From NCBI GenBank assembly GCA_947487895.1, contig CANKYF010000007.1, forward strand, positions 12,196-76,195: a DNA stretch of 64,000 nucleotides, in the 5' to 3' direction. The stretch comes from an uncultured Flavobacteriaceae bacterium. Lineage in GTDB: Bacteria > Bacteroidota > Bacteroidia > Flavobacteriales > Flavobacteriaceae. The notes beneath the pieces are model-generated. The model searched no databases, was not told the DNA's origin, and saw only the letters and a list, made by a program, of their open reading frames with translations. The position numbers and the translations under genes were made by a program. Positions 1 to 64,000 of the stretch are shown here, piece by piece; the stretch's first letter is position 1; every line of letters begins with the position of its first letter.

Positions 1-2685
1 ATTATAAAAATGAGACCAGAATTTTTTAGATTTCTTTTTACTTACAGACCATTGTGATGGATTTATAGTTAATGTTTGGCTCAGTCTATTTTGATGGGTT
101 TTTATAAAGACTCTATTAGGTAAAAGAACTCTAATATAAGTACCTTGATCTTGAAATTGAGCAATTTCAAATTCTTCTAGTTCTTGAATGCCATTTTCGT
201 TATAATCAATCCAAGTGTAAGTGCCTTGACCAGCCTCCACTTCTACATAAGTGAAATCTTGTTGAGGTAATGTTCCAGAATTGGTTTCAAAAATAGTATT
301 CCATTGTACAATGCGCTTAAAAAGCTTTTGATTATACTGAAGTCTGGAATTCAAAGATTGTTCACTATCAACATCTGCTTCTTCACTTTTTAAAGTTCTA
401 TAATTAGCATATAATGAAAGGTTAGTATTCTTGTTTTGTACAAGTTTAGAATCTAAATAAAACGTATTAGAGGTATTAACTTTTTGAAGCTGATTATTTC
501 TAATACTATCATTTACACGATTTTTATAACCAACTTCTACAAAAACTTTGGTGCTGTCTCCAATACCTGTAAATACTTCATAAGATTTGAATCTTTGACT
601 TAAAGCAGTTAAAGTATTTGTAGCAACTTCTTTTTGTTCATTATTTTCAACCGAGAGTCTAGTACCAATCCAACTTTTTTTCATTCCATAAGTAACAGTA
701 TTATAGGAGCGTAAAAAAGAAGATTCGTTTAAACTAGAAGAGGCTTTTAGAAAACTGGAATTTGAGTTAATTCTAAACTTGTTCAACTGAAGATTGATAT
801 TAGCTACATGCCTATTTCCGCTAAAAGCATCAGAATAATTTAAGTGTTCGTATTGATAATTTATAATTCCCTTTTTAGGATTAAAAAACTTGAAACCAGA
901 GTTCATGAGTGTTTGATTACCAATGTCTATGTTTGTTGGTGTGCCATTAGAAGAAATTAAGTTCCAGTCTCTAGAAAATTCAGCATTATATAAGCGCTCT
1001 ATCGTTCTGAAATTCTTTTGAATGTAATCTGCATTTGCAAAAACATTTAAGGTCCAGAGGCTATCGTTTTTAACCAGACTTTTTTCAATGTTTAGTTTGC
1101 CTGCAAAACCGTCATTGTTATCATCATTTAAATTTGAAAATAAATTTAAATCGTTTTTACTACCAGCAACTTCAAAATCTATATGAGTATGTTCATTTGG
1201 TTCATAGGTGCCATTTACAACGGCAATTTGTAATTTAGTTGGAGCCACCAATTGTACAATTGGGGCATAGTTACCTTGGTTAACTCCTACATATTCATAA
1301 ATGTTATTTATGGCGTTTGAATTGCTTAAAACATAATCACCTAGATTTTGACCTACTTGGGTAAATGTAACTCTGAATAATTCATCATCAGGACTGTTAG
1401 AAAATACAAATGCTTCAACGCCACCAATAAGTTCTTTTTTATAAAGAATTCTATTTTCATTTAATGATTCCTGAATGGCAGAAGGCGCTACCATTTGTGT
1501 TTTATCATCACCAGCATTTGCTAAAATGTCTACTTGTTCTTCAGATAAATTTTGTTGTAAAGGTTGATTTTTAGCATCGTTTTCAGAATATACAGAAACC
1601 CCAATTTTAAGTTTTTCAGATGTAATATTACCGCCACCATAAGCTACAAAGCGAGAATAATTTCTATCGCTAAATTGATAATCTACCGTAATTCGCATTT
1701 CAGAAGTAATAGGAAATGTAGAGTTGAAAATAATTTCACCAGCATTATAATCGATAATATAGTCCTGATCTTCACCTCGTTTTACGGCAATACCATTAAC
1801 ATATACGGTTTCACTTCCTGAAACAATAAGAACAAATAACTCTCCATTTGGTCCCTGCAATTTATAAGGTCCTTGATTGCCTTCTTGTGCAGTAAATTGG
1901 CTTCTGGTAAATTGGCCTCTAACAATGGCACCAGCAGCAAATAAATTGGTTTGAGTAGTTTCTTTTCCAAGATTAGCATTCACTGAAAGTCCTTGAACAC
2001 GTTTAGAAAAACTAGCAAAATAAGAGTTAGAGTTTTGCAAGTCAATATCGCCCGCTCTAACATTCCAGTTATCACTAAATAACTCAATAAAAACTTGGTC
2101 AAATTCATCTAAACGTTGGCTGTAACCACTTTCTTGTAGTGGGATATTGGCATCTTGAATTGAAGCTCTTAAAGAAACTTTATCATTTAATTTCCCAGTA
2201 ATTTGTAAATCTAATTCACTATTTAAAACGGAGTTTTGATTGTTACCAATAGTAACACCTCTAGAAATACTACCTGAGGTGGTTAAACCATCAAAAGGCG
2301 TAAATGTGTTATTGGTATTAGGTTGAGATAGTTTGTAAAGCGTTTGAATATTACTATTGTTTGAAACAATGATAGATTCGTCTAACTGCTTATAAGTTTT
2401 CGTTAAAAACTCAGGAAATTTTAAATAGTTGATAATTATTGAATCTGTTTCAATAGGCTTTTTAAACGTTAAAAGCGCTTTAGGGAAATCTACGCTATAA
2501 AAAGAACTATCTATTAAAACGCCTTTTTTGGTGTTAACCGAAAAAGAACTAGAATTGATACTAACACTATCAATTTTAATAACATTTTTTATAGCAACTT
2601 TTACAGATTTATAATTAGAATTTTGGTCTTGAGAAAAACCAAAGAAACTAATGAGGATTAAAAGTATTGGTAAAAGGTGCTTCAT
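1..2685 (-). CDS. Large exported/outer-membrane protein with SprA-like motifs; runs off the left window edge, so it is absent from the ORF track
   Basis: ATG at 2685 gives MKHLLPILLILISFFGFSQ (signal-peptide-like). In-frame translation at several points (1-60, 1981-2040, 2040-2685) reads open, e.g. SGSISRGVTIGNNQNSVLNSELDLQITGKL, WNVRAGDIDL. Not every codon was checked. Confidence 0.8.
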   Translation of the reverse strand, partial: MKHLLPILLILISFFGFSQDQNSNYKSVKVAIKNVIKIDSVSINSSSFSVNTKKGVLIDSSFYSVDFPKALLTFKKPIETDSIIINYLKFPEFLTKTYKQLDESIIVSNNSNIQTLYKLSQPNTNNTFTPFDGLTTSGSISRGVTIGNNQNSVLNSELDLQITGKLNDKVSLRASIQDANIPLQESGYSQRLDEFDQVFIELFSDNWNVRAGDIDLQNSNSYFASFSKRVQGLSVNANLGKETTQTNLFAAGAIVRGQFTRSQFTAQEGNQGPYKLQGPNGELFVLIVSGSETVYVNGIAVKRGEDQDYIIDYNAGEIIFNSTFPITSEMRITVDYQFSDRNYSRFVAYGGGNITSEKLKIGVSVYSENDAKNQPLQQNLSEEQVDILANAGDDKTQMVAPSAIQESLNENRILYKKELIGGVEAFVFSNSPDDELFRVTFTQVGQNLGDYVLSNSNAINNIYEYVGVNQGNYAPIVQLVAPTKLQIAVVNGTYEPNEHTHIDFEVAGSKNDLNLFSNLNDDNNDGFAGKLNIEKSLVKNDSLWTLNVFANADYIQKNFRTIERLYNAEFSRDWNLISSNGTPTNIDIGNQTLMNSGFKFFNPKKGIINYQYEHLNYSDAFSGNRHVANINLQLNKFRINSNSSFLKASSSLNESSFLRSYNTVTYGMKKSWIGTRLSVENNEQKEVATNTLTALSQRFKSYEVFTGIGDSTKVFVEVGYKNRVNDSIRNNQLQKVNTSNTFYLDSKLVQNKNTNLSLYANYRTLKSEEADVDSEQSLNSRLQYNQKLFKRIVQWNTIFETNSGTLPQQDFTYVEVEAGQGTYTWIDYNENGIQELEEFEIAQFQDQGTYIRVLLPNRVFIKTHQNRLSQTLTINPSQWSVSKKKSKKFWSHFYN

Positions 2686-2812
2686 TCTATATTTAAACTG
2701 CAATAAGCTTAAAATATTTTTAGAAATAGTTAAATGTCACTTAATATGGTAGTGTAAAAGTAATGTATTATTTATTTTAGCTGAAATGAACAAAACTATT
2801 TATAGATAGTTT

Positions 2813-2864
2813 TGTTTCAGCTGAACTGTTACACTGAGCTTGCCGAAGTGTTGTTTCAGCTTCA
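2813..2864. repeat. REP-like palindrome (gctgaac/ttgtttcagc) interrupted by a 24-nt second REP unit
   Basis: The uninterrupted core gaacttgtttc is at 37607-37617. The insert 2827-2850 matches the stand-alone unit at 41126-41154. Confidence 0.7.
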
Positions 2865-2890
2865 CTTAGTACTAACGAATAACTAGAGGG

Positions 2891-2923
2891 GATTCTGAAA
2901 TACTGAAATTAATTCAGCACAAG
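2891..2923. repeat. REP-like palindrome (ctgaaa...ttcagc), inverted partner of the 2813 element
   Basis: gattctgaaatactgaaattaattcagcac contains a ctgaa/ttcag inverted repeat. Confidence 0.5.
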
Positions 2924-2947
2924 TAAATTTAGAATCACAACAGAAAC

Positions 2948-3730
2948 ATGAAAATCATATCATACAACGTAAATGGCATTAGAGCTGCATTAAACAAAGG
3001 ATTTATAGATTGGTTAACCGCAGCAGATCCTGATGTTATTTGTTTACAAGAAATTAAGGCACTTAAAGAACAATTAGATTTAAGTGTTTTTGAAGAAGCT
3101 GGTTATAACTATCATTATTGGTTTAGCGCGCAGAAAAAGGGTTACAGTGGTGTGGCTATTTTATGTAAAACTGAACCAAGTCATATAGAATACGGAACAG
3201 GTATAGAATCTATGGATTTTGAAGGTCGTAATCTTCGTGTAGATTTCCCTGCCCGTTCCGAAGGTGGGAATGGTGTTTCAATTATGAGTTTATATCTGCC
3301 ATCAGGTACAAACGATGCGCGTTTACAACATAAGCTAGATTATATGGATATGTTCCAAGAGTATATAAACAAGCTTAAAAAAGACGTTCCTAATCTTATT
3401 ATTTGTGGCGATTATAATATTTGTCATGAAGAGATAGATATTCATAATCCAAAAATGAAGGGAGTATCGGGGTTTTTACCAGAAGAAAGAGAATGGATTG
3501 GTAAATTTATAGATAGTGGTTTTATAGATTCATACCGTCATTTAAATCCTGAACAACAACAATTTAGCTGGTGGAGTTATAGAGCTAATGCTCGTGCTAA
3601 TAATAAAGGTTGGCGTTTAGATTATGCAATGGTTTCTAAGCCACTACAAGAAAATATAAAAAGAGCCGTTATACTCACTGAAGCAGTGCATAGTGATCAC
3701 TGCCCTATTTTAGTAGAAATAGATAAATAA
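2948..3730 (+). CDS. xth: Exodeoxyribonuclease III (AP endonuclease)
   Basis: Motifs SYNVNGIRA, LQEIK, CGDYNICH, WRLDY, SDHCP. Confidence 0.95.
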   Translation: MKIISYNVNGIRAALNKGFIDWLTAADPDVICLQEIKALKEQLDLSVFEEAGYNYHYWFSAQKKGYSGVAILCKTEPSHIEYGTGIESMDFEGRNLRVDFPARSEGGNGVSIMSLYLPSGTNDARLQHKLDYMDMFQEYINKLKKDVPNLIICGDYNICHEEIDIHNPKMKGVSGFLPEEREWIGKFIDSGFIDSYRHLNPEQQQFSWWSYRANARANNKGWRLDYAMVSKPLQENIKRAVILTEAVHSDHCPILVEIDK

Positions 3731-3761
3731 TATAAATACAGTCAAATCAAAATCTAACCTA

Positions 3762-4721
3762 ATGATTAAGAGAATCTCAGTTTTAGCACTAACCTTTGTA
3801 GTTTTAGCATCATGTGTTTCGCCTAAAGTTTATAAAGAATTAGAAGCAAAATATAACAACTTAAAAAACGAAAACAGAAAACTCTCTGATGAAAATGATG
3901 CCCTTTTACAAGCTAAAAATGCAGCAAATAATGAATTGAAGCAACTACAAGCTGCCTATGATGAAGCAGTAGTAGAGAGAGATAAATTACAATCAGATTA
4001 TAATGCAACCAAATCTAACTATGATGCTTTGAAAGCATCATACGATGCGCTTGAAAAAAACAGTTCAGCAGCTATTGCTAAAAACTCACAAAAAAACAGA
4101 GAATTATTGGCGCAATTAGAGGCAAAAGAACAAGCTTTAGCAGCTGAAAATGCAAGATTAGCAAAACTTAAAAAAGAGTTAGAAGATCGTTCTAATAGAG
4201 TTGCAGAACTTGAAAAAGTTATTGCAGATAAAGATGCAGCAATGAGTGCGCTAAAAGATGCCATTTCAAGAGCTCTTACAGATTTTGAAGGTAAGGGATT
4301 AACTGTAGAGCAAAGAAATGGAAAAGTATATGTTTCTATGGAAAATAAATTGTTATTCAGCTCTGGTAGTTGGGCAGTTGGAACAGAAGGAAGAAGAGCA
4401 GTTCAGCAGTTAGGAGGGGTTCTTGCAGATAATCCAGACATAGCTGTTCTAATTGAAGGGCATACAGATAACGTGCCTTATAAGGGAAGTGGACAATTAA
4501 CAGGTAACTGGGATTTATCTACCAAACGAGCAACTGCTATTGTAAACATACTTAGAGAAAACAATAACATTCATCCAGAGAATTTAACAGCTGCTGGTCG
4601 TGGAGAGTTTGCTCCGGTAGCAACTAACGATTCTGCTACAGGAAAAGCAAAAAACAGACGTATAGAAGTAATTTTAACGCCTAAGTTAGATGAACTTTCT
4701 AGATTGTTAAATGATAATTAA
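3762..4721 (+). CDS. OmpA/MotB-family lipoprotein with a long coiled coil
   Basis: Lipobox LASC, heptad-rich middle, C-terminal IEGHTD...NWDLSTKRA...NRRIE. Confidence 0.9.
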   Translation: MIKRISVLALTFVVLASCVSPKVYKELEAKYNNLKNENRKLSDENDALLQAKNAANNELKQLQAAYDEAVVERDKLQSDYNATKSNYDALKASYDALEKNSSAAIAKNSQKNRELLAQLEAKEQALAAENARLAKLKKELEDRSNRVAELEKVIADKDAAMSALKDAISRALTDFEGKGLTVEQRNGKVYVSMENKLLFSSGSWAVGTEGRRAVQQLGGVLADNPDIAVLIEGHTDNVPYKGSGQLTGNWDLSTKRATAIVNILRENNNIHPENLTAAGRGEFAPVATNDSATGKAKNRRIEVILTPKLDELSRLLNDN

Positions 4722-4727
4722 CAGGTA

Positions 4728-4759
4728 TGTCATTGCGAGGAGGAACGACGCAACAATCT
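4728..4759. repeat. REP-like element (tgtcattgcgagg...caatct)
   Basis: Similar to the reverse complement of the element at 24290-24323. Confidence 0.75.
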
Positions 4760-4773
4760 TTTAAATTTAGTAT

Positions 4774-4808
4774 AGATTCTTACGCTTTTTGAAAAACTCA
4801 GAATGACA
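4774..4808. repeat. REP-like element (agattct...ctcagaatgaca), inverted partner of the 4728 element
   Basis: Ends in aatgaca like 24323 and 48896; internal ttct/agaa inverted repeat. Confidence 0.55.
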
Positions 4809-4840
4809 ACATACTATTATTATTAAAGGCTAACATAATA

Positions 4841-4878
4841 AAAACCTTTTAGGGACTTAAAAAACCTGAAAGGTTTTT
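4841..4878. terminator. 13-bp inverted repeat, terminator- or REP-like
   Basis: aaaaccttttagg / cctgaaaggtttt, one G-U pair, followed by a T-run. Confidence 0.6.
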
Positions 4879-4917
4879 ATATTTACGATTATCAACAAAA
4901 AATACATTTAAAATTAT

Positions 4918-4942
4918 AGATTCCCGCCTTTACGGGAATGTC
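4918..4942. repeat. REP-like element agattcccgcctttacgggaatgtca
   Basis: attcccg/cgggaat inverted repeat; end resembles the aatgaca end of the other REPs. Confidence 0.65.
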
Positions 4943-4954
4943 AAAAACGTAATA

Positions 4955-5992
4955 ATGAAATACACCAAATTACCAAACACCAATATAGAAGTTAGTAAAA
5001 TATGTTTGGGTTCTATGACATGGGGAAACCAAAATACAGAAGCCGAAGGACATCAACAAATAGATTTTGCTTTAGAACAAGGGGTAAACTTTATTGATAC
5101 TGCAGAATTATATCCTGTGCCAGCAAATGCTGAAACTCAAGGTAAAACAAGTGAAATTATTGGAAGCTGGCTAAAAAAGTCAGGAAAAAGGAAAGATGTT
5201 GTAATAGCATCTAAAATAGCAGGTCCAGGAGATTATACAGCACATATAAGAACTACAGGATTTAGTAAAGACTCTATAAAAGAGGCTATAGATTTAGAAT
5301 TAAAAAGACTGCAAACTGATTATATAGATCTGTATCAATTGCATTGGCCAGAACGTGATACTAATAAGTTTGGAATCAGAAATTTTCCACATAATACAAT
5401 TTCACAATGGGAAGATAATTTTGCTGAAGTACTAGAAGAATTAAATGCACAAGTTAAGTCTGGAAAAATTAGACATATAGGTCTTTCAAATGAAAACTCT
5501 TGGGGTACTATGCGTTATTTACAAGAAGCAAAAGACAATAATTTGCAAAGACCAATTACTATTCAAAATGCGTATTCTTTACTTAATCGCTTGTTTGAAT
5601 ATGAATTAGTTGAAGTATCAGTGCGAGAAAAAGTAGGTTTATTAGCCTATTCTCCAATGGCATTTGGGGTGCTTTCAGGAAAATATATTAAGGGAACTGC
5701 TAGAGACAATGCGAGATTAGCAATTCATCCACGATTTGCTAGATATAGTAGTGAACAATCAACAGAAGCTACAAGGCGTTACTTAGAAGTAGCAGAAAGC
5801 AATGGGCTTAGTTTAGCACAAATGAGTTTAGCCTTTATCAATCAGCAACCATTTGTAACAAGCACCATAATTGGAGCTACTAATTTAGAGCAGTTAAAAG
5901 AAAATATTGATAGTATTAATGTAACTCTTTCAGATAAAATATTATATGAAATTGAAGCAGTACATAGTGCAATACCAAATCCGGCACCTTAA
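4955..5992 (+). CDS. Aldo/keto reductase (Tas-like)
   Basis: LGSMTWG, FIDTAELYP, IASK, YIDLYQLHWP, IGLSNE. Confidence 0.93.
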   Translation: MKYTKLPNTNIEVSKICLGSMTWGNQNTEAEGHQQIDFALEQGVNFIDTAELYPVPANAETQGKTSEIIGSWLKKSGKRKDVVIASKIAGPGDYTAHIRTTGFSKDSIKEAIDLELKRLQTDYIDLYQLHWPERDTNKFGIRNFPHNTISQWEDNFAEVLEELNAQVKSGKIRHIGLSNENSWGTMRYLQEAKDNNLQRPITIQNAYSLLNRLFEYELVEVSVREKVGLLAYSPMAFGVLSGKYIKGTARDNARLAIHPRFARYSSEQSTEATRRYLEVAESNGLSLAQMSLAFINQQPFVTSTIIGATNLEQLKENIDSINVTLSDKILYEIEAVHSAIPNPAP

Positions 5993-6004
5993 TAATTTAA
6001 TATT

Positions 6005-6304
6005 ATGGATGGTAAAGTAAAATATGAATTCCTAACCAAAATGTGGAAGTATGACGGAGATGGAGGTTGGCATTTTGTGTCTTTACCTAAAGATACATCT
6101 AAAGAGATAAGAGCTCATTTTCAATGGCAAGAAGAAGGTTGGGGAAGAATGAAGGTAATTGCACAAATAGGTGAGTTTGAATGGAAAACGTCCATTTGGT
6201 TTGATTCTAAAACGAAGCTGTATTTATTACCAATTAAAGCTGAGGTTAGAAAAAAATGTAAATTAGATCAAGAAAAAGAAATTGAAGTAATTGTATGGGT
6301 TTAA
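6005..6304 (+). CDS. DUF1905-like small protein
   Basis: GGWHFVSLP...WGRMKV...WKTSIW...LLPIKAEVRK pattern. Confidence 0.75.
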   Translation: MDGKVKYEFLTKMWKYDGDGGWHFVSLPKDTSKEIRAHFQWQEEGWGRMKVIAQIGEFEWKTSIWFDSKTKLYLLPIKAEVRKKCKLDQEKEIEVIVWV

Positions 6305-6368
6305 TACAAATAATATAGAGAATGATTTTTGAATTATACTAACTAACTTTTATTAGTAATAACAAATA

Positions 6369-6944
6369 ATGACCATACCATTATATAATAACTTAACCGA
6401 AAAAATTACTATTACAGACGGAGATTATAATAAATTTCTTGAACTTACTAAAAGCATTTCTATTTCTAAAAATGATTTTTTTATTCATGAAGGTAATGTG
6501 TCTAAATACATAGCTTTTGTTAATTCTGGGGTGTTATATTCGTATACTATTGATAAAAAAGGTAATAAACATGTAGTTCAGATTGCTCCCGAAAATCATT
6601 GGATATCTGATTTATTTAGTTTTTTCTCTTATGAAACATCCGCTTTTAATATTGAAGCAATTGAAGATTGTGAAATAACAATATTAAGTAGAGAAAATTT
6701 TGAAAAAGCATGCAATACCATTCCAGCTATTGAAAGGTTTTTTAGGCTTTTAATACAAAAGGCTTATGTAGATTCTTTAAGACGTGTTTCCAGAATTTAT
6801 TCAAATTCTGCTGAAGAAAGATATTTAAACTTAATAAAATCTAACCCTAAAATAATTCAAAGAGTACCGCAACATTATATCGCTTCTTATTTGGGTATTA
6901 AGCCCCAATCTTTAAGTAGAATAAGAAAAAAGTTATATGACTGA
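6369..6944 (+). CDS. Crp/Fnr-family transcriptional regulator
   Basis: cNMP-binding domain plus C-terminal HTH QHYIASYLGIKPQSLSRIRK. Confidence 0.9.
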   Translation: MTIPLYNNLTEKITITDGDYNKFLELTKSISISKNDFFIHEGNVSKYIAFVNSGVLYSYTIDKKGNKHVVQIAPENHWISDLFSFFSYETSAFNIEAIEDCEITILSRENFEKACNTIPAIERFFRLLIQKAYVDSLRRVSRIYSNSAEERYLNLIKSNPKIIQRVPQHYIASYLGIKPQSLSRIRKKLYD

Positions 6945-6960
6945 TGTAAACTAAAATTAT

Positions 6961-6999
6961 AAAAAAAGAGCCTTTTCAAGACGAAAAGGCTCTTTTTTT
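6961..6999. terminator. Bidirectional intrinsic terminator
   Basis: aaaaaagagccttttc-aagac-gaaaaggctctttttt. Confidence 0.85.
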
Positions 7000-7075
7000 A
7001 TTAACCTATGTGAATGCCTATGATAACAGTATGCAACATTTTTGTGGTGTTAAATAATTAAAATAATATTTAGAA

Positions 7076-7663
7076 ATGAAAACAACAATCACATTAATTT
7101 TTGCAGTGCTAATAAGTTTATCAATACAAGCACAATCTGTAACATGGGGACTAGACCCAAATCATTCTAGCGTTAATTTTTCTGTAAGTCATTTAGTGAT
7201 TTCAGAAATTGACGGTACGTTTAAATCCTTTACAGGAAGTATAACATCAAACTCTGATGATTTTTCAAACGCTCAATTTAATTTTGAAATAGATGCTAAT
7301 TCTATAGATACAAAAAACTCTAAAAGAGACGGTCATTTAAAATCTGAAGATTTCTTTTATACTGAGAAGTATTCTAAAATAACGTTTAAAAGTACATCAT
7401 TTAAGAAAAAGAAGAAAAACAAGTATGCTTTAGAGGGAAATTTAACAATGAGAGGTGTTACTAAAAAAGTGATACTAGATGTAACTTATGGAGGAACTAT
7501 ACCAAATGATGGTTATGGTAATACAAAAGCAGGTTTTATTATTACAGGAACACTTAATAGAATTGATTATGGTGTAGCTTGGAATGCAAAAACTGAACAT
7601 GGCGGATTAACAGTTGGAGAAGATGTAGATATTGAAGTTAAGTTACAATTTGTAAAGCAATAA
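7076..7663 (+). CDS. YceI-family periplasmic lipid/polyisoprenoid-binding protein
   Basis: Signal peptide; DPNHSSVNFSVSHL, SIDTKNSKRDGHLKSEDFF, GNLTMRGVTK. Confidence 0.92.
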   Translation: MKTTITLIFAVLISLSIQAQSVTWGLDPNHSSVNFSVSHLVISEIDGTFKSFTGSITSNSDDFSNAQFNFEIDANSIDTKNSKRDGHLKSEDFFYTEKYSKITFKSTSFKKKKKNKYALEGNLTMRGVTKKVILDVTYGGTIPNDGYGNTKAGFIITGTLNRIDYGVAWNAKTEHGGLTVGEDVDIEVKLQFVKQ

Positions 7664-7672
7664 CTAAAAAAC

Positions 7673-7708
7673 AATTCAGTCTATTGAATTTATTTGATAG
7701 GCTGAATT
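7673..7708. other. Intergenic hairpin between yceI and ygiD
   Basis: aattcagtctat / ataggctgaatt inverted repeat, no clear U-tract. Confidence 0.5.
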
Positions 7709-7720
7709 TGCTTTACAAAA

Positions 7721-8596
7721 ATGAAAAGAAAGAAATTTTTAAAATCAGCAGGATTAGGTGCATTATCTTTATCATTTATGAAACTCAGTTCATTTTCTAC
7801 CTTATCTAATAATTTGAAAACTTCAAATAAAATGCCACTAATGTTTGTTGGTCATGGTACACCCATGAACGCTATAGTGCAGAACGATTTTCATAAAAAA
7901 TGGCAGAGTTTAGGTTCGCAGTTACCAGAGCCGCAAGCTATTCTGGTTATTTCGGCTCATTGGTTAACAAATAAATTAACTAAAGTAACAGCAATGTCAA
8001 CTCCAAAAACTATTCATGATTTTGGTGGTTTTCCTCAAGAATTGTTTAAGCAACAATACCCTGCTCCTGGCAGTCCAGAAATGGCAAAATTAACTGTTAA
8101 TGAAATTCACTCTACAGTAGTTCATGAAGACATGGAATGGGGCTTAGATCATGGTACTTGGTCTGTTTTAAAACCGATGTTTCCAGAAGCGAAAATTCCT
8201 GTTTATCAATTAAGCATTGATATTACTAAACCTATTGAGTTTCATTATAAACTTGGAAAGGAGCTTAGAGCATTAAGAAGAAAAGGTGTTTTAATTATTG
8301 GTAGCGGAAACATTGTACATAATTTATCAAAATTAGAATATGGTAAAAGACCTTATGATTGGGCAATAGATTTTGATGAAAAAATAAAACAATTTATTGA
8401 TAATAGAGATTTTGAATCTGTAGTGAATTTTCACGAATTAGGAAATCTTACAAAATTAGCACATCCTACTTATGAACATTTGTTGCCATTAATGTATACG
8501 TTAGGAGCAATAGAAGATAAAGAATCAATTGAATATTTCAATGATAGTTTTGATTTAGGAGCTATTTCAATGCGTTCTTTATTAGTTAATTCTTAA
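7721..8596 (+). CDS. ygiD: 4,5-DOPA-type extradiol dioxygenase (LigB family)
   Basis: FVGHGTPMNA, ISAHW, IHDFGGFP, GLDHGTW, SGNIVHNL, AHPTYEHLLP. Confidence 0.9.
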   Translation: MKRKKFLKSAGLGALSLSFMKLSSFSTLSNNLKTSNKMPLMFVGHGTPMNAIVQNDFHKKWQSLGSQLPEPQAILVISAHWLTNKLTKVTAMSTPKTIHDFGGFPQELFKQQYPAPGSPEMAKLTVNEIHSTVVHEDMEWGLDHGTWSVLKPMFPEAKIPVYQLSIDITKPIEFHYKLGKELRALRRKGVLIIGSGNIVHNLSKLEYGKRPYDWAIDFDEKIKQFIDNRDFESVVNFHELGNLTKLAHPTYEHLLPLMYTLGAIEDKESIEYFNDSFDLGAISMRSLLVNS

Positions 8597-8755
8597 AACT
8601 AAACTATAAAATTTAGTGAACTAGAACTTTAGGCTCACTATTTTTAGATGAATTTAAAGAATATTTTATAAGAAGATTATGAAGTTTTTTAATTTCAAGA
8701 TGAGACATTTTTTAATAAAAAAACCCTCACTTAAAAAAAAGCAAGGGTTTCTAAA

Positions 8756-10300
8756 TTATTTAATTTGATTACCATTTTTATCAAAAAAATGATATTCTAA
8801 GTATGTGTAAGCATCTCTAGGTAAAACCTTTACCCATTTTTTGTGTTCAAAAAACCATTTTGAACGAATAGATGGAAAACCTTTAGTTAAAAAGGCTGCT
8901 ATAAAAGGATGTGTGTTTAAAGTCATCTTCTTATAGTCTTTTCTCAATAATATTTCAAGATCTTGCTCTATTTTTTGTACTATACCAATAGGTGCTTCAA
9001 CTTCAGCACCATTAACACCATTAGGGTTTTCCTCTCTGGTTTTAATTTTCATTTCTGGGCGTACACGCTGTCTTGTAATTTGTATCAATCCAAATTTACT
9101 TGGAGGCAATATTTTATGTTTTGCTCTATCATCTTTCATTTCTTCTCTAAAATGATTGAACAGTTTTTGCCTGTTTTCAGCATTTGTTAAATCTATAAAA
9201 TCTACTACTATAATACCACCCATATCGCGTAAACGCAATTGGCGTGCAATTTCTGTAGCAGCAATTAAATTTACTTCAAGTGCTGTTTCTTCTTGGTTAT
9301 TGGCTTTGTTAGATCTGTTTCCGCTATTTACATCTACTACATGTAATGCTTCTGTGTGTTCAATAACTAAGTAAGCGCCTTTGGCCATAGAAACGGTTCT
9401 TCCAAAAGACGTTTTAATTTGTCTTTCAATTCCAAACTTTTCAAAAATTGGAATTTTAGACTGATACATTTTAACTATTGATTCTTTCTTTGGTGCAATC
9501 TCTTGCAAATAATCTTTTACTTGATAATAAAGCTCCTCATCATTAACATGAATACTAGTAAAGGTGTCATTGAAAATATCTCGTAAAATAGACGAGGCTT
9601 TATTCATTTCTCCTAACACTTTACTAGGGTGATGGGCTTTATGTAACTTTTTACTCATTGCTGTCCATCGACTAAGCAAATTTTGTAAATCTTTATCTAG
9701 TTCGGCTACTTTTTTGCCTTGTGCTACTGTACGAACTATAACTCCAAATCCTTGTGGTGTTATACTTTTAACCAAACGTTTTAATCTGTCTTTTTCAGCT
9801 CGATCTTCTATTTTTTGAGAAATAGAAATTCTACTAGAAAAAGGGACTAAAACAATATATCTACCGGCTATAGAAAGCTCTGAGCTTATTCTTGGGCCTT
9901 TTGTAGATATTGGTTCTTTAACGATTTGTACTAATAACGATTGATTAGATTTTAAGACGTCGACAATTTTGCCGTCTTTCTCAATCTCTTTTTCAAATGG
10001 GAAATTCCTTAAAGAAAAATCTTTTAGTTTACCTGTGCTTACACGTTTTGTGAATTTTAAAAGTGATAATAATTTTGGGCCTAAATCATGATAATGCAAA
10101 AAAGCATCTTTTTCATATCCTACATTAACAAATGCAGCATTTAAGCCTGGAACAGTTTTTCTTATTTTGGCTATAAACACATCACCAACAGAAAAATTGT
10201 TATCATCTTCATCTTTTTGTAATTCAATTAGTTTTCCATCTTTCAATAAGGCAAAATCAACAGTTTCAGAACTAGAACGAATAATCAATTCTTTATCCAT
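8756..10300 (-). CDS. rng: Ribonuclease E/G family
   Basis: S1 domain, KEPISTKGPR, VDVNSG, RLRDMGGIIVVDFID. Confidence 0.95.
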   Translation of the reverse strand: MDKELIIRSSSETVDFALLKDGKLIELQKDEDDNNFSVGDVFIAKIRKTVPGLNAAFVNVGYEKDAFLHYHDLGPKLLSLLKFTKRVSTGKLKDFSLRNFPFEKEIEKDGKIVDVLKSNQSLLVQIVKEPISTKGPRISSELSIAGRYIVLVPFSSRISISQKIEDRAEKDRLKRLVKSITPQGFGVIVRTVAQGKKVAELDKDLQNLLSRWTAMSKKLHKAHHPSKVLGEMNKASSILRDIFNDTFTSIHVNDEELYYQVKDYLQEIAPKKESIVKMYQSKIPIFEKFGIERQIKTSFGRTVSMAKGAYLVIEHTEALHVVDVNSGNRSNKANNQEETALEVNLIAATEIARQLRLRDMGGIIVVDFIDLTNAENRQKLFNHFREEMKDDRAKHKILPPSKFGLIQITRQRVRPEMKIKTREENPNGVNGAEVEAPIGIVQKIEQDLEILLRKDYKKMTLNTHPFIAAFLTKGFPSIRSKWFFEHKKWVKVLPRDAYTYLEYHFFDKNGNQIK

Positions 10301-10514
10301 TAAGTTAATTTTTATCCATACTCTCTAAATTCACAGTCTCACTTTGCAGTTTAATTAATAACTGATTAATGCGACTGATCACTAATTTTGTACAGATGGA
10401 TTAAACAATATTTTTAGATTAACAAAACTAAGGTCTTGTTAGTCTGGAATCACAGGATTTTAACCCGTGGAGCTCAAATTGTATAGAACTCATTTCAAAG
10501 AACGTTTATTAACC

Positions 10515-10543
10515 AAAAAAGTAGTTAATCTAACTACTTTTTT
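10515..10543. terminator. Bidirectional intrinsic terminator after the bS22-like ORF
   Basis: aaaaaagtagtta-atc-taactactttttt. Confidence 0.8.
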
Positions 10544-10546
10544 GAT

Positions 10547-10639
10547 TTATTTTTTCTTTTTGTGACGATTAGCGCGTCTACGTTTTTTACGCTTGTGCGT
10601 CGCTACCTTATGTCTTTTACGTTTTTTACCACTTGGCAT
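10547..10639 (-). CDS. 30-aa basic protein, ribosomal bS22/AURKAIP1-COX24 type (below the ORF-track cutoff)
   Basis: Translated by hand: MPSGKKRKRHKVATHKRKKRRRANRHKKKK*; directly followed by a terminator. Confidence 0.88.
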   Translation of the reverse strand: MPSGKKRKRHKVATHKRKKRRRANRHKKKK

Positions 10640-10683
10640 AAATAGTGTTTTTTAAATTAATACTTTATTTTATAATACGTTTA

Positions 10684-10974
10684 TTACTTTACTTCTACGT
10701 TAGATTTTACTCCTTCAACAAAAACTTTAGCAGGTTTGAATGCAGGAATGTTGTGCGCAGGAATTTTAATAGTAGTATTTTTTGAAATATTTCTACCAGT
10801 TTTTTCAGCTCTTGTCTTAATAATAAAGCTTCCAAAACCTCTTAAATAAACATTATCGCCGCTTTCTAATGAAGTTTTTACTTCTTCCATAAAAGATTCA
10901 ACAGTTGCTTGTACGTCTCCTTTTTCAATTCCTAATTTTTCAGAGATTTTTGCTACTAAATCAGCCTTCGTCAT
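10684..10974 (-). CDS. HU/IHF-family DNA-binding protein
   Basis: MTKADLV, VYLRGFGSF, RAEKTGRNI, PAFKPAK. Confidence 0.95.
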   Translation of the reverse strand: MTKADLVAKISEKLGIEKGDVQATVESFMEEVKTSLESGDNVYLRGFGSFIIKTRAEKTGRNISKNTTIKIPAHNIPAFKPAKVFVEGVKSNVEVK

Positions 10975-11116
10975 TTTTAATTATTTTATTTTTAGATTAC
11001 TATATAATTTTTTAAGGGATGCAAATATAGGGATTTAATATTCAATATTTCAAACCTAATTCATTAAAATTTAATATTATAAACGATTATTTTAGCGCCA
11101 CATATAAATAGTTTTA

Positions 11117-12160
11117 ATGCAATTTTCTGAAAGCGTAATTAATTGGTATTCAATAAATAAAAGAGACCTCCCATGGAGAGAAACTAAAGATCCTTATTGT
11201 ATTTGGCTCTCAGAGATCATTTTACAGCAAACTCAAGTGAAACAAGGGCTGCCATATTACTATAAATTTTTAGAAGAATTCCCCACTGTTTTTCATTTAG
11301 CAAAAGAAGATGAGAGTAAAGTGCTTAAATTATGGCAAGGCTTAGGATATTATTCTAGAGCAAGAAATTTGCATGCTGCTTCAAAATATATTGTAGAAGA
11401 ATTAAATGGGCAGTTTCCTAATACTTATAAAGAGATATTAAAGTTAAAAGGTGTTGGAGATTATACTGCTAGTGCTATTGCCTCTATTTGTTTTAATGAA
11501 GCAACAGCGGTAGTAGACGGTAACGTATACAGAGTATTATCTCGTTATTTTGGAATTGATACACCTATTAATACAACAAAAGGGATTAAAGAGTTCAAAC
11601 AGCTTGCTCAAGAACTTATTGATAAAAAGCAACCAGCTGAGTTCAATCAGGCTATTATGGAGTTTGGTGCGATGCATTGCAAACCTCAAAATCCAAATTG
11701 TAATACCTGTCCGTTTAACAAATCTTGCATGGCTTTAGCTAAACATAGAATAAAAGAGTTGCCAGCTAAGCTCAAAAAAAATAAAGTAAAAAAGAGATAC
11801 TTTAATTTTTTAGTTTTTATTTCTGAAGATGAACGCACTATCTTAGAACAAAGAGAAGGAAAGGGTATTTGGCAAAATCTGTATCAGTTTCCTTTGGTTG
11901 AAACCAAATCTGAAATAAGCTTTAAAGACTTCTCTAATGAAATTAAAAAACATGAACTTATAGGAGGTAAACCATTTAAATTATCACTTTATAACGAAGA
12001 AAGCATCATTCATAAATTATCTCATCAACATTTAAACACTAAATTTTGGATTGTTAATGTTGAGCACCTTTTAGTAAAAGGTATATCAATATCTAAAATA
12101 AATGAGTATGCAGTACCTATATTAATTGGCAATTTTATTGAAAACTTCAATTTTAAATAA
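11117..12160 (+). CDS. mutY: A/G-specific adenine glycosylase
   Basis: RDLPWR, SEIILQQTQV, LGYYSRARNL, VDGNVYRV, CKPQNPNCNTCP Fe-S motif. Confidence 0.96.
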   Translation: MQFSESVINWYSINKRDLPWRETKDPYCIWLSEIILQQTQVKQGLPYYYKFLEEFPTVFHLAKEDESKVLKLWQGLGYYSRARNLHAASKYIVEELNGQFPNTYKEILKLKGVGDYTASAIASICFNEATAVVDGNVYRVLSRYFGIDTPINTTKGIKEFKQLAQELIDKKQPAEFNQAIMEFGAMHCKPQNPNCNTCPFNKSCMALAKHRIKELPAKLKKNKVKKRYFNFLVFISEDERTILEQREGKGIWQNLYQFPLVETKSEISFKDFSNEIKKHELIGGKPFKLSLYNEESIIHKLSHQHLNTKFWIVNVEHLLVKGISISKINEYAVPILIGNFIENFNFK

Positions 12161-12237
12161 CGACCGTTTGTAGTATTTTTTTATTAATTTTAAAAATGAG
12201 TTACAATTAAGTAATTTTGTAATCTAATAATATAATT

Positions 12238-12687
12238 ATGTCAGGAACATTAAATAAGGTAATGCTAATTGGGCATTTAGGTGATGAGGTAAAAATGCAT
12301 TATTTTGAAGGAGGAGGATGTGTTGGTAGGTTTCCTTTGGCAACAAACGAAACATATACCAATAAACAAACAAATGAGCGTGTTACTAATACTGAATGGC
12401 ATAATATAGTTGTTAGGAATAAAGGAGCAGAAATTTGCGAGAAGTATTTAGCTAAAGGCGATAAGGTATATATTGAAGGACGTCTAAAAACTCGCAAGTG
12501 GCAAGATGACAAAGGCAATGAGCGTTACAGTACAGAAATACAATGTGTAGATTTTACGTTTTTAACTACTAAAAAAGATAGTGAAAATAATACTGCTAAT
12601 ATGGCTTCGCAACAACCTCAAGTTGCTAAGCCACAGCAATCTGCTAATGAGTCAGTTCAAGATGAAAACGATGATCTTCCGTTCTAA
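12238..12687 (+). CDS. ssb: Single-stranded DNA-binding protein
   Basis: LNKVMLIGHLG, TEWH, VYIEGRL, C-terminal DDLPF. Confidence 0.96.
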   Translation: MSGTLNKVMLIGHLGDEVKMHYFEGGGCVGRFPLATNETYTNKQTNERVTNTEWHNIVVRNKGAEICEKYLAKGDKVYIEGRLKTRKWQDDKGNERYSTEIQCVDFTFLTTKKDSENNTANMASQQPQVAKPQQSANESVQDENDDLPF

Positions 12688-12738
12688 AAATAAAAAAGTC
12701 TTGTTTAAAGGCTTTATGTTTAACTAATATCAAAATAT

Positions 12739-14043
12739 TTGGACCCTGATCCCGCGAGTTTTATAAGTTTATTTATAGCAGTAGATATATCGATTATCTC
12801 TGTATTTGTTTTGCTGTTTTTACTTTTAATTTGTTCCGCTCTTATATCTGGTGCAGAAGTTGCGTTCTTCTCTCTTACTAAAAACGATTTTGAAGAAAGG
12901 TTAGAAGAAAACTCTAAACGAATGCAATTAGTTTCTAAGCTTTTGGAACGTCCTAAAAAACTATTAGCTACCATTTTGGTTGCTAATAATTTTATAAATA
13001 TAGCCACAGTTATAGTATTTGCCTATTTAGGAGATTTTATGTTTGGTGATATTATTAATCCCAAAGTAAAGTTTGTTTTAGAAGTTATTGTAATCACCTT
13101 TCTTATTTTACTTTTTGGTGAAATTTTACCTAAAATCTATGCCAGTAGAAATAACATAAAGTTTGCTTCTTTTATGGTATTTCCTTTAAAAGTATTAGAC
13201 GTACTGTTTTCGCCAATAAGTTTACCAATGCAAAGTGTAACCTTAGCAATTCATAATAAACTTGGTAAAAGAAAATCTAACTTAAGCGTTGATCAGCTTT
13301 CTCAAGCTTTAGAACTTACAAGTGAGGAGGATACCACTAAAGAGGAACAAAAAATATTGCAAGGTATTGTGTCTTTTGGTAATACAGATACAAAACAAGT
13401 AATGAGACCTCGTATCGATATTTTTGCTTTAAATGTAGAGCAGAAATATGCTGAAATAATGCCTGAAATTATTAATAATGGGTACTCTAGAATTCCTGTT
13501 TATGAAGATAATATAGATCAAATAAAAGGAGTGCTTTATGTTAAAGATTTACTACCGCATATCAACAAAAAACAATTTAACTGGGTAAAACTCATTAAAG
13601 AGCCATTTTTTGTGCCTGAGAATAAAAAGTTGGATGATTTAATGGCAGAGTTTCAGGAGAAAAAGGTACACTTAGCAGTAGTTGTAGATGAATATGGTGG
13701 AACATCGGGACTCATTTCTTTAGAAGATATAATTGAAGAAATTGTAGGAGATATTAGTGATGAATTTGATGATGAAGATTTGCAGTATTCAAAACTTGAT
13801 GAAAACAATTATGTGTTTGAAGGTAAAACGGCTCTAAAAGATATTTACAGAATTATAAAGCTTGAAGACGATACTATTTTTGAAGAAAACAAAGGTGAAG
13901 CAGAAACCATTGCTGGTTTTGTGTTAGAAATATCAGGAAGTTTCCCGAAGCTGAATAGTAAAATAAATTTTGAAAACTACGTTTTTACTATTGAAGCTTT
14001 AAATAAAAAAAGAATTAAACTTGTAAAATTTACCATTAATTAA
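12739..14043 (+). CDS. gldE: Gliding motility-associated CNNM/CBS protein GldE
   Basis: CNNM TM domain, CBS pair (VVDEYGGTSG), CorC domain; directly upstream of gldD. Confidence 0.88.
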   Translation: MDPDPASFISLFIAVDISIISVFVLLFLLLICSALISGAEVAFFSLTKNDFEERLEENSKRMQLVSKLLERPKKLLATILVANNFINIATVIVFAYLGDFMFGDIINPKVKFVLEVIVITFLILLFGEILPKIYASRNNIKFASFMVFPLKVLDVLFSPISLPMQSVTLAIHNKLGKRKSNLSVDQLSQALELTSEEDTTKEEQKILQGIVSFGNTDTKQVMRPRIDIFALNVEQKYAEIMPEIINNGYSRIPVYEDNIDQIKGVLYVKDLLPHINKKQFNWVKLIKEPFFVPENKKLDDLMAEFQEKKVHLAVVVDEYGGTSGLISLEDIIEEIVGDISDEFDDEDLQYSKLDENNYVFEGKTALKDIYRIIKLEDDTIFEENKGEAETIAGFVLEISGSFPKLNSKINFENYVFTIEALNKKRIKLVKFTIN

Positions 14044-14621
14044 TGAGCAGATATTTAATACTCTTTTTGGTTATTGCATTTATGTCTTGTGAAGAAGATT
14101 ATAAACCTAAACCAAAAGCTTTTTTAAGGTTAGATTATCCTAACACCAAATATGTAAAAGCTAATCTTGATGTGCCGTTTAGTTTTGAAACTAATTTAGT
14201 AGCCTCTAAACTATCATCTAAAAAAATGGCGGCTACAACAGAAAGTTATGGTGTGAACATAGAATACAATGATTTAAAAGGGACTATTTTCTTAACATAT
14301 AAAGCTATAAATGGCGATAAAAAGAACTTAAATGCGTTTTTAAGAGATGCTCAAAAGTTTACCTTAGAGCATACTAAAAAAGCAGACGAAATACCTGTGA
14401 CTCCTTATCAAAATGCAGATCGTAAAGTTTACGGAGTTTTATCTGAAGTTAAGGGAAATGTTGCGTCTCCAGCACAATTTTACGTCACAGATAGCGTAAA
14501 TCATTTTTTAACAGGTTCATTGTATTTTTATGTAAGACCTAATTATGATTCTATTTTACCCGCTGCTAACTATCTGCAAAAAGATATGATGCATTTAATG
14601 GAAACTATTAGGTGGAAATAA
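14043..14621 (+). CDS. gldD: Gliding motility lipoprotein GldD
   Basis: Lipobox FMSC, PKPKAFLRLDYP, GNVASPAQFYVTDS, HFLTGSLYF. Confidence 0.92.
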   Translation: MSRYLILFLVIAFMSCEEDYKPKPKAFLRLDYPNTKYVKANLDVPFSFETNLVASKLSSKKMAATTESYGVNIEYNDLKGTIFLTYKAINGDKKNLNAFLRDAQKFTLEHTKKADEIPVTPYQNADRKVYGVLSEVKGNVASPAQFYVTDSVNHFLTGSLYFYVRPNYDSILPAANYLQKDMMHLMETIRWK

Positions 14622-14650
14622 AAAAGCTTCTTTTTGTAAAGAAGCCTTTT
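14622..14650. terminator. Terminator between convergent gldD and the HMA gene
   Basis: aaaagcttcttt-ttgt-aaagaagcctttt. Confidence 0.7.
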
Positions 14651-14719
14651 GTTAATCTGAATTTATTTCAGAATCTGTATATATTGTCATTTCAATATTT
14701 TCAAACTCTTAAAAATATA

Positions 14720-15109
14720 CTATTCTACAGTAGAAAAATCATTAACTGTTTTCATATCGCTCACTTTGTAAATATCGGCAACATTAGTAACAGTAGTTGT
14801 TAAAGAAGTAGTAGATACTTTTGCCTCATTATATTCAACCATAGCTAATTTTTTATCAAAATCTACTTTGGCAGATTTAACGCCTTCCATTTTAGCTATT
14901 TTCTTTTCAATAGTTCTAGCACAACCTATTTCACAGGTCATACCATCAATAGTAAATTCTGCTTTAGCATATGTAGCATTTGGGTCTAAAGTTTTTGAAG
15001 TTTCTGAAGCAACTTCAACAGTTTTTACTTCTGGTTTAGCTTCGTTTTTACAACTAACAGTAGCTAAAACCATTACAGCTAATACCATTAAATTTTTAAA
15101 AATGTTCAT
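14720..15109 (-). CDS. Heavy-metal-associated (HMA) domain lipoprotein
   Basis: Lipobox TVSC; GMTCEIGCARTIEKKIAKMEGV. Confidence 0.88.
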   Translation of the reverse strand: MNIFKNLMVLAVMVLATVSCKNEAKPEVKTVEVASETSKTLDPNATYAKAEFTIDGMTCEIGCARTIEKKIAKMEGVKSAKVDFDKKLAMVEYNEAKVSTTSLTTTVTNVADIYKVSDMKTVNDFSTVE

Positions 15110-15269
15110 TTTAATATGTGGTTATTAAAAATTAAAAAATCGATTTAATTACAGATTAACACTTAATTAATATTTAAAGTAAAATTAAAATCTGTGATAT
15201 TGCAAAATTACTAAATAATTAACGGTTTATTCTGTTAAATGTTGCAATTTTGTATTTCAATTTTACGGT

Positions 15270-16145
15270 ATGAGTAATAGTATTAAATGGCTGTATTTAG
15301 TAATACTATCATTAATTTGGGGAAGCTCATTTATTCTAATAAAAAAAGCCTTGGTTGGGTTAGGCCCTATGCAATTGGGCGCGATTAGAATTATTTTTTC
15401 TGGAATCTTTCTATTTATCATTGGCTTCAATAAAATCAAAGAAATTAAAACCAAAGAATGGCTTTGGGTTGTTTTAACAGGGCTTACAGGTACTTTTTTT
15501 CCATCATTTCTATTTGCATTTGCCGAAACAGAAATTGATAGTTCTGTAGCATCAATACTAAATTCTCTGGTACCATTAAATACCATTATACTTGGTTTCT
15601 TGGTGTTTAAGATTAATTCAACAAAAAGGCAAGTATTAGGAGTTCTTATCGGTTTGATAGGAACAGTAATGCTCATTATGAATGGTGCGTCTGTAAACCC
15701 CAACCAAAATTACTTGTATTCAGCTTTTGTTATAATTGCTACTTTAATGTACGCTATAAATATTAATATTTTAAAGCGTTATTTACAGAATATGAATGCA
15801 CTAACAATAACGGTAGGTAATTTTTTAGTCATCATTTTACCTGCATTTATTGTACTTATTTCAACAGGTTTTTTTAAAACAGAAGTTCTTGCCAATGAGA
15901 CATTAAAACCAGCATTACTTTATATGGTAATTTTATCATTATTTGGAACTGCTATTGCAAAAGTGTTTTTCAATAAATTAATTCAAGCGTCATCACCTGT
16001 ATTTGCTTCTTCAGTAACATACTTAATGCCAGTTGTTGCTGTCTTTTGGGGAGTTTTAGATGGAGAGAAGTTTAGTTTTTTACAAGGTATTTCAACAGTA
16101 ATTATATTAATTGGGGTGTATTTGGCACACAAAAGAAAGAGCTAA
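15270..16145 (+). CDS. EamA/DMT-family transporter
   Basis: LSLIWGSSF, about 10 TM helices, SSVTYLMPVVAVFWG. Confidence 0.92.
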   Translation: MSNSIKWLYLVILSLIWGSSFILIKKALVGLGPMQLGAIRIIFSGIFLFIIGFNKIKEIKTKEWLWVVLTGLTGTFFPSFLFAFAETEIDSSVASILNSLVPLNTIILGFLVFKINSTKRQVLGVLIGLIGTVMLIMNGASVNPNQNYLYSAFVIIATLMYAININILKRYLQNMNALTITVGNFLVIILPAFIVLISTGFFKTEVLANETLKPALLYMVILSLFGTAIAKVFFNKLIQASSPVFASSVTYLMPVVAVFWGVLDGEKFSFLQGISTVIILIGVYLAHKRKS

Positions 16146-16223
16146 ATAATTAAATATCAGCGGTTAAATTTCTAAAACTCAGTTTTTTTCATTAAATTAA
16201 AAGGAATAAAAATCCTAAATAAG

Positions 16224-16676
16224 ATGAAAAAAATATCACTTTCCGTAAGGTTTGGCCTCGTTACAAGTGCTGTTCTTGTAGCTTATTTTTTGATTCTATC
16301 ATTGTTCAACAAACATATAAATCCTGCTTTTAGTTTTTTTAATGCTGTAATTACAGCATTTGGTGTGTATGAAGCTGTGAGGATAAGTAAATTGCAGTAT
16401 TCAAATAATTTTTCTTACGCTCAAGGTTTTAAAATAGGAATAGTTACAGGTTTTGTAGCTACGTTGTTTTTTACCGTTTTCTTTTTGTTTTATGCTACAG
16501 AAATTAATCCTGGTTTCTTAATAGAGTTATTAGGAACATTTAGTGGCAAATACGTTGTAGATATTGGTATGGTTACTTTTATTGTTGCTGTTATGGGATT
16601 GGCTACTACCGTTGTAACAACGCTAGCAGTTATGCAACTTTTTAAGAATAGTAGAAATATTGTGCCGAATAGTTAG
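16224..16676 (+). CDS. DUF4199-like membrane protein
   Basis: Four TM segments, FSYAQGFKIG, FYATEINPGF. Confidence 0.7.
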   Translation: MKKISLSVRFGLVTSAVLVAYFLILSLFNKHINPAFSFFNAVITAFGVYEAVRISKLQYSNNFSYAQGFKIGIVTGFVATLFFTVFFLFYATEINPGFLIELLGTFSGKYVVDIGMVTFIVAVMGLATTVVTTLAVMQLFKNSRNIVPNS

Positions 16677-16750
16677 TTGTAGTATGTTATTAAAAGTATA
16701 TGTTGGTTATTAATAATTAAAAGCATAATTAATAACCAACATAATATTTG

Positions 16751-16849
16751 TTATTTTTTTAATGCATAAGCGGCTCCTTCTGGCAAAGGTTTTAAAAAGT
16801 TATAAATATCTCTTGATATAGCTTTGATTAATACTCTATAAATTTTCAT
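16751..16849 (-). CDS. Candidate 32-aa small protein
   Basis: Hand-translated MKIYRVLIKAISRDIYNFLKPLPEGAAYALKK* in an otherwise empty 400-bp gap. Confidence 0.45.
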   Translation of the reverse strand: MKIYRVLIKAISRDIYNFLKPLPEGAAYALKK

Positions 16850-16984
16850 GAGTTCATCGATTTAATTTTTTAATTATAAAACAAGTAAAAAGCTATATTC
16901 CCTACCTTAGTTTTAATTTTTATGACTCATTTAATTATTTTAAAACACGCAAATATTGTATTTGTTATAATACACTAGAAAACG

Positions 16985-17015
16985 TTTGTAATTTAATTAA
17001 TTAGCAGTATATTTG
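16985..17015 (+). promoter_or_regulatory. Bacteroidota housekeeping promoter for rplU-rpmA
   Basis: TTTG (16985-16988), 19-nt spacer, TATATTTG (17008-17015). Confidence 0.85.
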
Positions 17016-17078
17016 CATCCGCTTTTGAAGATTCAAAAGCGGATTTATAATATATTTAATTAATAAAAACGTTACGCT

Positions 17079-17753
17079 ATGTACGCAATTGTAGAGATAG
17101 CAGGGCATCAATTTAAAGTTGAAAAAGACCAAAAAGTTTTTGTTAACCGTTTACAAACTGAAGAAGGAAAGAAAGTAGCTTTCGATAATGTTCTTTTAGT
17201 TGCAGATGGAGACAAAGTAACTGTTGGCGCCCCGGCTATAGACGGAGCTCAAGTTGGAGCAAAAGTCGTTAAGCACTTAAAAGGTGATAAAGTAATAGTA
17301 TTTAAAAAGAAAAGACGTAAAGGATACCGTGTAAAGAATGGTCATCGTCAAGCTTTAACAGAAATTGTAATAGAAAGTATTGCTGCTTCTGGCGCTAAGA
17401 AAGCTGCACCAGCTAAAAAGGCTGCTCCAAAGAAGGAAGCTCCTAAAGCTGAGGCACCAAAAGCTCAAGCTAAACCAGCTGCACCTAAAAAAGCAGCTAC
17501 AAAAGGTAAAGCAGACGATTTAAAGAAGATTGAAGGTATTGGTCCTAAAATAGCATCTACATTAACTGAAGCAGGTATTGCAACATTTGCAGATTTAGCA
17601 GCTTCTACTCCAGAAAAAATTTCTGAAGTTATTGCTAATGTAAGAGGTAATCATGTTACAGACACTTGGCCAGCTCAAGCTAAATTAGCTTCTGAAGGTA
17701 AGTGGGATGAACTTAAAAAATGGCAAGACGAATTAGATGGAGGTAAAGCTTAA
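17079..17753 (+). CDS. rplU: 50S ribosomal protein L21 with Ala/Lys/Pro linker and C-terminal HhH (DUF4332-like) extension
   Basis: MYAIVEIAG, KKKRRKGY, GHRQ; tail DDLKKIEGIGPK. Confidence 0.96.
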   Translation: MYAIVEIAGHQFKVEKDQKVFVNRLQTEEGKKVAFDNVLLVADGDKVTVGAPAIDGAQVGAKVVKHLKGDKVIVFKKKRRKGYRVKNGHRQALTEIVIESIAASGAKKAAPAKKAAPKKEAPKAEAPKAQAKPAAPKKAATKGKADDLKKIEGIGPKIASTLTEAGIATFADLAASTPEKISEVIANVRGNHVTDTWPAQAKLASEGKWDELKKWQDELDGGKA

Positions 17754-17791
17754 GCTTTAGTTCTTATTGTTAAAAATAAAATCGAAATAAA

Positions 17792-18052
17792 ATGGCACAT
17801 AAAAAAGGAGTCGGAAGTTCGAAAAACGGTAGAGAATCAGAATCGAAACGCTTAGGTGTTAAGATTTTTGGTGGTCAAGCTGCAATAGCTGGTAACATTA
17901 TCGTAAGACAAAGAGGTAATACGCATCACCCAGGTGAGAATGTATATTCTTCTAAAGATCATACATTACATGCCAAAGTAGATGGTGTTGTAAAGTTTAC
18001 TAAAAAGAAAAATAATAAATCTTACGTATCTATAATCCCATTTGAGGCTTAA
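17792..18052 (+). CDS. rpmA: 50S ribosomal protein L27
   Basis: [24 protein letters not shown]. Confidence 0.98.
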
Positions 18053-18076
18053 GATTAAGGTTTATAATAATATTGC

Positions 18077-18109
18077 AAAAACCCTTTCCAATTACGGAAA
18101 GGGTTTTTT
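18077..18109 (+). terminator. Intrinsic terminator after rpmA
   Basis: aaaaaccctttcc-aattac-ggaaagggtttttt. Confidence 0.9.
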
Positions 18110-18335
18110 GTGTTTTATAGTTTTTATAGCGTAAAAATTAAAAATCAAATACATGAAAATTTAAAGAGAATCTTACAAAAAACAGCTAGTGTTTACTAAA
18201 ACCATTCTTAATGTTAACGCAACTTAAATTAGATATTTTTTCTTACTCCCATATAACGTTAACTTAAACCTTAATTAATAAGCTTGGTAAAGGGGTTTTG
18301 TTATTTCGTAATTATAACTAACAATTAAAACAATT

Positions 18336-21122
18336 ATGAAAAAACATTACCTAATTTCACTTTTTGCCTTATTGTTTTCATTTATGGCATTCTCTCAAAA
18401 TGGGAATATTCAAGGTAAAATTATTGACGAAAAAGGATTAACAGTTCCTTTTGCCAATGTATTAATAGAATCAGAAAACAAAGGTGTTATTTCTGATGCA
18501 GATGGAAAGTTTACTTTCGTTAATATTCCTTCAGGAACTAAAACTATCAAAGTTATGTATTTGGGCTATTCAGATACCGAAACTCAAGTTGAGGTTAATG
18601 AAGGCTTAACATCCAATGTTACCATCACAATTGAAGCTAAAGCATTAGAATTAGACAATGTGATAGTTAATGGTTACAACAGTGGGCAAGCAAAAGCCTT
18701 AAACGCACAAAAGAATAAACAGAATATTACTAATGTAGTATCTACAGACCAAATAGGTAAATTTCCAGATGCTAATATTGGTGATGCTGTAAAACGCATA
18801 CCTGGTATTACAATGCAAGTAGATCAAGGTGAAGCTAGAAATATTATAGTAAGAGGTTTAGCGCCGCAATTAAATTCTGTTACTTTAAACGGAAGTAGAA
18901 TTCCTTCTGCTGAAGGTGACAACAGAAATATACAAATGGATTTGATTCCATCTGATATGATTCAGCTTATTGAAGTTAATAAAGCTGTAACTCCAGATAT
19001 GGATGCAGACGCCTTAGGTGGTTCTGTAAACTTAGTAACTAGAACATCTCCTAACGGATTTAGAGCAGCTGCTACATTAGGCTCTGGTATCAACTTTATT
19101 ACAGACAAACGTATCATTAATGGCTCTTTTTTAGTGGGAGATAAGTCTAAGGATGGTAAATTTGGTTGGATGGCTTCAGCGTCTATAAACGATTCTGATT
19201 TTGGATCTGATAATATAGAATTTGAATGGGATGATAGCGAAGAAGATTTTATTAAAGAGCATGATATTAGAACGTATTTAGTACAGCGTATAAGACGTAG
19301 TTTTTCAGTTAATTTTGATTATGCTTTTGATGCTAATAATAAAGTATTTCTAAAAACAATGTATAACTGGAGAGACGATAGAGAAAATCGTTTCAGGTTA
19401 CGTTATAGAAGCATTGAATTTATAGATGAAAACAATCCTGCATTAGGTTATCAAGGAGAAATTAGAAGGCAAACTAAAGGAGGAATTGATAACAACAGAA
19501 ATAAAAATACGCGTTTAGAAGACCAGCGTATGCAAAACTACAGTTTAGGAGGTGAGCATCTATTTGGAAAGTTAGAATTTGATTGGATGACATCATTCGC
19601 TAAAGCTTCCGAAGAAAGATTAAATGAACGTTATATTTCTTATGAATTAGAAGAAACTTCAGGAGGTGTTCCAATTCCTTTCAATATAGATTTATCAGAT
19701 ACTGAGTTCCCAGTTATAACTCCAGTTAATGCTAGTGATGTTGCATTAAGTAATTACAGTTTAAAAGAAATTACTGAAGAAAATCAGTATACATATGAAG
19801 AAGATATTAATACGTTCATTAATTTTAAATTACCAGTAGATTTAGTTGGTAATGGTGGTTTTGTGAAGTTTGGAGGTAGAGTAAGACTTAAAGAAAAAGT
19901 AAGAGATAATAGCTTTTTTGAATACTCTCCAGAAACGGCAAATTTTGATGACTTTTCAGCATTACCAGTGGTAGATAAAACAAACCCAGACTATTTAGCG
20001 GGAAGCCAATATGTAGCGGGTAACTTTGTAGATCCAGAATTTTTAGGTCAGTTAGATTTTAAAAATACATCTTTATTTGAAGAAGAAGATTTACCAGAAG
20101 AGTATGAAAGTGGTAACTTTAATGTTAAAGAAGATGTTTTTGCGGCTTATGTTATGACTGAGCAAAATTTAACTGATAAGTTATCTGTTTTAACAGGTGT
20201 TCGTGTTGAGAATACATCTGTTGAAAGTGAAGGATTTGCATTAGAGTTTAACGAAGACGGAGATTATGTAGGATCTGAATTAGTTAAAGATAAAGAAGCA
20301 TATGTTCATATTCTACCAAGTGCTCATTTTAAATATAATTTAAATGATAATACAGTATTGCGTTTTGCTTGGACAAATACTTTGGCAAGACCAAACTATC
20401 AAGATTTAGTGCCTTTTGAAATAACTGTTAACGAAGATGATGAGATTTTCCGTGGTAATACAGAGTTAAGTGCTACAGAATCTATGAATTTCGATGTAAT
20501 GGGAGAACACTATTTTAAAAATGTTGGAATTATTTCAGCAGGTATTTTTCATAAAGAGATCAAAGATTTCATTTATACAAATGTAACAGAACAAGGTAAT
20601 TTTGATGTTTTCCAGCCAAAAAATGGCGATGATGCTAGTATTTCTGGAGCGGAGTTTTCTTTTCAACGTAACTTAGACTTTTTACCAGGAGTGCTTAAAA
20701 ATTTAAGTGTAATGCTTAACTACACATACTTAACTTCTGATGCAGACGGGATTAAAAATGGCGATGGCGAAGAAAGAACGGATGTAGATTTACCAGGTAC
20801 TACACCAAATATGTTTAATGGATCTTTAGCGTATAGTGGTAAAAAATTAAACGTACGTTTATCAGCTAATTTTTCAGATGCTTATGTAGATGAAGTAGGA
20901 GGAAATAAATGGGAAGACAGGTATTATGATCAGCAGTTTTTATTAGATTTTAATGCATCTTATGCATTCAATGATAATTTACGTATGTATTTTGATTTAA
21001 ATAATATAACAGATCAACCATTACGTTATTATCAAGGTGTTTCTAATAGAACTATGCAAGCTGAGTACTACGGAAGACGTATGACATTTGGTTTGAAATA
21101 TGATTTATTTAAAAAGAAATAA
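18336..21122 (+). CDS. TonB-dependent receptor (phytase-associated)
   Basis: Signal peptide, CarboxypepD-like N-domain, plug PDANIGDAVKRIPG and DADALGGSVNL, C-terminal barrel. Confidence 0.92.
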   Translation: MKKHYLISLFALLFSFMAFSQNGNIQGKIIDEKGLTVPFANVLIESENKGVISDADGKFTFVNIPSGTKTIKVMYLGYSDTETQVEVNEGLTSNVTITIEAKALELDNVIVNGYNSGQAKALNAQKNKQNITNVVSTDQIGKFPDANIGDAVKRIPGITMQVDQGEARNIIVRGLAPQLNSVTLNGSRIPSAEGDNRNIQMDLIPSDMIQLIEVNKAVTPDMDADALGGSVNLVTRTSPNGFRAAATLGSGINFITDKRIINGSFLVGDKSKDGKFGWMASASINDSDFGSDNIEFEWDDSEEDFIKEHDIRTYLVQRIRRSFSVNFDYAFDANNKVFLKTMYNWRDDRENRFRLRYRSIEFIDENNPALGYQGEIRRQTKGGIDNNRNKNTRLEDQRMQNYSLGGEHLFGKLEFDWMTSFAKASEERLNERYISYELEETSGGVPIPFNIDLSDTEFPVITPVNASDVALSNYSLKEITEENQYTYEEDINTFINFKLPVDLVGNGGFVKFGGRVRLKEKVRDNSFFEYSPETANFDDFSALPVVDKTNPDYLAGSQYVAGNFVDPEFLGQLDFKNTSLFEEEDLPEEYESGNFNVKEDVFAAYVMTEQNLTDKLSVLTGVRVENTSVESEGFALEFNEDGDYVGSELVKDKEAYVHILPSAHFKYNLNDNTVLRFAWTNTLARPNYQDLVPFEITVNEDDEIFRGNTELSATESMNFDVMGEHYFKNVGIISAGIFHKEIKDFIYTNVTEQGNFDVFQPKNGDDASISGAEFSFQRNLDFLPGVLKNLSVMLNYTYLTSDADGIKNGDGEERTDVDLPGTTPNMFNGSLAYSGKKLNVRLSANFSDAYVDEVGGNKWEDRYYDQQFLLDFNASYAFNDNLRMYFDLNNITDQPLRYYQGVSNRTMQAEYYGRRMTFGLKYDLFKKK

Positions 21123-21129
21123 TACATCT

Positions 21130-22137
21130 ATGATGAATAGAATTTTAATTATAGTTGGATTAGTATTAGTGTCATGTGGGAAGAAGTTGCCTGTAATTGC
21201 ACCAGATGTTATTACAGAAAAGACGTTACATGATACTGATGATCCTGCTATATGGATAAGCAAAAACGATGCTTCTAAAAGTATCGTTTTTGGTACTGAT
21301 AAAAATACTGAAGGTGCTATTTATGCCTTTGATTTAGACGGGAAAATTATTGAAGACAAAACTATTAGGGGTTTAATGCGTCCTAATAATGTAGATTTAG
21401 AATATGATTTTCAATTAAATGATTCCACCCAAGTTGATGTCATTGCTTTTACAGAAAGAGAGCGTCAACAAATACGTTTATTTTCTGTACCAGATATGAA
21501 ACCATTAGATAATGGTGGTTTTAAGGTTTTTGAAGATGCTACAGAGCCAGAAGCTAATTTACCTATGGGGATTGCGCTATATAAATCTTCAGAATCAAAT
21601 AAACTTTATGCTATTGTAGGCAGAAAAACAGGTCCTAAAAATGAGTATTTATATCAATATGAATTCTTATCAGATAGTTTAGGGGTAAATTCTAAACTAG
21701 TTAGGAAGTTTGGAGAGTTTAGCGGTAAAAAAGAAATTGAAGCAATTGCTGTAAACAATAAAGAAGGTATTGTGTATTATTCTGATGAAGGGCATTGTAT
21801 TAGAAAATACCATGCAGAACCATCTAAAGGTAATAAAGAAATTTATTGTTTTGGTGGCGATTATTTTAAAGAAGATATTGAAGGGATAGCTATTGCAAAT
21901 TATCCAGGAAAGTCATTTTTAATTGTATCTAATCAGCAAGCAGGAACGTTTAACATTTTTGACGTTAATACCAATGCATTTTTAAAGGAAATTAATTTAG
22001 GAACAATAGGAACAGATGGCTGTGAAGTCACTACTATGTCTTTGGGAGATAAATTTCCAAACGGCTTATTTGTAAGCATGAATGATGATAAATCTTTTTT
22101 CTTTCACGATTTAAAGAAACTCAATTTACTTGAGTAG
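21130..22137 (+). CDS. Beta-propeller phytase, lipoprotein (start moved to ATG 21130)
   Basis: DTDDPAIW, GTDK, YAFDLDGK, NNVD, EIEAI, DIEGIAI, TDGCEV; lipobox LVSC. Confidence 0.9.
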   Translation: MMNRILIIVGLVLVSCGKKLPVIAPDVITEKTLHDTDDPAIWISKNDASKSIVFGTDKNTEGAIYAFDLDGKIIEDKTIRGLMRPNNVDLEYDFQLNDSTQVDVIAFTERERQQIRLFSVPDMKPLDNGGFKVFEDATEPEANLPMGIALYKSSESNKLYAIVGRKTGPKNEYLYQYEFLSDSLGVNSKLVRKFGEFSGKKEIEAIAVNNKEGIVYYSDEGHCIRKYHAEPSKGNKEIYCFGGDYFKEDIEGIAIANYPGKSFLIVSNQQAGTFNIFDVNTNAFLKEINLGTIGTDGCEVTTMSLGDKFPNGLFVSMNDDKSFFFHDLKKLNLLE

Positions 22138-22158
22138 TTTAATTTTTTTGACACATCT

Positions 22159-22192
22159 AAAAGCTCTTTTTAATTTTATAAGAGCTTTTTTT
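22159..22192 (+). terminator. Intrinsic terminator after the phytase gene
   Basis: aaaagctctt...aagagctttttt. Confidence 0.75.
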
Positions 22193-22273
22193 ATTGATAT
22201 TAATTAAAGAATTTATTAAATTAGGCTATTGCATTTGCAATTATTGTTGTGTTTCACTTAAAAATTAACAGGT

Positions 22274-22537
22274 ATGCTTCCATTTAGATCAGAAATTAGG
22301 AACTCCCCAATGCAACCTACTATTAAAATTTTTTTAGGCGATGTGTCTTTAGACGAACGTATAAAAAAACATTTAGATCACTTTAATGAAATAGATTCTA
22401 TTGAAATTAGAAAAAGCGTAGAACGTAACCGTGTTGGTGAAAACTTAACGGTTTTTCTAAAAGAAAATGTAGATATTAATAGAATGAAATCATCAATAGA
22501 TTCTAGTCTTTGGTGGTATTTTGAAAAGGAATATTAG
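22274..22537 (+). CDS. Hypothetical 87-aa protein
   Basis: Stand-alone ORF with normal composition; no family recognised. Confidence 0.7.
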   Translation: MLPFRSEIRNSPMQPTIKIFLGDVSLDERIKKHLDHFNEIDSIEIRKSVERNRVGENLTVFLKENVDINRMKSSIDSSLWWYFEKEY

Positions 22538-22598
22538 GATAAGTGGTTAAAGTTTAAATATTATATATTTTCTTTTAATTTTTTGCGTTATATAAAAC

Positions 22599-23357
22599 GT
22601 GAAACAATTTTCTTGCGTCTTCTTTTTATTGGTTTTTTGGTTTGGTTTTTCTCAAAATGAGACCAAGCCTAAATTTATTCACGTATTTGTTGCGCTTTGT
22701 GATAATGAAAACCAAGGTATAGTACCTGTTTCTACAAAATTAGGAAATGGTCAAGACCCAATTAATAATTTATACTGGGGAGCACTTTATGGAGTTAAAA
22801 CACATTTTAAAAGAAGTAAAGATTGGAGTTTAATTTCTACACAAAAGAATCCAAATAAGCATATTTTAGAAAGAGCATTATTTAAGCATAATAATACCGA
22901 TACATATTTATTAGCAGATGCTTACGATGGTAAATTTATCAAACAAACTATTACAGACTTCTTAGAAGCATCTGCAGGAAGAAATCCTGAAACTGTAGAA
23001 CAAAAACCTTTTGGAGGTGCTGCAGATTTGGTTGCTTATGTTGGGCACAACGGACTTATGGAATTCTCTGTTTCGGGAGATTTTAAACCCATTAATGATG
23101 ACAAAAGAGATGCTATAATTTTAGCCTGCATTAGCAAAGATTATTTTAAACCTTATTTAGAAGAAACAAAAGCAAATCCAATAGTATGGTCAACAGGATT
23201 AATGTCTCCAGAAGTGTATACTTTAAATTGGGCTATTGATGGATGGATTAAAGATGAAACTGGTACTCAAATTAGAGAACGAGCTGCTCAAGCTTATAAT
23301 AAGTATCAGAAATGTGGAATTAATGGATCAAGAAGATTATTGGTAACAGGATATTAA
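22599..23357 (+). CDS. Secreted hypothetical protein with clan-CD-like His/Cys motifs
   Basis: Signal peptide (WFGFSQ); DLVAYVGHNG and DAIILACIS. Confidence 0.6.
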   Translation: MKQFSCVFFLLVFWFGFSQNETKPKFIHVFVALCDNENQGIVPVSTKLGNGQDPINNLYWGALYGVKTHFKRSKDWSLISTQKNPNKHILERALFKHNNTDTYLLADAYDGKFIKQTITDFLEASAGRNPETVEQKPFGGAADLVAYVGHNGLMEFSVSGDFKPINDDKRDAIILACISKDYFKPYLEETKANPIVWSTGLMSPEVYTLNWAIDGWIKDETGTQIRERAAQAYNKYQKCGINGSRRLLVTGY

Positions 23358-23358
23358 T

Positions 23359-24144
23359 ATGCATAGAGTTTTAATGGTTTGTTTATTATTTGAAATAGTT
23401 TCTTGTAAACCTCCAGAAACTAAAAAACAAATTGTAAGCATTCAATCTAATAATATTGAATTAAGTGAAATTAATGAAAATAAAGCTTATTCAATAGATA
23501 GTTTAAAACTTGGAATTAATTTTAAACCCAAAGGAAATTACAATAGTATTAAGAACGGTGTGACAATAGATAAAACATATTTTAAACGTTTATATGAATC
23601 AAACTCTAATAAATCAATTGATTCCGTTTCACAATATTTATATTCTAAATTATTGAATGACATTATGCCTCATTGGTATGGTACTCCTTGGGATTTTAAT
23701 GGTCATACTAATATACCAAATGAAGGAGAAATTGCATGTGGTTACTTTGTGTCTACTACCTTAAAACATTTAGGCTTTAATTTGAATAGATATAGAATGG
23801 CACAACAAGCTGGACTTAATGAAGCTAAAACTTTGCAGAATAAGTCTGAGTTAAAAATCTTTTCTAACCTAATCTTTTCAAAATTAAAAAATAAGCTTAA
23901 TGAAGTTTATGATGATGGCATTTACTTTGTGGGATTAGATAACCATGTTGGATATCTTCTTATAAAAGACGAAGAATTATATTTTTTACATTCAAGTTAT
24001 TATGATAATAAAGTAATGATTGAATTAGCTGAAACCTCGCCTTGTTTTGGTTCAGGTATTTATGTATTTGCTGAAATCACATCAAATAAGGAATTAATTA
24101 GAAAATGGATTTTTAATGAAGAGTTAGTGGTTTCAACAAGCTAG
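23359..24144 (+). CDS. Probable lipoprotein with an NlpC/P60-like papain fold
   Basis: IVSC lipobox-like; WYGTPWDFNG...IACGYFV...DNHVG...LHSSY. Confidence 0.65.
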   Translation: MHRVLMVCLLFEIVSCKPPETKKQIVSIQSNNIELSEINENKAYSIDSLKLGINFKPKGNYNSIKNGVTIDKTYFKRLYESNSNKSIDSVSQYLYSKLLNDIMPHWYGTPWDFNGHTNIPNEGEIACGYFVSTTLKHLGFNLNRYRMAQQAGLNEAKTLQNKSELKIFSNLIFSKLKNKLNEVYDDGIYFVGLDNHVGYLLIKDEELYFLHSSYYDNKVMIELAETSPCFGSGIYVFAEITSNKELIRKWIFNEELVVSTS

Positions 24145-24160
24145 AAATAATTTGACGTTC

Positions 24161-24228
24161 GTCACTTCGAGTGATTCCGAAGTATGAGGAATTGTACTTC
24201 GACTTTGCTCAGCAGAACTATCGAGAAG
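24161..24228. repeat. REP-like element with a nested second REP flanked by TA
   Basis: The outer element matches 31501-31544; the insert 24197-24218 is the reverse complement of the ctgagc..gtcgaag unit. Confidence 0.75.
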
Positions 24229-24236
24229 TATTAAAA

Positions 24237-24264
24237 AAATCCCAAACATTGCTGCTTGGGATTT
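24237..24264. terminator. Terminator-like hairpin between convergent genes
   Basis: aaatcccaa-acattgctgc-ttgggattt. Confidence 0.65.
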
Positions 24265-24289
24265 GTAAATTTAGTTTTGTTTAAAGAGG

Positions 24290-24323
24290 GAGATTGCCAC
24301 GTCGCAAGCTCCTCGCAATGACA
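24290..24323. repeat. REP-like element gagattgccacgtcgcaagctcctcgcaatgaca
   Basis: Reverse-complement counterpart of 4728-4759. Confidence 0.75.
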
Positions 24324-24324
24324 A

Positions 24325-25641
24325 TTAATATCTATAATGCTCAGGTTTGTAAGGACCTTCAACAGTTACACCAATATACTCAGCTTGATCTTCACGTAAT
24401 TCTGTTAACTCTACACCAATTTTAGCTAAGTGTAATTTTGCAACTTTTTCATCTAAGTGTTTAGGTAACATGTATACATCATTTCCATAAGCTTCAGAGT
24501 TGTTCCAAAGTTCAATTTGTGCTAATGTTTGATTAGTAAATGAGTTACTCATTACAAAACTAGGGTGACCAGTAGCACAGCCTAAGTTTACTAAGCGTCC
24601 TTCAGCTAAAATAATAACATCTTTACCATTGATAGTATATTTATCTACTTGTGGCTTAATTTCAATTTTAGTATCACCATAGTTAGCGTTTAACCAAGCC
24701 ATATCAATTTCATTATCAAAATGCCCAATGTTGCAAACAATAGCTTTGTCTTTTAAAGCTTCAAAATGTTTTCCTTGTACAATATCTTTATTTCCAGTTG
24801 TAGTGATAACTACATCAGCATTTCCAACAATAGTTTCTAAGCGTTTTACTTCAAAACCATCCATTGCAGCTTGTAAAGCGCAAATTGGGTCAATTTCAGT
24901 AACGGTTACAATACTACCTGCACCTCTAAATGAAGCAGCAGTACCTTTACCAACATCTCCATAACCACAAACAACTACACGTTTACCTGCTAACATTAAG
25001 TCTGTAGCTCTTCTAATAGCATCTACAGCACTTTCTTTACATCCGTATTTGTTGTCAAATTTTGATTTTGTAACAGAATCATTCACATTAATAGCAGGCA
25101 TTGGTAGCGTGCCATTTTTAACGCGCTCATATAAACGGTGAACTCCTGTTGTAGTTTCTTCACTTAAACCTTTAATGTCTCCAACTAATTCTGGGTATTT
25201 ATCTAAAACCATATTAGTTAAATCTCCACCATCATCAAGAATCATGTTTAATGGTTTTTTGTCTTCTCCAAAGAATAGAGTTTGTTCAATACACCAATCA
25301 AATTCTTCTTCGTTCATGTTTTTCCAAGCGTAAACTGCAGTTCCTGCATCTGCAATGGCAGCAGCAGCATGATCTTGCGTTGAAAAAATATTACAAGAAC
25401 TCCAAGTCACTTCGGCACCTAAAGCTTGTAATGTTTCAATTAATACGGCAGTTTGAATGGTCATGTGTAAACAACCAGCAATACGCGCTCCTTTAAGAGG
25501 TTGAGAGTCTTTATACTCTTCACGTAAGCTCATTAAACCTGGCATTTCAGCTTCGGCTAATTCTATTTCTTTTCTTCCCCAAGCAGCTAATGAAATATCT
25601 TTAACCTTATTAGGAACGTAAGCAACTGTTTTTGTACTCAT
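24325..25641 (-). CDS. ahcY: S-adenosylhomocysteine hydrolase
   Basis: [56 protein letters not shown]. Confidence 0.98.
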
Positions 25642-25704
25642 ATTGTTATATTTGTGGGTCTAAATATTGGACTGCAAAGATAACCAATAACTTTCAGAAA
25701 ATAA

Positions 25705-26331
25705 ATGCCTCTTTATAAAACCATTATACCCAATTCACAAACTTGTGTTAAAATTTGGAAGATTACCGAATCTTATAACGAGCTCATAGAGCCTTTAAAA
25801 TTAACAGGTTATAGTTTAAATCGTGTTAATGGTATGAAAAGTGAAATGCATCAACGAGGCTTTTTAAGTGTACGTCATTTACTAAAAGAATTTGGTTATG
25901 CAGATGCCGACTTAATTTATGATGATTGTGGTAAACCTTATTTAAAAGATGGAAAGCAAATTTCAATAACACATTCTTTCAACTTTTCAGCAATGATAGT
26001 AAGTGATGCTATTGTTGGGATAGACTTAGAAAAACAGCGCGATAAAATAACTTTAATAGCGCATAAGTTTATTGATTATGAAACTGACTATTTAAACGAA
26101 ATTGAATCTGATTATATCAAAAAATTAACCTTGATCTGGTGTGTAAAAGAATCGCTATATAAACTTTTTTCAACACCTGGGTTGAGTTTTAAAAAGCATT
26201 GTTTAGCTATTCCTTTTAATGTAGAAGATCAAGAAACCATTGCTTGGATTGATTACGAAAATAAGAAATACCGTTACGATATTCATTTTTTAGAATTTGA
26301 AGGTTTTTCTTGTGCCTATGCTCTTGCTTAA
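25705..26331 (+). CDS. 4'-phosphopantetheinyl transferase family protein
   Basis: GKPYL, ISITHS, VGIDLE, WCVKESLYK. Confidence 0.9.
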   Translation: MPLYKTIIPNSQTCVKIWKITESYNELIEPLKLTGYSLNRVNGMKSEMHQRGFLSVRHLLKEFGYADADLIYDDCGKPYLKDGKQISITHSFNFSAMIVSDAIVGIDLEKQRDKITLIAHKFIDYETDYLNEIESDYIKKLTLIWCVKESLYKLFSTPGLSFKKHCLAIPFNVEDQETIAWIDYENKKYRYDIHFLEFEGFSCAYALA

Positions 26332-27051
26332 ATGAATTCAATTTATCAAAATATACAAACTTCCGTTTCAAAAGGAGAGCAATTACTTGCTGTTTTAATA
26401 GATCCTGATAAAATGGAAATAGATAATGTGCCATCTTTTATTTCTAAATTGAATGGATCTAAAACAACACACGTATTTGTTGGAGGCAGTACTGTTAATG
26501 AAAAAGTGACAGATATTTTAGTTGAAGAAATTAAAAAGCACACCAATACTCCTATTGTTTTATTTCCTGGAGATACTAACCAAATAACTGATAAGGCAGA
26601 TGCTATTTTATTTTTATCTCTAATTTCCGGTAGAAATCCAGAATATCTTATTGGAAAACATGTAAAAGCCGTTTCTAAATTAAAAGATACAAGTTTAGAA
26701 ATAATTTCAACAGGATATATATTAATTGAAAGTGGTAAAGAAACAGCAGTTGAGCGTGTTACAAGAACAAAACCTTTATGTCAAGATAATATTCAAAATA
26801 TAGTTGATACCGCTAAGGCAGGAGAATTTTTAGGTATGAAACTAATCTATCTAGAGGCGGGAAGTGGTGCTTTAAATTCGGTTTCTCAAGATATAATAGC
26901 AAGTGTGAAAGCTCAGGTGAATATTCCTTTAATTGTAGGTGGTGGAATAAGAACTGAAAAACAATTAGAACAGGCTTATGCAGATGGCGCAAATATGGTT
27001 GTAATAGGTACTGCTTTTGAAGAAAATGAGTCTTTTTTTGAATATATTTAA
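26332..27051 (+). CDS. pcrB: Geranylgeranylglyceryl/heptaprenylglyceryl phosphate synthase family
   Basis: LIDPDK, FVGGS, LFPG, SGRNPEYLI, YLEAGSGA, VGGGIR. Confidence 0.9.
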   Translation: MNSIYQNIQTSVSKGEQLLAVLIDPDKMEIDNVPSFISKLNGSKTTHVFVGGSTVNEKVTDILVEEIKKHTNTPIVLFPGDTNQITDKADAILFLSLISGRNPEYLIGKHVKAVSKLKDTSLEIISTGYILIESGKETAVERVTRTKPLCQDNIQNIVDTAKAGEFLGMKLIYLEAGSGALNSVSQDIIASVKAQVNIPLIVGGGIRTEKQLEQAYADGANMVVIGTAFEENESFFEYI

Positions 27052-27171
27052 GTAGCAAATTATAACGCTTTTTATTTAAAAAAACATAATGAAAATCCTT
27101 ACGAGTTACATATTTTAACTATATTGATATCCTAATTTTATAAACGCGCTAAGTCTAAAAAAAGAAAGGGA

Positions 27172-28719
27172 ATGTTTACTGAAAATGATATTCAACAAAT
27201 ACATAATAAAGGCATAACATTAGATCAAGTTAATAGTCAAATTGATAGATTAAAAAACGGAATGTCTTATTCTAAATTGTTGGCAGCAGCTACTATCGAT
27301 AAAGGAATTGAGGGTTTTAATGAAAAAGAAACAAAAAAGTATATCAATTTTTATGAAAGTAAAAAAGAAGCGTTATCTATTTTAAAATTTGTACCTGCTT
27401 CTGGAGCTGCAACTAGAATGTTTAAGTTTTTATTTCAGTTTTTATCTACTTTTAACCCAGATAATGAAACTATTGAAGCTTTTATTGAAAGACAAGGTGA
27501 CGATTTAATAAAAACATTTTTCTCGAATTTAGAAGCGTTTCCATTTTATGATGAGATAGTTGGAAAACTCAAAACGACTAATTCTAAATATGAAACACTA
27601 TCTGAAAGCGAAAAAAGTTTAGCCTTTGTGAAAACTATGTTAGGCGAAGACGATTTAAACTATAGTTTTTTCCCTAAAGGATTGTTGCCGTTTCATAAAT
27701 ATGGACATGTATCGGTTACGGCTTTTAGAGAACATTTATTAGAATCTACAATTTATGCTTCATCAAATAAAACAGCCAATCTTCACTTCACAGTTTCAGA
27801 AAAACATCATGACTATTTTAAAACCGAATTTGAGAAAGCTAGTAAACAATTAACCAAAGAAACTGGAGTTGCTTTTAATGTGTCTTATTCCTATCAAAAA
27901 GAAGAAACCGAGACCGTAGCATTAACATCAGATAACAAAGTTTATAGAAACGCAGACGGCACTATACTGTTTAGACCAGCAGGACATGGAGCGCTTCTGG
28001 AAAATCTAGACGATTTAGATAATGATCTTATTTTTATTAAAAATATAGATAACATTACTGTAGCCGATAAGAATGTATCTATTTCAGAATATAAAAAACT
28101 TCTAGCAGGTGTGCTTTTAGACGTTCAAGAAAAAGTGTTTAACTATTTAAACAAGCTTAATGCAGACTGTGACGAGGAAGATTTTAAAATCATGGCGCTT
28201 TTTTTAATACATAGATTAAATGTGGCGCTTACAAGAGATTTTGATGATTATACTCCTGAAGAAAAGAAAAACTATTTAAGAGAGAAACTAAACCGACCAA
28301 TTAGAGTGTGTGGAATGGTTAAAAACGAAGGGCAACCAGGAGGAGGTCCTTTTTGGGTAAAAGATAAAGATGGAAACTTTTCACTTCAAATTGTTGAGTT
28401 TGCTCAAATTAATTTCAGTAATAAAGATCAACAAGGCATTGTTTATAAAGCAACGCATTTCAATCCAACAGATTTAGTTTGTGCAGTAAGAAATTATAAA
28501 GGAGAAAAGTTTAATCTTAAAGACTATGTAGATTACGAAGCTGCTTTTATTACTATGAAAACACAGAATGGGGCAGATATAAAAGCTTTAGAGCTTCCTG
28601 GGTTATGGAATGGTAGTATGGCAGATTGGATTTCTATTTTTGTTGAGGTGCCTTTAGAAACTTTCAATCCTGTAAAAACAGTAAATGATTTATTAAAACC
28701 TGCACATCAAGTAGAATAA
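27172..28719 (+). CDS. DUF4301-family protein
   Basis: KFVPASGAATRMFK, PKGLLPFH, FRPAGHGAL, PIRVCGMVKNEG.PGGGPFW, LPGLWNG. Confidence 0.85.
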   Translation: MFTENDIQQIHNKGITLDQVNSQIDRLKNGMSYSKLLAAATIDKGIEGFNEKETKKYINFYESKKEALSILKFVPASGAATRMFKFLFQFLSTFNPDNETIEAFIERQGDDLIKTFFSNLEAFPFYDEIVGKLKTTNSKYETLSESEKSLAFVKTMLGEDDLNYSFFPKGLLPFHKYGHVSVTAFREHLLESTIYASSNKTANLHFTVSEKHHDYFKTEFEKASKQLTKETGVAFNVSYSYQKEETETVALTSDNKVYRNADGTILFRPAGHGALLENLDDLDNDLIFIKNIDNITVADKNVSISEYKKLLAGVLLDVQEKVFNYLNKLNADCDEEDFKIMALFLIHRLNVALTRDFDDYTPEEKKNYLREKLNRPIRVCGMVKNEGQPGGGPFWVKDKDGNFSLQIVEFAQINFSNKDQQGIVYKATHFNPTDLVCAVRNYKGEKFNLKDYVDYEAAFITMKTQNGADIKALELPGLWNGSMADWISIFVEVPLETFNPVKTVNDLLKPAHQVE

Positions 28720-29126
28720 TGTTTAATGAAGCAGCATTATTAAAGGAATTGTCTTTTAAAGCAGTTAGAAGTTCTGGTAGCGGTGGTCAGCATGTAAATA
28801 AAGTAGCAACAAAAGTAGAATTAAACTTTAATTTATCTAATTCTGTTGTGTTTTCCAATGAACAGAAACAGTTGCTTTTTTTAAAACTTCAAAATAGATT
28901 AACTAAAGAAGGCGTTCTCATGCTTCAATGTAATGAAACCAGAAGTCAATTTAAAAACAAAGAACTAGTAATAAAAAGATTCTTAATATTAATCAAGAAT
29001 TCATTAGTTGTACACAAAAAACGTATTCCAACAAAAGTGCCTAAATCTATTGTTAAGAGGCGTTTGAATAATAAAAAAAAACAATCTGAAAAAAAAGTAA
29101 ATAGAAAAAAGCCAAATATAGATTAG
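28719..29126 (+). CDS. arfB: Alternative ribosome rescue peptidyl-tRNA hydrolase
   Basis: RSSGSGGQHVNK, RSQFKNK, basic C-terminal tail. Confidence 0.93.
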   Translation: MFNEAALLKELSFKAVRSSGSGGQHVNKVATKVELNFNLSNSVVFSNEQKQLLFLKLQNRLTKEGVLMLQCNETRSQFKNKELVIKRFLILIKNSLVVHKKRIPTKVPKSIVKRRLNNKKKQSEKKVNRKKPNID

Positions 29127-29174
29127 TAAAACGCTTATTGATTATGAAGAATAGGTCACGTTTTTATTTTTGGT

Positions 29175-29182
29175 TATATTTG
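29175..29182 (+). promoter_or_regulatory. -7 promoter box for the thi operon
   Basis: TATATTTG 10 nt upstream of the riboswitch; no clear -33 box. Confidence 0.7.
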
Positions 29183-29191
29183 CACAGATAA

Positions 29192-29280
29192 ACTTTAGGG
29201 GTGTTAATTTGTATAATAACAAGATTAACTGAGATTTACCCTTTGAACCTGATTAAGTTAGCACTTACGTAGGGAAAAGT
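29192..29280 (+). ncRNA. TPP riboswitch aptamer
   Basis: P1 acttt/aaagt, ggggtg, ctgaga, acccttt-gaacctgat, cgtaggga; upstream of thiS-thiC. Confidence 0.95.
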
Positions 29281-29368
29281 AAATTTATTAGAAATAATAA
29301 TAGGTTTTCAAAAAACCATACTTCTTCAACAAGGTATTCCTAAAGTTATCATTTAAGAGACTAATTTA

Positions 29369-29572
29369 ATGATAACAATTAAAGTTAATAATAAAGCGAA
29401 ACAGATTTCTCAAGCCTTTTCAGTTGAGCAATTGTTACATGATTTAAAACAACCCAATCAAGGTATTGCGGTGGCGATAAACCAATCTATAATACCTAAA
29501 AATAATTGGTCTGAAGAAATTTTAAATGAAGGTGATGATGTGCTCATTATTAAAGCTACACAAGGAGGCTAA
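29369..29572 (+). CDS. thiS: Sulfur carrier protein ThiS
   Basis: GIAVAINQ, C-terminal ATQGG. Confidence 0.95.
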   Translation: MITIKVNNKAKQISQAFSVEQLLHDLKQPNQGIAVAINQSIIPKNNWSEEILNEGDDVLIIKATQGG

Positions 29573-29623
29573 GAGCTTATAAATCAAAATTAAATTAAAC
29601 GAACTGCGTACTAAACACAATAA

Positions 29624-31486
<1,863 letters not shown>

Positions 31487-31500
31487 TCAATATAATTTAT

Positions 31501-31544
31501 GTCAGTTCGAGTGATTTTGAGGAATGAAAAATTGTATCGAGAAC
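31501..31544. repeat. REP-like element gtcagttcgagtgatt...aattgtatcgagaac
   Basis: Uninterrupted version of 24161-24228; ttcga/tcgag and gatttt/aaaatt arms. Confidence 0.75.
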
Positions 31545-31605
31545 TTCTTGATAAAAATTTAAATCATTCCATTTATCAAATTCATTTGAACTGATAATAA
31601 TAAAA

Positions 31606-32214
31606 ATGATTGTTCTAATAGCACCAGAAAACGATGTTCAAAATGAACTTGAAATACTTAATCAGTTGTTTCAAGAAGGGTTACAGTACTATCATTTAAG
31701 AAAACCAAATAAGAATTACGAAGAATATTGTGATTATCTAAATCTAATCGATTCAAAATATCATAATCTAATTGTAACGCACTATTTTCATGAGTTAATT
31801 GATGAATATTCATTAAAAGGAATTCATTTTCAAGAACAAAAACGAAGAGATTGTTTAGATACCCCTTCCGATTATTTTGTTAAGCTGAATAACATGTATG
31901 GCAAAACTATCAGTAGTTCTTTTCATGAACCAGAAGAATTAGAAAATTGTGATTTTGAATTTGATTATCATTTATTAAGTCCTGTATTTTCATCTATTTC
32001 AAAACAAGGATATCAAGGTCGTGGATTTGATGTTAACCATATAAATAAAAGAATAGTGGGTATGGGAGGTGTAACAACTGAAAATTTAAGTGAATTTACA
32101 AAGTTAGGTTTTAAAGGTGTTGGTGTTTTAGGAGGTGTTTGGAATAGTAAAAACCCTATTTCTGATTTTAAGTTAATGAGGAATTATTTTACTCAAACAA
32201 GAAGTTATATATAA
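31606..32214 (+). CDS. ThiE/TenI-like thiamine-phosphate-synthase-family protein
   Basis: HLRKP, GIHF, SSSFH, LLSPVFSSISKQGY, GMGGV. Confidence 0.85.
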   Translation: MIVLIAPENDVQNELEILNQLFQEGLQYYHLRKPNKNYEEYCDYLNLIDSKYHNLIVTHYFHELIDEYSLKGIHFQEQKRRDCLDTPSDYFVKLNNMYGKTISSSFHEPEELENCDFEFDYHLLSPVFSSISKQGYQGRGFDVNHINKRIVGMGGVTTENLSEFTKLGFKGVGVLGGVWNSKNPISDFKLMRNYFTQTRSYI

Positions 32215-32217
32215 AAT

Positions 32218-32266
32218 GGTCACTGAGGTTCTCGAAGTGACCGTGATTTCGAGAGCCTCAATCACC
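32218..32266. repeat. Inverted REP doublet (REPIN-like)
   Basis: ggtcactgaggttctcgaagtg and gatttcgagagcctcaatcacc, near reverse complements. Confidence 0.8.
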
Positions 32267-32276
32267 AAGCGATAGC

Positions 32277-33047
32277 ATGAAAGAACATAAATACATACTA
32301 ACCATAGCAGGTCATGACCCGTCAGGAGGAGCTGGCTTAACTTCGGATGTTAAAACATTTGAAGCGCATGGTTTCTATGGGCTTTCGGTATGTACCGCTA
32401 TTACTGTTCAAAATGATATCGATTTTAAAAGTTGTTTTTGGACTGAAGTCAATGTAATCATTTCTCAAATGGAGACCTTATTTGAACGTTTTGAAATTTC
32501 AGTAGTTAAAATTGGTATTGTAGAAAGTTGGAGTGTGTTATTGAAAATTTTAAATAAGCTACACGCTCTAAATTCAGACATTAAAATTATTGTAGATCCT
32601 ATAATAAAGGCAACAGCAGGTTTCGATTTTCATTCCACTGAAAACCAAGAATTATTTGACGTTATTTGGGATAAATGTTATCTCATTACACCTAATTATG
32701 AGGAGATTGAATTGCTGTATCCAGAAAAAGATATAGAGGAAACTATTGAGCATATTTCAGAAAAAACTAATATCTATTTAAAAGGCGGACATAGAACCGA
32801 TAAAAAAGGTTGGGATGTATTATATCATAATAGAATTGTTCAAACTAACATAGAACCAAGAGCAAGACAAGTTTTTGATAAACATGGCAGTGGTTGTGTT
32901 TTATCTTCTGCGCTTGCAAGTAACATTGCGTTAGAAATAGAATTAGAAGATGCTGCGAGAGAAGCAAAATATTATACCGAGCAATTTTTAAATTCAAATG
33001 AAACCTTGTTAGGTGTTCATCAATCAAATTTAAAGGAAAGCGTCTAA
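32277..33047 (+). CDS. thiD: Hydroxymethylpyrimidine/phosphomethylpyrimidine kinase
   Basis: LTIAGHDPSGGAG, VDPI, ITPN, LKGGH, KHGSGCVLSS. Confidence 0.93.
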   Translation: MKEHKYILTIAGHDPSGGAGLTSDVKTFEAHGFYGLSVCTAITVQNDIDFKSCFWTEVNVIISQMETLFERFEISVVKIGIVESWSVLLKILNKLHALNSDIKIIVDPIIKATAGFDFHSTENQELFDVIWDKCYLITPNYEEIELLYPEKDIEETIEHISEKTNIYLKGGHRTDKKGWDVLYHNRIVQTNIEPRARQVFDKHGSGCVLSSALASNIALEIELEDAAREAKYYTEQFLNSNETLLGVHQSNLKESV

Positions 33048-33697
33048 TGGCTGTTATAAACAAATTACATTATATATCACAAGGAGCCAATGCAAAAGAG
33101 CATTTGGAAAATATTCAGAAAGCATGTCAATATGGAGCTGAATTGGTACAATTGCGGTTAAAAAATCTTTCAGAAAAAAAGATGCTAAAAGCAGCTGAGG
33201 AAGCCAGAGACATTACAAGTCATTACCAAACCAGATTGATTATAAACGACCATTATAAAATTGCTAAAAAAGTGAATGTAGATGGCATTCATTTGGGTAA
33301 AACAGATACCTGTCCAACAATTGCTAGAAAAGAATTAAAAAGTTGGCAAATTATTGGAGGAACAGCAAACACTCTAGATGATTGTAATGCATTAATAGAT
33401 AAAAATGTGAACTACATAGGTTTAGGACCCTATAGATTTACAACCACTAAAGATAATTTAAGTCCTGTTTTAGGAAAAAATGGATACTTAACTATTATTG
33501 AAGCTTTGAAATCTGAAATGCCAATTATAGCCATAGGAGGTATCACTACTACAGATGTTACGGAGTTATTAACTACAGGTATTCATGGTATAGCTATATC
33601 TGGAGAGATTACCAAAGATTTCAATAAAATCAAAGAGTTTCATCAATTATTAAATGCTGGAAGTGCTATGGAGCAACGTTACAGCTTTAAAAATTAA
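33047..33697 (+). CDS. thiE: Thiamine-phosphate synthase
   Basis: [36 protein letters not shown]. Confidence 0.92.
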
Positions 33698-33701
33698 TAC
33701 A

Positions 33702-34472
33702 ATGAACGATATATTAAAAATAGCTGATAAAGAATTTAATTCAAGATTATTCACAGGTACTGGGAAATTCAGCTCTAATGACTTGATGGCTAAAGCTATA
33801 TTAGCTTCAGAAAGCGAGCTGGTAACCGTAGCATTAAAACGTGTTGATGTTGAAGATGAGCAAGATAAGATGCTGCAAAGTATCAATCAGCCGCATGTCA
33901 ATTTATTGCCGAATACTTCTGGAGTTAGAGATGCTAAAGAAGCCATTTTTGCATCACAATTAGCAAGAGAAGCTTTAGAGACTAACTGGATTAAGTTAGA
34001 AATTCATCCAGATCCAAAATATTTGTTACCAGACCCTATAGAAACCTTAAAAGCTGCCGAAGAATTAGTGAAATTAGGTTTTGTAGTAATGCCATATATT
34101 CATGCAGACCCTGTATTGTGTAAAAGACTAGAAGAAGTAGGAACACAATGCGTGATGCCTTTAGGAGCGCCAATAGGGACTAATAAAGGTTTGAAAACTT
34201 TGGATTTTCTAGAAATTATCATTGAGCAGAGTAATGTACCAGTCATTGTAGATGCCGGTATTGGAGCTCCTTCTCATGCAGCTTACGCTATGGAATTAGG
34301 AGCCGATGCTGTTTTGGTAAATACAGCCATAGCAGTGTCTCAAAATCCTGTTGAAATGGCTATAGCTTTTAAAATGTCTGTTGAAGCAGGTAGAATGGCA
34401 TACAACGCAAAATTAGCAAGTATAAAACAACACGCAGAGGCAAGTAGCCCGTTAACTAGTTTTTTAAACTAG
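33702..34472 (+). CDS. thiG: Thiazole synthase (start moved to ATG 33702)
   Basis: [50 protein letters not shown]. Confidence 0.97.
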
Positions 34473-34504
34473 CTCTTAGTGATTAGCTTTTAGCCTTTAG
34501 GATT
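34470..34504 (+). repeat. Left heptamer array, 5 x TAGNNNT
   Basis: tagctct tagtgat tagcttt tagcctt taggatt, then ATG at 34505. Confidence 0.85.
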
Positions 34505-34855
34505 ATGAGAGACTATAACAAATACGAAATCTGGAAAAAATCACATAAACTTACTTTACAAGTTTATACGATAACTAAATCTTTTCCTAAAGAAGAAATG
34601 TATGGAATAGTTTCTCAGTTAAGAAGAGCGTCACTTTCAATTCCAACCAATATTGTAGAAGGTTCTGGTAGAAACTCTCAAAAAGAGTTTGCTTATTTTA
34701 TAAATATTGCCTCTGGCTCTGCAGCTGAAACTGAATATCTAATTCGTTTTTCTTTTGATTTGGAGTATATTCCAGAGGATAAATTTAAAGAACTTAATGA
34801 TGAAATTATTAGTATTAGAAAAATGTTAAACGCATTTCATCAAAAACTAAAATAA
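34505..34855 (+). CDS. Four-helix-bundle protein (IVS-encoded/Avd-like family)
   Basis: IWKKSHKL...FPKEEMYGIVSQLRRASLSIPTNIVEGSGR...F..IASGSAAETEY. Confidence 0.92.
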   Translation: MRDYNKYEIWKKSHKLTLQVYTITKSFPKEEMYGIVSQLRRASLSIPTNIVEGSGRNSQKEFAYFINIASGSAAETEYLIRFSFDLEYIPEDKFKELNDEIISIRKMLNAFHQKLK

Positions 34856-34856
34856 A

Positions 34857-36011
34857 ATGGAAGACGTAAAACCAATAGCCAAAAACCAAAAGCCAAAGGC
34901 TAAAAAAAGCTTTCAGGATATATTTGATACTTACAATTGGGATGAAACCTTAGCAAACATAAATGCTAAAACATCTCAAGATGTGGAGTACGCTTTAAAT
35001 AAAACCAAAAGAGATTTAGAAGATTTTAAGGCATTGTTATCTCCTGCGGCCCAACCTTATTTAGAGCAAATGGCCATTCAAAGTAAAGCCATCACAAAAA
35101 AGCGTTTTGGGAATACCATACAAATGTATATTCCAATGTATTTGTCTAATGAATGCCAAAATATATGTACTTACTGCGGATTTAGTATGACTAATAAGAT
35201 TCCACGTAGAACCCTATCTGATATTGAAATCATCAAAGAAGTTGAGTTCATAAAAGAGAAAGGATACGATCATATTTTATTGGTAACAGGTGAAGCAAAT
35301 AAAACAGTCGGTGTTCCATATATCAAACATGCTATTGAACTCATAAATGATAAGTTCTCTAATATTACTATTGAAGTTCAACCATTAAATCAAGAAGAAT
35401 ACGAAGCACTTATTGAAGCTGGTTTATATGCCGTTTTGGTATACCAAGAAACCTATCATAGAGCAGAGTATAAAAAACATCATCCTAAAGGAAAAAAGTC
35501 AAATTTCAATTACCGTTTAGATACCCCAGATAGATTAGGTAAAGCAGGAATTCATAAAATAGGTTTAGGAGCATTATTTGGTTTAGAAGATTGGAGAGCC
35601 GATAGTTTTTTTACAGCACTACATTTAAAATATTTACAAAAAACCTATTGGAAAACTAAATACTCTATTTCTTTTCCTAGACTACGTCCTCACAGTGGTG
35701 GGTTAGAGCCTAAGGTAGAAATGACCGATAAAGATTTGGTACAAACTATTTGTGCGTTTAGGTTGCTAGATGAAGACGTAGAATTATCATTATCAACCCG
35801 AGAAAGTGAAACGTTTAGAAATAATATTGTGCATTTAGGCATTACTTCCATAAGTGCAGAATCTAAGACTAATCCGGGAGGATATACAGTAGATCCGCAG
35901 ACATTAGAACAATTTGAAATTTCTGATGAAAGGCCAACTGAAGATATTGCAGAAATGCTTCAAAAACAAGGATTAGAACCTGTTTGGAAAGATTGGGAAG
36001 CTTTTAAATAA
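34857..36011 (+). CDS. thiH: 2-iminoacetate synthase (radical SAM)
   Basis: YLSNECQNICTYCGF, YQETY, GALFGL, ISFPRLRP, SAESKTNPGGY. Confidence 0.96.
   Translation: MEDVKPIAKNQKPKAKKSFQDIFDTYNWDETLANINAKTSQDVEYALNKTKRDLEDFKALLSPAAQPYLEQMAIQSKAITKKRFGNTIQMYIPMYLSNECQNICTYCGFSMTNKIPRRTLSDIEIIKEVEFIKEKGYDHILLVTGEANKTVGVPYIKHAIELINDKFSNITIEVQPLNQEEYEALIEAGLYAVLVYQETYHRAEYKKHHPKGKKSNFNYRLDTPDRLGKAGIHKIGLGALFGLEDWRADSFFTALHLKYLQKTYWKTKYSISFPRLRPHSGGLEPKVEMTDKDLVQTICAFRLLDEDVELSLSTRESETFRNNIVHLGITSISAESKTNPGGYTVDPQTLEQFEISDERPTEDIAEMLQKQGLEPVWKDWEAFK
34868..34906 (-). repeat. Right heptamer array, inverted relative to the left array, inside the thiH 5' end
   Basis: Minus strand reads tagcctt tggcttt tggtttt tggctat tggtttt; 34895-34905 is an exact 11-bp inverted repeat of 34488-34498. 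Confidence 0.85.
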
Positions 36012-36016
36012 AGAAT

Positions 36017-37069
36017 ATGTTAAGCAAAAGCGAGCAAAAAATATACAGTCGTCATTTATTGTTAGATGAAATAGGTGTAGAAGGTCAAGAAAAGTTAAAA
36101 CAAGCCAAAGTATTGGTGGTTGGTGCTGGTGGATTAGGGTGCCCAATTCTCCAATATTTAACTGCTGCTGGAGTTGGAACCATTGGTATTGTAGATGGAG
36201 ATACAGTAGATGTTACCAATCTACAACGTCAAATTTTATATACTATTGATGATGTTGGAAAATCTAAAGCGAAATGTGCAGCAAACAGATTGAAGCAACT
36301 AAACCCCTATGTGAAATTTAATTTATATGAAGAGTTTTTAACTACTGAAAATGCTTTAGATTTATTTTCAGAATACGATATTATTGTTGACGGATCTGAT
36401 AATTTTCAAACGCGCTATTTATGTAATGATGCTGCGGTAATTACCAATAAACCATTGGTTTTTGGTTCTATTTTTAAATTTGAAGGTCAGGTTGCAGTAT
36501 TCAATTACAATGAGGGACCAACATACAGATGTTTATATCCAACACCGCCAAGTCATGGCTCTGTACCTTCATGTTCAGAAATTGGTGTTTTAGGCGTTTT
36601 ACCAGGGATTGTTGGGAGTTATCAAGCAAATGAAACTTTAAAAATCATTATTGATATTGGTGATATACTTTCGGGTAAATTACTTACGTTTAATGCGCTT
36701 ACCATGAATCAAATGGTATTTGCTTTTAGTAAGAATGAAGCAATGAAAATTACTGCTTTAGAAACCAATTATGATGTGTTTTGTGGTGTTCCGCAGGTAG
36801 ATGAAGAAATAACTATAGAAACACTTAATGAAAGTATAGCATCTTATAATTTATTAGATGTGAGAGAAGATTGGGAAAGAGAGCTAGATCATATTGGTGG
36901 CCAACATATTCCTTTAAATGATTTGACAACCAAGTATTCTGAAATCAATACAGACAAACCTATAGTGATTTATTGCAAGTCTGGAATTAGGAGCAAACGT
37001 GCTATTGAATTTCTAGAAGGAACTCTAAAAAATGTAAGGCTTATAAACTTAAAAAATGGTATAGGATAG
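36017..37069 (+). CDS. thiF: ThiF/MoeB adenylyltransferase with C-terminal rhodanese domain
   Basis: YSRHL, VGAGGLG, NLQRQ, DGSDNF, YRCLYP...CSEIGVLG; DVRE...YCKSGIRS. Confidence 0.9.
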   Translation: MLSKSEQKIYSRHLLLDEIGVEGQEKLKQAKVLVVGAGGLGCPILQYLTAAGVGTIGIVDGDTVDVTNLQRQILYTIDDVGKSKAKCAANRLKQLNPYVKFNLYEEFLTTENALDLFSEYDIIVDGSDNFQTRYLCNDAAVITNKPLVFGSIFKFEGQVAVFNYNEGPTYRCLYPTPPSHGSVPSCSEIGVLGVLPGIVGSYQANETLKIIIDIGDILSGKLLTFNALTMNQMVFAFSKNEAMKITALETNYDVFCGVPQVDEEITIETLNESIASYNLLDVREDWERELDHIGGQHIPLNDLTTKYSEINTDKPIVIYCKSGIRSKRAIEFLEGTLKNVRLINLKNGIG

Positions 37070-37071
37070 AC

Positions 37072-37500
37072 TTAATTAAAGATTAATAAATTATCCCCGC
37101 TTTGCTCTACTCTATAGAATTTTAAAGAACATCTTAAATCGCCATTATTTAGAGGCTCTCCCGTAACAAGACTATATGTGTTTTCATCATCGCATCCAGA
37201 CGTAGCATTTAATCCTGAAGGAACCAGAATAGAACAATCACTTGGCACTTTATTAGGATCTGCAGCGTCCCATGCTAAAAAGTCAGAACCAATACTGGCA
37301 ACTATAATGCCTCCATTTCCTGCATTTGGAAGATATACTGAATTACCTGCAAATGGTAATTGACTATATTGAGGTAAGCTAAGGTTTATGGTTTCTTGAA
37401 CATTAACATCTAATAAAAAGCGGCAGTTTTCATCTTCTCTAGAGTTTCCACTACAACCACATAAAATGGTTAAGATAATAAGGCAATAAATCAGTCTCAT
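37072..37500 (-). CDS. Lipoprotein with a degenerate Rieske-like fold
   Basis: Lipobox LCGC; AWDAADPN...C...GC...YSLVTGEP...LKFYRV. Confidence 0.55.
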   Translation of the reverse strand: MRLIYCLIILTILCGCSGNSREDENCRFLLDVNVQETINLSLPQYSQLPFAGNSVYLPNAGNGGIIVASIGSDFLAWDAADPNKVPSDCSILVPSGLNATSGCDDENTYSLVTGEPLNNGDLRCSLKFYRVEQSGDNLLIFN

Positions 37501-37558
37501 ATTTTATAAAAAATCATTGGCAATTTACAACAAAAACAAAATCAATTTAAATATTTTG

Positions 37559-37600
37559 TATATTTGTGTTACTATCTCGTGCAAACGGGATTTTTCTTTT
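37559..37600 (+). promoter_or_regulatory. greA promoter -7 box followed by a terminator-like leader hairpin
   Basis: TATATTTG 37559-37566; atctcgt-gcaa-acgggat then ttttctttt. Confidence 0.65.
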
Positions 37601-37601
37601 A

Positions 37602-37624
37602 ATCCCGAACTTGTTTCGGGATCT
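37602..37624. repeat. REP-like palindrome atcccgaacttgtttcgggatct
   Basis: atcccgaa/ttcgggat arms; core shared with the 2813 element. Confidence 0.75.
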
Positions 37625-37671
37625 TTTTTAGATATAGCGCAAGAGATTGCAACTATTAAAACGATGAAGTT

Positions 37672-38145
37672 ATGAGTAAAGTATCTTATTATACAGCCGA
37701 AGGACTAAAAAAATTAAGAGACGAATTAAATCACTTAAAAGATGTAGAACGTCCTAAAGCATCTCAAGCCATTGCAGAAGCCAGAGATAAAGGAGATTTA
37801 AGTGAGAATGCAGAATATGATGCTGCTAAAGAAGCACAAGGAATGTTAGAAATGAAAATTTCTAAAATGGAAGAAACTTTAGCAAATGCTAGAGTTATTG
37901 ATGAATCTCAATTAGACACTTCTAAAGTTTTAGCCTTATCTATAGTAAAAATAAAAAACCAAACCAATGGTATGGAAATGACTTATACCTTGGTTGCGGA
38001 AAGTGAAGCCGATTTAAAAACTGGAAAAATTTCGGTTAACTCGCCAATTGGTAAAGGTTTGTTAGGTAAATCTGTTGGAGATGTAGCAGAAATTCAAGTG
38101 CCAAATGGTATCATGAAGTTTGATATTATTGAAATATCACGTTAA
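37672..38145 (+). CDS. greA: Transcription elongation factor GreA
   Basis: AEARDKGDLSENAEYDAAK, ISVNSPIGKGLLGK. Confidence 0.97.
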   Translation: MSKVSYYTAEGLKKLRDELNHLKDVERPKASQAIAEARDKGDLSENAEYDAAKEAQGMLEMKISKMEETLANARVIDESQLDTSKVLALSIVKIKNQTNGMEMTYTLVAESEADLKTGKISVNSPIGKGLLGKSVGDVAEIQVPNGIMKFDIIEISR

Positions 38146-38151
38146 TTCTTT

Positions 38152-38541
38152 ATGGCTTCAATTTTCACCAAAATAGTTAATGGCGATATACCTTGTTATA
38201 AAGTTGCCGAAACCGACGACTTTTTAGCGTTTTTAGATATTAATCCCAATAGTAAAGGGCATACACTTTGTATTCCGAAGAAAGAAGTAGATAAAATCTT
38301 TGATTTAGATGAAGCTACATACAATGGGTTGATGAGTTTCTCCAGAAAAGTAGCTTTAGCTATTGAAAAAGTCATCCCTTGTGAACGTGTTGGTATCTCT
38401 GTAATTGGTCTAGAAGTGCCACATGCACATGTGCACTTAATTCCGCTACATTCCATGGATGATGCGCGTTTCACTAAAAAAGTAAAACTAACTACCGAGG
38501 AATTTCAGGAGATAGCTAAATCTATTCAAGATAACTTTTAG
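38152..38541 (+). CDS. HIT-family hydrolase
   Basis: SIFTKIV, FLDINP, GHTLCIPK, HAHVHLIP. Confidence 0.94.
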   Translation: MASIFTKIVNGDIPCYKVAETDDFLAFLDINPNSKGHTLCIPKKEVDKIFDLDEATYNGLMSFSRKVALAIEKVIPCERVGISVIGLEVPHAHVHLIPLHSMDDARFTKKVKLTTEEFQEIAKSIQDNF

Positions 38542-38544
38542 AAG

Positions 38545-39696
38545 TTAAGCACTTTTTAGGCTTATTTGGATAGTAGTGCCTTTATCTTTTTCAGAATGAA
38601 GTACTTTTATTTTTCCATTGTGGAAGTCTTCAATAATACGCCTTGTTAAAGATAAGCCTAGACCCCATCCGCGTTTTTTTGTTGTAAAACCAGGTTCAAA
38701 AATCTTTTTAAAATTCTTTTTGGGTATTCCTTTACCAGTATCAGAAACTTTGATTTTCACATTGTCTTCCAATTGAGCAATTTCAACAGTTAATTTACCA
38801 CGACCTTTCATGGCATCAATGGCATTTTTAACCAGATTTTCAATGGTCCAACTGTACAATTGTTTGTTCAATGCAACTGGAATATAATCAGTAGGTTTAA
38901 TAAGTTCAAATTCAATTAAATTTGAAGCTCTAGACTTTAAGTAATCATAAGAATCAATAGTTTCTTCTACAATATTTGCAGTTTCTATAGTTGGTAGAGA
39001 ACCAATCTTGCTAAAACGTTCAGTAATGATTTTTAACCTATCAACATCTTTTTCAATTTCTAATATATAATCAGGATTTACGTTTTCACTTTTTAAAATT
39101 TCGGTCCACCCAATTAAAGAAGATAATGGCGTGCCTATTTGATGCGCAGTTTCCTTGGCCATACCAGACCAAAGTTTGTTTTGTGTTGCGTTTTTGTTAC
39201 TGCTGTAAAAAAAGAAAATAACGGCACCAAATAGTACAACAATAAGTATCAACGCTAAAGGATAATACTTTAGTTTGTTAAGAAGAGGCGAATTTCCGTA
39301 GTAAATTGTACTAAACAGCTTTCCATCAAACTTTACTTCTATGGGGTTGTTTTCCTTTTCAAATTTTATAATTAACTTTTTTAGATAAGTAGTGTCTTTA
39401 GCTTTTATGGGGTTTATATTATTATGATCTATAGACCCATCTCTATTAACCATTATCATTGGGGTGGTTTTATTGCTAGTTATAACTTGCAAGGGTAAAT
39501 GCCCCATGTCTGAATTTAGATTATCCGTTTTAATCAAATCTGATTGTGCAAACGACCAATTTTCCATTTTTACCCGTTCTTCATCTTTAAAATGTTGGAA
39601 AAACTCATAAGTTTTCCACATAATGCCTGAAACAATAATAAATGAAACAATAACAATGACCCAACGAAAGGTGTTTTGGCGGTTAGTAAAAATCAT
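38545..39696 (-). CDS. Membrane sensor histidine kinase (orphan)
   Basis: Two TM helices, ETAHQIGTPLS, ENLVKNAIDA, DTGKG, GWGLGL. Confidence 0.93.
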   Translation of the reverse strand: MIFTNRQNTFRWVIVIVSFIIVSGIMWKTYEFFQHFKDEERVKMENWSFAQSDLIKTDNLNSDMGHLPLQVITSNKTTPMIMVNRDGSIDHNNINPIKAKDTTYLKKLIIKFEKENNPIEVKFDGKLFSTIYYGNSPLLNKLKYYPLALILIVVLFGAVIFFFYSSNKNATQNKLWSGMAKETAHQIGTPLSSLIGWTEILKSENVNPDYILEIEKDVDRLKIITERFSKIGSLPTIETANIVEETIDSYDYLKSRASNLIEFELIKPTDYIPVALNKQLYSWTIENLVKNAIDAMKGRGKLTVEIAQLEDNVKIKVSDTGKGIPKKNFKKIFEPGFTTKKRGWGLGLSLTRRIIEDFHNGKIKVLHSEKDKGTTIQISLKSA

Positions 39697-39816
39697 TAAA
39701 GTTGAATTTATATTGAAATATAATGTAAATCTGTTAATATTATTGTCTCAGTTGTTAGTAAATCGGTTTTTAGTTGCTTCAGATATTGGTTACATTTGTT
39801 AAAACTAAATTATGTA

Positions 39817-40695
39817 ATGGCATCGTTTGAACCAAAAGACTTACCAGTCAGTAAACTACATAGTTATTTGTTGAGTGCGGTTGCGCCCAGACCCATAGCT
39901 TTTGCAAGTACGATTGATGAGAACGGAACACCAAACTTATCGCCTTTTAGTTTTTTTAATGTGTTCAGTGCTAATCCGCCTATCATGATTTTTTCGCCTG
40001 CGCGAAGAGTTAGAGATAATACTATTAAGCATACGTTACTTAATGTAGAAAACGTTAAAGAAGTAGTTGTAAATGTGGTGAATTATGATTTAGTACATCA
40101 AATGTCGTTAAGCAGTACAGAATACCCTAAAGGGATTAACGAATTTGAAAAAGCTGGTCTAACCATGGTGCCATCAGATTTAGTAAAACCATTTAGGGTT
40201 GCTGAATCACCAGTTCAATTTGAATGTAAAGTGAATGAAGTGGTTGCATTAGGTAATGAAGGAGGTGCAGGTAATTTAGTGATTTGTGAAGTTCTTAAAT
40301 TACATATAGATAATGAGGTTTTAAATGAAGACAAAACATTGAATCAAACCAAATTAGATTTGGTTGCTAGAGCAGGAGGAAGTTTGTATAGTAGAGCTAA
40401 AAAAGGTTTTTTTGAAATCCCTAAGCCAATATCAACTCAAGGGATAGGCGTTGATAGTTTTCCTGAATATGTTAAAAACTCTATGATTTTAACGGGGAAT
40501 GATCTAGGGATGTTAGGTAATATTGAAGCATTACCAAGTGATGATAAAGTTGAAGCTTTTGTAAATGACTTGAGTAATAGATACCCTAACATTAAAACAG
40601 CTTCTCATAGAGAGAAACATAAATTAGCACGCAATTATCTAAGTTTTGGAGATGTTGAAAGTGCATGGAAAATATTATTAAGTAAGAGTAAATAA
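39817..40695 (+). CDS. Flavin reductase family protein (start moved to ATG 39817)
   Basis: VAPRPIAFAST, NLSPFSFFN, KHTLLN, ESPVQFECK; the track's TTG start overlaps a TACATTTG -7 box at 39791-39798. Confidence 0.9.
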   Translation: MASFEPKDLPVSKLHSYLLSAVAPRPIAFASTIDENGTPNLSPFSFFNVFSANPPIMIFSPARRVRDNTIKHTLLNVENVKEVVVNVVNYDLVHQMSLSSTEYPKGINEFEKAGLTMVPSDLVKPFRVAESPVQFECKVNEVVALGNEGGAGNLVICEVLKLHIDNEVLNEDKTLNQTKLDLVARAGGSLYSRAKKGFFEIPKPISTQGIGVDSFPEYVKNSMILTGNDLGMLGNIEALPSDDKVEAFVNDLSNRYPNIKTASHREKHKLARNYLSFGDVESAWKILLSKSK

Positions 40696-40714
40696 TAAAT
40701 TATATAATTAACTA

Positions 40715-41092
40715 ATGGAAGTTCAAGGAAGAATAAAAGTAATTGGTGAAACACAAACTTTTGGGGCTAACGGTTTTAGAAAAAGAGAAATTGTTGTAAC
40801 TACAGAAGAACAGTATCCTCAACATATTATGGTAGAGTTTGTACAAGATAAAACAGACTTGTTAAATAGCTATCAAGTTGGTCAACAAGTAAAAGTAAAT
40901 ATCAATTTAAGAGGAAGAGAATGGGTAAACCCTCAAGGTGAAACTAAATATTTTAACTCAATTCAAGGTTGGAGAATAGAAGCTGTGCAAGCAGATGCAG
41001 CAGCAGGGAATGTACCTCCTGTACCACCTGCCGATGCTTTTGAACCAGCTGGAGAGTTAAATAAAGAGGATCATGACGATTTACCGTTCTAA
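40715..41092 (+). CDS. DUF3127 OB-fold-like protein with an SSB-type acidic tail
   Basis: GFRKRE, EQYPQ, NLRGREW, YFNSIQGWRIE; C-terminal DDLPF. Confidence 0.85.
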   Translation: MEVQGRIKVIGETQTFGANGFRKREIVVTTEEQYPQHIMVEFVQDKTDLLNSYQVGQQVKVNINLRGREWVNPQGETKYFNSIQGWRIEAVQADAAAGNVPPVPPADAFEPAGELNKEDHDDLPF

Positions 41093-41125
41093 TACCATTT
41101 AATTTATCAGTATAAGATTATCAAT

Positions 41126-41154
41126 GTGTCTCACACTGAGCTTGTTGAAGTGTG
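41126..41154. repeat. Stand-alone REP unit tcacactgagcttgttgaagtgtg
   Basis: Same unit as the insert at 2827-2850. Confidence 0.75.
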
Positions 41155-41180
41155 TAAATTTGATGTTCTAAATTAATTAT

Positions 41181-41208
41181 ACCTCAACATATTATGTTGA
41201 GGTTTTTT
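41181..41208 (+). terminator. Intrinsic terminator
   Basis: acctcaacat-att-atgttgaggt-ttttt. Confidence 0.85.
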
Positions 41209-41219
41209 ATTTTTACAAT

Positions 41220-41843
41220 ATGTATTACCTAAATCAAGAATTATGGTTTCCAGATGTGAATAAAGCATCCACTGAAGGTATATTAGCTATTGGAGGAGAT
41301 TTGTCGGCAGAAAGACTATTGTTGGCATACAAGTCTGGAATTTTTCCTTGGTTTGAAACAGATGAACCTATTTTATGGTGGAGTCCAGATCCTAGATTTG
41401 TATTGTTTCCTGAAAAGTTAAAGGTTTCTAAAAGTATGCGACAAGTTTTACGCAATTCAGATTTTACTATTACTGTTAATAAAGCCTTTAGAGATGTAAT
41501 GCTTAAGTGCTCTGAGATAAAACGAAACGGACAACAAGGTACATGGATAACCGAAAATATGATTAATGGGTACGTTAAATTAAATGAACTAGGGTTTGCT
41601 AAATCTGTTGAGGTATGGCAAAATGATGAATTGGTTGGAGGTCTTTACGGTGTTGATTTAAAAAATGGTATTTTTTGTGGTGAAAGCATGTTCGCTAAAG
41701 TAAGCAATGCAAGTAAAGCAGCATTTATAACCTTTTTGCAAAATACAAGCTATAAACTTATAGATTGCCAAGTTTACACGTCTCATCTTGAAAGTTTAGG
41801 TGCTGAAGAAATACCTAGAACAGAATTTTTAAAGTATTTATAG
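41220..41843 (+). CDS. aat: Leucyl/phenylalanyl-tRNA--protein transferase
   Basis: AIGGDLS, AYKSGIFPW, WWSPDPR, GGLYGV, GESMF, ASKAA, IDCQ. Confidence 0.96.
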   Translation: MYYLNQELWFPDVNKASTEGILAIGGDLSAERLLLAYKSGIFPWFETDEPILWWSPDPRFVLFPEKLKVSKSMRQVLRNSDFTITVNKAFRDVMLKCSEIKRNGQQGTWITENMINGYVKLNELGFAKSVEVWQNDELVGGLYGVDLKNGIFCGESMFAKVSNASKAAFITFLQNTSYKLIDCQVYTSHLESLGAEEIPRTEFLKYL

Positions 41844-41847
41844 ATAT

Positions 41848-42414
41848 TTAAACTTCATTGTATCTAAAGCAGCTCACTTCATGATCATTAACCATGCCTG
41901 TTGCTTGCATATGTGCATAAACCACCGTAGTACCAACAAATTTAAACCCTCTCTTTTTTAAATCTTTACTTAAAGCATCACTTATACCTGTATTTGCAGG
42001 TGCTTTTTTATAATCTTCAAAAGCATTTTTAATGGGTTTTCCATCAACAAATTCCCAGACATATTTGCTGAAACTTCCAAATTCTTCTTGAATTTTAATA
42101 AAAGCTTGCGCGTTGGTAACTGTAGCGTTTACCTTCAATTTGTTTCTTATAATTCCAGAATCTTGTAATAAATCATCAATTTTGTCCTGTTGGTAATTGG
42201 CTATTTTTTTATAATCGAAATTATCAAAGGCTTTTTTGAAATTTTCGCGTTTGCGCAAAACTGTAATCCAACTTAAACCTGCCTGAAAAGTTTCTAAAAT
42301 TAAAAACTCAAAAATAGTAGCGTCATCATAAACAGGAACTCCCCATTCTTCGTCATGGTAAGCTTCGTATAAAGGATCTCCTTCGCACCAACCACATCTA
42401 TGTTTATTCTCCAT
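41848..42414 (-). CDS. tag: DNA-3-methyladenine glycosylase I
   Basis: RCGW, YHDEEWG, ETFQAGLSW, IRNKLK, GMVNDH. Confidence 0.96.
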   Translation of the reverse strand: MENKHRCGWCEGDPLYEAYHDEEWGVPVYDDATIFEFLILETFQAGLSWITVLRKRENFKKAFDNFDYKKIANYQQDKIDDLLQDSGIIRNKLKVNATVTNAQAFIKIQEEFGSFSKYVWEFVDGKPIKNAFEDYKKAPANTGISDALSKDLKKRGFKFVGTTVVYAHMQATGMVNDHEVSCFRYNEV

Positions 42415-42514
42415 ATGTATTCTGTAAGTTTTTAAGTTTTATTATGACAAATGTCATCTAATTAGGTTTAACAAGATACTAATTTTGATGAATCTAACAA
42501 TTAAAGATTTTACT

Positions 42515-43135
42515 ATGAATGCAATTATAAAGGCAAGTTTAGAACGCAGTATTTCTTATGAAGAATACCGTGATTTAGTGAGACAGTTAGCGGTTGATAA
42601 TGGAACTACAGGAACACAGCATACAGATGCTTTAGTTAATTATACGAAGTTAAATGACCGACGTATGAAACGTTGGGATAAAACGTTGAAAATTTCTGAA
42701 GAAGCACAACAGAAAATTTTAGATTTTGACCGAAAAATTACTTGGCTAATTATTACTGAAAGTTGGTGTGGAGATGCAGCTCATGTAATGCCTGTTCTAA
42801 ATAAAGTAGCTCAGTTGAACCCAAACATTGATATTAGAGTGGTTCTTAGAGACGAAAACTTAGAACTAATAGATATGTTTCTAACCAATGGAGGTAGAGC
42901 AATTGCAAAAGTTATTATGTTGGATAATGAAACCGAAGAAGTAATTAATACTTACGGACCTAGACCAAGTGAAGCAACAACATTAGTAAATGATTATAAA
43001 CTTAAACATGGAAAATTAACACCAGAGTTTAAGGAAGATTTACAACAATGGTACAACACCAATAAAGGTAAAAACATCACTGAAGATATTACCAATATAC
43101 TTTGCGAATTAAGCCCAATGGCTATTTGCCAATAA
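42515..43135 (+). CDS. Thioredoxin-like protein with a single active-site Cys (start probably 42515)
   Basis: ITESWCGDAA, FLTNGGRAI, YGPRP. Confidence 0.85.
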   Translation: MNAIIKASLERSISYEEYRDLVRQLAVDNGTTGTQHTDALVNYTKLNDRRMKRWDKTLKISEEAQQKILDFDRKITWLIITESWCGDAAHVMPVLNKVAQLNPNIDIRVVLRDENLELIDMFLTNGGRAIAKVIMLDNETEEVINTYGPRPSEATTLVNDYKLKHGKLTPEFKEDLQQWYNTNKGKNITEDITNILCELSPMAICQ

Positions 43136-43838
43136 AGTTAAATGTAATAGTACCTATTTGGTTAGGTTTTGCTGGAGCTGAATTAAATGTAGATTTTTTA
43201 GCGTATTCTAGTGCATGCTCAATTAAACAATCATTACTAGATGTTGATGATGATGCATTAATATAGGCATCCACAACACTTCCTTGGGAATTAACAGCTA
43301 TGTTTACAACAATTTTACCATTTACTTCACATAGATACACAGGAATTGGGATATCACCAGTTCTTCCTGTTAACGAGTAGCCAGTGGTGCTTTTAGAATT
43401 ATTAGCTTCTTGCTGTTTTTTCAATACATCGTCAGCTTTATTAAACTTATCAAGAGCGTCTTTGTCTAAGCTTTCTTTGTGTTCGTTTTTGTGTTTTTCA
43501 CTCAGACTTTTAAATGCAGCATCGCTATCAATAGTACTATTTTTTGGGACATAATCTTCTGGAGGTGCTATGATTTTATATGCTTGAGCAAAATGGTTTG
43601 AACCTTTACTTTCATTAAAAGCCTTATTGGTTTCAGCTTTAGCATTATTTAATTTATCTAAAGCCTCTAAAACCTTTAGTTCTTCTTCAGTTAACTCTTT
43701 TTCAGGTTCAATTTCATAATAGCTTTCAGCCATGCCTTTATCATGCTTTTTTAGACTAAAACTAAATATAGAAAGCAGTACTGTACCAGTAACAAGTAGG
43801 GTTAATAATAGGGCTTTATGTTGATCTGTAAACTTCAA
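43122..43838 (-). CDS. TonB C-terminal-domain protein (energy-transducer-like)
   Basis: N-terminal TM helix; IPVYLC...GKIVVNIAVN..G.V...CL..HAL..A...F...QIGTITF. Confidence 0.75.
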   Translation of the reverse strand: MKFTDQHKALLLTLLVTGTVLLSIFSFSLKKHDKGMAESYYEIEPEKELTEEELKVLEALDKLNNAKAETNKAFNESKGSNHFAQAYKIIAPPEDYVPKNSTIDSDAAFKSLSEKHKNEHKESLDKDALDKFNKADDVLKKQQEANNSKSTTGYSLTGRTGDIPIPVYLCEVNGKIVVNIAVNSQGSVVDAYINASSSTSSNDCLIEHALEYAKKSTFNSAPAKPNQIGTITFNFIGK

Positions 43839-43880
43839 ATAGTAGGTTTATTTAAAGCAATATACGGAAAAACCGTAAAA

Positions 43881-44570
43881 TTAGTTGCTGAAGCTATTAA
43901 TAAAGTCTTCAATAGATACAGCGTTTTCAACATGAAAATCGCCAATTTTGGTTCTTCTAAGTGCAGATAAATGAGCACCAGAGTTTAAAGTTTTACCAAA
44001 ATCGTTAGCCAAAGAACGTATATAAGTACCTTTGCTGCAAACTACTCTAAAGTCAATATTAAGGCCATTAATATTAGTTATTTCAAACTCAGAAATAGAT
44101 ACGGTTCTAGATTTAATTTCAACTTCTTTTCCTTCGCGAGCAAACTCATATAAACGCTTGCCGTCTTTTTTTATGGCTGAAAATACCGGAGGGAACTGTT
44201 CAATATCCCCTATAAATTGCTTGGTGGTTTCTTGAATTAAATCTTTGGTAATATGTTCTGTTGGAAAGTGTTTGTCAATATCAGTTTCAAGATCATAAGA
44301 GGGAGTGGTACTCCCTAAAGTAAAAGTGCCTGTATATTCTTTTATTTGACCTTGATATATATTGATTTCTTTGGTCTTTTTGCCTGTGCAAATAACCAAT
44401 AAACCTGTAGCAAGCGGATCTAAAGTTCCGGCATGTCCTACTTTTATTTTTTTTAAGTTGAAGGATTTTCTAATCTTCCAACGTAATTTATTAACTACTT
44501 GGAAAGACGTCCAGTTTAGTGGCTTATCTATTAATAATACTTGGCCAGAAAGGTAATCTTCAGCAGTCAT
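43881..44570 (-). CDS. truB: tRNA pseudouridine(55) synthase
   Basis: IDKPLNWTSF, KVGHAGTLDPLATG, CSKGTYIRSL. Confidence 0.97.
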   Translation of the reverse strand: MTAEDYLSGQVLLIDKPLNWTSFQVVNKLRWKIRKSFNLKKIKVGHAGTLDPLATGLLVICTGKKTKEINIYQGQIKEYTGTFTLGSTTPSYDLETDIDKHFPTEHITKDLIQETTKQFIGDIEQFPPVFSAIKKDGKRLYEFAREGKEVEIKSRTVSISEFEITNINGLNIDFRVVCSKGTYIRSLANDFGKTLNSGAHLSALRRTKIGDFHVENAVSIEDFINSFSN

Positions 44571-44573
44571 AAA

Positions 44574-45368
44574 TTAGTTTAAAAAAGATACAATAATGGC
44601 AATTATTCCAACAATAACACAGTAAATGGCAAAGTAAGATAGTTTACTCTTTTTTACTAAAGATATCATCCATGTACAAGCAAATAAACCAGCTATAAAC
44701 GCCGCTATAAACCCAACAGATAATGCTGTAAAGTTTTGACTTTCCATAGAAATGTCACCACTTAAAATATCTTTTGCTATTTTTCCAAAAATAAGTGGTA
44801 CCACCATTAAAAATGAAAAACGTGCGGCTTTGGTTTTATCATTCCCAAGTAATACTGATGTGGAAATAGTTGCACCAGATCTTGAAATGCCTGGTAACAT
44901 TGCAATGGCTTGAGAAATACCAATTACAAAAGCATTGCTAAAACTTACTTTTTTATTGGTGTTTTTGGCTTTGTCTGCTAAAAATAATAGAGCAGCAGTA
45001 ATGATTAGCATAGTACCTACAAGTAGAATGTTTCCACTAAACAAGGCTTCTAGTTGTTCTTCAAAAAATAAACCAACAATTACTGCAGGAATCATTGAAA
45101 CGGCAATTTTACTTATGAATTGTAAATCTTCATTCCATTTAAGTTTTAAGGCGCCTTTTAAGATGCTTAAAATATCTTTTCTAAATACAACAATAGTACT
45201 TAAAGCTGTTGCAAAATGAAGTACTACTGTGAATAATAGGCTTTCTTCGGGAACAGAGTTGTTTCCTAAAATAGCTTTCCCTAACTCTAAATGCCCGCTT
45301 GATGAAACAGGTAAAAATTCTGTTAGACCTTGAATAATGCCTAAAATAATTGAATCTATTATATCCAT
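44574..45368 (-). CDS. uppP: Undecaprenyl-diphosphate phosphatase
   Basis: IQGLTEFLPVSSSGH, PGISRSGATI, AARFSFL. Confidence 0.96.
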   Translation of the reverse strand: MDIIDSIILGIIQGLTEFLPVSSSGHLELGKAILGNNSVPEESLLFTVVLHFATALSTIVVFRKDILSILKGALKLKWNEDLQFISKIAVSMIPAVIVGLFFEEQLEALFSGNILLVGTMLIITAALLFLADKAKNTNKKVSFSNAFVIGISQAIAMLPGISRSGATISTSVLLGNDKTKAARFSFLMVVPLIFGKIAKDILSGDISMESQNFTALSVGFIAAFIAGLFACTWMISLVKKSKLSYFAIYCVIVGIIAIIVSFLN

Positions 45369-45444
45369 GGCGCAAAAATATTAAAATAGAAATACAAATA
45401 ACATTTAAATAGATTAATGATGTTTTAATTAATATTTTAGACAG

Positions 45445-46569
45445 ATGAAAATTGTAATTGCACCAGATAAATTTAAAAATTCTCTAACAAGTATAGAGTT
45501 TTGTAATGCTGTTGAAGCTGAGGTGTTAAATGTATTACCTAATGCTGAAATTTTAAAATTACCATTAGCAGATGGCGGAGATGGGACTATTGAAGTGGTG
45601 AATTATTATTTAAATGCAATTGAAATTCAGGTTACAGTCAACAATCCTTTTTTTGAACCTGTAAAAGCTACCTATTTGTTTTCTAAAATTAGTAAAACAG
45701 CCTTTATTGAAATGGCTGAAGCATCTGGTGTTAAATTGCTAGAACCACAAGATTTAGATTGTAAAAACGCTACCACTTTTGGTACTGGTGAAATGATTTT
45801 GCATGCAATTGAAAAAGGTGCTAAAAATATCATATTAGGGATTGGAGGCAGTGCTACTAACGATTGTGGTATTGGTATGGCAAGAGCATTAGGGTATCGG
45901 TTTTTAGATCAAAATAACAAGGAAGTAAAGTCTATAGGCGCTAATTTATCTCAAATAGCTACTATTGATGCATCTCAGGTTCATCCTAAATTGAGTGCTG
46001 TAAATTTTGATATAGCCTGTGATGTTACCAATCCGTTGTACGGTGAAAATGGAGCAGCTTATGTGTATGCTGAACAAAAAGGCGCTTCAAAGGAAGATAT
46101 TGAAATGTTGGATAAAGGACTAACTGATTTTTCAAAAGTTATTGGAAAAACCTTTGATATTAATCCGCAGACTATAAAAGGATCTGGTGCAGCAGGAGGT
46201 ATGGGAATTGCGTCAAACGTATTTTTAAATGGAAATTTGAAACCAGGTATAGACATTATGAAAAGTTTGGTCGAGTTTGATGAAAAAATACAAGGTGCTG
46301 ATTGGATTATAACTGGCGAGGGTAAATTAGATAATCAAACATTATCAGGAAAAACAATTCAAGGCGTTTTATCTTCCGCGAAAGCGAAAAACATAAAAGT
46401 TGCCGCGTTTTGTGGAGCAATAGAACTTTCAAAAGAAGCAATTAGAGATATGGGAATATCTTATTCAGATTCAGTTATTGAAAATGCTAAATCTTTAAAT
46501 GATGCTATGGAACATACAAGTAATTATTTAAAGCTAATGACTGAGGGTTTTATTAAAAATTTAAAATAA
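45445..46569 (+). CDS. Glycerate kinase (GarK/GlxK family)
   Basis: IAPDKFK, PLADGGDG, EMAEASG, GIGGSATND, GAAGG, TGEGKLD. Confidence 0.94.
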   Translation: MKIVIAPDKFKNSLTSIEFCNAVEAEVLNVLPNAEILKLPLADGGDGTIEVVNYYLNAIEIQVTVNNPFFEPVKATYLFSKISKTAFIEMAEASGVKLLEPQDLDCKNATTFGTGEMILHAIEKGAKNIILGIGGSATNDCGIGMARALGYRFLDQNNKEVKSIGANLSQIATIDASQVHPKLSAVNFDIACDVTNPLYGENGAAYVYAEQKGASKEDIEMLDKGLTDFSKVIGKTFDINPQTIKGSGAAGGMGIASNVFLNGNLKPGIDIMKSLVEFDEKIQGADWIITGEGKLDNQTLSGKTIQGVLSSAKAKNIKVAAFCGAIELSKEAIRDMGISYSDSVIENAKSLNDAMEHTSNYLKLMTEGFIKNLK

Positions 46570-46576
46570 ATGATTG

Positions 46577-47104
46577 TTAATTTAAAAATCCTTGAGCAAT
46601 CTTATCTACCGTATGATGGTGATTATTCCAAGTATTGTAAACATCTATAGACCATTTTTTTATGAAGCCTTTACATTCGGTCTCATTAGTTGCTTTATTA
46701 AGAATATCTGTTGTTGTGATATTTCCTCTTTTAAGTATTTTAGGTGGCGTTAAATATTCTTGAGGCTTATTTTTTTTGTATTTGTTTAGGTAATCACTAA
46801 GTTTTGGAGATAACTTATAAGTCCATTTAACATCATACTTAAAAATTAAATGTAATCTTGAAAGGTGAAAGTGATTACTCCATCTACCATGAATTTCAGG
46901 ATGTTGTAATGCATGGGCATCAACAATTAGAAATCTATAAATGTGATTTTCTAAAAGAGAAAAATCAATTATTTTAAATCCAAGATTGGAAATTTCTAAA
47001 CATTCGTTTACGCCTTTTTTTGTATTTGCTCCACAAAATTGACACTTTCCATTATTAGAAAGAGTGATGCCATTTTTATTAGCTATATCAATATAATTTT
47101 GCAT
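46577..47104 (-). CDS. DUF5946-like hypothetical protein
   Basis: CQFCGA...C...VDAHALQHP...HLSRL. Confidence 0.6.
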   Translation of the reverse strand: MQNYIDIANKNGITLSNNGKCQFCGANTKKGVNECLEISNLGFKIIDFSLLENHIYRFLIVDAHALQHPEIHGRWSNHFHLSRLHLIFKYDVKWTYKLSPKLSDYLNKYKKNKPQEYLTPPKILKRGNITTTDILNKATNETECKGFIKKWSIDVYNTWNNHHHTVDKIAQGFLN

Positions 47105-47126
47105 GGTAGTTTTAGCTAAAAGCTTA

Positions 47127-47381
47127 CTACTCCTTATCAGGATTCAATAAAATAGCATAAATCTGAATGCCAAAACCAATAAGAACTAATGCAGGTGCTA
47201 AGCGAATACGTCTCCAGCTAAAAATTTCAGGATTGAAAACATTAGGATCATCACTACCACCTCCGGCCATTAAAATAAAACCAAGAGCAATAATTCCTAA
47301 ACCAATAAACATAAACTTATAGTTTTTCTTTCCAAATACAAACATTGGTTTAGCGTCTCCTTTTTGTTTTTTTTCTGCCAT
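47127..47381 (-). CDS. DUF3098-family membrane protein
   Basis: FGKKNY, GFILMAGGGS, FSWRRIRLAP. Confidence 0.85.
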   Translation of the reverse strand: MAEKKQKGDAKPMFVFGKKNYKFMFIGLGIIALGFILMAGGGSDDPNVFNPEIFSWRRIRLAPALVLIGFGIQIYAILLNPDKE

Positions 47382-47383
47382 TA

Positions 47384-47743
47384 TTATTTAAGTTCTGTAA
47401 AAATTATTTCATTATCAACCGATAATTGAGTGATATGTTCAGAAGTAGCCATTCCTCCTAAAACTTTAGCTAAATGCAAAGTAACAGATTTATTTAAAAC
47501 TTTTGAATTTAGAGATTCTAAATTTAAGCCACGTTCTAAACCTCTATTTATATAGTAATGGTCACCTTGTATATCTGTAAATACAATATCGAAAGATGTC
47601 CCTTCTTTAATATTAGTTATTGTTTTAGTTTCTAAAGTGCAATCTTCTAGTTTAGGGTTAGAAATAACCATGGAACTGAATAAAAAAACAGCTAAAACTA
47701 AAAAAACAGGAAGACCGATTAAAAGAATATTTTTTTTCTTCAT
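47384..47743 (-). CDS. Hypothetical membrane-anchored protein
   Basis: N-terminal TM helix; YYINRGLE. Confidence 0.65.
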   Translation of the reverse strand: MKKKNILLIGLPVFLVLAVFLFSSMVISNPKLEDCTLETKTITNIKEGTSFDIVFTDIQGDHYYINRGLERGLNLESLNSKVLNKSVTLHLAKVLGGMATSEHITQLSVDNEIIFTELK

Positions 47744-47801
47744 GACATAAAATGAGTTGGTTGTACTTCAATAAAACGATTGTGAATATAAATTATTGTA
47801 G

Positions 47802-48680
47802 TTAATAATACAACTCATCTGTTCTTAAATTTAGAAAGCGTTGTGTTGCGAAATGTGTGCTAATCCATGTAATAACAATGCCTAATCCAAAAATAACTAT
47901 AAATAAAATGCCAACAAGTATGGCGTTGTTCATCAATTCAAGTTCAGGAAATGTTTTGTTTAAGTAATAAAACACGATGGCCATACCAATTAAAGCTAAA
48001 GTAGCTCCAATGATACCTAATCGGATACTTTTCCATATAAAAGGTCTACGTATAAATTGTTTGGTAGCGCCCACCATTTGCATGGTTTTAATAGTAAATC
48101 GTTTAGAGTAAACAGATAAACGCAAAGAACTGTTAATTAAAAGAACAGCTATAACAGTAAATAAGGCACTTATAATTAGTACCCAAAAACTTATTTTTTT
48201 TACGTTGTCATTCATTAGGTTCACAAGGTCATTGTCATAACTTACTTCATCTACAAACTTTTTATTTAGAGCTTCTTCAGATACCGTTTCTAAATGTTCA
48301 GAGGTTACGTAATCTGCTTTTAAATGTACATCAATAGAGTTTTGTAATGGATTGTAGCCTACAAAATCCATAAAATCTTCGCCAGTTTCAGCTTTCATAA
48401 ATTCGGCAGCCTGTTCTTTAGAGACATATTCGGTAGATTTCACATAATCGCTCATCACCAAACTCTTTTCAAGTTGCTTTACTTCTACCTCTTTAGCATT
48501 CTCTTTTAAATAAATAGTTACAACAACTTGTTCTTTAAAATGGTCAGATACTTTTTTAGCATTTAAAAGAATAATACCTAACAACCCCAATAAAAACAAC
48601 ACTAAGGCAATACTTAAAACTACAGAGAAGTAAGAAGAAATAAGTCGGCGTTTTTGTTGTTTGTCGTAGTAAGAACTCAT
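47802..48680 (-). CDS. ftsX: Cell division permease FtsX
   Basis: SVVLSIALVLFLLG, NPL, RFTIKTMQMVGAT..FIRRPF. Confidence 0.92.
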   Translation of the reverse strand: MSSYYDKQQKRRLISSYFSVVLSIALVLFLLGLLGIILLNAKKVSDHFKEQVVVTIYLKENAKEVEVKQLEKSLVMSDYVKSTEYVSKEQAAEFMKAETGEDFMDFVGYNPLQNSIDVHLKADYVTSEHLETVSEEALNKKFVDEVSYDNDLVNLMNDNVKKISFWVLIISALFTVIAVLLINSSLRLSVYSKRFTIKTMQMVGATKQFIRRPFIWKSIRLGIIGATLALIGMAIVFYYLNKTFPELELMNNAILVGILFIVIFGLGIVITWISTHFATQRFLNLRTDELYY

Positions 48681-48794
48681 AACGTTGTTGGATTAATGCA
48701 GTAAAAATATAAAAGAAATATTACTTCCTTAAGTATTACAACGTTTAACTTTTAATAGTGTTATAATAAGTTTAAATTTGCCCATTCAAAATCC

Positions 48795-48821
48795 GTCATT
48801 CCGAGCGAAGCGTGGGAATCT
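48795..48821. repeat. REP-like element gtcattccgagcgaagcgtgggaatct
   Basis: cgtc start; attcc/ggaat and cg-cgaag-cg arms. Confidence 0.75.
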
Positions 48822-48848
48822 GTTTAATTAAAAGATAGATGTTTAGAA

Positions 48849-48896
48849 AGATTGGCACAATCATCTCGATTACTATCGAGACTCATTCGCAATGAC
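48849..48896. repeat. REP-like partner (agattg...tcgcaatgaca) with an internal perfect hairpin
   Basis: Ends match 24290-24323; inner tctcgat-tact-atcgaga at 48864-48881. Confidence 0.6.
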
Positions 48897-48915
48897 AAAA
48901 GGAATTTACAAAAAA

Positions 48916-51900
48916 ATGAAATACAATTTCAACGAGATAGAAGCCAAATGGCAAAAATATTGGGCAGATAACCAAACGTTTAAAGCCGAAAACAATAGTG
49001 ATAAACCTAAGTATTACGTGTTAGATATGTTCCCTTACCCAAGTGGGGCAGGATTACATGTTGGGCATCCGTTGGGATATATAGCTTCAGATATTTATGC
49101 GCGCTACAAACGTCATAAAGGGTTTAATGTATTACATCCGCAAGGGTATGATTCTTTTGGCTTGCCTGCTGAGCAGTATGCTATTCAAACTGGTCAACAC
49201 CCTGCAATTACTACAAAAGAAAATATTGCAACCTATCGTCGTCAGTTAGATCAAATTGGTTTTTCGTTTGATTGGTCTCGTGAAGTACGCACATCAGATC
49301 CTAAATATTATAAATGGACGCAATGGGTATTTATTCAATTATTTGAATCTTGGTTTAACTACAATTCTAATAAAGCCGAAGACATTTCAGAATTAATAAA
49401 AATATTTGAAGCTGAAGGAAATATAAATGTGAATGCTGCTTGTGATGATGATATTGAGATATTTACTGCTGAAGACTGGAAAAGCTATTCTTCTGAAAGA
49501 CAACAAGAAATTTTATTACAATATAGATTAACATATTTAGCCGAAACTGAAGTAAACTGGTGTCCAGCTTTAGGAACTGTGTTAGCTAATGATGAAATAA
49601 TAAATGGCGTTTCTGAACGAGGAGGGCATCCTGTGGTTAGAAAGAAAATGACGCAGTGGAGTATGCGTATTTCGGCATATGCAGAACGTTTATTACAAGG
49701 ATTAGATACGGTTGATTGGACAGATTCTTTGAAAGAAAGTCAACGTAATTGGATTGGAAAATCTGTTGGGGCATCAGTAACTTTCAATGTGATTCCTAAT
49801 ACGGTGGCTGAGGCTCTCGAAGACAAAACAGGCAAGAGCACTTCGAGTGCCTCAGTGCCCAATTATAGCATAGAAGTATTCACAACCCGACCTGATACTA
49901 TTTTTGGGGTAAGTTTTATGACTTTAGCGCCAGAACACGATTTAGTGTCTAAAATTACAACATCAGAGCAAAAAGCAGAAGTTGAGGCCTATGTTGAAGC
50001 AACTTCTAAACGTAGTGAGCGTGATAGAATGGCAGATGTGAAAAGCATTTCGGGTGTGTTTACAGGGGCTTATGCAGAACATCCGTTTACCAAAGAGCCA
50101 GTTCAAATCTGGATTGGGGATTACGTATTAGCCAGCTACGGAACTGGAGCCGTTATGGCGGTACCATGTGGAGACCAACGTGATTGGGATTTTGCGAAGC
50201 ATTTTAATATTCCTATTCCTAATATTTTTGAAGGGGTAGATATTTCTGAAGGCGCTTTTGCAGATAAAGACAAAACCGTTATTTCGAACAGTGATTTCTT
50301 AAACGGATTGAACTATAAAAAAGCAACCAAACGCGCTATTTACGAATTAGAGCAAATTGGTCAAGGCGAAGGAAAAACTAATTACCGTCTACGTGACGCA
50401 GTATTTAGTCGTCAGCGTTATTGGGGAGAGCCGTTTCCTGTGTATTATGTGAATGGGATGCCACAAATGATTGATGCTGAACACTTGCCAATAGAACTGC
50501 CTGAAGTTGAAAAATATTTACCAACCGAAACGGGTGAGCCGCCATTAGGAAATGCAACTGTTTGGGCTTGGGATACCGAATCTAATTCAGTAGTTGCAAA
50601 TGAAAAAATTGATAATAAAACTGTTTTTCCTCTTGAGTTAAATACCATGCCAGGGTGGGCAGGAAGTTCGCAGTACTTTAATCGTTACATGGATCCTAAT
50701 AATGAGGATGCTATTTTCTCTAAAGAAGCCATTGATTATTGGCAACAGGTAGATTTGTACATAGGTGGTTCAGAACATGCAACAGGACACTTATTATACT
50801 CTCGTTTTTGGCAAAAGTTTATGTTTGATAAGGGTTATGTGAACCATGATGAATTTGCTAAAAAGCTGATTAACCAAGGGATGATTTTGGGGACTAGTGC
50901 TTTTGTGTTTAGATTGACTTTAATGTGGCAGGATACCATACACCATAAAGGGAGTAGAGAGTATTTGGAAGATTTAAGCAGTTCCTTTCCAACTATTTTA
51001 TGCTCCACTGATATTTATCAAAAATACTTTAGTGAAGAGTTATCTTTATTCGACCTAAATGAAAAATATGATTTACCAAAATTAGATTCTTTTATTAACA
51101 ACGTTGACACTAATGAGGTTGACTTGTATAAATTGTCTTTTGGTGAGAATATGATTCATGCAGATGTAGCTCTTGTAAACTTATCCAATGAATTGGATAT
51201 TGAAGCTTTCAAAAGTTGGAGGCCAGAATTTGCAGATGCAGATGTTATCTTAGAAGATAATGGAACATATAAGGTTTATCGAGACGTTGAAAAAATGTCC
51301 AAGTCTAAATACAACGTAGTAAACCCAGACAATATCTGTGAAGAATACGGAGCAGATAGTTTACGATTGTACGAAATGTTTTTAGGGCCATTAGAGCAAT
51401 ACAAACCTTGGAATACATCTGGTATTACAGGTGTTCATGGATTCTTAAAGAAACTTTGGAAATTGTATTTTGATGATAATGGGTTGAAAGTAACCGATGC
51501 AAAATCTACAAAAGACAACCTAAAAACACTTCATAAAACCATTAAAAAGGTACAAGAAGATATTGAGAATTTCTCATTTAATACGTCTGTGTCAACCTTT
51601 ATGATTGCAGTGAATGAACTTACGGCTCAAAAGTGTACATCAAAAGAGATACTTGAACCACTATTAATCTTAATATCACCTTATGCACCTCATATTGCAG
51701 AGGAATTATGGAATGCTTTAGAAAATTCAGAATCAATTTCTACTGCAGCATTTCCGGAGTTTGATGAAAGTCATTTGGTAGAGAGTAGTAAAAACTATCC
51801 TATTTCATTTAATGGGAAAATGCGTTTTACTATGGAGTTACCATTAGACATGAGTAAAGATGATATTGAAGCTGCGGTTATGGCACACGAAAAAACGCAA

Positions 51901-51972
51901 GACCAATTAAAAGGGCGTACCCCTAAAAAGGTGATTGTAGTACCTGGTAAGATTGTGAATGTTGTAGGTTAG
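48916..51972 (+). CDS. leuS: Leucine--tRNA ligase (start moved to ATG 48916; the track's ATG lies in a REP)
   Basis: MFPYPSGAGLHVGH, FTTRPDT, SRQRYWG, YIGGSEHA, KMSKSK. Confidence 0.98.
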   Translation: MKYNFNEIEAKWQKYWADNQTFKAENNSDKPKYYVLDMFPYPSGAGLHVGHPLGYIASDIYARYKRHKGFNVLHPQGYDSFGLPAEQYAIQTGQHPAITTKENIATYRRQLDQIGFSFDWSREVRTSDPKYYKWTQWVFIQLFESWFNYNSNKAEDISELIKIFEAEGNINVNAACDDDIEIFTAEDWKSYSSERQQEILLQYRLTYLAETEVNWCPALGTVLANDEIINGVSERGGHPVVRKKMTQWSMRISAYAERLLQGLDTVDWTDSLKESQRNWIGKSVGASVTFNVIPNTVAEALEDKTGKSTSSASVPNYSIEVFTTRPDTIFGVSFMTLAPEHDLVSKITTSEQKAEVEAYVEATSKRSERDRMADVKSISGVFTGAYAEHPFTKEPVQIWIGDYVLASYGTGAVMAVPCGDQRDWDFAKHFNIPIPNIFEGVDISEGAFADKDKTVISNSDFLNGLNYKKATKRAIYELEQIGQGEGKTNYRLRDAVFSRQRYWGEPFPVYYVNGMPQMIDAEHLPIELPEVEKYLPTETGEPPLGNATVWAWDTESNSVVANEKIDNKTVFPLELNTMPGWAGSSQYFNRYMDPNNEDAIFSKEAIDYWQQVDLYIGGSEHATGHLLYSRFWQKFMFDKGYVNHDEFAKKLINQGMILGTSAFVFRLTLMWQDTIHHKGSREYLEDLSSSFPTILCSTDIYQKYFSEELSLFDLNEKYDLPKLDSFINNVDTNEVDLYKLSFGENMIHADVALVNLSNELDIEAFKSWRPEFADADVILEDNGTYKVYRDVEKMSKSKYNVVNPDNICEEYGADSLRLYEMFLGPLEQYKPWNTSGITGVHGFLKKLWKLYFDDNGLKVTDAKSTKDNLKTLHKTIKKVQEDIENFSFNTSVSTFMIAVNELTAQKCTSKEILEPLLILISPYAPHIAEELWNALENSESISTAAFPEFDESHLVESSKNYPISFNGKMRFTMELPLDMSKDDIEAAVMAHEKTQDQLKGRTPKKVIVVPGKIVNVVG
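49803..49859. repeat. Inverted REP doublet inside the leuS reading frame
   Basis: ggtggctgaggctctcgaag (49803-49822) and cacttcgagtgcctcagtgcc (49839-49859); same family as intergenic 32218-32266. Confidence 0.85.
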
Positions 51973-52016
51973 TATTATTAAAAAAATACGACCATTAGCC
52001 TATTAAAAGAAATATT

Positions 52017-52415
52017 ATGATTGAAACGGGAATAATATCAAAAACAAGTACTTTAGATTTTGACTCAACATATAAAAAGTTAAAGAGTGTAATAGAAAAT
52101 AATCCAAACTTAAAAATTATTGCAGAGCTAAACCACCAAGCTAATGCCGATTCAGTTGGTTTAGATTTGAACCCTACTCGTATTATTATGTTCGGTAACC
52201 CCAAATTAGGGACGCCTTTAATGCAAAATTCCCAAACTGCAGGTCTAGATTTACCCCAAAAAATATTGGTGAACCAAAATAATGAAGGTATAGTAACAAT
52301 ATCTTATAACAACCCTTTATATTTAAAGAGCAGACATAGTATTACCAATCAAGAAGCTGTTTTAGATAAAATATCAGGAGCGTTAGATAACATTACAAAT
52401 GCAGCAATATCATAA
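52017..52415 (+). CDS. DUF302-domain protein
   Basis: IAELNHQANA, IMFGNPKLGTPLM, AGLDLPQKILV. Confidence 0.85.
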   Translation: MIETGIISKTSTLDFDSTYKKLKSVIENNPNLKIIAELNHQANADSVGLDLNPTRIIMFGNPKLGTPLMQNSQTAGLDLPQKILVNQNNEGIVTISYNNPLYLKSRHSITNQEAVLDKISGALDNITNAAIS

Positions 52416-52552
52416 TAAACCAATATGTGTTTTGAAACAAAACCCTTTTTGGTATTGTAATATACTGTCTCAATAATTATCTAAATAGAATTACAATTAT
52501 CTGTTATTAAACTTGTAGAAGTAAAGGCAGAAATTCATTTAAATTGTTTAAT

Positions 52553-52831
52553 ATGGAAGGGTTTAATATAGACTACATTGAAATTATAGGATTAATAGCT
52601 GCTGTATTAACAACAACAGCTTTTCTACCTCAAGCTTATAAAACCTGGAAAACAAAAGATGTATCTTCTTTATCGCTTACTATGTTACTCATCTTTTTTA
52701 TAGGTATTTTGTTTTGGCTTGCTTATGGTATCTTAGAAAAAAGCTTGTCAATGATTTTGGCTAATTCTATCACTATTATTTCTTCTTTTTTATTAGTGTA
52801 TTTCAAGATTAAATACGGTAAGCAGTCATAG
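52553..52831 (+). CDS. SemiSWEET (PQ-loop) transporter (start about 52553)
   Basis: GLIAAVLTTTAFLPQ, SLSL, WLAYG, ILANSIT. Confidence 0.9.
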   Translation: MEGFNIDYIEIIGLIAAVLTTTAFLPQAYKTWKTKDVSSLSLTMLLIFFIGILFWLAYGILEKSLSMILANSITIISSFLLVYFKIKYGKQS

Positions 52832-53045
52832 TATTTATATAATTCTAATGTCTTTTTTTGTATTTGTTTAAATTGAATTATCTGTAATTAATTCCTATTA
52901 AATCTATATGATTTATATTATTCATAAATAAATGTTAATTCTAATAAATATTATTTAACAATAATAGTTTTTAAGTGTTTTTTTTCAATTGATTGTTTTA
53001 AATTTGTAGCCGTTTTAAAGAATGACTTAAAAATTATAGATGATT

Positions 53046-54146
53046 ATGAAGATTGGAGTGCCTATTGAAATTAAAAATAATGAAAATCGTGTTGGTATGA
53101 CACCTTCAGGGGTTTTCGATTTGACAAAAAGAAACCATACGGTTTATGTGCAGAAAGATGCTGGTTTTGGAAGTGGTTTTTTTGATGAGGATTATGTGAG
53201 TGCAGGAGCAACTATTCTTGATACTATTGAAGAGGTCTATGCAGCAGCAGATATGATTGTGAAAGTTAAAGAACCTATTGAAAAGGAATATACTTTAATT
53301 AAACCACACCATGTAGTATTTACCTATTTTCATTTTGCATCTAGCGAAGTTTTAACCAAAGCTATGATAGATAGCAAAGCAGTTTGTATTGCTTATGAAA
53401 CGGTTGAGGCAGAGGATGGCTCTTTACCATTATTAGTGCCAATGTCTGAAGTAGCAGGTAGAATGTCTATTCAGCAAGGAGCAAAGTATTTAGAAAAACC
53501 AATTAAAGGACGAGGCATTCTATTAGGAGGCGTGCCTGGTGTGCCACCAGCTAAAGTTTTAGTATTAGGAGCAGGAATTGTAGGATATCAAGCAGCTAAA
53601 ATGGCAGCAGGGTTAGGCGCTTATGTAATTATTATGGATATTAATATGAAAGCCTTGCGTTATGTAAGTGATTCAATGCCTAATAATGTGATAAGTGAAT
53701 TTTCAAGTGAATATAATATAAGAAGACATATTAAAGATGCCGATTTAATTATTGGAGGTGTACTGATTAAAGGTGCAAAAGCACCTAAATTAATCACTAA
53801 AGATATGTTGAAAGATATGCGCCCAGGAACTGTGGTTGTAGATGTTGCTGTAGATCAAGGCGGGTGTTTTGAAACTACCAAACCAACAACGCATGAAGAG
53901 CCAACTTATATCATTGATGATGTAGTACATTATAGTGTTGCTAATATGCCTGGAGCAGTACCTTATACATCAACAATGGCACTTACAAATGTAACATTAC
54001 CTTATGTTATTAAGCTAGCAGACCAAGGTTGGGAAAAAGCTTGTGCAAATAATGACTCATTAGCAAAAGGCTTAAATGTTGTTAATGGTAAAATTGTATA
54101 TAAAGAAATAGCAGAAGCTTTCGATTTAGAATTTGAGATGGTTTAG
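53046..54146 (+). CDS. ald: Alanine dehydrogenase (alternative ATG at 53040)
   Basis: KIGVP.EIKNNENRV, VKVKEP, MSEVAGR, VDVAVDQGG, VANMPGAVP. Confidence 0.97.
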   Translation: MKIGVPIEIKNNENRVGMTPSGVFDLTKRNHTVYVQKDAGFGSGFFDEDYVSAGATILDTIEEVYAAADMIVKVKEPIEKEYTLIKPHHVVFTYFHFASSEVLTKAMIDSKAVCIAYETVEAEDGSLPLLVPMSEVAGRMSIQQGAKYLEKPIKGRGILLGGVPGVPPAKVLVLGAGIVGYQAAKMAAGLGAYVIIMDINMKALRYVSDSMPNNVISEFSSEYNIRRHIKDADLIIGGVLIKGAKAPKLITKDMLKDMRPGTVVVDVAVDQGGCFETTKPTTHEEPTYIIDDVVHYSVANMPGAVPYTSTMALTNVTLPYVIKLADQGWEKACANNDSLAKGLNVVNGKIVYKEIAEAFDLEFEMV

Positions 54147-54172
54147 TAAAATTCGAGTTGATTAATAGCGTG

Positions 54173-54218
54173 AAAGACCCTGATAAATCTAAATTAAGAT
54201 TTTCAGGGTCTTTTTTTT
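54173..54218 (+). terminator. Intrinsic terminator after ald
   Basis: aaagaccctga ... tcagggtctttttttt. Confidence 0.85.
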
Positions 54219-54289
54219 CTGTCAAAATTTCAGAATTATAAATGTGGTGTAATTATTGCTATATTTATAAAAAAATAGAACTAAATATT

Positions 54290-55000
54290 ATGATGACAGG
54301 ATATACAGGTTATTATATACTTATAGGAGCAATTTCATTAGTAAGTTGGTTGGTAAGTAATCAATTAAAAAGAAAATTTAAAAAGTACTCACAAGTACAT
54401 TTACGTAATGGCATGAGCGGAGCAGAAGTGGCTGAGAAAATGTTAGCGGATCATGGTATTACAGATGTTCAGGTAATTTCTACCAGAGGACAATTAACAG
54501 ATCATTATAATCCAAAAAATAAAACAGTTAATTTAAGTGAAGCTGTTTATGCTCAAAGAAATGCTGCAGCAGCAGCAGTTGCAGCACATGAAGTTGGTCA
54601 TGCAGTACAGCATGCTACAGCTTATCAATATTTAACTATGCGTTCTAAATTAGTACCTGTAGTGCAAATTACTTCTAGCATGTCTCAATGGGTAGTTTTT
54701 GGTGGCATAGCTTTAATGGCTTCAAATGCTATTGGAGGAATGGGATATTGGGTAGCAATTGCTGGTTTAGTAATGATGAGTTTTGCAACCTTGTTTAGTG
54801 TTATTACATTACCGGTAGAGTATGACGCTAGTAATAGAGCTTTAGCTTGGTTAAAAAATAAACACATTGTAACTCCAGAAGAGTATAAAGGTTCTGAGGA
54901 TGCTTTAAAATGGGCAGCAAGAACTTATTTAGTGGCTGCAATTGGAGCTATTGCTTCATTGCTATATTGGGCATTGCAAGTTTTTGGTAATAGAAGATAA
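54290..55000 (+). CDS. Membrane zinc metallopeptidase (YugP-like; start about 54290)
   Basis: LTDHYNP, AAHEVGHAVQH, TLPVEYDAS.RA, AARTY. Confidence 0.92.
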   Translation: MMTGYTGYYILIGAISLVSWLVSNQLKRKFKKYSQVHLRNGMSGAEVAEKMLADHGITDVQVISTRGQLTDHYNPKNKTVNLSEAVYAQRNAAAAAVAAHEVGHAVQHATAYQYLTMRSKLVPVVQITSSMSQWVVFGGIALMASNAIGGMGYWVAIAGLVMMSFATLFSVITLPVEYDASNRALAWLKNKHIVTPEEYKGSEDALKWAARTYLVAAIGAIASLLYWALQVFGNRR

Positions 55001-55025
55001 CAGTTAAAAAGTATATAACATAATT

Positions 55026-55739
55026 ATGAATGAATTTAACGAAAACCAAGTGCAAACAAGAGCACTAGTTAGCCATTTAACTAATGAAGAACAAGTAGCT
55101 TTTTATAAAAGAACGTATTCTCATGTAGCTGGTGGAGTATTAGTATTTATTATTTTTGAATACTTATTATTGCAAAGCGATGTTATAGTTAATTTTATGC
55201 TATCAATGATAGATGGGTGGCGATGGTTAATTATGTTAGGTGGCTTTATGTTCATTACAAACTATGCAGAAAGTATGGCGCTTAAAACTCCTGATAAGAA
55301 CAAACAATATTTAGCTTATGGACTTTACATTTTAGCTGAGGCGTTTATCTTTTTACCATTAATTTATATAGCGATTGCTTATACTGAAAATTTTGATTTA
55401 TTAAATCAAGCAGCTATAGTCACATTAGCGTTGTTTACGGGATTATCTGCTATTGTTTTTGTTACTAAAAAGGATTTTTCATTTTTAAAAGCTGGTTTAA
55501 CCGTTGGTTTTTTTATTGCTTTAGGCTTAATCCTTGCGGGAACATTGTTTGGGTTTAACCTTGGTCTTTGGTTTTCTGTAGGTATGTGCATTTTAGCAGC
55601 AGGGTCAATTTTATATCAAACATCAAATTTAATTCATAAGTATTCAAGTGAGCAATATATTCCAGCAGCTCTTGGGTTGTTTGCAGCATTAATGTTGTTG
55701 TTCTGGTATGTCTTAAGAATATTTATGTCTAGAGACTAA
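55026..55739 (+). CDS. Bax inhibitor-1/YccA-family membrane protein
   Basis: FYKRTYSHV, about 7 TM helices, ILYQTS, ALGLFA. Confidence 0.88.
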   Translation: MNEFNENQVQTRALVSHLTNEEQVAFYKRTYSHVAGGVLVFIIFEYLLLQSDVIVNFMLSMIDGWRWLIMLGGFMFITNYAESMALKTPDKNKQYLAYGLYILAEAFIFLPLIYIAIAYTENFDLLNQAAIVTLALFTGLSAIVFVTKKDFSFLKAGLTVGFFIALGLILAGTLFGFNLGLWFSVGMCILAAGSILYQTSNLIHKYSSEQYIPAALGLFAALMLLFWYVLRIFMSRD

Positions 55740-55760
55740 ATTTTAAATAATATTAATTTG

Positions 55761-55786
55761 AAAAGCTCTGGATTATCAGAGCTTTT
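55761..55786 (+). terminator. Intrinsic terminator
   Basis: aaaagctctg-gattat-cagagctttt. Confidence 0.8.
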
Positions 55787-55799
55787 TCTTTGTTTTCAT

Positions 55800-57569
55800 A
55801 TGAATACTCCAAATACTTATTATAAAGAACATCTAGCTAAATATAATACCGAAGCTAAGAGTTGCCAGAAAAAAATGGTTAGCTTGAGTTTAGTGCGTTT
55901 ATTAGTATTTATTGTAACTGTTCTTGGAATATATTTTTCGTTTAATACTTGGCAATTAGCTACTGGTATAGGTATAGTTGGTATTGTAGTTTTTGTTAAG
56001 CTACTTTCAAAATATACAGATATTAAACAGAATAAGGCTTTTTATGAGGCGCTTGTAAAGATTAATGAAGATGAATTAAAAATAGCTTCGGGAGATTTTC
56101 ATGATAGACAAAGTGGAACTCAATTTCAAGACCCTTCTCATTTTTATAGTTTAGATATAGATTTATTTGGACGTGGTTCTTTCTTTCAGTTTATAAATAG
56201 AACAACTATAAAAGAAGGAACAGAGTTACTTTCAGAATTGTTAAAAGTTAACAATATTGAAGGAATTCCAAAGAGACAAGAAGCAATAAAAGAATTAGGT
56301 AATCATCAGGAATGGCGTCAACATTACTCCGCTACTTCAAGTTTGGTATCGGTTGAAACCCCAGCAAAAGATATAATTAGTTGGCTTAAAACCTATAAAA
56401 CGTTTTTGCCAAAAGGAATGAAGTGGTTACCAATAGCCTTTACAGTTACTACTGTTATGTTATTGGTACTTACTTTTTTCAATCTTATTGATGTATCTAT
56501 AGTGGGTTATTGGTTATTTATTGGTTTAGCGGTTACGGGTAAATATGTCAAAAAAATCAATCTATTATCTCATAAAACCGATAAAGTTAAAGATACCTTC
56601 AGGCAATACAGCCTATTATTAAAATTGATTGAAGATGCGTCTTTTCAATCTGAACTTTTAAAAGAAAAACAAAATCAGATTAAGTCTAATGACAAGAAGG
56701 CGTCAGTTATTTTTAAAGAACTTTCAAAGGCATTAGATGCTTTAGATAATAGAAATAATATTATAGGTGCTATTTTTGGAAACGGTTACTTTTTAACAGA
56801 CATAAAAAATAGTTACAACATTGAAAGATGGATAAGCAATTATGCTCATAAAGTAGAAGATTGGTTTGAAGTAGTGTCTTTTTTTGATGCTTATAACTCT
56901 TTAGGAAACTATGCCTATAATCACCCTGAGTTTAATTATCCTAAAATTACAGATGAACCAACAGTTATTAAAGCAGAAAAATTAGGACATCCATTACTAG
57001 ATAAAAACAAACGAGTTGATAGTGATTTAGTAATAGATAATGAACAATTTTTTATTGTTACTGGAGCTAACATGGCAGGAAAAAGTACGTTTTTAAGAAC
57101 AGTGTCTTTGCATATTGTTATGGCAAATATAGGTTTACCTTTATGTGCGGAATCTAGCAATTATAATCCTGTTAAACTAATTACTAGCATGCGAACTACA
57201 GATTCTTTAACAGATGATAGTTCGTATTTCTTTTCAGAATTAACTAGATTAAAATTTATTGTAGATACTATAGTAAAAGAATCTTATTTTATAATTTTAG
57301 ATGAAATTTTAAAAGGAACTAATAGTACCGATAAAGCCATTGGATCTAAGAAATTTGTTGAAAAACTTGTTGCCTCAAATGCTACAGGTATCATAGCAAC
57401 ACATGATTTAAGTTTATGTGAGATTGAAGATGAATTACAAGATGTGAAAAACTATTATTTTGATGCCGAAATAATTAATGATGAACTTCATTTTGATTAT
57501 AAACTAAAGCAAGGTGTTTGCCAGAATATGAACGCCTCATTCCTTCTTAAGAAAATGGAAATAGTCTAA
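55800..57569 (+). CDS. Membrane-anchored MutS-domain-V ATPase (start moved to ATG 55800)
   Basis: N-terminal TM pairs; VTGANMAGKSTFLRT, LDEILKGTNS, ATHDL. Confidence 0.9.
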   Translation: MNTPNTYYKEHLAKYNTEAKSCQKKMVSLSLVRLLVFIVTVLGIYFSFNTWQLATGIGIVGIVVFVKLLSKYTDIKQNKAFYEALVKINEDELKIASGDFHDRQSGTQFQDPSHFYSLDIDLFGRGSFFQFINRTTIKEGTELLSELLKVNNIEGIPKRQEAIKELGNHQEWRQHYSATSSLVSVETPAKDIISWLKTYKTFLPKGMKWLPIAFTVTTVMLLVLTFFNLIDVSIVGYWLFIGLAVTGKYVKKINLLSHKTDKVKDTFRQYSLLLKLIEDASFQSELLKEKQNQIKSNDKKASVIFKELSKALDALDNRNNIIGAIFGNGYFLTDIKNSYNIERWISNYAHKVEDWFEVVSFFDAYNSLGNYAYNHPEFNYPKITDEPTVIKAEKLGHPLLDKNKRVDSDLVIDNEQFFIVTGANMAGKSTFLRTVSLHIVMANIGLPLCAESSNYNPVKLITSMRTTDSLTDDSSYFFSELTRLKFIVDTIVKESYFIILDEILKGTNSTDKAIGSKKFVEKLVASNATGIIATHDLSLCEIEDELQDVKNYYFDAEIINDELHFDYKLKQGVCQNMNASFLLKKMEIV

Positions 57570-57642
57570 CCATTTTATTTTATATGTGACCAGTTTTAAT
57601 TCTAGTTGTCTAAACAATATGACGAATAGAATTTTAAGAAAT

Positions 57643-58113
57643 ATGAAATTACTGGTAATAGTTTTAGTGTTTTTTGGGTGTAATATTTTGTTAGCTCAAG
57701 AAGTAAAAGTTAAAGATGTAGCCTATATCGTAAAAGAAGGTGTTATTACAAAAGAAGGTGTTGATATAACTTCAACTCTAAAACAAGAGCAAAAAGATGA
57801 AATTTTAGCACTAGCTAAAAGCAAAAAACTACAAGAATTGGCAAATGCTGAGAATGCTAAGCATTTAAAAGAAGCTGAAAAAAGAGAAAAAAAACTTCTT
57901 AAGGGAAGGAAGAAATCTGTAAAAGCACTAAAACAACAAGAAAAATTACAAGCTAATTTTAAGAGTGCAGATAAAAAATATACTAAGACTTTAGTTAAAT
58001 ATGAAAGACTTAAAGAAAAAGGGAAGCTTTCACCTGTAGATGATTCTAAAATGCTTGAGAAAATAGATAAGCTTAAAGAGAAATTAGAAAAAGCTAAAAA
58101 GAAACTTAAATAA
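57643..58113 (+). CDS. Secreted lysine-rich coiled-coil hypothetical protein (start about 57643)
   Basis: MKLLVIVLVFFGCNILLAQ signal peptide; K/E-rich helical remainder. Confidence 0.7.
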   Translation: MKLLVIVLVFFGCNILLAQEVKVKDVAYIVKEGVITKEGVDITSTLKQEQKDEILALAKSKKLQELANAENAKHLKEAEKREKKLLKGRKKSVKALKQQEKLQANFKSADKKYTKTLVKYERLKEKGKLSPVDDSKMLEKIDKLKEKLEKAKKKLK

Positions 58114-58118
58114 GAAAC

Positions 58119-59012
58119 TTAATCACTCATTAATTTTACTTTTTCAATCATTTTAATAGCATTTTCATCATCTGGATTGATGCTTAATACTTTGTAATAA
58201 TTTTTTAAAGCTTCACTTTTATTTTTAGCTTTAAAATGTGCCTCTCCCAAACTATCGTAGACATTGTCTTTATAAGGAAATATTTTAGTGTTTAATTCAA
58301 ATACAAAAAGTGCTTTTTTAATTTCATTAGAACGTAATAAACTGTATCCGTATGTGTTTAGTTCTCTAGAGCCTTTTACAAATTCAGATATTCTTGGAAC
58401 TAAATTGGCAGTTTCTAACTTTAAGTTTTTAATAGGTTCTTTCTTAAACAATTGATCTAAATAGGTAACAACAAAATAATTAGGGGTGTACTTCTTATTA
58501 GATACAATTTTTGAAATATCTATCTCTAAGGTTTCTTTTGGATATTCTACTATTCTATTAATTTCTTTACCGTTTTTGTAAAAAATAAAGGTAGGAACTC
58601 TATGAATATTCAATCCTTTTTCTTCGTGATTAGGGCTTTGTTTGTAAGCATCTTCAGTTTTGTTTACAGCAACTACTTCTAATTGACTTTTAGGAAATTT
58701 AGCTTGATCCATAATCTTATAAAATCTGGGAACTTCACGTTTACTATCACCGCACCAAGTACCTAAAAACACCTTGATTTTAAAGTTTTTTATCGAATCT
58801 TTAAGATGTTTAATAACTTTTTCGTTTTCTAAATAGTCTCCATAGTTTTTAGAAAACCATGTGTTAAACGTGTTTTTTAGTAAATCTGCTTTAGAGATTT
58901 GCCCTAGTAACATTTCATTACCTATATCATCTAAAAACACATTGCTAACCGTTTGAGAATAAACAACTTGTAGGCTTATAAAAATAATGAAATAAAGAAC
59001 TGTTCGTTTCAT
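58119..59012 (-). CDS. Exported thioredoxin-like protein with a C-terminal TPR
   Basis: Signal peptide; FLGTWCGDS, RVPTFIF; NVYDSLGEAH...ALKNYYKVL..NP. Confidence 0.85.
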   Translation of the reverse strand: MKRTVLYFIIFISLQVVYSQTVSNVFLDDIGNEMLLGQISKADLLKNTFNTWFSKNYGDYLENEKVIKHLKDSIKNFKIKVFLGTWCGDSKREVPRFYKIMDQAKFPKSQLEVVAVNKTEDAYKQSPNHEEKGLNIHRVPTFIFYKNGKEINRIVEYPKETLEIDISKIVSNKKYTPNYFVVTYLDQLFKKEPIKNLKLETANLVPRISEFVKGSRELNTYGYSLLRSNEIKKALFVFELNTKIFPYKDNVYDSLGEAHFKAKNKSEALKNYYKVLSINPDDENAIKMIEKVKLMSD

Positions 59013-59032
59013 AAATATTGATTGTTTGCATT

Positions 59033-59119
59033 CAAAAATAGCATTGAAAAAAGCAGAAATTCTAGAAATGTGTACAATCAGTTTAGTATATTGTACAAAG
59101 ACCCAATACCTATATACAA
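59033..59119 (-). promoter_or_regulatory. -7 box plus three 21-bp-phased direct repeats (candidate LytTR operator)
   Basis: TATTTTTG (minus, 59033-59040); TRTACAA at 59071, 59092, 59113. Confidence 0.65.
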
Positions 59120-59207
59120 ATGGTATTTTGTAGTTTGTAACTTCAAAACGTCATTTTATACCTTACTTTTTGATGATTAATGCTTTTCTAAGTACTTTCA
59201 TCAAAGT

Positions 59208-60176
59208 ATGCGTATAATCAATAAACACTTATCAAGAGCTTTAGTACATGTCCTTTTTTGGATGTTGTTTATTTTTGTGTCACTTTTTCTGTTTTCAGAT
59301 TTCTATTGGAAAGAAAATCCGTTTCTTCAATACCTATCGCTTTTAGTGATTTTAGTATATGTAAATTACTTTTGGTTGCTACCTTTTTTTGTGAAAAAGA
59401 AACTATATGCAGTTTATATTCTAGTATTTTCAATTATTTCTTTTTTAGCAACACAATTATATTGTTACACATTTGCTAGATGTGGTTGTTCTGTGTTTAA
59501 ATGTTTGAGTGATTACCTGTGGCAATCTTTGGTGCCATTAATTTTCTTCTCTTTTGTCTGGATGCTTTATAGGTTTTTAGACGAACAAGAGAAAGTAGTA
59601 GTTATTAAAAAACAACATACAGAAATGGAGTTAAAGTTTTTAAAATCTCAAATAGACCCGCATGTATTATTCAATAACTTAAACACTATTTATTCATATG
59701 CTATAGAAAAACCAAATGAGGTGCCAGATATGGTATTAATGCTGTCTGACAATTTAAAACATGTGTTATATGAGAGTAATTCTAAAACAGTATTTCTGGA
59801 AAAGGAAATTCAATTTATTGATAATTATATTAAATTTCAAAAGCTAAGAGTAGAAGGGGTGAAAAAGGTTGTCTATTCAAAAGAAATTGATGATGATGTT
59901 TATGAAATAGCACCGTTACTATTAATTACTATTATTGAAAATGCCTTCAAACATAGTACTTTAAATAGTGATATCTTAATTGATATTAAGGTTGAAAATG
60001 GCTTTTTAGAATGCATTTGTGAAAATGATTTTAAAACTGAAGAATCAATATCAAACAATAGAATAGGATTGCAAAATCTAGAAAAGCGATTACAACTTAT
60101 TTATAAAGATAATTATGAATTTAAGGTTGAAAAAGGCAATACCTTTAAAGTGTTTTTAAAACTGAAACTAAAGTAA
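59208..60176 (+). CDS. LytS/YehU-type sensor histidine kinase
   Basis: TM region; ELKFLKSQIDPHVLFNNLN, IENAFKH, IGLQNLEKRL. Confidence 0.92.
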   Translation: MRIINKHLSRALVHVLFWMLFIFVSLFLFSDFYWKENPFLQYLSLLVILVYVNYFWLLPFFVKKKLYAVYILVFSIISFLATQLYCYTFARCGCSVFKCLSDYLWQSLVPLIFFSFVWMLYRFLDEQEKVVVIKKQHTEMELKFLKSQIDPHVLFNNLNTIYSYAIEKPNEVPDMVLMLSDNLKHVLYESNSKTVFLEKEIQFIDNYIKFQKLRVEGVKKVVYSKEIDDDVYEIAPLLLITIIENAFKHSTLNSDILIDIKVENGFLECICENDFKTEESISNNRIGLQNLEKRLQLIYKDNYEFKVEKGNTFKVFLKLKLK

Positions 60177-60180
60177 ATGT

Positions 60181-60870
60181 ATGACCTGTATTATCATTGA
60201 AGACGAAATACCTGCGCAAAGAATTTTACAAAACTTTATTGATAAAATTCCAAGTTTAGAGTTGTTAAAAACTTGCAAGGCTGCTATTGAAGCTAATTCA
60301 TTTTTAAACGCCTGTAATGTTGATGTGGTATTTTTAGATATCAACTTACCAGATATTTCAGGAATTGATTTTATTAAAACACTTAAACACCCTCCTGCTG
60401 TTATTATGACAACAGCATATCCAGACTATGCAGTAAGTAGTTATGAATTGAGAACTATTGTAGATTATTTAGTGAAACCTTTCTCTTTTGATAGATTTTT
60501 GAAAGCTATTAATAAAGTTAAAGAACGTACAGAAACTTCAAAAAATATAGCAGAAAATAAAGCAGAAACTATTTTTTTGAATGTAGATAAAACCATGTAC
60601 AAAATTGTGCTTGAAGACATTTTATATATAGAATCAGATAGAAATTATGTAACTGTAGTCACGAAAAAACAAAAACTATCTTTAATAGATTCGCTTAAAA
60701 ATTGGGTTGAGAAACTTCAAACAGCCGAATTTGTACAGGTACATAAATCGTTTATTATTAATACAGATTATGTCGATAAAATCACAGGAAACATAGTGTA
60801 TTTAGATACTTATAAAATACCCGTTGGAAGAACATACAAGGCTAACTTATTAAAAGTATTAGGAGTGTAA
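60181..60870 (+). CDS. LytTR-family response regulator
   Basis: IIEDE, FLDINLP, TTAY, DYLVKP; ILYIES..NY, FVQVHKSFIIN. Confidence 0.94.
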   Translation: MTCIIIEDEIPAQRILQNFIDKIPSLELLKTCKAAIEANSFLNACNVDVVFLDINLPDISGIDFIKTLKHPPAVIMTTAYPDYAVSSYELRTIVDYLVKPFSFDRFLKAINKVKERTETSKNIAENKAETIFLNVDKTMYKIVLEDILYIESDRNYVTVVTKKQKLSLIDSLKNWVEKLQTAEFVQVHKSFIINTDYVDKITGNIVYLDTYKIPVGRTYKANLLKVLGV

Positions 60871-60899
60871 GATTTGCAGATTAATAGTATCTTTAGACT

Positions 60900-61679
60900 A
60901 TGCAAGATGTATTAAAAGTAGCCTTAATTCAAACTGATTTGATTTGGGAAAACCCGGAGAAAAATCGAGAAAATTTTTCAAAGAAATTTAAAAATCTTTC
61001 TGAGGATGTAGATTTGACTATTTTACCTGAAATGTTTACTTCTGGTTTTACTATGAATGCAAAAGCAATAGCTGAAACTATGCAAGGAGATACAGTCACT
61101 TGGATGCAACAAATGGCTTCAAAACATAATACGGCTATTGTTGGGAGTATTGTTGTTACAGAAGACAATAAGTTTTATAACAGATTACTCTTTGTAACTC
61201 CAAACGGAACGCTTCAGTATTATGATAAAAGACATACGTTTACTTTGGCAGGAGAAGACAAAGTATATTCTACAGGAATAAAAAAACTAATTATAGATTA
61301 TAAAGGTTGGAAAATTTGCCCTTTAATATGTTATGACTTACGTTTTCCAGTTTGGTCAAGAAATACAGAAGATTACGATGTGCTTCTGTATGTGGCTAAT
61401 TGGCCCAAACCTAGAATAGCTGCTTGGGATGCTTTATTAAAAGCACGTGCCATTGAAAATATGAGTTATTGTATTGGTGTTAATAGAGTAGGTATAGATG
61501 GATTAAATATAGAATACTCGGGTAATTCTGCAGTATATGATTTGTTTGGAAATGAAATTTCAAATGTAGAAGTTCATAAAGAGCAAATAGAAATTATTAC
61601 TTTACAGAAAGAACATATAACACGTTACCGAGAAAAGTTAAAGTTTCTAGATGATAGCGATGATTTTACTGTTTTGTGA
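60900..61679 (+). CDS. Nitrilase-family amidohydrolase (omega-amidase-like)
   Basis: LPEMFTSGF, YDKRH, ICYDLRFP, ANWP, RAIEN. Confidence 0.92.
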   Translation: MQDVLKVALIQTDLIWENPEKNRENFSKKFKNLSEDVDLTILPEMFTSGFTMNAKAIAETMQGDTVTWMQQMASKHNTAIVGSIVVTEDNKFYNRLLFVTPNGTLQYYDKRHTFTLAGEDKVYSTGIKKLIIDYKGWKICPLICYDLRFPVWSRNTEDYDVLLYVANWPKPRIAAWDALLKARAIENMSYCIGVNRVGIDGLNIEYSGNSAVYDLFGNEISNVEVHKEQIEIITLQKEHITRYREKLKFLDDSDDFTVL

Positions 61680-63282
61680 AATTTAAGGTTGGAGAAAGCC
61701 CCCAGTTGGCTCTAACATCATCTTTCATTTCAAAATGACTAACGCGTTCTGGTTGTATCTTGTTTAAGTAATTTCCAGTGTCATATTTTTTATTACCATT
61801 GGTGTCATGGATAACTCTAATATCATACTTGCCAGGATTTAAATCTAAAAAATCTACTTGTTCTGGTTTTGAAGAATATTTTTCATATTTCACCTCACCT
61901 TTGTTATCTGTTAATTGAATAATTACAGGGTATTCTGCACCAATTAAAGTTAAACGTGCATAACCAAAATCAGATTCTTTTCTAGTACTTATATTAAAAC
62001 TAAGTGTATCTGTAGTAATACCATCAAAAAAATCTTCAAAAGCTTCTGGCTCAACCATAAAAGCATATTGATTGTCATAGGTTTTTTTGAAGTCAAAAGT
62101 ATAGATGTTATTAATAGTATCTAACATTGTTTTAAAATCTACATTAGCAGAATCTTTGTCTATTAAGGTAACTTTAGAAGCATCAAAATAGGTTAAAGGT
62201 GTGCTAGCAGTAATTTTAAAAGCTTCATTTAAACCAATAGAGCCAGAGGTAACTTCTTTAATTATTAGAGAGTCTCTCTCTTGCTCACTAATTCTAGCGG
62301 TATACTCTTTCTCATAGTCATTGTTTATAATTTTAAAGATAAGAGAATCAACTTCTAATTTAGGTCTATACCAATAATATAAAGTATCTGTTTCTTGGTC
62401 TTTTGTGATTTTATATTCAAAGTCATTAGGAACTTCAGATTGAATGTCTATTTTCATAGTTGTATAATCTCCTGCATATCCAAATAAAATCTTTTCACCA
62501 GAAATTAATTTAGGCTTTTCGGCTTTAAAATCTAGATTTTCTTTAAACAATTTTAAGGTATAAGACGTATCAGTTGGGACTTCAATAAATTCTTTATGAA
62601 AAGCAACCTGATCTGTTTTTTGCTGAAATTTATTATCTCCATTATTATCTTTTAAAGCCATAAGCATGTATTTCCCAGCTTTTACATTTTCAATAGAAAA
62701 AGTGGTTAAACTATCAAGCGTGTTAGTGATGTATTTAGGCACTTCTTTATAAATAATAGAATCTGTGAAGGTAGAGTCTACTTCATACAAAGCCACATTA
62801 ACAAAGGTTTCAGGTTCTTTATAATAAGCATCAATAATAGTACCATTAACTTTTAAAGAATCTATATAATCTCCGGTTGAAAGTACGTATCTATAATATG
62901 GGTAGGGATTTCCTTCATTATTATCTTGTATACTATTTCCAAAATTAAACGCGTAAGTTGTATTTGGTTGAAGTGTATCAATTATTTTAATAGAAATGAA
63001 TTTGCTGGCACCTCCTATTGGTTTAATTTCTGGCTGAATTTTCATAGGCGGAGAAATAATCAGTTGCTTTTGTAAGTCCTTAATTTTAATGAACTCATTA
63101 AAAGTTATTTTTATCTCGTTGCCTTCAAAATTAGTGGAATAATTTTCAGGGAACGTTTTTAGGATTTCAGGTGGTAGTTCATCTTTAGGGCCTCCTTCAG
63201 GGTTGCCACGATTGGCACAGTTTATAAAAAGAGCACTAAAAAAAACTAATAAGATAAAATTTGAAAGTGTTTTAGTCATCAC
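61666..63282 (-). CDS. Ig-like-domain lipoprotein
   Basis: Lipobox FINC-AN, GGPKDE.PP, FNEFI, NTTYAFNFG, D.NGNKKYDTG. Confidence 0.8.
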   Translation of the reverse strand: MMTKTLSNFILLVFFSALFINCANRGNPEGGPKDELPPEILKTFPENYSTNFEGNEIKITFNEFIKIKDLQKQLIISPPMKIQPEIKPIGGASKFISIKIIDTLQPNTTYAFNFGNSIQDNNEGNPYPYYRYVLSTGDYIDSLKVNGTIIDAYYKEPETFVNVALYEVDSTFTDSIIYKEVPKYITNTLDSLTTFSIENVKAGKYMLMALKDNNGDNKFQQKTDQVAFHKEFIEVPTDTSYTLKLFKENLDFKAEKPKLISGEKILFGYAGDYTTMKIDIQSEVPNDFEYKITKDQETDTLYYWYRPKLEVDSLIFKIINNDYEKEYTARISEQERDSLIIKEVTSGSIGLNEAFKITASTPLTYFDASKVTLIDKDSANVDFKTMLDTINNIYTFDFKKTYDNQYAFMVEPEAFEDFFDGITTDTLSFNISTRKESDFGYARLTLIGAEYPVIIQLTDNKGEVKYEKYSSKPEQVDFLDLNPGKYDIRVIHDTNGNKKYDTGNYLNKIQPERVSHFEMKDDVRANWGLSPTLNFTKQ

Positions 63283-63333
63283 CAGCTAAAATTTTGCACA
63301 AACCTACGTAATTTTAAAAAAATAACGCCTAAA

Positions 63334-64000
63334 TCAAGACACTATTGCAATAGTTGCAACACTTATTTTTATGTTTTTAGCCTGTTGTAAAACAGAGGCG
63401 CAAGCCTCTAGAGTAGCACCAGTTGTAATAATATCGTCAACTAGTAAAATATGTTTGTTTTCAATGATGTTAGTATTATTTAAAGAGAAGAGCTCATCAC
63501 TATGCTTCCACCTAGAAAATCTAGACTTTTTAGTCTGAGATTTAGTGTTGGTAATTTTAGTAAGCACATCTTCAAAATAGTCTGCATTTAAAGCAAGGGC
63601 AATTTGTTGTCCAAATTTAGTAACTTGGTTATAACCACGTTCACGTAGTTTCTTTTTATGTAGAGGAACAGGTATAACAATATCAATATTTTTATAAGCT
63701 TCAATGGTGTTTAGTTCATTACCAAGCCAGTTGCCTAAAGAAAACCCAATATCTTCATAGCCTCTATATTTTAAACTATGAATGAGTCTTTGTACATTGC
63801 TTTTCTTTTCAAATCTTAGAAGCGAAGTCCCGTTTTCAATGTTTACACGTCCGTAAAGCACCTTTTTTACACTGTCATCATTGTTAAAATGAAAATTAGT
63901 GATAGGCAAATCATGTCTGCAATCTACACAAATATTAGCTTCATTATCTTGCAATAGTTTAAGACAAGCATAACAAATTTTAGGGAAGAAAAGATTTAAT
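63334..64000 (-). CDS. comF: ComF-family phosphoribosyltransferase, 5' end beyond the window
   Basis: In-frame upstream of the track start: LNLFFPKICYAC; PVPLH...ERGYNQ; LLVDDIITTGAT. Confidence 0.93.
   Translation of the reverse strand, partial: LNLFFPKICYACLKLLQDNEANICVDCRHDLPITNFHFNNDDSVKKVLYGRVNIENGTSLLRFEKKSNVQRLIHSLKYRGYEDIGFSLGNWLGNELNTIEAYKNIDIVIPVPLHKKKLRERGYNQVTKFGQQIALALNADYFEDVLTKITNTKSQTKKSRFSRWKHSDELFSLNNTNIIENKHILLVDDIITTGATLEACASVLQQAKNIKISVATIAIVS

What the first reader, a model, noticed from the sequence alone, without database searches (positions are those of the whole stretch)
34470..34906. Four-helix-bundle gene between inverted heptamer arrays: candidate non-transposase mobile or RNA-level cassette
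Between thiG and thiH, a 116-aa four-helix-bundle gene is bracketed by five TAGNNNT heptamers on the left and five inverted T(A/G)GNNNT heptamers on the right. The arrays include an exact 11-bp inverted repeat (34488-34498 / 34895-34905). The first left heptamer supplies the thiG stop, the 7-nt period puts TAG in all three frames, and the last heptamer abuts the ATG. This family is known from 23S rRNA intervening sequences, which are excised from a stem, and is structurally related to Avd, the RNA-binding partner of DGR reverse transcriptases. It is unrelated to thiamine synthesis, and no transposase or integrase is nearby. Inference: the arrays are cis-signals for mobility or for looping the gene out of the mRNA, with the protein binding them.
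Basis: partly seen in the sequence, partly recalled or inferred. Interest (0 to 1): 0.75.

Follow-up and report, generated by a model that had tools for sequence, protein, structure and literature searches.

The report
Avd-like gene cassette with heptamer-repeat arms
A small, conserved four-helix-bundle gene flanked by mirror-image runs of 7-base repeats has been slotted into a thiamine operon, and the same gene-plus-repeat module turns up across many bacteria, which links an uncharacterised protein family to the unexplained abundance of 7-base repeats between bacterial genes.

Summary
Five TAGNNNT units (34470-34504) and five inverted TRGNNNT units (34868-34902) bracket a 116-aa PF05635/TIGR02436 gene, and no such array occurs elsewhere in the 64 kb. 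One correction: the right array lies inside thiH. thiH starts at ATG 34857 and reads the array as an 18-aa N-terminal extension.

The module is general. In 108 family members from Flavobacteriaceae thi operons and unrelated metagenomes (GC 0.32-0.71), flanks are strongly enriched for 7-nt (some 8-nt) tandem arrays. These were inverted in 30 of 36 scorable cases. Repeat unit and period track the protein subfamily.

The thiG|thiH junction is empty in the closest relative and about 45 of 80 other loci. It is filled in at least six separate branches, replaced wholesale between sister Aquimarina, and reduced to gene-less hairpins in some Tenacibaculum. The protein is under purifying selection (dN/dS about 0.065).

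It has the architecture of the ORF-bearing 23S rRNA intervening sequence of Coxiella, but sits in an mRNA operon. Evolutionary mobility is supported. RNA loop-out at this locus is not, because thiH's only start codon lies in the loop. My best inference, untested, is that the pentameric protein binds its cognate arrays.

The parts
29187..29292 (+). TPP riboswitch heading the thi operon (thiS 29369-29572, thiC, thiE-like, thiD, thiE, thiG, cassette, thiH, thiF-like). It is context and the probable only source of the cassette's transcription.
   Evidence: Rfam RF00059, 72 bits, E 4.6e-13. ORFs.
33654..34472 (+). thiG. Its C-terminus (SFLN) is intact, and its stop codon TAG (34470-34472) is the first heptamer of the left array.
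   Evidence: PF05690, E 7e-109. Junction compared with empty sites.
34470..34504 (+). Left array of five degenerate heptamers TAGNNNT. It places TAG in all three frames and abuts the cassette gene's ATG.
   Evidence: 0 expected in shuffles.
34488..34498 (.). Left half of the exact 11-bp inverted repeat TTTTAGCCTTT. Its partner is 34895-34905.
   Evidence: I13. It is the core of the pairing 34474-34501 / 34893-34918 in the predicted fold.
34505..34855 (+). Gene for a 116-aa four-helix-bundle protein (S23p / 23S_rRNA_IVP / Avd-like). It has no promoter signal of its own and lies in the operon's orientation.
   Evidence: PF05635 at 137.9 bits and TIGR02436 at 132.6 bits. AlphaFold2 pLDDT 97.5. 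TM 0.96 to 2GSC, 0.8 to 2RLD, 0.79 to bAvd 4DWL. dN/dS about 0.065 against L001.
34857..34910 (+). New 5' end of thiH. The ATG lies 2 nt after the cassette gene's stop (TAAAATG) and is followed by an 18-codon extension that reads through the right array. Native ThiH in relatives starts M-x(1-3)-F.
   Evidence: (profile starts at residue 19).
34868..34905 (-). Right array of five inverted heptamers T(A/G)GNNNT (34868-34902), plus the end of the 11-bp inverted repeat (to 34905). On the plus strand it reads AAAACCA ATAGCCA AAAACCA AAAGCCA AAGGCTA and is open in the thiH frame.
34911..36011 (+). Conserved ThiH core (2-iminoacetate synthase), downstream of the cassette.
   Evidence: TIGR02351, 556.8 bits, residues 19-381.

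Best explanation
WHAT IT IS. The feature is an S23p-type cassette: a promoterless gene for an Avd-like four-helix-bundle protein, bracketed by inverted arrays of about five degenerate heptamers. It has the same architecture as the ORF-bearing intervening sequence of 23S rRNA in Coxiella. Here it sits at the thiG|thiH junction of a TPP-riboswitch-controlled thi operon.

WHAT IS SHOWN.
- The cassette arrived at the DNA level in a junction that is ancestrally only 15-35 nt long.
- It is stitched into operon translation. The left array supplies thiG's stop. The cassette gene starts immediately after that array. Its stop overlaps a new thiH ATG. The right array is read as an N-terminal extension of ThiH.
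- Gene plus arrays behave as one heritable unit. They are gained, replaced or stripped to gene-less hairpins between related species.
- Unit sequence and period (7 or 8 nt) co-vary with the protein subfamily.
- The protein is under purifying selection.

WHAT IS INFERRED.
- The arrays are cognate binding sites for the protein. Two crystallised homologues have five chains per entry, and one of them is described as a homopentameric toroid. The protein may bind roughly one heptamer per subunit, on the transcript or on single-stranded DNA.
- Binding, in competition with arm-arm pairing, would set processing and translational coupling at the junction.
- The same arrays would be the substrates through which cassettes spread and are exchanged, using host recombination or replication functions rather than a transposase.
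For: Architecture.

Family and fold. 2GSC and 2RLD each have five chains. XCC0516 is described as a homopentameric toroid in PMC4990558.

Generality:
- All 42 family genes in 83 thiH loci lie at thi-operon junctions on the operon strand.
- Lag-7 arrays are the dominant tandem class. 20 of 58 lie in the 0.9% of bases that flank these genes.
- At least one array passes the threshold in 50% of the thi-operon copies and 72% of the metagenomic copies, against 12% of 840 control genes. Mann-Whitney p is 7e-30 upstream and 1e-24 downstream.
- Arms are inverted in 30 of 36 cassettes, direct in 4, tied in 2. Array lengths peak at 4-5 units, 4 being the fewest my detection could call.
- Inverted similarity is median 24 against 15 for controls.

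Co-variation of unit and period with protein clusters. The same GCYAAAA unit flanks a 52%-identical homologue on a Pseudanabaena plasmid.

Gain, loss and replacement:
- Empty site in the sister taxon and in most of the family.
- L067 versus L083: flanks 93-100% identical, cassette 38-68% identical, with a different protein and a different unit.
- Gene-less hairpins in L059, L066 and L073. In L073 a same-type gene sits one junction downstream.

In-frame read-through of the right array occurs in all 14 filled loci.

Purifying selection: dN/dS 0.087/1.34, against 0.080/1.72 for thiH.

Published parallels:
- The Coxiella IVS has an S23p ORF, a 28-bp terminal inverted-repeat stem cut by RNase III, and three tandem GACAGAT heptamers directly upstream of the ATG whose number varies between strains (PMC4990558).
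- XCC0516, the protein of structure 2GSC, abuts a GGGAATC array in Xanthomonas, where 186 such arrays and 70 inverted pairs exist (PMC4692102).
- The Avd pentamer binds an RNA stem-loop, and a duplex forms between sequences flanking TR (bioRxiv 10.1101/2023.10.23.563531).
Against: - No binding, processing or expression data exist for this organism. Only DNA metagenomes hold the sequence.
- Co-variation of unit with protein subfamily is confounded by common descent.
- Array lengths have a long tail of up to 16 units. Together with the 4-unit detection floor, this weakens the argument for one pentamer per five units.
- A minority of cassettes have direct rather than inverted arrays (L002, L129, L185).
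- Identical proteins were never seen in two contexts, and no target-site duplication is visible. Movement is therefore rare, and may be ordinary homologous exchange through the conserved flanking genes.
- Gene-less arrays persist without a cognate gene nearby (L059, L066).
- About 28% of the metagenomic copies and half of the thi-operon copies showed no array at my threshold.
Confidence: 0.6

Rival explanations
1. RNA-level excision. The two arrays pair in the polycistronic transcript, and RNase III cuts the stem and releases the cassette RNA, as with rRNA intervening sequences. That excision would be the element's main mode of action here.
For: - RNase III excision at the inverted-repeat stem, at the first heptamer, is proven for the Coxiella IVS (PMC4990558).
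- The predicted fold of the window cassette pairs 34474-34501 with 34893-34918.
- Many other cassettes have strong arm duplexes, with a metagenomic mean of -39.9 kcal/mol against -20.3 for controls.
- A metatranscriptome contig joins the flanks of a groES|groEL cassette.
Against: - thiH's only start codon and first 18 codons lie in or beyond the loop side, so a cut would inactivate thiH. The same holds in all 14 filled loci.
- The sense duplex here is only -15.1 kcal/mol (z -2.1).
- Arm mismatches show no G-U enrichment (90 vs 97 vs 276 transversions).
- Bacterial IVS excision is not followed by ligation.
- The joint seen in RNA keeps three left heptamers, and other runs show different joints. 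This fits strain heterogeneity better than splicing.
Confidence: 0.15
2. A conventional non-autonomous transposon or MITE. The arrays would be terminal inverted repeats recognised by a transposase encoded elsewhere, and the four-helix-bundle gene would be passenger cargo.
For: - Inverted terminal arrays, gene-less derivatives and patchy distribution.
- 186 same-unit arrays occur in Xanthomonas.
Against: - There is no target-site duplication at the junction.
- There is no transposase within +/-16 kb.
- Each paralogue has its own unit type rather than a shared terminal repeat.
- Identical copies were not found in different contexts.
- The passenger is the one constant of the element across phyla, and it is under purifying selection.
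Confidence: 0.1
3. DNA-strand structure. The arms act as a hairpin in single-stranded DNA, or in an antisense transcript, on the minus strand. This would resemble integron attC sites or IS200/IS605 ends.
For: - The window's antisense arm duplex is far stronger than the sense one (-26.5 kcal/mol, z -4.3, against -15.1).
- In the thi-operon set the antisense duplex is the more stable in 29 of 40 cases (p 5e-4).
Against: - The bias vanishes in the metagenomic set (34:34).
- It is explained by coding constraint. CTA followed by A or G would place stops in the translated right array, so CTA becomes CCA (inference).
- There is no integrase or Y1 transposase nearby.
Confidence: 0.07
4. A resident accessory gene of thiamine biosynthesis or its regulation, inherited vertically and lost many times. 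The repeats would be incidental slippage products.
For: - All 42 family genes found in 1.03 Mb around thiH lie inside thi operons.
- The gene is under purifying selection.
- It is present in all nine Aquimarina loci.
Against: - It is absent from most thi operons, including the sister taxon's.
- Precise loss that regenerates M-x-x-F is implausible.
- The same family sits at groES|groEL, cas6|cas4, beside bccP in Xanthomonas, and in 23S rRNA.
- Arrays are about 39-fold enriched at these genes and are inverted.
Confidence: 0.05

Closest known systems
ORF-bearing 23S rRNA intervening sequences (Coxiella burnetii, Leptospira; S23p ORF)
   Same: Same protein family. In both, the ORF is bracketed by terminal inverted repeats, tandem heptamers sit directly upstream of the ATG with variable copy number, the ORF lies in sense with the host transcript, distribution is sporadic, and no transposase is present (PMC4990558).
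   Different: The host site is an mRNA operon junction, not helix 25 or 45 of 23S rRNA. The right arm is translated as part of the downstream enzyme. Excision would be harmful here. The protein is under purifying selection, whereas the Coxiella ORF is decaying and probably untranslated.
Avd of diversity-generating retroelements (bAvd, PDB 4DWL and 8UB7)
   Same: Same fold (TM 0.79). Avd forms a pentameric barrel that binds an RNA stem-loop, and a duplex forms between sequences flanking the template repeat.
   Different: There is no reverse transcriptase in 18-52 kb, and template and variable repeats were not looked for. The Avd equivalog model scores 34.6 against a cut-off of 80. Sequence identity to bAvd is 12%.
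Intergenic tandem heptamer repeats of bacteria (cyanobacterial STRR, Xanthomonas GGGAATC, Beggiatoaceae TAACTGA)
   Same: Arrays of two to six or more 7-nt units at gene junctions, often just upstream of start codons. Some give stops in all frames, some occur as inverted pairs, and copy number varies between relatives (PMC4679880, PMC4692102).
   Different: Those papers name no protein partner and call the function unknown (see also bioRxiv 10.1101/309039). Here the arrays are tied to a specific gene family. XCC0516 appears in the Xanthomonas repeat table only as a 'conserved' neighbour.
Ring-shaped RNA-binding regulators that read periodic triplets (HutP: UAG every 7 nt; TRAP: GAG/UAG every 5 nt). 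Recalled from memory as a functional analogy only.
   Same: An oligomeric ring, with one short conserved core (here TAG or AGC) per repeat and non-conserved spacers.
   Different: The folds are unrelated and no binding has been shown for this family. The unit differs between subfamilies. The arrays occur as inverted pairs around the protein's own gene.
Integron gene cassettes and MITEs
   Same: Promoterless small cassettes oriented with host transcription, with imperfect inverted repeats and gene-less derivatives.
   Different: There is no attC or intI, no shared terminal sequence, no target-site duplication, and insertions are single at operon junctions.

Membership tests
PF05635 / TIGR02436 four-helix-bundle (S23p, 23S_rRNA_IVP) family | Profile match above the curated cut-off | tested here: met
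   PF05635 scores 137.9 bits (cut-off 33.8). TIGR02436 scores 132.6 bits (cut-off 24).
PF05635 / TIGR02436 four-helix-bundle (S23p, 23S_rRNA_IVP) family | Four-helix-bundle fold like XCC0516 and BT_0352 | tested here: met
   AlphaFold2 pLDDT 97.5, four helices. TM 0.96 to 2GSC and 0.80-0.83 to 2RLD.
PF05635 / TIGR02436 four-helix-bundle (S23p, 23S_rRNA_IVP) family | Homopentameric ring | not testable with these tools
   Only homologues can be cited: five chains in 2GSC and 2RLD, and a homopentamer reported in PMC4990558. No multimer model was possible.
23S rRNA intervening sequence (IVS) element | Inserted in a 23S rRNA helix (25, 45 or 9) | tested here: not met
   It lies between thiG and thiH. 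The only Rfam hit in 28.5-37.5 kb is the TPP riboswitch.
23S rRNA intervening sequence (IVS) element | Complementary termini able to form a stem around the ORF | tested here: met
   An 11-bp exact inverted repeat. The predicted fold pairs 34474-34501 with 34893-34918. The arm duplex is -15.1 kcal/mol (z -2.1) on the sense strand and -26.5 (z -4.3) on the antisense strand. This is weaker than the 28-bp Coxiella stem.
23S rRNA intervening sequence (IVS) element | Tandem heptamers directly upstream of the S23p start (as in Coxiella) | tested here: met
   Five heptamers end at the base before the ATG. Compared with PMC4990558.
23S rRNA intervening sequence (IVS) element | Excision from the transcript by RNase III | not testable with these tools
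   No RNA runs exist for this organism. Excision would remove thiH's start codon.
Diversity-generating retroelement (Avd accessory gene) | Adjacent reverse transcriptase with template and variable repeats | tested here: not met
   All genes from 18 to 52 kb are housekeeping, with no reverse transcriptase. I did not search for template or variable repeats. NF033474 Avd scores 34.6 against a cut-off of 80.
Insertion sequence, transposon or MITE | Transposase (in cis or shared terminal repeats with an autonomous copy), target-site duplication, multiple near-identical copies | tested here: not met
   No transposase. No duplication at the junction when compared with empty sites. No second copy in the window. 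Identical proteins occur only in one context.
Integron gene cassette | attC site downstream of the ORF, with an intI/attI platform | tested here: not met
   Repeats lie on both sides of the ORF. No integrase is present in 18-52 kb. It is a single cassette inside a biosynthetic operon.
Intergenic tandem heptamer repeats (LSSR / STRR class) | At least 3 head-to-tail 7-nt units at a gene junction | tested here: met
   Five units on each side. Lag 7 dominates over lags 5-10 in 1.03 Mb of related loci.

The most novel reading that the evidence does not exclude
S23p / Avd-like pentamers are the missing trans-acting partners of the tandem heptamer repeats described in the literature I read as the commonest tandem repeat class between prokaryotic genes. 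Each protein subfamily would recognise its own 7- or 8-nt unit, about one unit per subunit. Gene plus inverted arrays would form a self-perpetuating cassette family that needs no transposase. With more than 21,000 clusters at 50% identity, this family would colonise operon junctions and rRNA helices, and the ORF-bearing rRNA intervening sequences would be only its first-noticed members.
Probability: 0.35. Interest if true: 0.9.

Novelty: new variant of a known kind. Interest (0 to 1): 0.72.

Why it matters
Tandem heptamers are described in the papers I read as over-represented, and in one survey the most abundant, among tandem repeats in prokaryotic intergenic DNA, with "no clear clue" to their function. 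PF05635 is a very large family, with 21,429 clusters at 50% identity at E<=0.001. It has two crystal structures and no known role outside DGR Avd.

A physical and evolutionary link between the two gives each a testable hypothesis. One could purify one protein, offer it its own array, and watch an operon junction in a knockout.

The link also reframes ORF-bearing rRNA intervening sequences as one niche of a wider cassette family. It shows how an inserted gene can be made harmless inside an essential operon: stops in all frames on one side, an open reading frame on the other, and a relocated start codon. If each subfamily reads its own 7-8-nt unit, the family would offer a set of natural repeat-recognition modules.

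Tried and rejected
- RNA evidence for the window. Only four runs hold the sequence: three marine-metagenome DNA runs and one of unrecorded type. None is RNA.
- Metatranscriptomes on a groES|groEL cassette (L091). They gave one cassette-skipping joint. Other runs gave different joints and alternative junction sequences, so I read this as strain heterogeneity and not splicing. It remains inconclusive.
- G-U versus A-C mismatch asymmetry as a test for RNA pairing. No bias either way was found. The antisense bias of the thi-operon set is probably a side effect of keeping the translated right array free of stops.
- Recent transposition. Two homologues, each seen on many contigs, were always at groES|groEL.
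- Phage carriage. No match in 50,697 phage records. The plasmid hits are mostly cyanobacterial.
- "Stops in all three frames on the left, none on the right" as a general rule. It holds only weakly outside this locus (22 of 59 left arrays against 14 of 60 right arrays).
- A universal core motif. AGC/GCT is the commonest in-phase triplet, in about 30 of 68 metagenomic cassettes, but many other units exist.
- A paralogue inside the window. None was found.
- Literature searches for a described link between this family and heptamer arrays. They found only the single Coxiella observation.
- The 1993 Leptospira IVS paper. It is not held in the library.
Full report
OBSERVATION

Five heptamers, TAGCTCT TAGTGAT TAGCTTT TAGCCTT TAGGATT, occupy 34470-34504. 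The first TAG is the stop of thiG (ORF 33654-34472), and the last unit abuts the ATG at 34505. On the minus strand, TAGCCTT TGGCTTT TGGTTTT TGGCTAT TGGTTTT occupies 34868-34902. An exact 11-bp inverted repeat links 34488-34498 with 34895-34905.

The pattern (TRGNNNT)x5 has these two matches and no others in the 64 kb, with none in 100 dinucleotide shuffles. The enclosed 116-aa ORF is a clear PF05635 / TIGR02436 member.

One correction matters for the interpretation. The right array is not intergenic. The thiH ORF starts at ATG 34857, 2 nt after the cassette gene's stop (TAAAATG). There is no other in-frame start before the conserved core, and the ThiH profile begins at residue 19. The right array is therefore translated as MEDVKPIAKNQKPKAKKS.

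CONTEXT

The gene sits in a thi operon: TPP riboswitch (29187-29292), thiS, thiC, thiE-like, thiD, thiE, thiG, cassette, thiH, thiF-like. Every gene from 18 to 52 kb is housekeeping. There is no transposase, integrase or reverse transcriptase.

THE PROTEIN

AlphaFold2 gives a confident four-helix bundle (pLDDT 97.5). It superposes on XCC0516 (2GSC, TM 0.96), BT_0352 (2RLD, about 0.8) and the DGR protein bAvd (4DWL and 8UB7, about 0.79). Both crystallised homologues have five chains, and XCC0516 is reported as a homopentameric toroid (PMC4990558).

The family is very large: 21,429 clusters at 50% identity at E<=0.001 and 7,249 at E<=1e-10. Against its 85%-identical orthologue, the gene has dN/dS 0.087/1.34, as constrained as thiH (0.080/1.72). 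The protein therefore matters to its carrier.

IS THE GENE FIXED AT THIS SITE? NO.

A thiH-based scan gave 80 Flavobacteriaceae loci. The thiG|thiH junction falls into four classes.

(a) Empty, 15-35 nt, with a native ThiH start M-x(1-3)-F. This class has about 45 loci and includes the closest relative, Hyunsoonleella pacifica (ThiH 94% identical).

(b) Filled with a family gene and inverted arrays. There are 14 distinct loci.

(c) Gene-less hairpins made of the same arrays, with thiH's ATG in the loop (Tenacibaculum L059, L066, L073), plus right-arm remnants.

(d) Hairpins of a different repeat unit, or other repeat elements.

On a ThiH tree the filled state occurs in at least six separate places: the window but not its sister, L001 inside Wenyingzhuangia, L002, L036, Tenacibaculum sp. 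M341, and all nine Aquimarina loci. Empty sites cannot easily be derived by deletion, because the native start and first codons would have to be regenerated. The filled state is therefore the derived one.

The clearest case is the sister pair L067 and L083. Their thiG and thiH flanks are 93-100% identical, but the segment between them drops to 38-68% identity. That segment carries proteins only 52% identical and different units (GCCAAC versus CCCTCAA). This is a whole-cassette replacement.

In Tenacibaculum sp. A30 (L073), a gene 74% identical to that of M341 sits one junction downstream (thiH|thiF). Its thiG|thiH site keeps a gene-less hairpin of the same unit type.

IS THE REPEAT-GENE ASSOCIATION GENERAL? 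YES.

- In the 83 thiH loci (1.03 Mb), all 42 family ORFs lie at thi-operon junctions on the operon strand.
- Tandem arrays of period 7 are the dominant class: 58, against 14 or fewer for periods 5, 6, 8, 9 and 10. Of these, 20 lie in the 0.9% of bases flanking family genes. Most of the rest are gene-less arrays of the same unit types at other junctions.
- A profile scan of metagenomes gave 80 unrelated loci, with GC 0.32-0.71 and 40-64% identity. Most again show arrays on one or both sides.
- Over 108 cassettes, at least one array passes a strict threshold in 50% of the thi-operon copies and 72% of the metagenomic copies. The figure for 840 control genes is 12%. Mann-Whitney p is 7e-30 upstream and 1e-24 downstream. 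Period 7 accounts for 72 arrays and period 8 for 17.
- Where both sides are scorable, the right unit is the reverse complement of the left in 30 of 36 cases, direct in 4 and tied in 2. Array length peaks at 4-5 units with a long tail, 4 being the fewest my detection could call.
- Inverted similarity of flanks has median 24, against 15 for controls.
- Neighbouring genes are mostly co-oriented: 43:7 upstream and 30:13 downstream.
- Other niches include groES|groEL, cas6|cas4 on a Pseudanabaena plasmid, with about 15 and 10 units of the same GCYAAAA type as here, and Calothrix and Nostoc plasmids.

UNIT TYPE TRACKS THE PROTEIN

Protein clusters at 60% identity or more each have a characteristic unit and period.
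- A 23-member metagenomic cluster uses AGCNNTC.
- The thiD|thiE cluster uses the 8-mer AAGGAGTT.
- The window's cluster uses CTTTTGG / AGCTTTT.
- An Aquimarina cluster uses ATCGGGT / AGGGTTG.
- Two further clusters use other 8-mers.

Unit type is kept across genera whose synonymous sites are saturated, and even across phyla. Copy number, by contrast, changes between close relatives (L024 against L035). This pattern suggests constraint on the unit sequence, but common descent is a confounder.

RNA OR DNA?

Arm duplexes are much stronger than for control genes. However, arm mismatches show no wobble signature: 90 sense G-U, 97 antisense G-U and 276 transversions.

In the window, the sense duplex is weak (-15.1 kcal/mol, z -2.1) and the antisense duplex strong (-26.5, z -4.3). 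The thi-operon set shares this bias (29:11), but the metagenomic set does not (34:34). I attribute the bias to coding constraint. A faithful complement CTA followed by A or G would place TAA or TAG in one of the three frames visited by a 7-nt period, so CTA is replaced by CCA in the translated arm. This is inference.

In all 14 filled loci, thiH starts -10 to +20 nt from the cassette gene's stop and reads through the right array. Excision at the stem would therefore decapitate thiH. No RNA data exist for this organism. Metatranscriptome contigs over a groES|groEL cassette were inconclusive.

WHAT IS ALREADY KNOWN

- The Coxiella 23S IVS is described as a selfish element. It has an S23p ORF, a 28-bp terminal inverted-repeat stem cut by RNase III, and three tandem heptamers (GACAGAT) directly upstream of the ATG whose number varies between strains (PMC4990558).
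- Intergenic heptamer arrays are documented as over-represented and unexplained: TAACTGA in Beggiatoaceae, cyanobacteria and Bacteroidetes (PMC4679880); GGGAATC in Xanthomonas, with 186 arrays and 70 inverted pairs (PMC4692102); and a 7,006-genome survey that reports "no clear clue" to their function (bioRxiv 10.1101/309039).
- In the Xanthomonas supplement, array 15 overlaps the start of XCC0516, the very protein of structure 2GSC. It is listed there only as "conserved".
- In DGRs, the Avd pentamer binds an RNA stem-loop, and a duplex forms between the sequences flanking the template.
- My searches found no paper that generalises the link between this protein family and heptamer arrays. That is absence in the held library, not proof of novelty.

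VERDICT

The feature is real. It is an IVS-type S23p cassette living in an mRNA operon, integrated so that both neighbouring genes stay translatable. It is one instance of a widespread gene-plus-inverted-array module.

Evolutionary mobility of the module is supported. The mechanism is unknown, and homologous exchange through the conserved flanking genes cannot be excluded. RNA loop-out at this locus is not supported.

My preferred mechanism, at about 0.6 overall, is that the pentameric protein binds its cognate arrays, and that arm pairing, binding and translation compete at the junction. This is inference and awaits a binding assay.

I class the finding as a new variant of a known kind, with high interest because it connects two unexplained and very common features of bacterial genomes.

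Noticed in passing
L004-L083 (thiH loci), e.g. L003 1097-1462, L018 2686-2980 and 3876-4245, L067 1764-2127: Thi operons of Flavobacteriaceae are a hotspot for this family. All 42 family genes in 1.03 Mb lie at thi-operon junctions (thiC|thiE, thiE|thiD, thiD|thiE, thiG|thiH, thiH|thiF), with up to three per operon, each with its own repeat unit. None lies in the outer flanks. I have no explanation for why this riboswitch-controlled operon is favoured.
   Followed up: partly
L010, L016, L048, L051, L053 thiG|thiH junctions; also loose ends in run X26 on L091: A different dispersed repeat (...cgtcattacgagg...gattgcttcg.ttcgcaatgac...) occupies the same junction in several species. It looks like a REP- or MITE-like element of Bacteroidota competing for the same sites.
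   Followed up: no
L185 1201-1560 (Pseudanabaena galeata plasmid pPg_01): A 52%-identical homologue sits between cas6 and cas4 of a CRISPR-Cas operon. It is flanked by about 15 AAAGCTA and about 10 AAAGCCA units in direct, not inverted, orientation. The unit type is the same as in the window.
   Followed up: partly
L079 7172-7389 (Tenacibaculum larymnensis): The family gene after thiH gives two tblastn pieces in different frames, so it is probably a frameshifted pseudogene. It is an example of cassette decay.
   Followed up: no
P0163, P0175, P0227: Some cluster representatives are 380-420 aa with the four-helix-bundle domain at the N-terminus. They may be read-through fusions with the downstream gene across an open right array, or gene-calling artefacts.
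   Followed up: no
L040 and L062 thiG|thiH junction (Tenacibaculum finnmarkense): The 'empty' junction contains a 15-nt tandem duplication of the thiG end (TTTTTAAATTAAATC / TTTTTAAACTAAATA). This is a possible scar or slippage product at the hotspot.
   Followed up: no
window 31606-32214 and 33047-33697: The operon has two thiE-type (TMP-TENI) genes. The listed thiG ORF (33654) overlaps the end of thiE by 44 nt, so the true thiG start is probably further downstream.
   Followed up: no
L001 4522-4594; L003 4592-4628: Gene-less heptamer hairpins or arrays also sit at the thiH|thiF junction of loci that carry the thiG|thiH cassette. In L003 they have the same GCCAAAA unit.
   Followed up: partly

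What the first reader, a model, noticed from the sequence alone, without database searches (positions are those of the whole stretch)
49788..49865. REP doublet translated in-frame inside essential leucyl-tRNA synthetase
Between WIGKSVGASVTF and IEVFTTRPDT, at the start of the CP1 editing domain where LeuS normally has a short loop, the protein reads NVIPNTVAEALEDKTGKSTSSASVPNYS. The DNA contains two inverted copies of the REP found intergenically at 32218-32266. It is preceded by tgtgattcc, which resembles the tgtcattcc start of another REP family (48795), suggesting successive insertions at one site. A non-coding palindrome has thus become peptide sequence in an essential enzyme without breaking frame, as described for Rickettsia palindromic elements. 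With the xth case, this suggests REP traffic is a source of protein loops here.
Basis: partly seen in the sequence, partly recalled or inferred. Interest (0 to 1): 0.75.

Follow-up and report, generated by a model that had tools for sequence, protein, structure and literature searches.

The report
Mobile hairpin repeat translated inside LeuS
A short palindromic repeat that normally lies between genes has landed in frame in a surface hairpin of the essential leucyl-tRNA synthetase of a marine flavobacterium and is read as about 20 extra amino acids; mobile DNA has struck this same spot repeatedly in related bacteria.

Summary
Window 49803-49860, inside leuS (48892-51972, +), carries two inverted copies of a 13-nt core (TGAGGCTCTCGAA / TTCGAGTGCCTCA). 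The only other copies in the window form the intergenic element at 32218-32265 (4 arm matches against 0.39 expected).

The insertion adds 20 residues at the tip of the beta-hairpin that leads into the CP1 editing domain. There, T. thermophilus LeuRS and 58 of 120 flavobacterial homologues have a 6-residue turn.

The repeat belongs to a family found mainly in Bacteroidota. Each unit is a small hairpin with a covarying stem and an invariant loop (82% of cells paired against 49.5% in shuffles). Most copies are intergenic. In-frame copies also sit in PurL, Mfd and a second LeuS site.

The other 62 LeuS homologues carry at least five repeat-derived peptide types, combinations of them, or a DUF559 nuclease domain at this codon. 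More distant LeuRS carry Nudix, serine-hydrolase, ASCH, PBECR3 or RAYT-like transposase domains there.

The kind is known; the family, its loop-conserved architecture and the hotspot appear undescribed in the papers I could search. How the repeat moves is unknown. Translation of the loop is inferred, not shown.

The parts
48892..51972 (+). leuS, leucyl-tRNA synthetase, 1026 aa, intact ORF with HIGH, KMSKS and TTRPDT motifs
49789..49800 (+). GTG ATT CCT AAT (V-I-P-N): remnant of an older GTCATTCC-type hairpin unit. Alleles that carry other units downstream share this prefix.
49803..49827 (+). Unit 1 of the doublet: 5' stem GGTGGC, 13-nt core TGAGGCTCTCGAA (49809-49821, read as AEALE), and a decayed 3' stem GACAAA (GCCACA in L001)
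49828..49835 (+). Middle of the spacer between the two units. The spacer is homologous in L001, L002 and L003 and differs from them mostly at third codon positions.
49836..49860 (-). Unit 2 (mirror unit): stem GAGCAC, core TTCGAGTGCCTCA (49842-49854, read as TSSAS), stem GTGCCC
49861..49869 (+). AAT TAT AGC (N-Y-S): probable remainder of the ancestral turn (compare D-Y-D and N-H-E in empty alleles). This is an inference.
32218..32265 (.). Intergenic doublet of the same family. It lies in the 62-nt gap between ORFs 31606-32214 and 32277-33047. Build: GGTCAC-TGAGGTTCTCGAA-GTGACC followed by GTGAT-TTCGAGAGCCTCA-ATCAC.
48795..48820 (+). Single hairpin unit of a sister type, GTCATTCC-GAGCGAAGCGTG-GGAATC, in the leader upstream of leuS
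3243..3270 (+). Hairpin TTCCC...GGGAA inside xth (ORF 2948-3730). It codes a 7-residue insertion (PARSEGG) that is absent from solved Xth 5J8N.
2831..2851 (+). Intergenic single unit acacTGAGCTTGCCGAAgtgt
4729..4755 (+). Intergenic single unit GTCATTGC-GAGGAGGAACGAC-GCAA
24285..24318 (-). Intergenic unit on the minus strand: ATTGC-GAGGAGCTTGCGACGTG-GCAAT
41132..41154 (+). Intergenic single unit cacacTGAGCTTGTTGAAgtgtg

Best explanation
The segment is a REP/REPIN-like mobile palindromic element that inserted into leuS and is now read as protein.

The element is a doublet of two inverted hairpin units. Each unit has a 4-6 bp stem of free sequence and an invariant 13-nt loop, TGAGG(C/T)NCTCGAA. 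In this genome and across Bacteroidota the family is mostly intergenic.

One copy inserted at the tip of the beta-hairpin that links the LeuRS catalytic core to the CP1 editing domain. It landed next to the stump of an earlier GTCATTCC-type unit. Its length is a multiple of three, and the frame in use (AEALE ... TSSASV) has no stop codon. The gene therefore stayed open, with a net gain of 20 residues.

The insertion persists because this hairpin tip tolerates extra sequence. In other bacteria the same tip carries insertions of up to 276 residues, including whole domains.

Shown here:
- The sequence identity of the cores and the family and its hairpin structure.
- The insertion relative to empty alleles.
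- The hotspot.
- The shared origin of the window-clade and Hyunsoonleella rubra copies.
- Nucleotide-level conservation of the cores.

Inferred:
- The loop is translated and harmless.
- The element moves as a single-stranded hairpin handled by a loop-reading enzyme that has not been identified.
- Structural tolerance, rather than sequence targeting, is the main reason for the hotspot.
For: **Same family as the intergenic copy.** There are 4 arm matches against 0.39 expected.

**Wide distribution.** Most are Bacteroidota, with some Chloroflexi, Actinobacteria, Treponema and CPR bacteria.

**Hairpin units.**
- Bases next to the core pair locally at 93/95/89/77/70% against 62/31/33/44/38% in controls.
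- The same bases pair across the doublet at only 63/18/45%.
- On 148 distinct units, 82.4% of cells pair against 49.5% in shuffles (0 of 500 reach it). Slid controls give 29-48%. All 6 pairs show compensatory changes.

**Mostly extragenic.**
- About 4 of 122 doublets are in real genes.
- 6 of 8 units in the window lie outside the ORFs that cover 84% of it (p = 0.0003).

**Insertion relative to empty alleles.** Seonamhaeicola marinus LeuS is 89% identical and reads NV-NNHEET-IE (L126). 58 of 120 homologues are of this basal form.

**Hotspot and turnover.**
- At least five repeat-derived peptide types and their combinations occur at this codon. Four Hyunsoonleella species show four different states.
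- DNA of six alleles shows the hairpin units.
- Pontimicrobium carries the same family with different stems and spacer, which points to a separate insertion.

**Permissive site.** DUF559, Nudix, Ser_hydrolase, PBECR3, ASCH and RAYT-like domains are inserted at the same tip in other LeuRS.

**Single origin with H. rubra, and core constraint.**
- The spacers are visibly homologous between the two lineages; most differences fall at third codon positions.
- The cores differ at 1 of 26 positions, the rest of the insert at 20 of 55 (Fisher p = 0.002).
- 9 of 10 third codon positions in the cores are identical, against 37% gene-wide at four-fold sites (p = 0.0009).
Against: - No transposase or other mobilising gene was found. 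There is no RAYT homologue in the window or in about 1 Mb of related loci.
- No polymorphic insertion (present in some genomes, absent in others of the same species) was seen, so mobility is inferred from distribution only.
- Copy number per genome could not be measured, because the scan was truncated.
- Translation of the loop is not shown. No RNA runs exist for this organism.
- The structure model was too poor to place the loop (mean pLDDT 51).
- Local stems have partly decayed in the window (unit 1 pairs at 3 of 6) and in L002. Whatever keeps the cores conserved does not keep every stem.
- The classical REP 5' GTAG or CGTC tag is absent (by inspection).
Confidence: 0.85

Rival explanations
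1. The hotspot reflects targeting rather than tolerance alone. New hairpin units insert preferentially into or beside existing units (repeat attracts repeat), or a site-specific nuclease such as the DUF559 domain found at this codon cuts here and repair copies in repeat DNA.
For: - Units are clustered. Alleles hold 2-3 adjacent units of different types.
- In Mfd of H. flava a GTCATTC-type unit abuts the doublet.
- The shared V-I-P-N stump precedes different units.
- The same family was inserted at least twice at this site in the same frame.
- PurL of two distant Bacteroidota was hit at one site.
- A nuclease cassette with inverted terminal hairpins sits at the same codon (L121). So does a RAYT-like transposase flanked by repeat-coded peptides (P0326).
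Against: - Unrelated cargo (Nudix, serine hydrolase, ASCH) occupies the same tip in distant lineages. That is most simply explained by structural tolerance.
- The empty site (AAT GTG AAT AAT CAT GAA) shows no hairpin or core-like target.
- DUF559 genes are not found near doublets in about 1 Mb of loci.
- The two explanations are not exclusive.
Confidence: 0.35
2. The element has been co-opted. The conserved cores are kept because the DNA or mRNA hairpin, or the peptide, now does something for leuS, such as translational pausing before CP1 folds, mRNA stability, or binding of a repeat-recognising protein.
For: - The cores are far more conserved than the rest of the insert and than synonymous sites of the gene.
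- There is a compensatory double change in the unit 2 stem between L001 (GGGCAC/GTGCCC) and L003 (GGACAC/GTGTCC), at the cost of two amino-acid changes.
Against: - Stems are decaying in the window and in L002.
- Close relatives do without any insertion (L126) or carry unrelated units, so no conserved function is attached to the site.
- Core conservation could equally come from gene conversion by the many genomic copies.
Confidence: 0.15
3. The loop is an old lineage-specific LeuS feature, and its likeness to the intergenic repeat is chance.
For: The loop is kept across LeuS proteins that are only about 80% identical (window clade and H. rubra).
Against: - The arm match is significant.
- Identical 13-nt cores with the family's local stems are present.
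- Closer relatives have the empty site.
- Many other repeat types occupy the same codon.
Confidence: 0.02
4. The segment is removed before the mature enzyme forms, by an intron-like, bypassing or intein-like route, so it never becomes peptide.
For: None directly. It is a stable hairpin and no RNA data exist.
Against: - There is no stop codon in the insert, and its length is a multiple of three.
- The spacer differs mainly at third codon positions between L001 and L003, as expected for translated sequence.
- No Rfam intron or other RNA family matches.
- The segment is 78 nt with no intein motifs.
Confidence: 0.03

Closest known systems
Rickettsia palindromic elements (RPE; Ogata et al. 2000, recalled from memory; cited in PMC3733652)
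   Same: Palindromic repeats that also occur between genes are inserted in frame into essential genes. They are translated as extra surface peptide without killing the protein.
   Different: - RPEs are about 100-150 bp elements of Rickettsia. This element is a 58-nt doublet of 25-nt hairpin units in Bacteroidota.
- No sequence relation was tested.
- Here the loop is conserved and the stem is free.
- Here one codon is hit repeatedly by several repeat types.
REP / BIME / REPIN elements mobilised by RAYT tyrosine transposases (E. coli, Pseudomonas; PMC3733652, which also lists REPs inside tRNA synthetase genes of Xanthomonas oryzae, E. litoralis and S. alaskensis)
   Same: - Short GC-rich hairpin units, mostly extragenic.
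- Units are often paired in inverted orientation so that the pair can form a longer hairpin.
- Occasional in-frame copies occur inside genes, aminoacyl-tRNA synthetases included.
   Different: - There is no 5' GTAG or CGTC tag. Units begin GTCA or GGT.
- The conserved part is the 13-nt loop, not the stem. The same loop is shared by many genera and even phyla, whereas classical REPs are species-specific.
- No RAYT was found nearby.
MITEs found within genes (Correia/NEMIS, ERIC, RU-1/2/3, Coxiella MITEs; PMC2759123, PMC5896051)
   Same: Small non-autonomous repeats that can add peptide segments to host proteins.
   Different: MITEs are 70-300 bp with terminal inverted repeats of a parent IS and target-site duplications. 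No such parent IS or duplication is seen here.
Homing-endonuclease and intein insertions in conserved enzymes
   Same: Conserved essential genes are hit repeatedly at one site. A nuclease domain (DUF559) sits at the same codon in some alleles.
   Different: There is no splicing domain, so the insertion stays in the protein. The repeat doublet encodes no enzyme.

Membership tests
REP/REPIN (RAYT-associated repetitive extragenic palindromes) | Short (20-40 nt) imperfect palindrome able to form a hairpin | tested here: met
   Each 25-nt unit forms a 4-6 bp stem plus a 13-nt loop. 82.4% of cells pair against 49.5% in shuffles.
REP/REPIN (RAYT-associated repetitive extragenic palindromes) | Many copies, predominantly between genes | tested here: inconclusive
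   The extragenic bias is met: about 118 of 122 doublets and 6 of 8 window units lie outside genes. Copy number per genome could not be measured.
REP/REPIN (RAYT-associated repetitive extragenic palindromes) | Inverted doublets that can fold into a long hairpin | tested here: met
   132 neighbouring pairs are convergent against 25 in other arrangements, although the search pattern favoured convergent pairs. The outer GTCA/TGAC bases pair across the doublet at 68-88%.
REP/REPIN (RAYT-associated repetitive extragenic palindromes) | Conserved GTAG (or CGTC) tetranucleotide at one end | tested here: not met
   By inspection, the flank consensus is tGTCA... or cGGT...; GTAG and CGTC are not conserved there.
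REP/REPIN (RAYT-associated repetitive extragenic palindromes) | A cognate RAYT (Y1 transposase) gene flanked by the repeats in the same genome | not testable with these tools
   Only 64 kb of the genome is available. tblastn with a RAYT-like sequence found nothing in the window or in about 1 Mb of loci.
Rickettsia palindromic elements (RPE) | In-frame insertion of a repeat, also found intergenically, into functional protein genes | tested here: met
   In-frame copies are in LeuS (two sites), PurL, Mfd and Xth.
Rickettsia palindromic elements (RPE) | Sequence membership in RPE-1 to RPE-8 of Rickettsia | not tested
   No RPE consensus was at hand. The host is a flavobacterium and the element is much shorter, so membership is not claimed.
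Rickettsia palindromic elements (RPE) | Insertion on the protein surface, away from catalytic sites | tested here: inconclusive
   Sequence alignment to 1H3N places the insertion at a hairpin turn four residues before the TTRPDT editing motif. The AlphaFold model was too poor to judge exposure. Tolerance of whole domains at this tip in other LeuRS supports surface exposure.
Rfam structured RNA families | Match to a curated covariance model | tested here: not met
   The only hit in the window is a TPP riboswitch elsewhere. Five repeat-bearing loci gave only sub-threshold generic hairpin hits.

The most novel reading that the evidence does not exclude
Two linked claims that the data do not exclude.

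1. Bacteroidota, and some other phyla, share a hairpin repeat whose loop is invariant across phyla while its stem is free. That pattern suggests an undescribed enzyme that reads the loop of a single-stranded hairpin and moves or maintains these units.

2. The beta-hairpin tip at the entrance of the LeuRS editing domain is a landing pad used across bacteria. It takes repeat units, a RAYT transposase with its repeats, DUF559 and PBECR3 nucleases, and then whole accessory enzymes (Nudix, serine hydrolase, ASCH). Under this reading, mobile DNA repeatedly builds new LeuRS architectures at one codon.
Probability: 0.35. Interest if true: 0.8.

Novelty: new variant of a known kind. Interest (0 to 1): 0.62.

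Why it matters
In-frame palindromic repeats are the clearest case of selfish DNA becoming protein sequence. They have mainly been discussed for Rickettsia and a few Proteobacteria.

This case extends the phenomenon to free-living marine Flavobacteriaceae and to Bacteroidota more broadly. It also offers a natural series in which one codon of an essential enzyme carries an empty turn, one, two or three repeat units, or a whole nuclease domain.

That series makes two long-standing questions directly testable:
- How new protein loops and domain insertions arise.
- Whether repeats choose their sites or are merely filtered by selection.

There is a practical point as well. Length variation of LeuS (937 to more than 1150 residues) in this family is largely mobile-element debris, which affects annotation, alignment and phylogeny based on this marker gene.

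Tried and rejected
- **Structure prediction.** The model of full-length LeuS from 41 homologues had mean pLDDT 51 and below 50 around the loop. It was unusable and was not taken to fold search.
- **RNA evidence for translation or removal.** Only three marine metagenome DNA runs hold related sequence. There are no RNA runs.
- **Rfam.** No family fits the element.
- **A link between the doublets and DUF559 nuclease genes.** Only one DUF559 gene lies in about 1 Mb around 120 doublets, so the link is not supported.
- **A RAYT in the window or loci.** None was found.
- **Local recombination as the reason the window clade and H. rubra share the insertion.** Sliding identity shows no raised block around the site.
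- **Literature.**
  - Five topic searches found general REP and MITE work, including REPs inside tRNA synthetase genes (PMC3733652).
  - None described this family or this LeuS site.
  - A search for the core sequences as text returned only unrelated primer matches, and none at all for TGAGGCTCTCGAA.
  - The library lacks most subscription papers, so absence there is weak evidence.
- **P0011.** One sister allele could not be fetched as DNA.
Full report
**What is at the coordinates**

The window is 31% G+C. It comes from a member of the Flavobacteriaceae: the best named LeuS relatives are Aquaticitalea, Aestuariibaculum, Seonamhaeicola and Hyunsoonleella at 78-84% identity.

leuS is one intact ORF, 48892-51972 on the + strand, 1026 residues.

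The DNA holds an inverted repeat: CTGAGGCTCTCGAAG (49808-49822) and CTTCGAGTGCCTCAG (49841-49855). The arms have one mismatch and are 18 nt apart. Allowing three mismatches, this arm occurs four times in the window. Two are here and two are in the intergenic element at 32223-32261. Shuffled sequence gives 0.39 on average and never reaches four.

There are two small corrections. The intergenic element is itself a pair of inverted units, so the leuS element is one doublet of the same build. The element at 48795 is preceded by 'ccgtcattcc', not 'tgtcattcc'.

**What the repeat is**

I scanned one genome per bacterial species for TGAGGNNCTCGAA-N(3-30)-TTCGAGNNCCTCA. Most hits are Bacteroidota: Mucilaginibacter, Cytophagales, Cyclobacteriaceae, Chryseobacterium, Winogradskyella, Hyunsoonleella and Aquimarina. 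Some are Chloroflexi, Actinobacteria, Treponema and CPR bacteria.

Read side by side, the copies show an unexpected anatomy. The 13-nt core is not the stem of the unit. It is the loop of a small hairpin whose stem differs from copy to copy, for example CATGC/GCATG, CACCC/GGGTG and GGTGGC/GCCACC.

- The five bases next to the core pair locally at 93, 95, 89, 77 and 70%. Partner-shuffled controls give 62, 31, 33, 44 and 38%.
- The first three of those positions pair across the doublet at only 63, 18 and 45%.
- On 148 distinct units, 82.4% of cells form standard pairs against 49.5% in shuffles (0 of 500 reach it). Slid controls give 29-48%. All six pairs carry compensatory changes.
- Further out, GTCA and TGAC pair across the doublet.
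- Single units with the same build also occur (25 in the loci).

The other repeat types in the window and at the leuS site follow the same scheme: GTCA, a stem, GAG...CGAA, and the matching stem. Examples are GTCATTCC-GAGCGAAGCGTG-GGAATC at 48795 and GTCATTGC-GAGTGAAACGAA-GCAATC in L125.

No Rfam family matches.

The elements are mostly extragenic. Only about 4 of 122 doublets lie in real genes. Six of the eight units in the window lie outside the ORFs that cover 84% of it (p = 0.0003).

**Why it is an insertion**

T. thermophilus LeuRS (1H3N) reads FPV-EGKEV-RIPVFTTRPDT at this place. This is the first beta-hairpin of the editing (CP1) domain, four residues before the threonine-rich editing motif. 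The domain boundary is from my knowledge of that structure.

Among 120 close homologues, 58 have the same short turn, such as KDYDAK or NNHEET. Seonamhaeicola marinus LeuS is 89% identical to the window protein and has the empty site AAT GTG AAT AAT CAT GAA GAG ACT ATT GAG (L126).

The window allele has 26 residues where the basal form has 6. That is a gain of 60 nt.

**A hotspot with turnover**

The other 62 homologues carry recurrent peptides at this codon:
- IASE(T/A)KQS
- IPTERSDEES
- (V/T)(T/S)(L/S)SAVE
- H(S/A)E(L/I)VE
- AEALE...TS(S/R)(A/T)SV
- Combinations of two or three of these
- In two cases, a 150-residue DUF559 nuclease domain

DNA of representative alleles shows that each peptide is a hairpin unit of the scheme above.

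The states are scattered on a LeuS tree, and four Hyunsoonleella species have four different states.

The prefix GTN ATT CCT AAT (V-I-P-N) of the window allele recurs in L123 in front of a different unit. It is also the start of the complete unit VIPTERSDEESH in P0106.

**History of this copy**

The doublet is present in five related assemblies (P0001-P0005). It is also in H. rubra (L003) and in Pontimicrobium aquaticum (L124).

The window-clade and H. rubra copies share a homologous spacer and homologous flanks, and most spacer differences are at third codon positions. They therefore descend from one insertion. The variation pattern fits translated sequence.

The Pontimicrobium copy has different stems and a different spacer, so it is probably a separate insertion. 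That gene also carries a second doublet at another site (L124 10885-10933 and 11731-11776).

Between the window and H. rubra:
- Four-fold third positions of leuS are only 37% identical.
- The two cores differ at 1 of 26 positions. The rest of the insert differs at 20 of 55 (Fisher p = 0.002).
- 9 of 10 third positions in the cores are identical (p = 0.0009).

Something acts on the cores at the nucleotide level. It could be gene conversion from other copies, a protein that recognises them, or structure. I cannot tell which.

The local stems tell a mixed story. L001 and L003 keep 6-bp stems and differ by a compensatory pair (GGGCAC/GTGCCC against GGACAC/GTGTCC). In contrast, unit 1 of the window allele has decayed to 3 of 6 pairs.

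**Why here**

A search of 1.8 billion representative proteins with the 300 residues around the site shows that the tip is permissive well beyond this family. In that search:
- 69 of 113 representatives have 13-19 residues between the flanking motifs. Others have up to 276.
- Pfam places whole domains exactly there: DUF559 (four more clusters), NUDIX, Ser_hydrolase (three scanned here, two more by eye), a PBECR3 nuclease and ASCH.
- One insert's only PDB match is the E. coli REP-associated transposase TnpA-REP (4ER8, E = 4e-6). It is flanked by repeat-like peptides.

Because unrelated cargo uses the same tip, I rate structural tolerance as the main cause of the hotspot.

Clustering of units, and the presence of nucleases and a transposase at the site, keep a targeting component plausible (rival 1). 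The DUF559 cassette in L121 is bounded by its own inverted hairpins. These are unrelated to the doublet. DUF559 genes are not enriched near doublets.

**The wider claim that repeats make protein loops**

- In the window, xth (2948-3730) has a 7-residue insertion, PARSEGG, coded by a TTCCC...GGGAA hairpin. It is absent from solved Xth.
It is an insertion relative to solved PurL.
- In Mfd of Hyunsoonleella flava it lies beside a second unit.
- A second LeuS site (after VVSNDL, window residue about 571) carries repeat peptides in 10 of 120 homologues.
- All genic first units use the EALE frame. One of the three frames contains TGA.

**Comparison with known systems**

In-frame palindromic repeats are known from Rickettsia (RPE). 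They are also known from REPs of several Proteobacteria, including copies inside tRNA synthetase genes (PMC3733652).

This case works like those. It is not a member of the classical REP families:
- The GTAG or CGTC tag is absent.
- The conserved part is the loop, not the stem.
- The same loop is shared across genera and phyla.
- No RAYT was found.

The papers I could search contain no description of this family or of the LeuS hotspot. That library is incomplete.

**Limits**

- Translation of the loop, its harmlessness and the way the element moves are inferred.
- The structure model failed, and no RNA data exist.
- Copy number per genome is unknown.

**Verdict**

It is a new variant of a known kind. 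It comes with an unusually rich comparative series and two side observations, the loop-conserved hairpin family and the LeuRS landing pad, that deserve follow-up.

Noticed in passing
Proteins P0244, P0243, P0311, P0341, P0344, P0370, P0317, P0385, P0354, P0367, P0252, P0389 (LeuRS of other bacteria); equivalent to window 49789-49869: Whole domains are inserted at exactly this LeuRS hairpin tip in other lineages: DUF559 nuclease, NUDIX, alpha/beta serine hydrolase, PBECR3 nuclease and ASCH. The inserts run from 120 to 210 residues. P0370 has a second NUDIX domain further on.
   Followed up: partly
Protein P0326 (1192 aa), residues about 300-566: This LeuRS has a 276-residue insert at the same site. 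The insert's only PDB match is the E. coli REP-associated tyrosine transposase TnpA-REP (4ER8, E = 4e-6; Pfam Y1_Tnp just below its cut-off). It is flanked by repeat-like peptides PTRSVGVPGPTRSVGVP and GTQRQGAQRQGTRRWGTQ. It looks like a transposase with its repeats sitting inside leuS.
   Followed up: partly
L121 6826-7329 (leuS of a metagenome flavobacterium, P0028; also P0035): A DUF559 (Vsr-like) nuclease domain lies in frame at the same codon. It is bounded by inverted hairpins, TCCCCATCCTATCCTTCCCCAAAGGGGAAG ... CCCCCTTTGGGGGCTTGGGGGA. The two carriers are about 75-80% identical in the domain, so it is under selection. Relatives are mostly free-standing proteins of 120-160 residues. Some are embedded with RNase H, N6-methylase or LeuS editing domains, or are labelled MetH.
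   Followed up: partly
L124 11731-11776; LeuS alignment at window residue about 571-577 (window about 50600-50625): There is a second repeat hotspot in flavobacterial LeuS, after VVSNDL. 10 of 120 homologues carry CRAEPVEASQ, VTLSAVEGSQD, VIPTERGTRDEESH or a full AEALE...TSRTSV doublet. Pontimicrobium aquaticum has doublets at both sites.
   Followed up: partly
L064 about 4497-4538 and 4269; L100 1951-1990; L019 844-892: The same doublet family is in frame in PurL of two Bacteroidota at one site (LTFEH-[insert]-LGYDKVIM). Taibaiella PurL has a further single unit upstream. In Mfd of Hyunsoonleella flava the doublet lies next to a CHSERSEES unit.
   Followed up: partly
window 3243-3270 in xth (2948-3730): A 7-residue insertion, PARSEGG, relative to solved Xth 5J8N is coded by a GC-rich hairpin TTCCC...GGGAA. 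Its ends resemble the GTCATTCC...GGAATC unit at 48795.
   Followed up: partly
L012, L020, L027, L029, L036-L040, L042, L044, L053, L057 and others (Mucilaginibacter and other Sphingobacteriales): In Sphingobacteriales the doublet is a longer element of about 75 nt. It has a conserved spacer, GYGGGYAAAGGCCYYTRCSC, and outer GTGTCA/TGACAC ends. This is a family-specific, MITE-like version of the same cores.
   Followed up: no
L098 5508-7537; L046 498-5005; L089 1091-2400: Several units or doublets recur with identical flanks at spacings of 100-1500 nt. In these genomes they appear to be parts of larger tandem or dispersed repeats.
   Followed up: no
window 50900-51160 (LeuS residues about 672-755): This LeuS region is hypervariable among homologues, from 17 to more than 60 residues in the first stretch alone. 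It accounts for most of the 937-1036 residue length range. No hairpin units were seen there in the window copy.
   Followed up: no
window 29187-29292 (+): A TPP riboswitch (RF00059, 72 bits) lies upstream of ORF 29627-31486.
   Followed up: no
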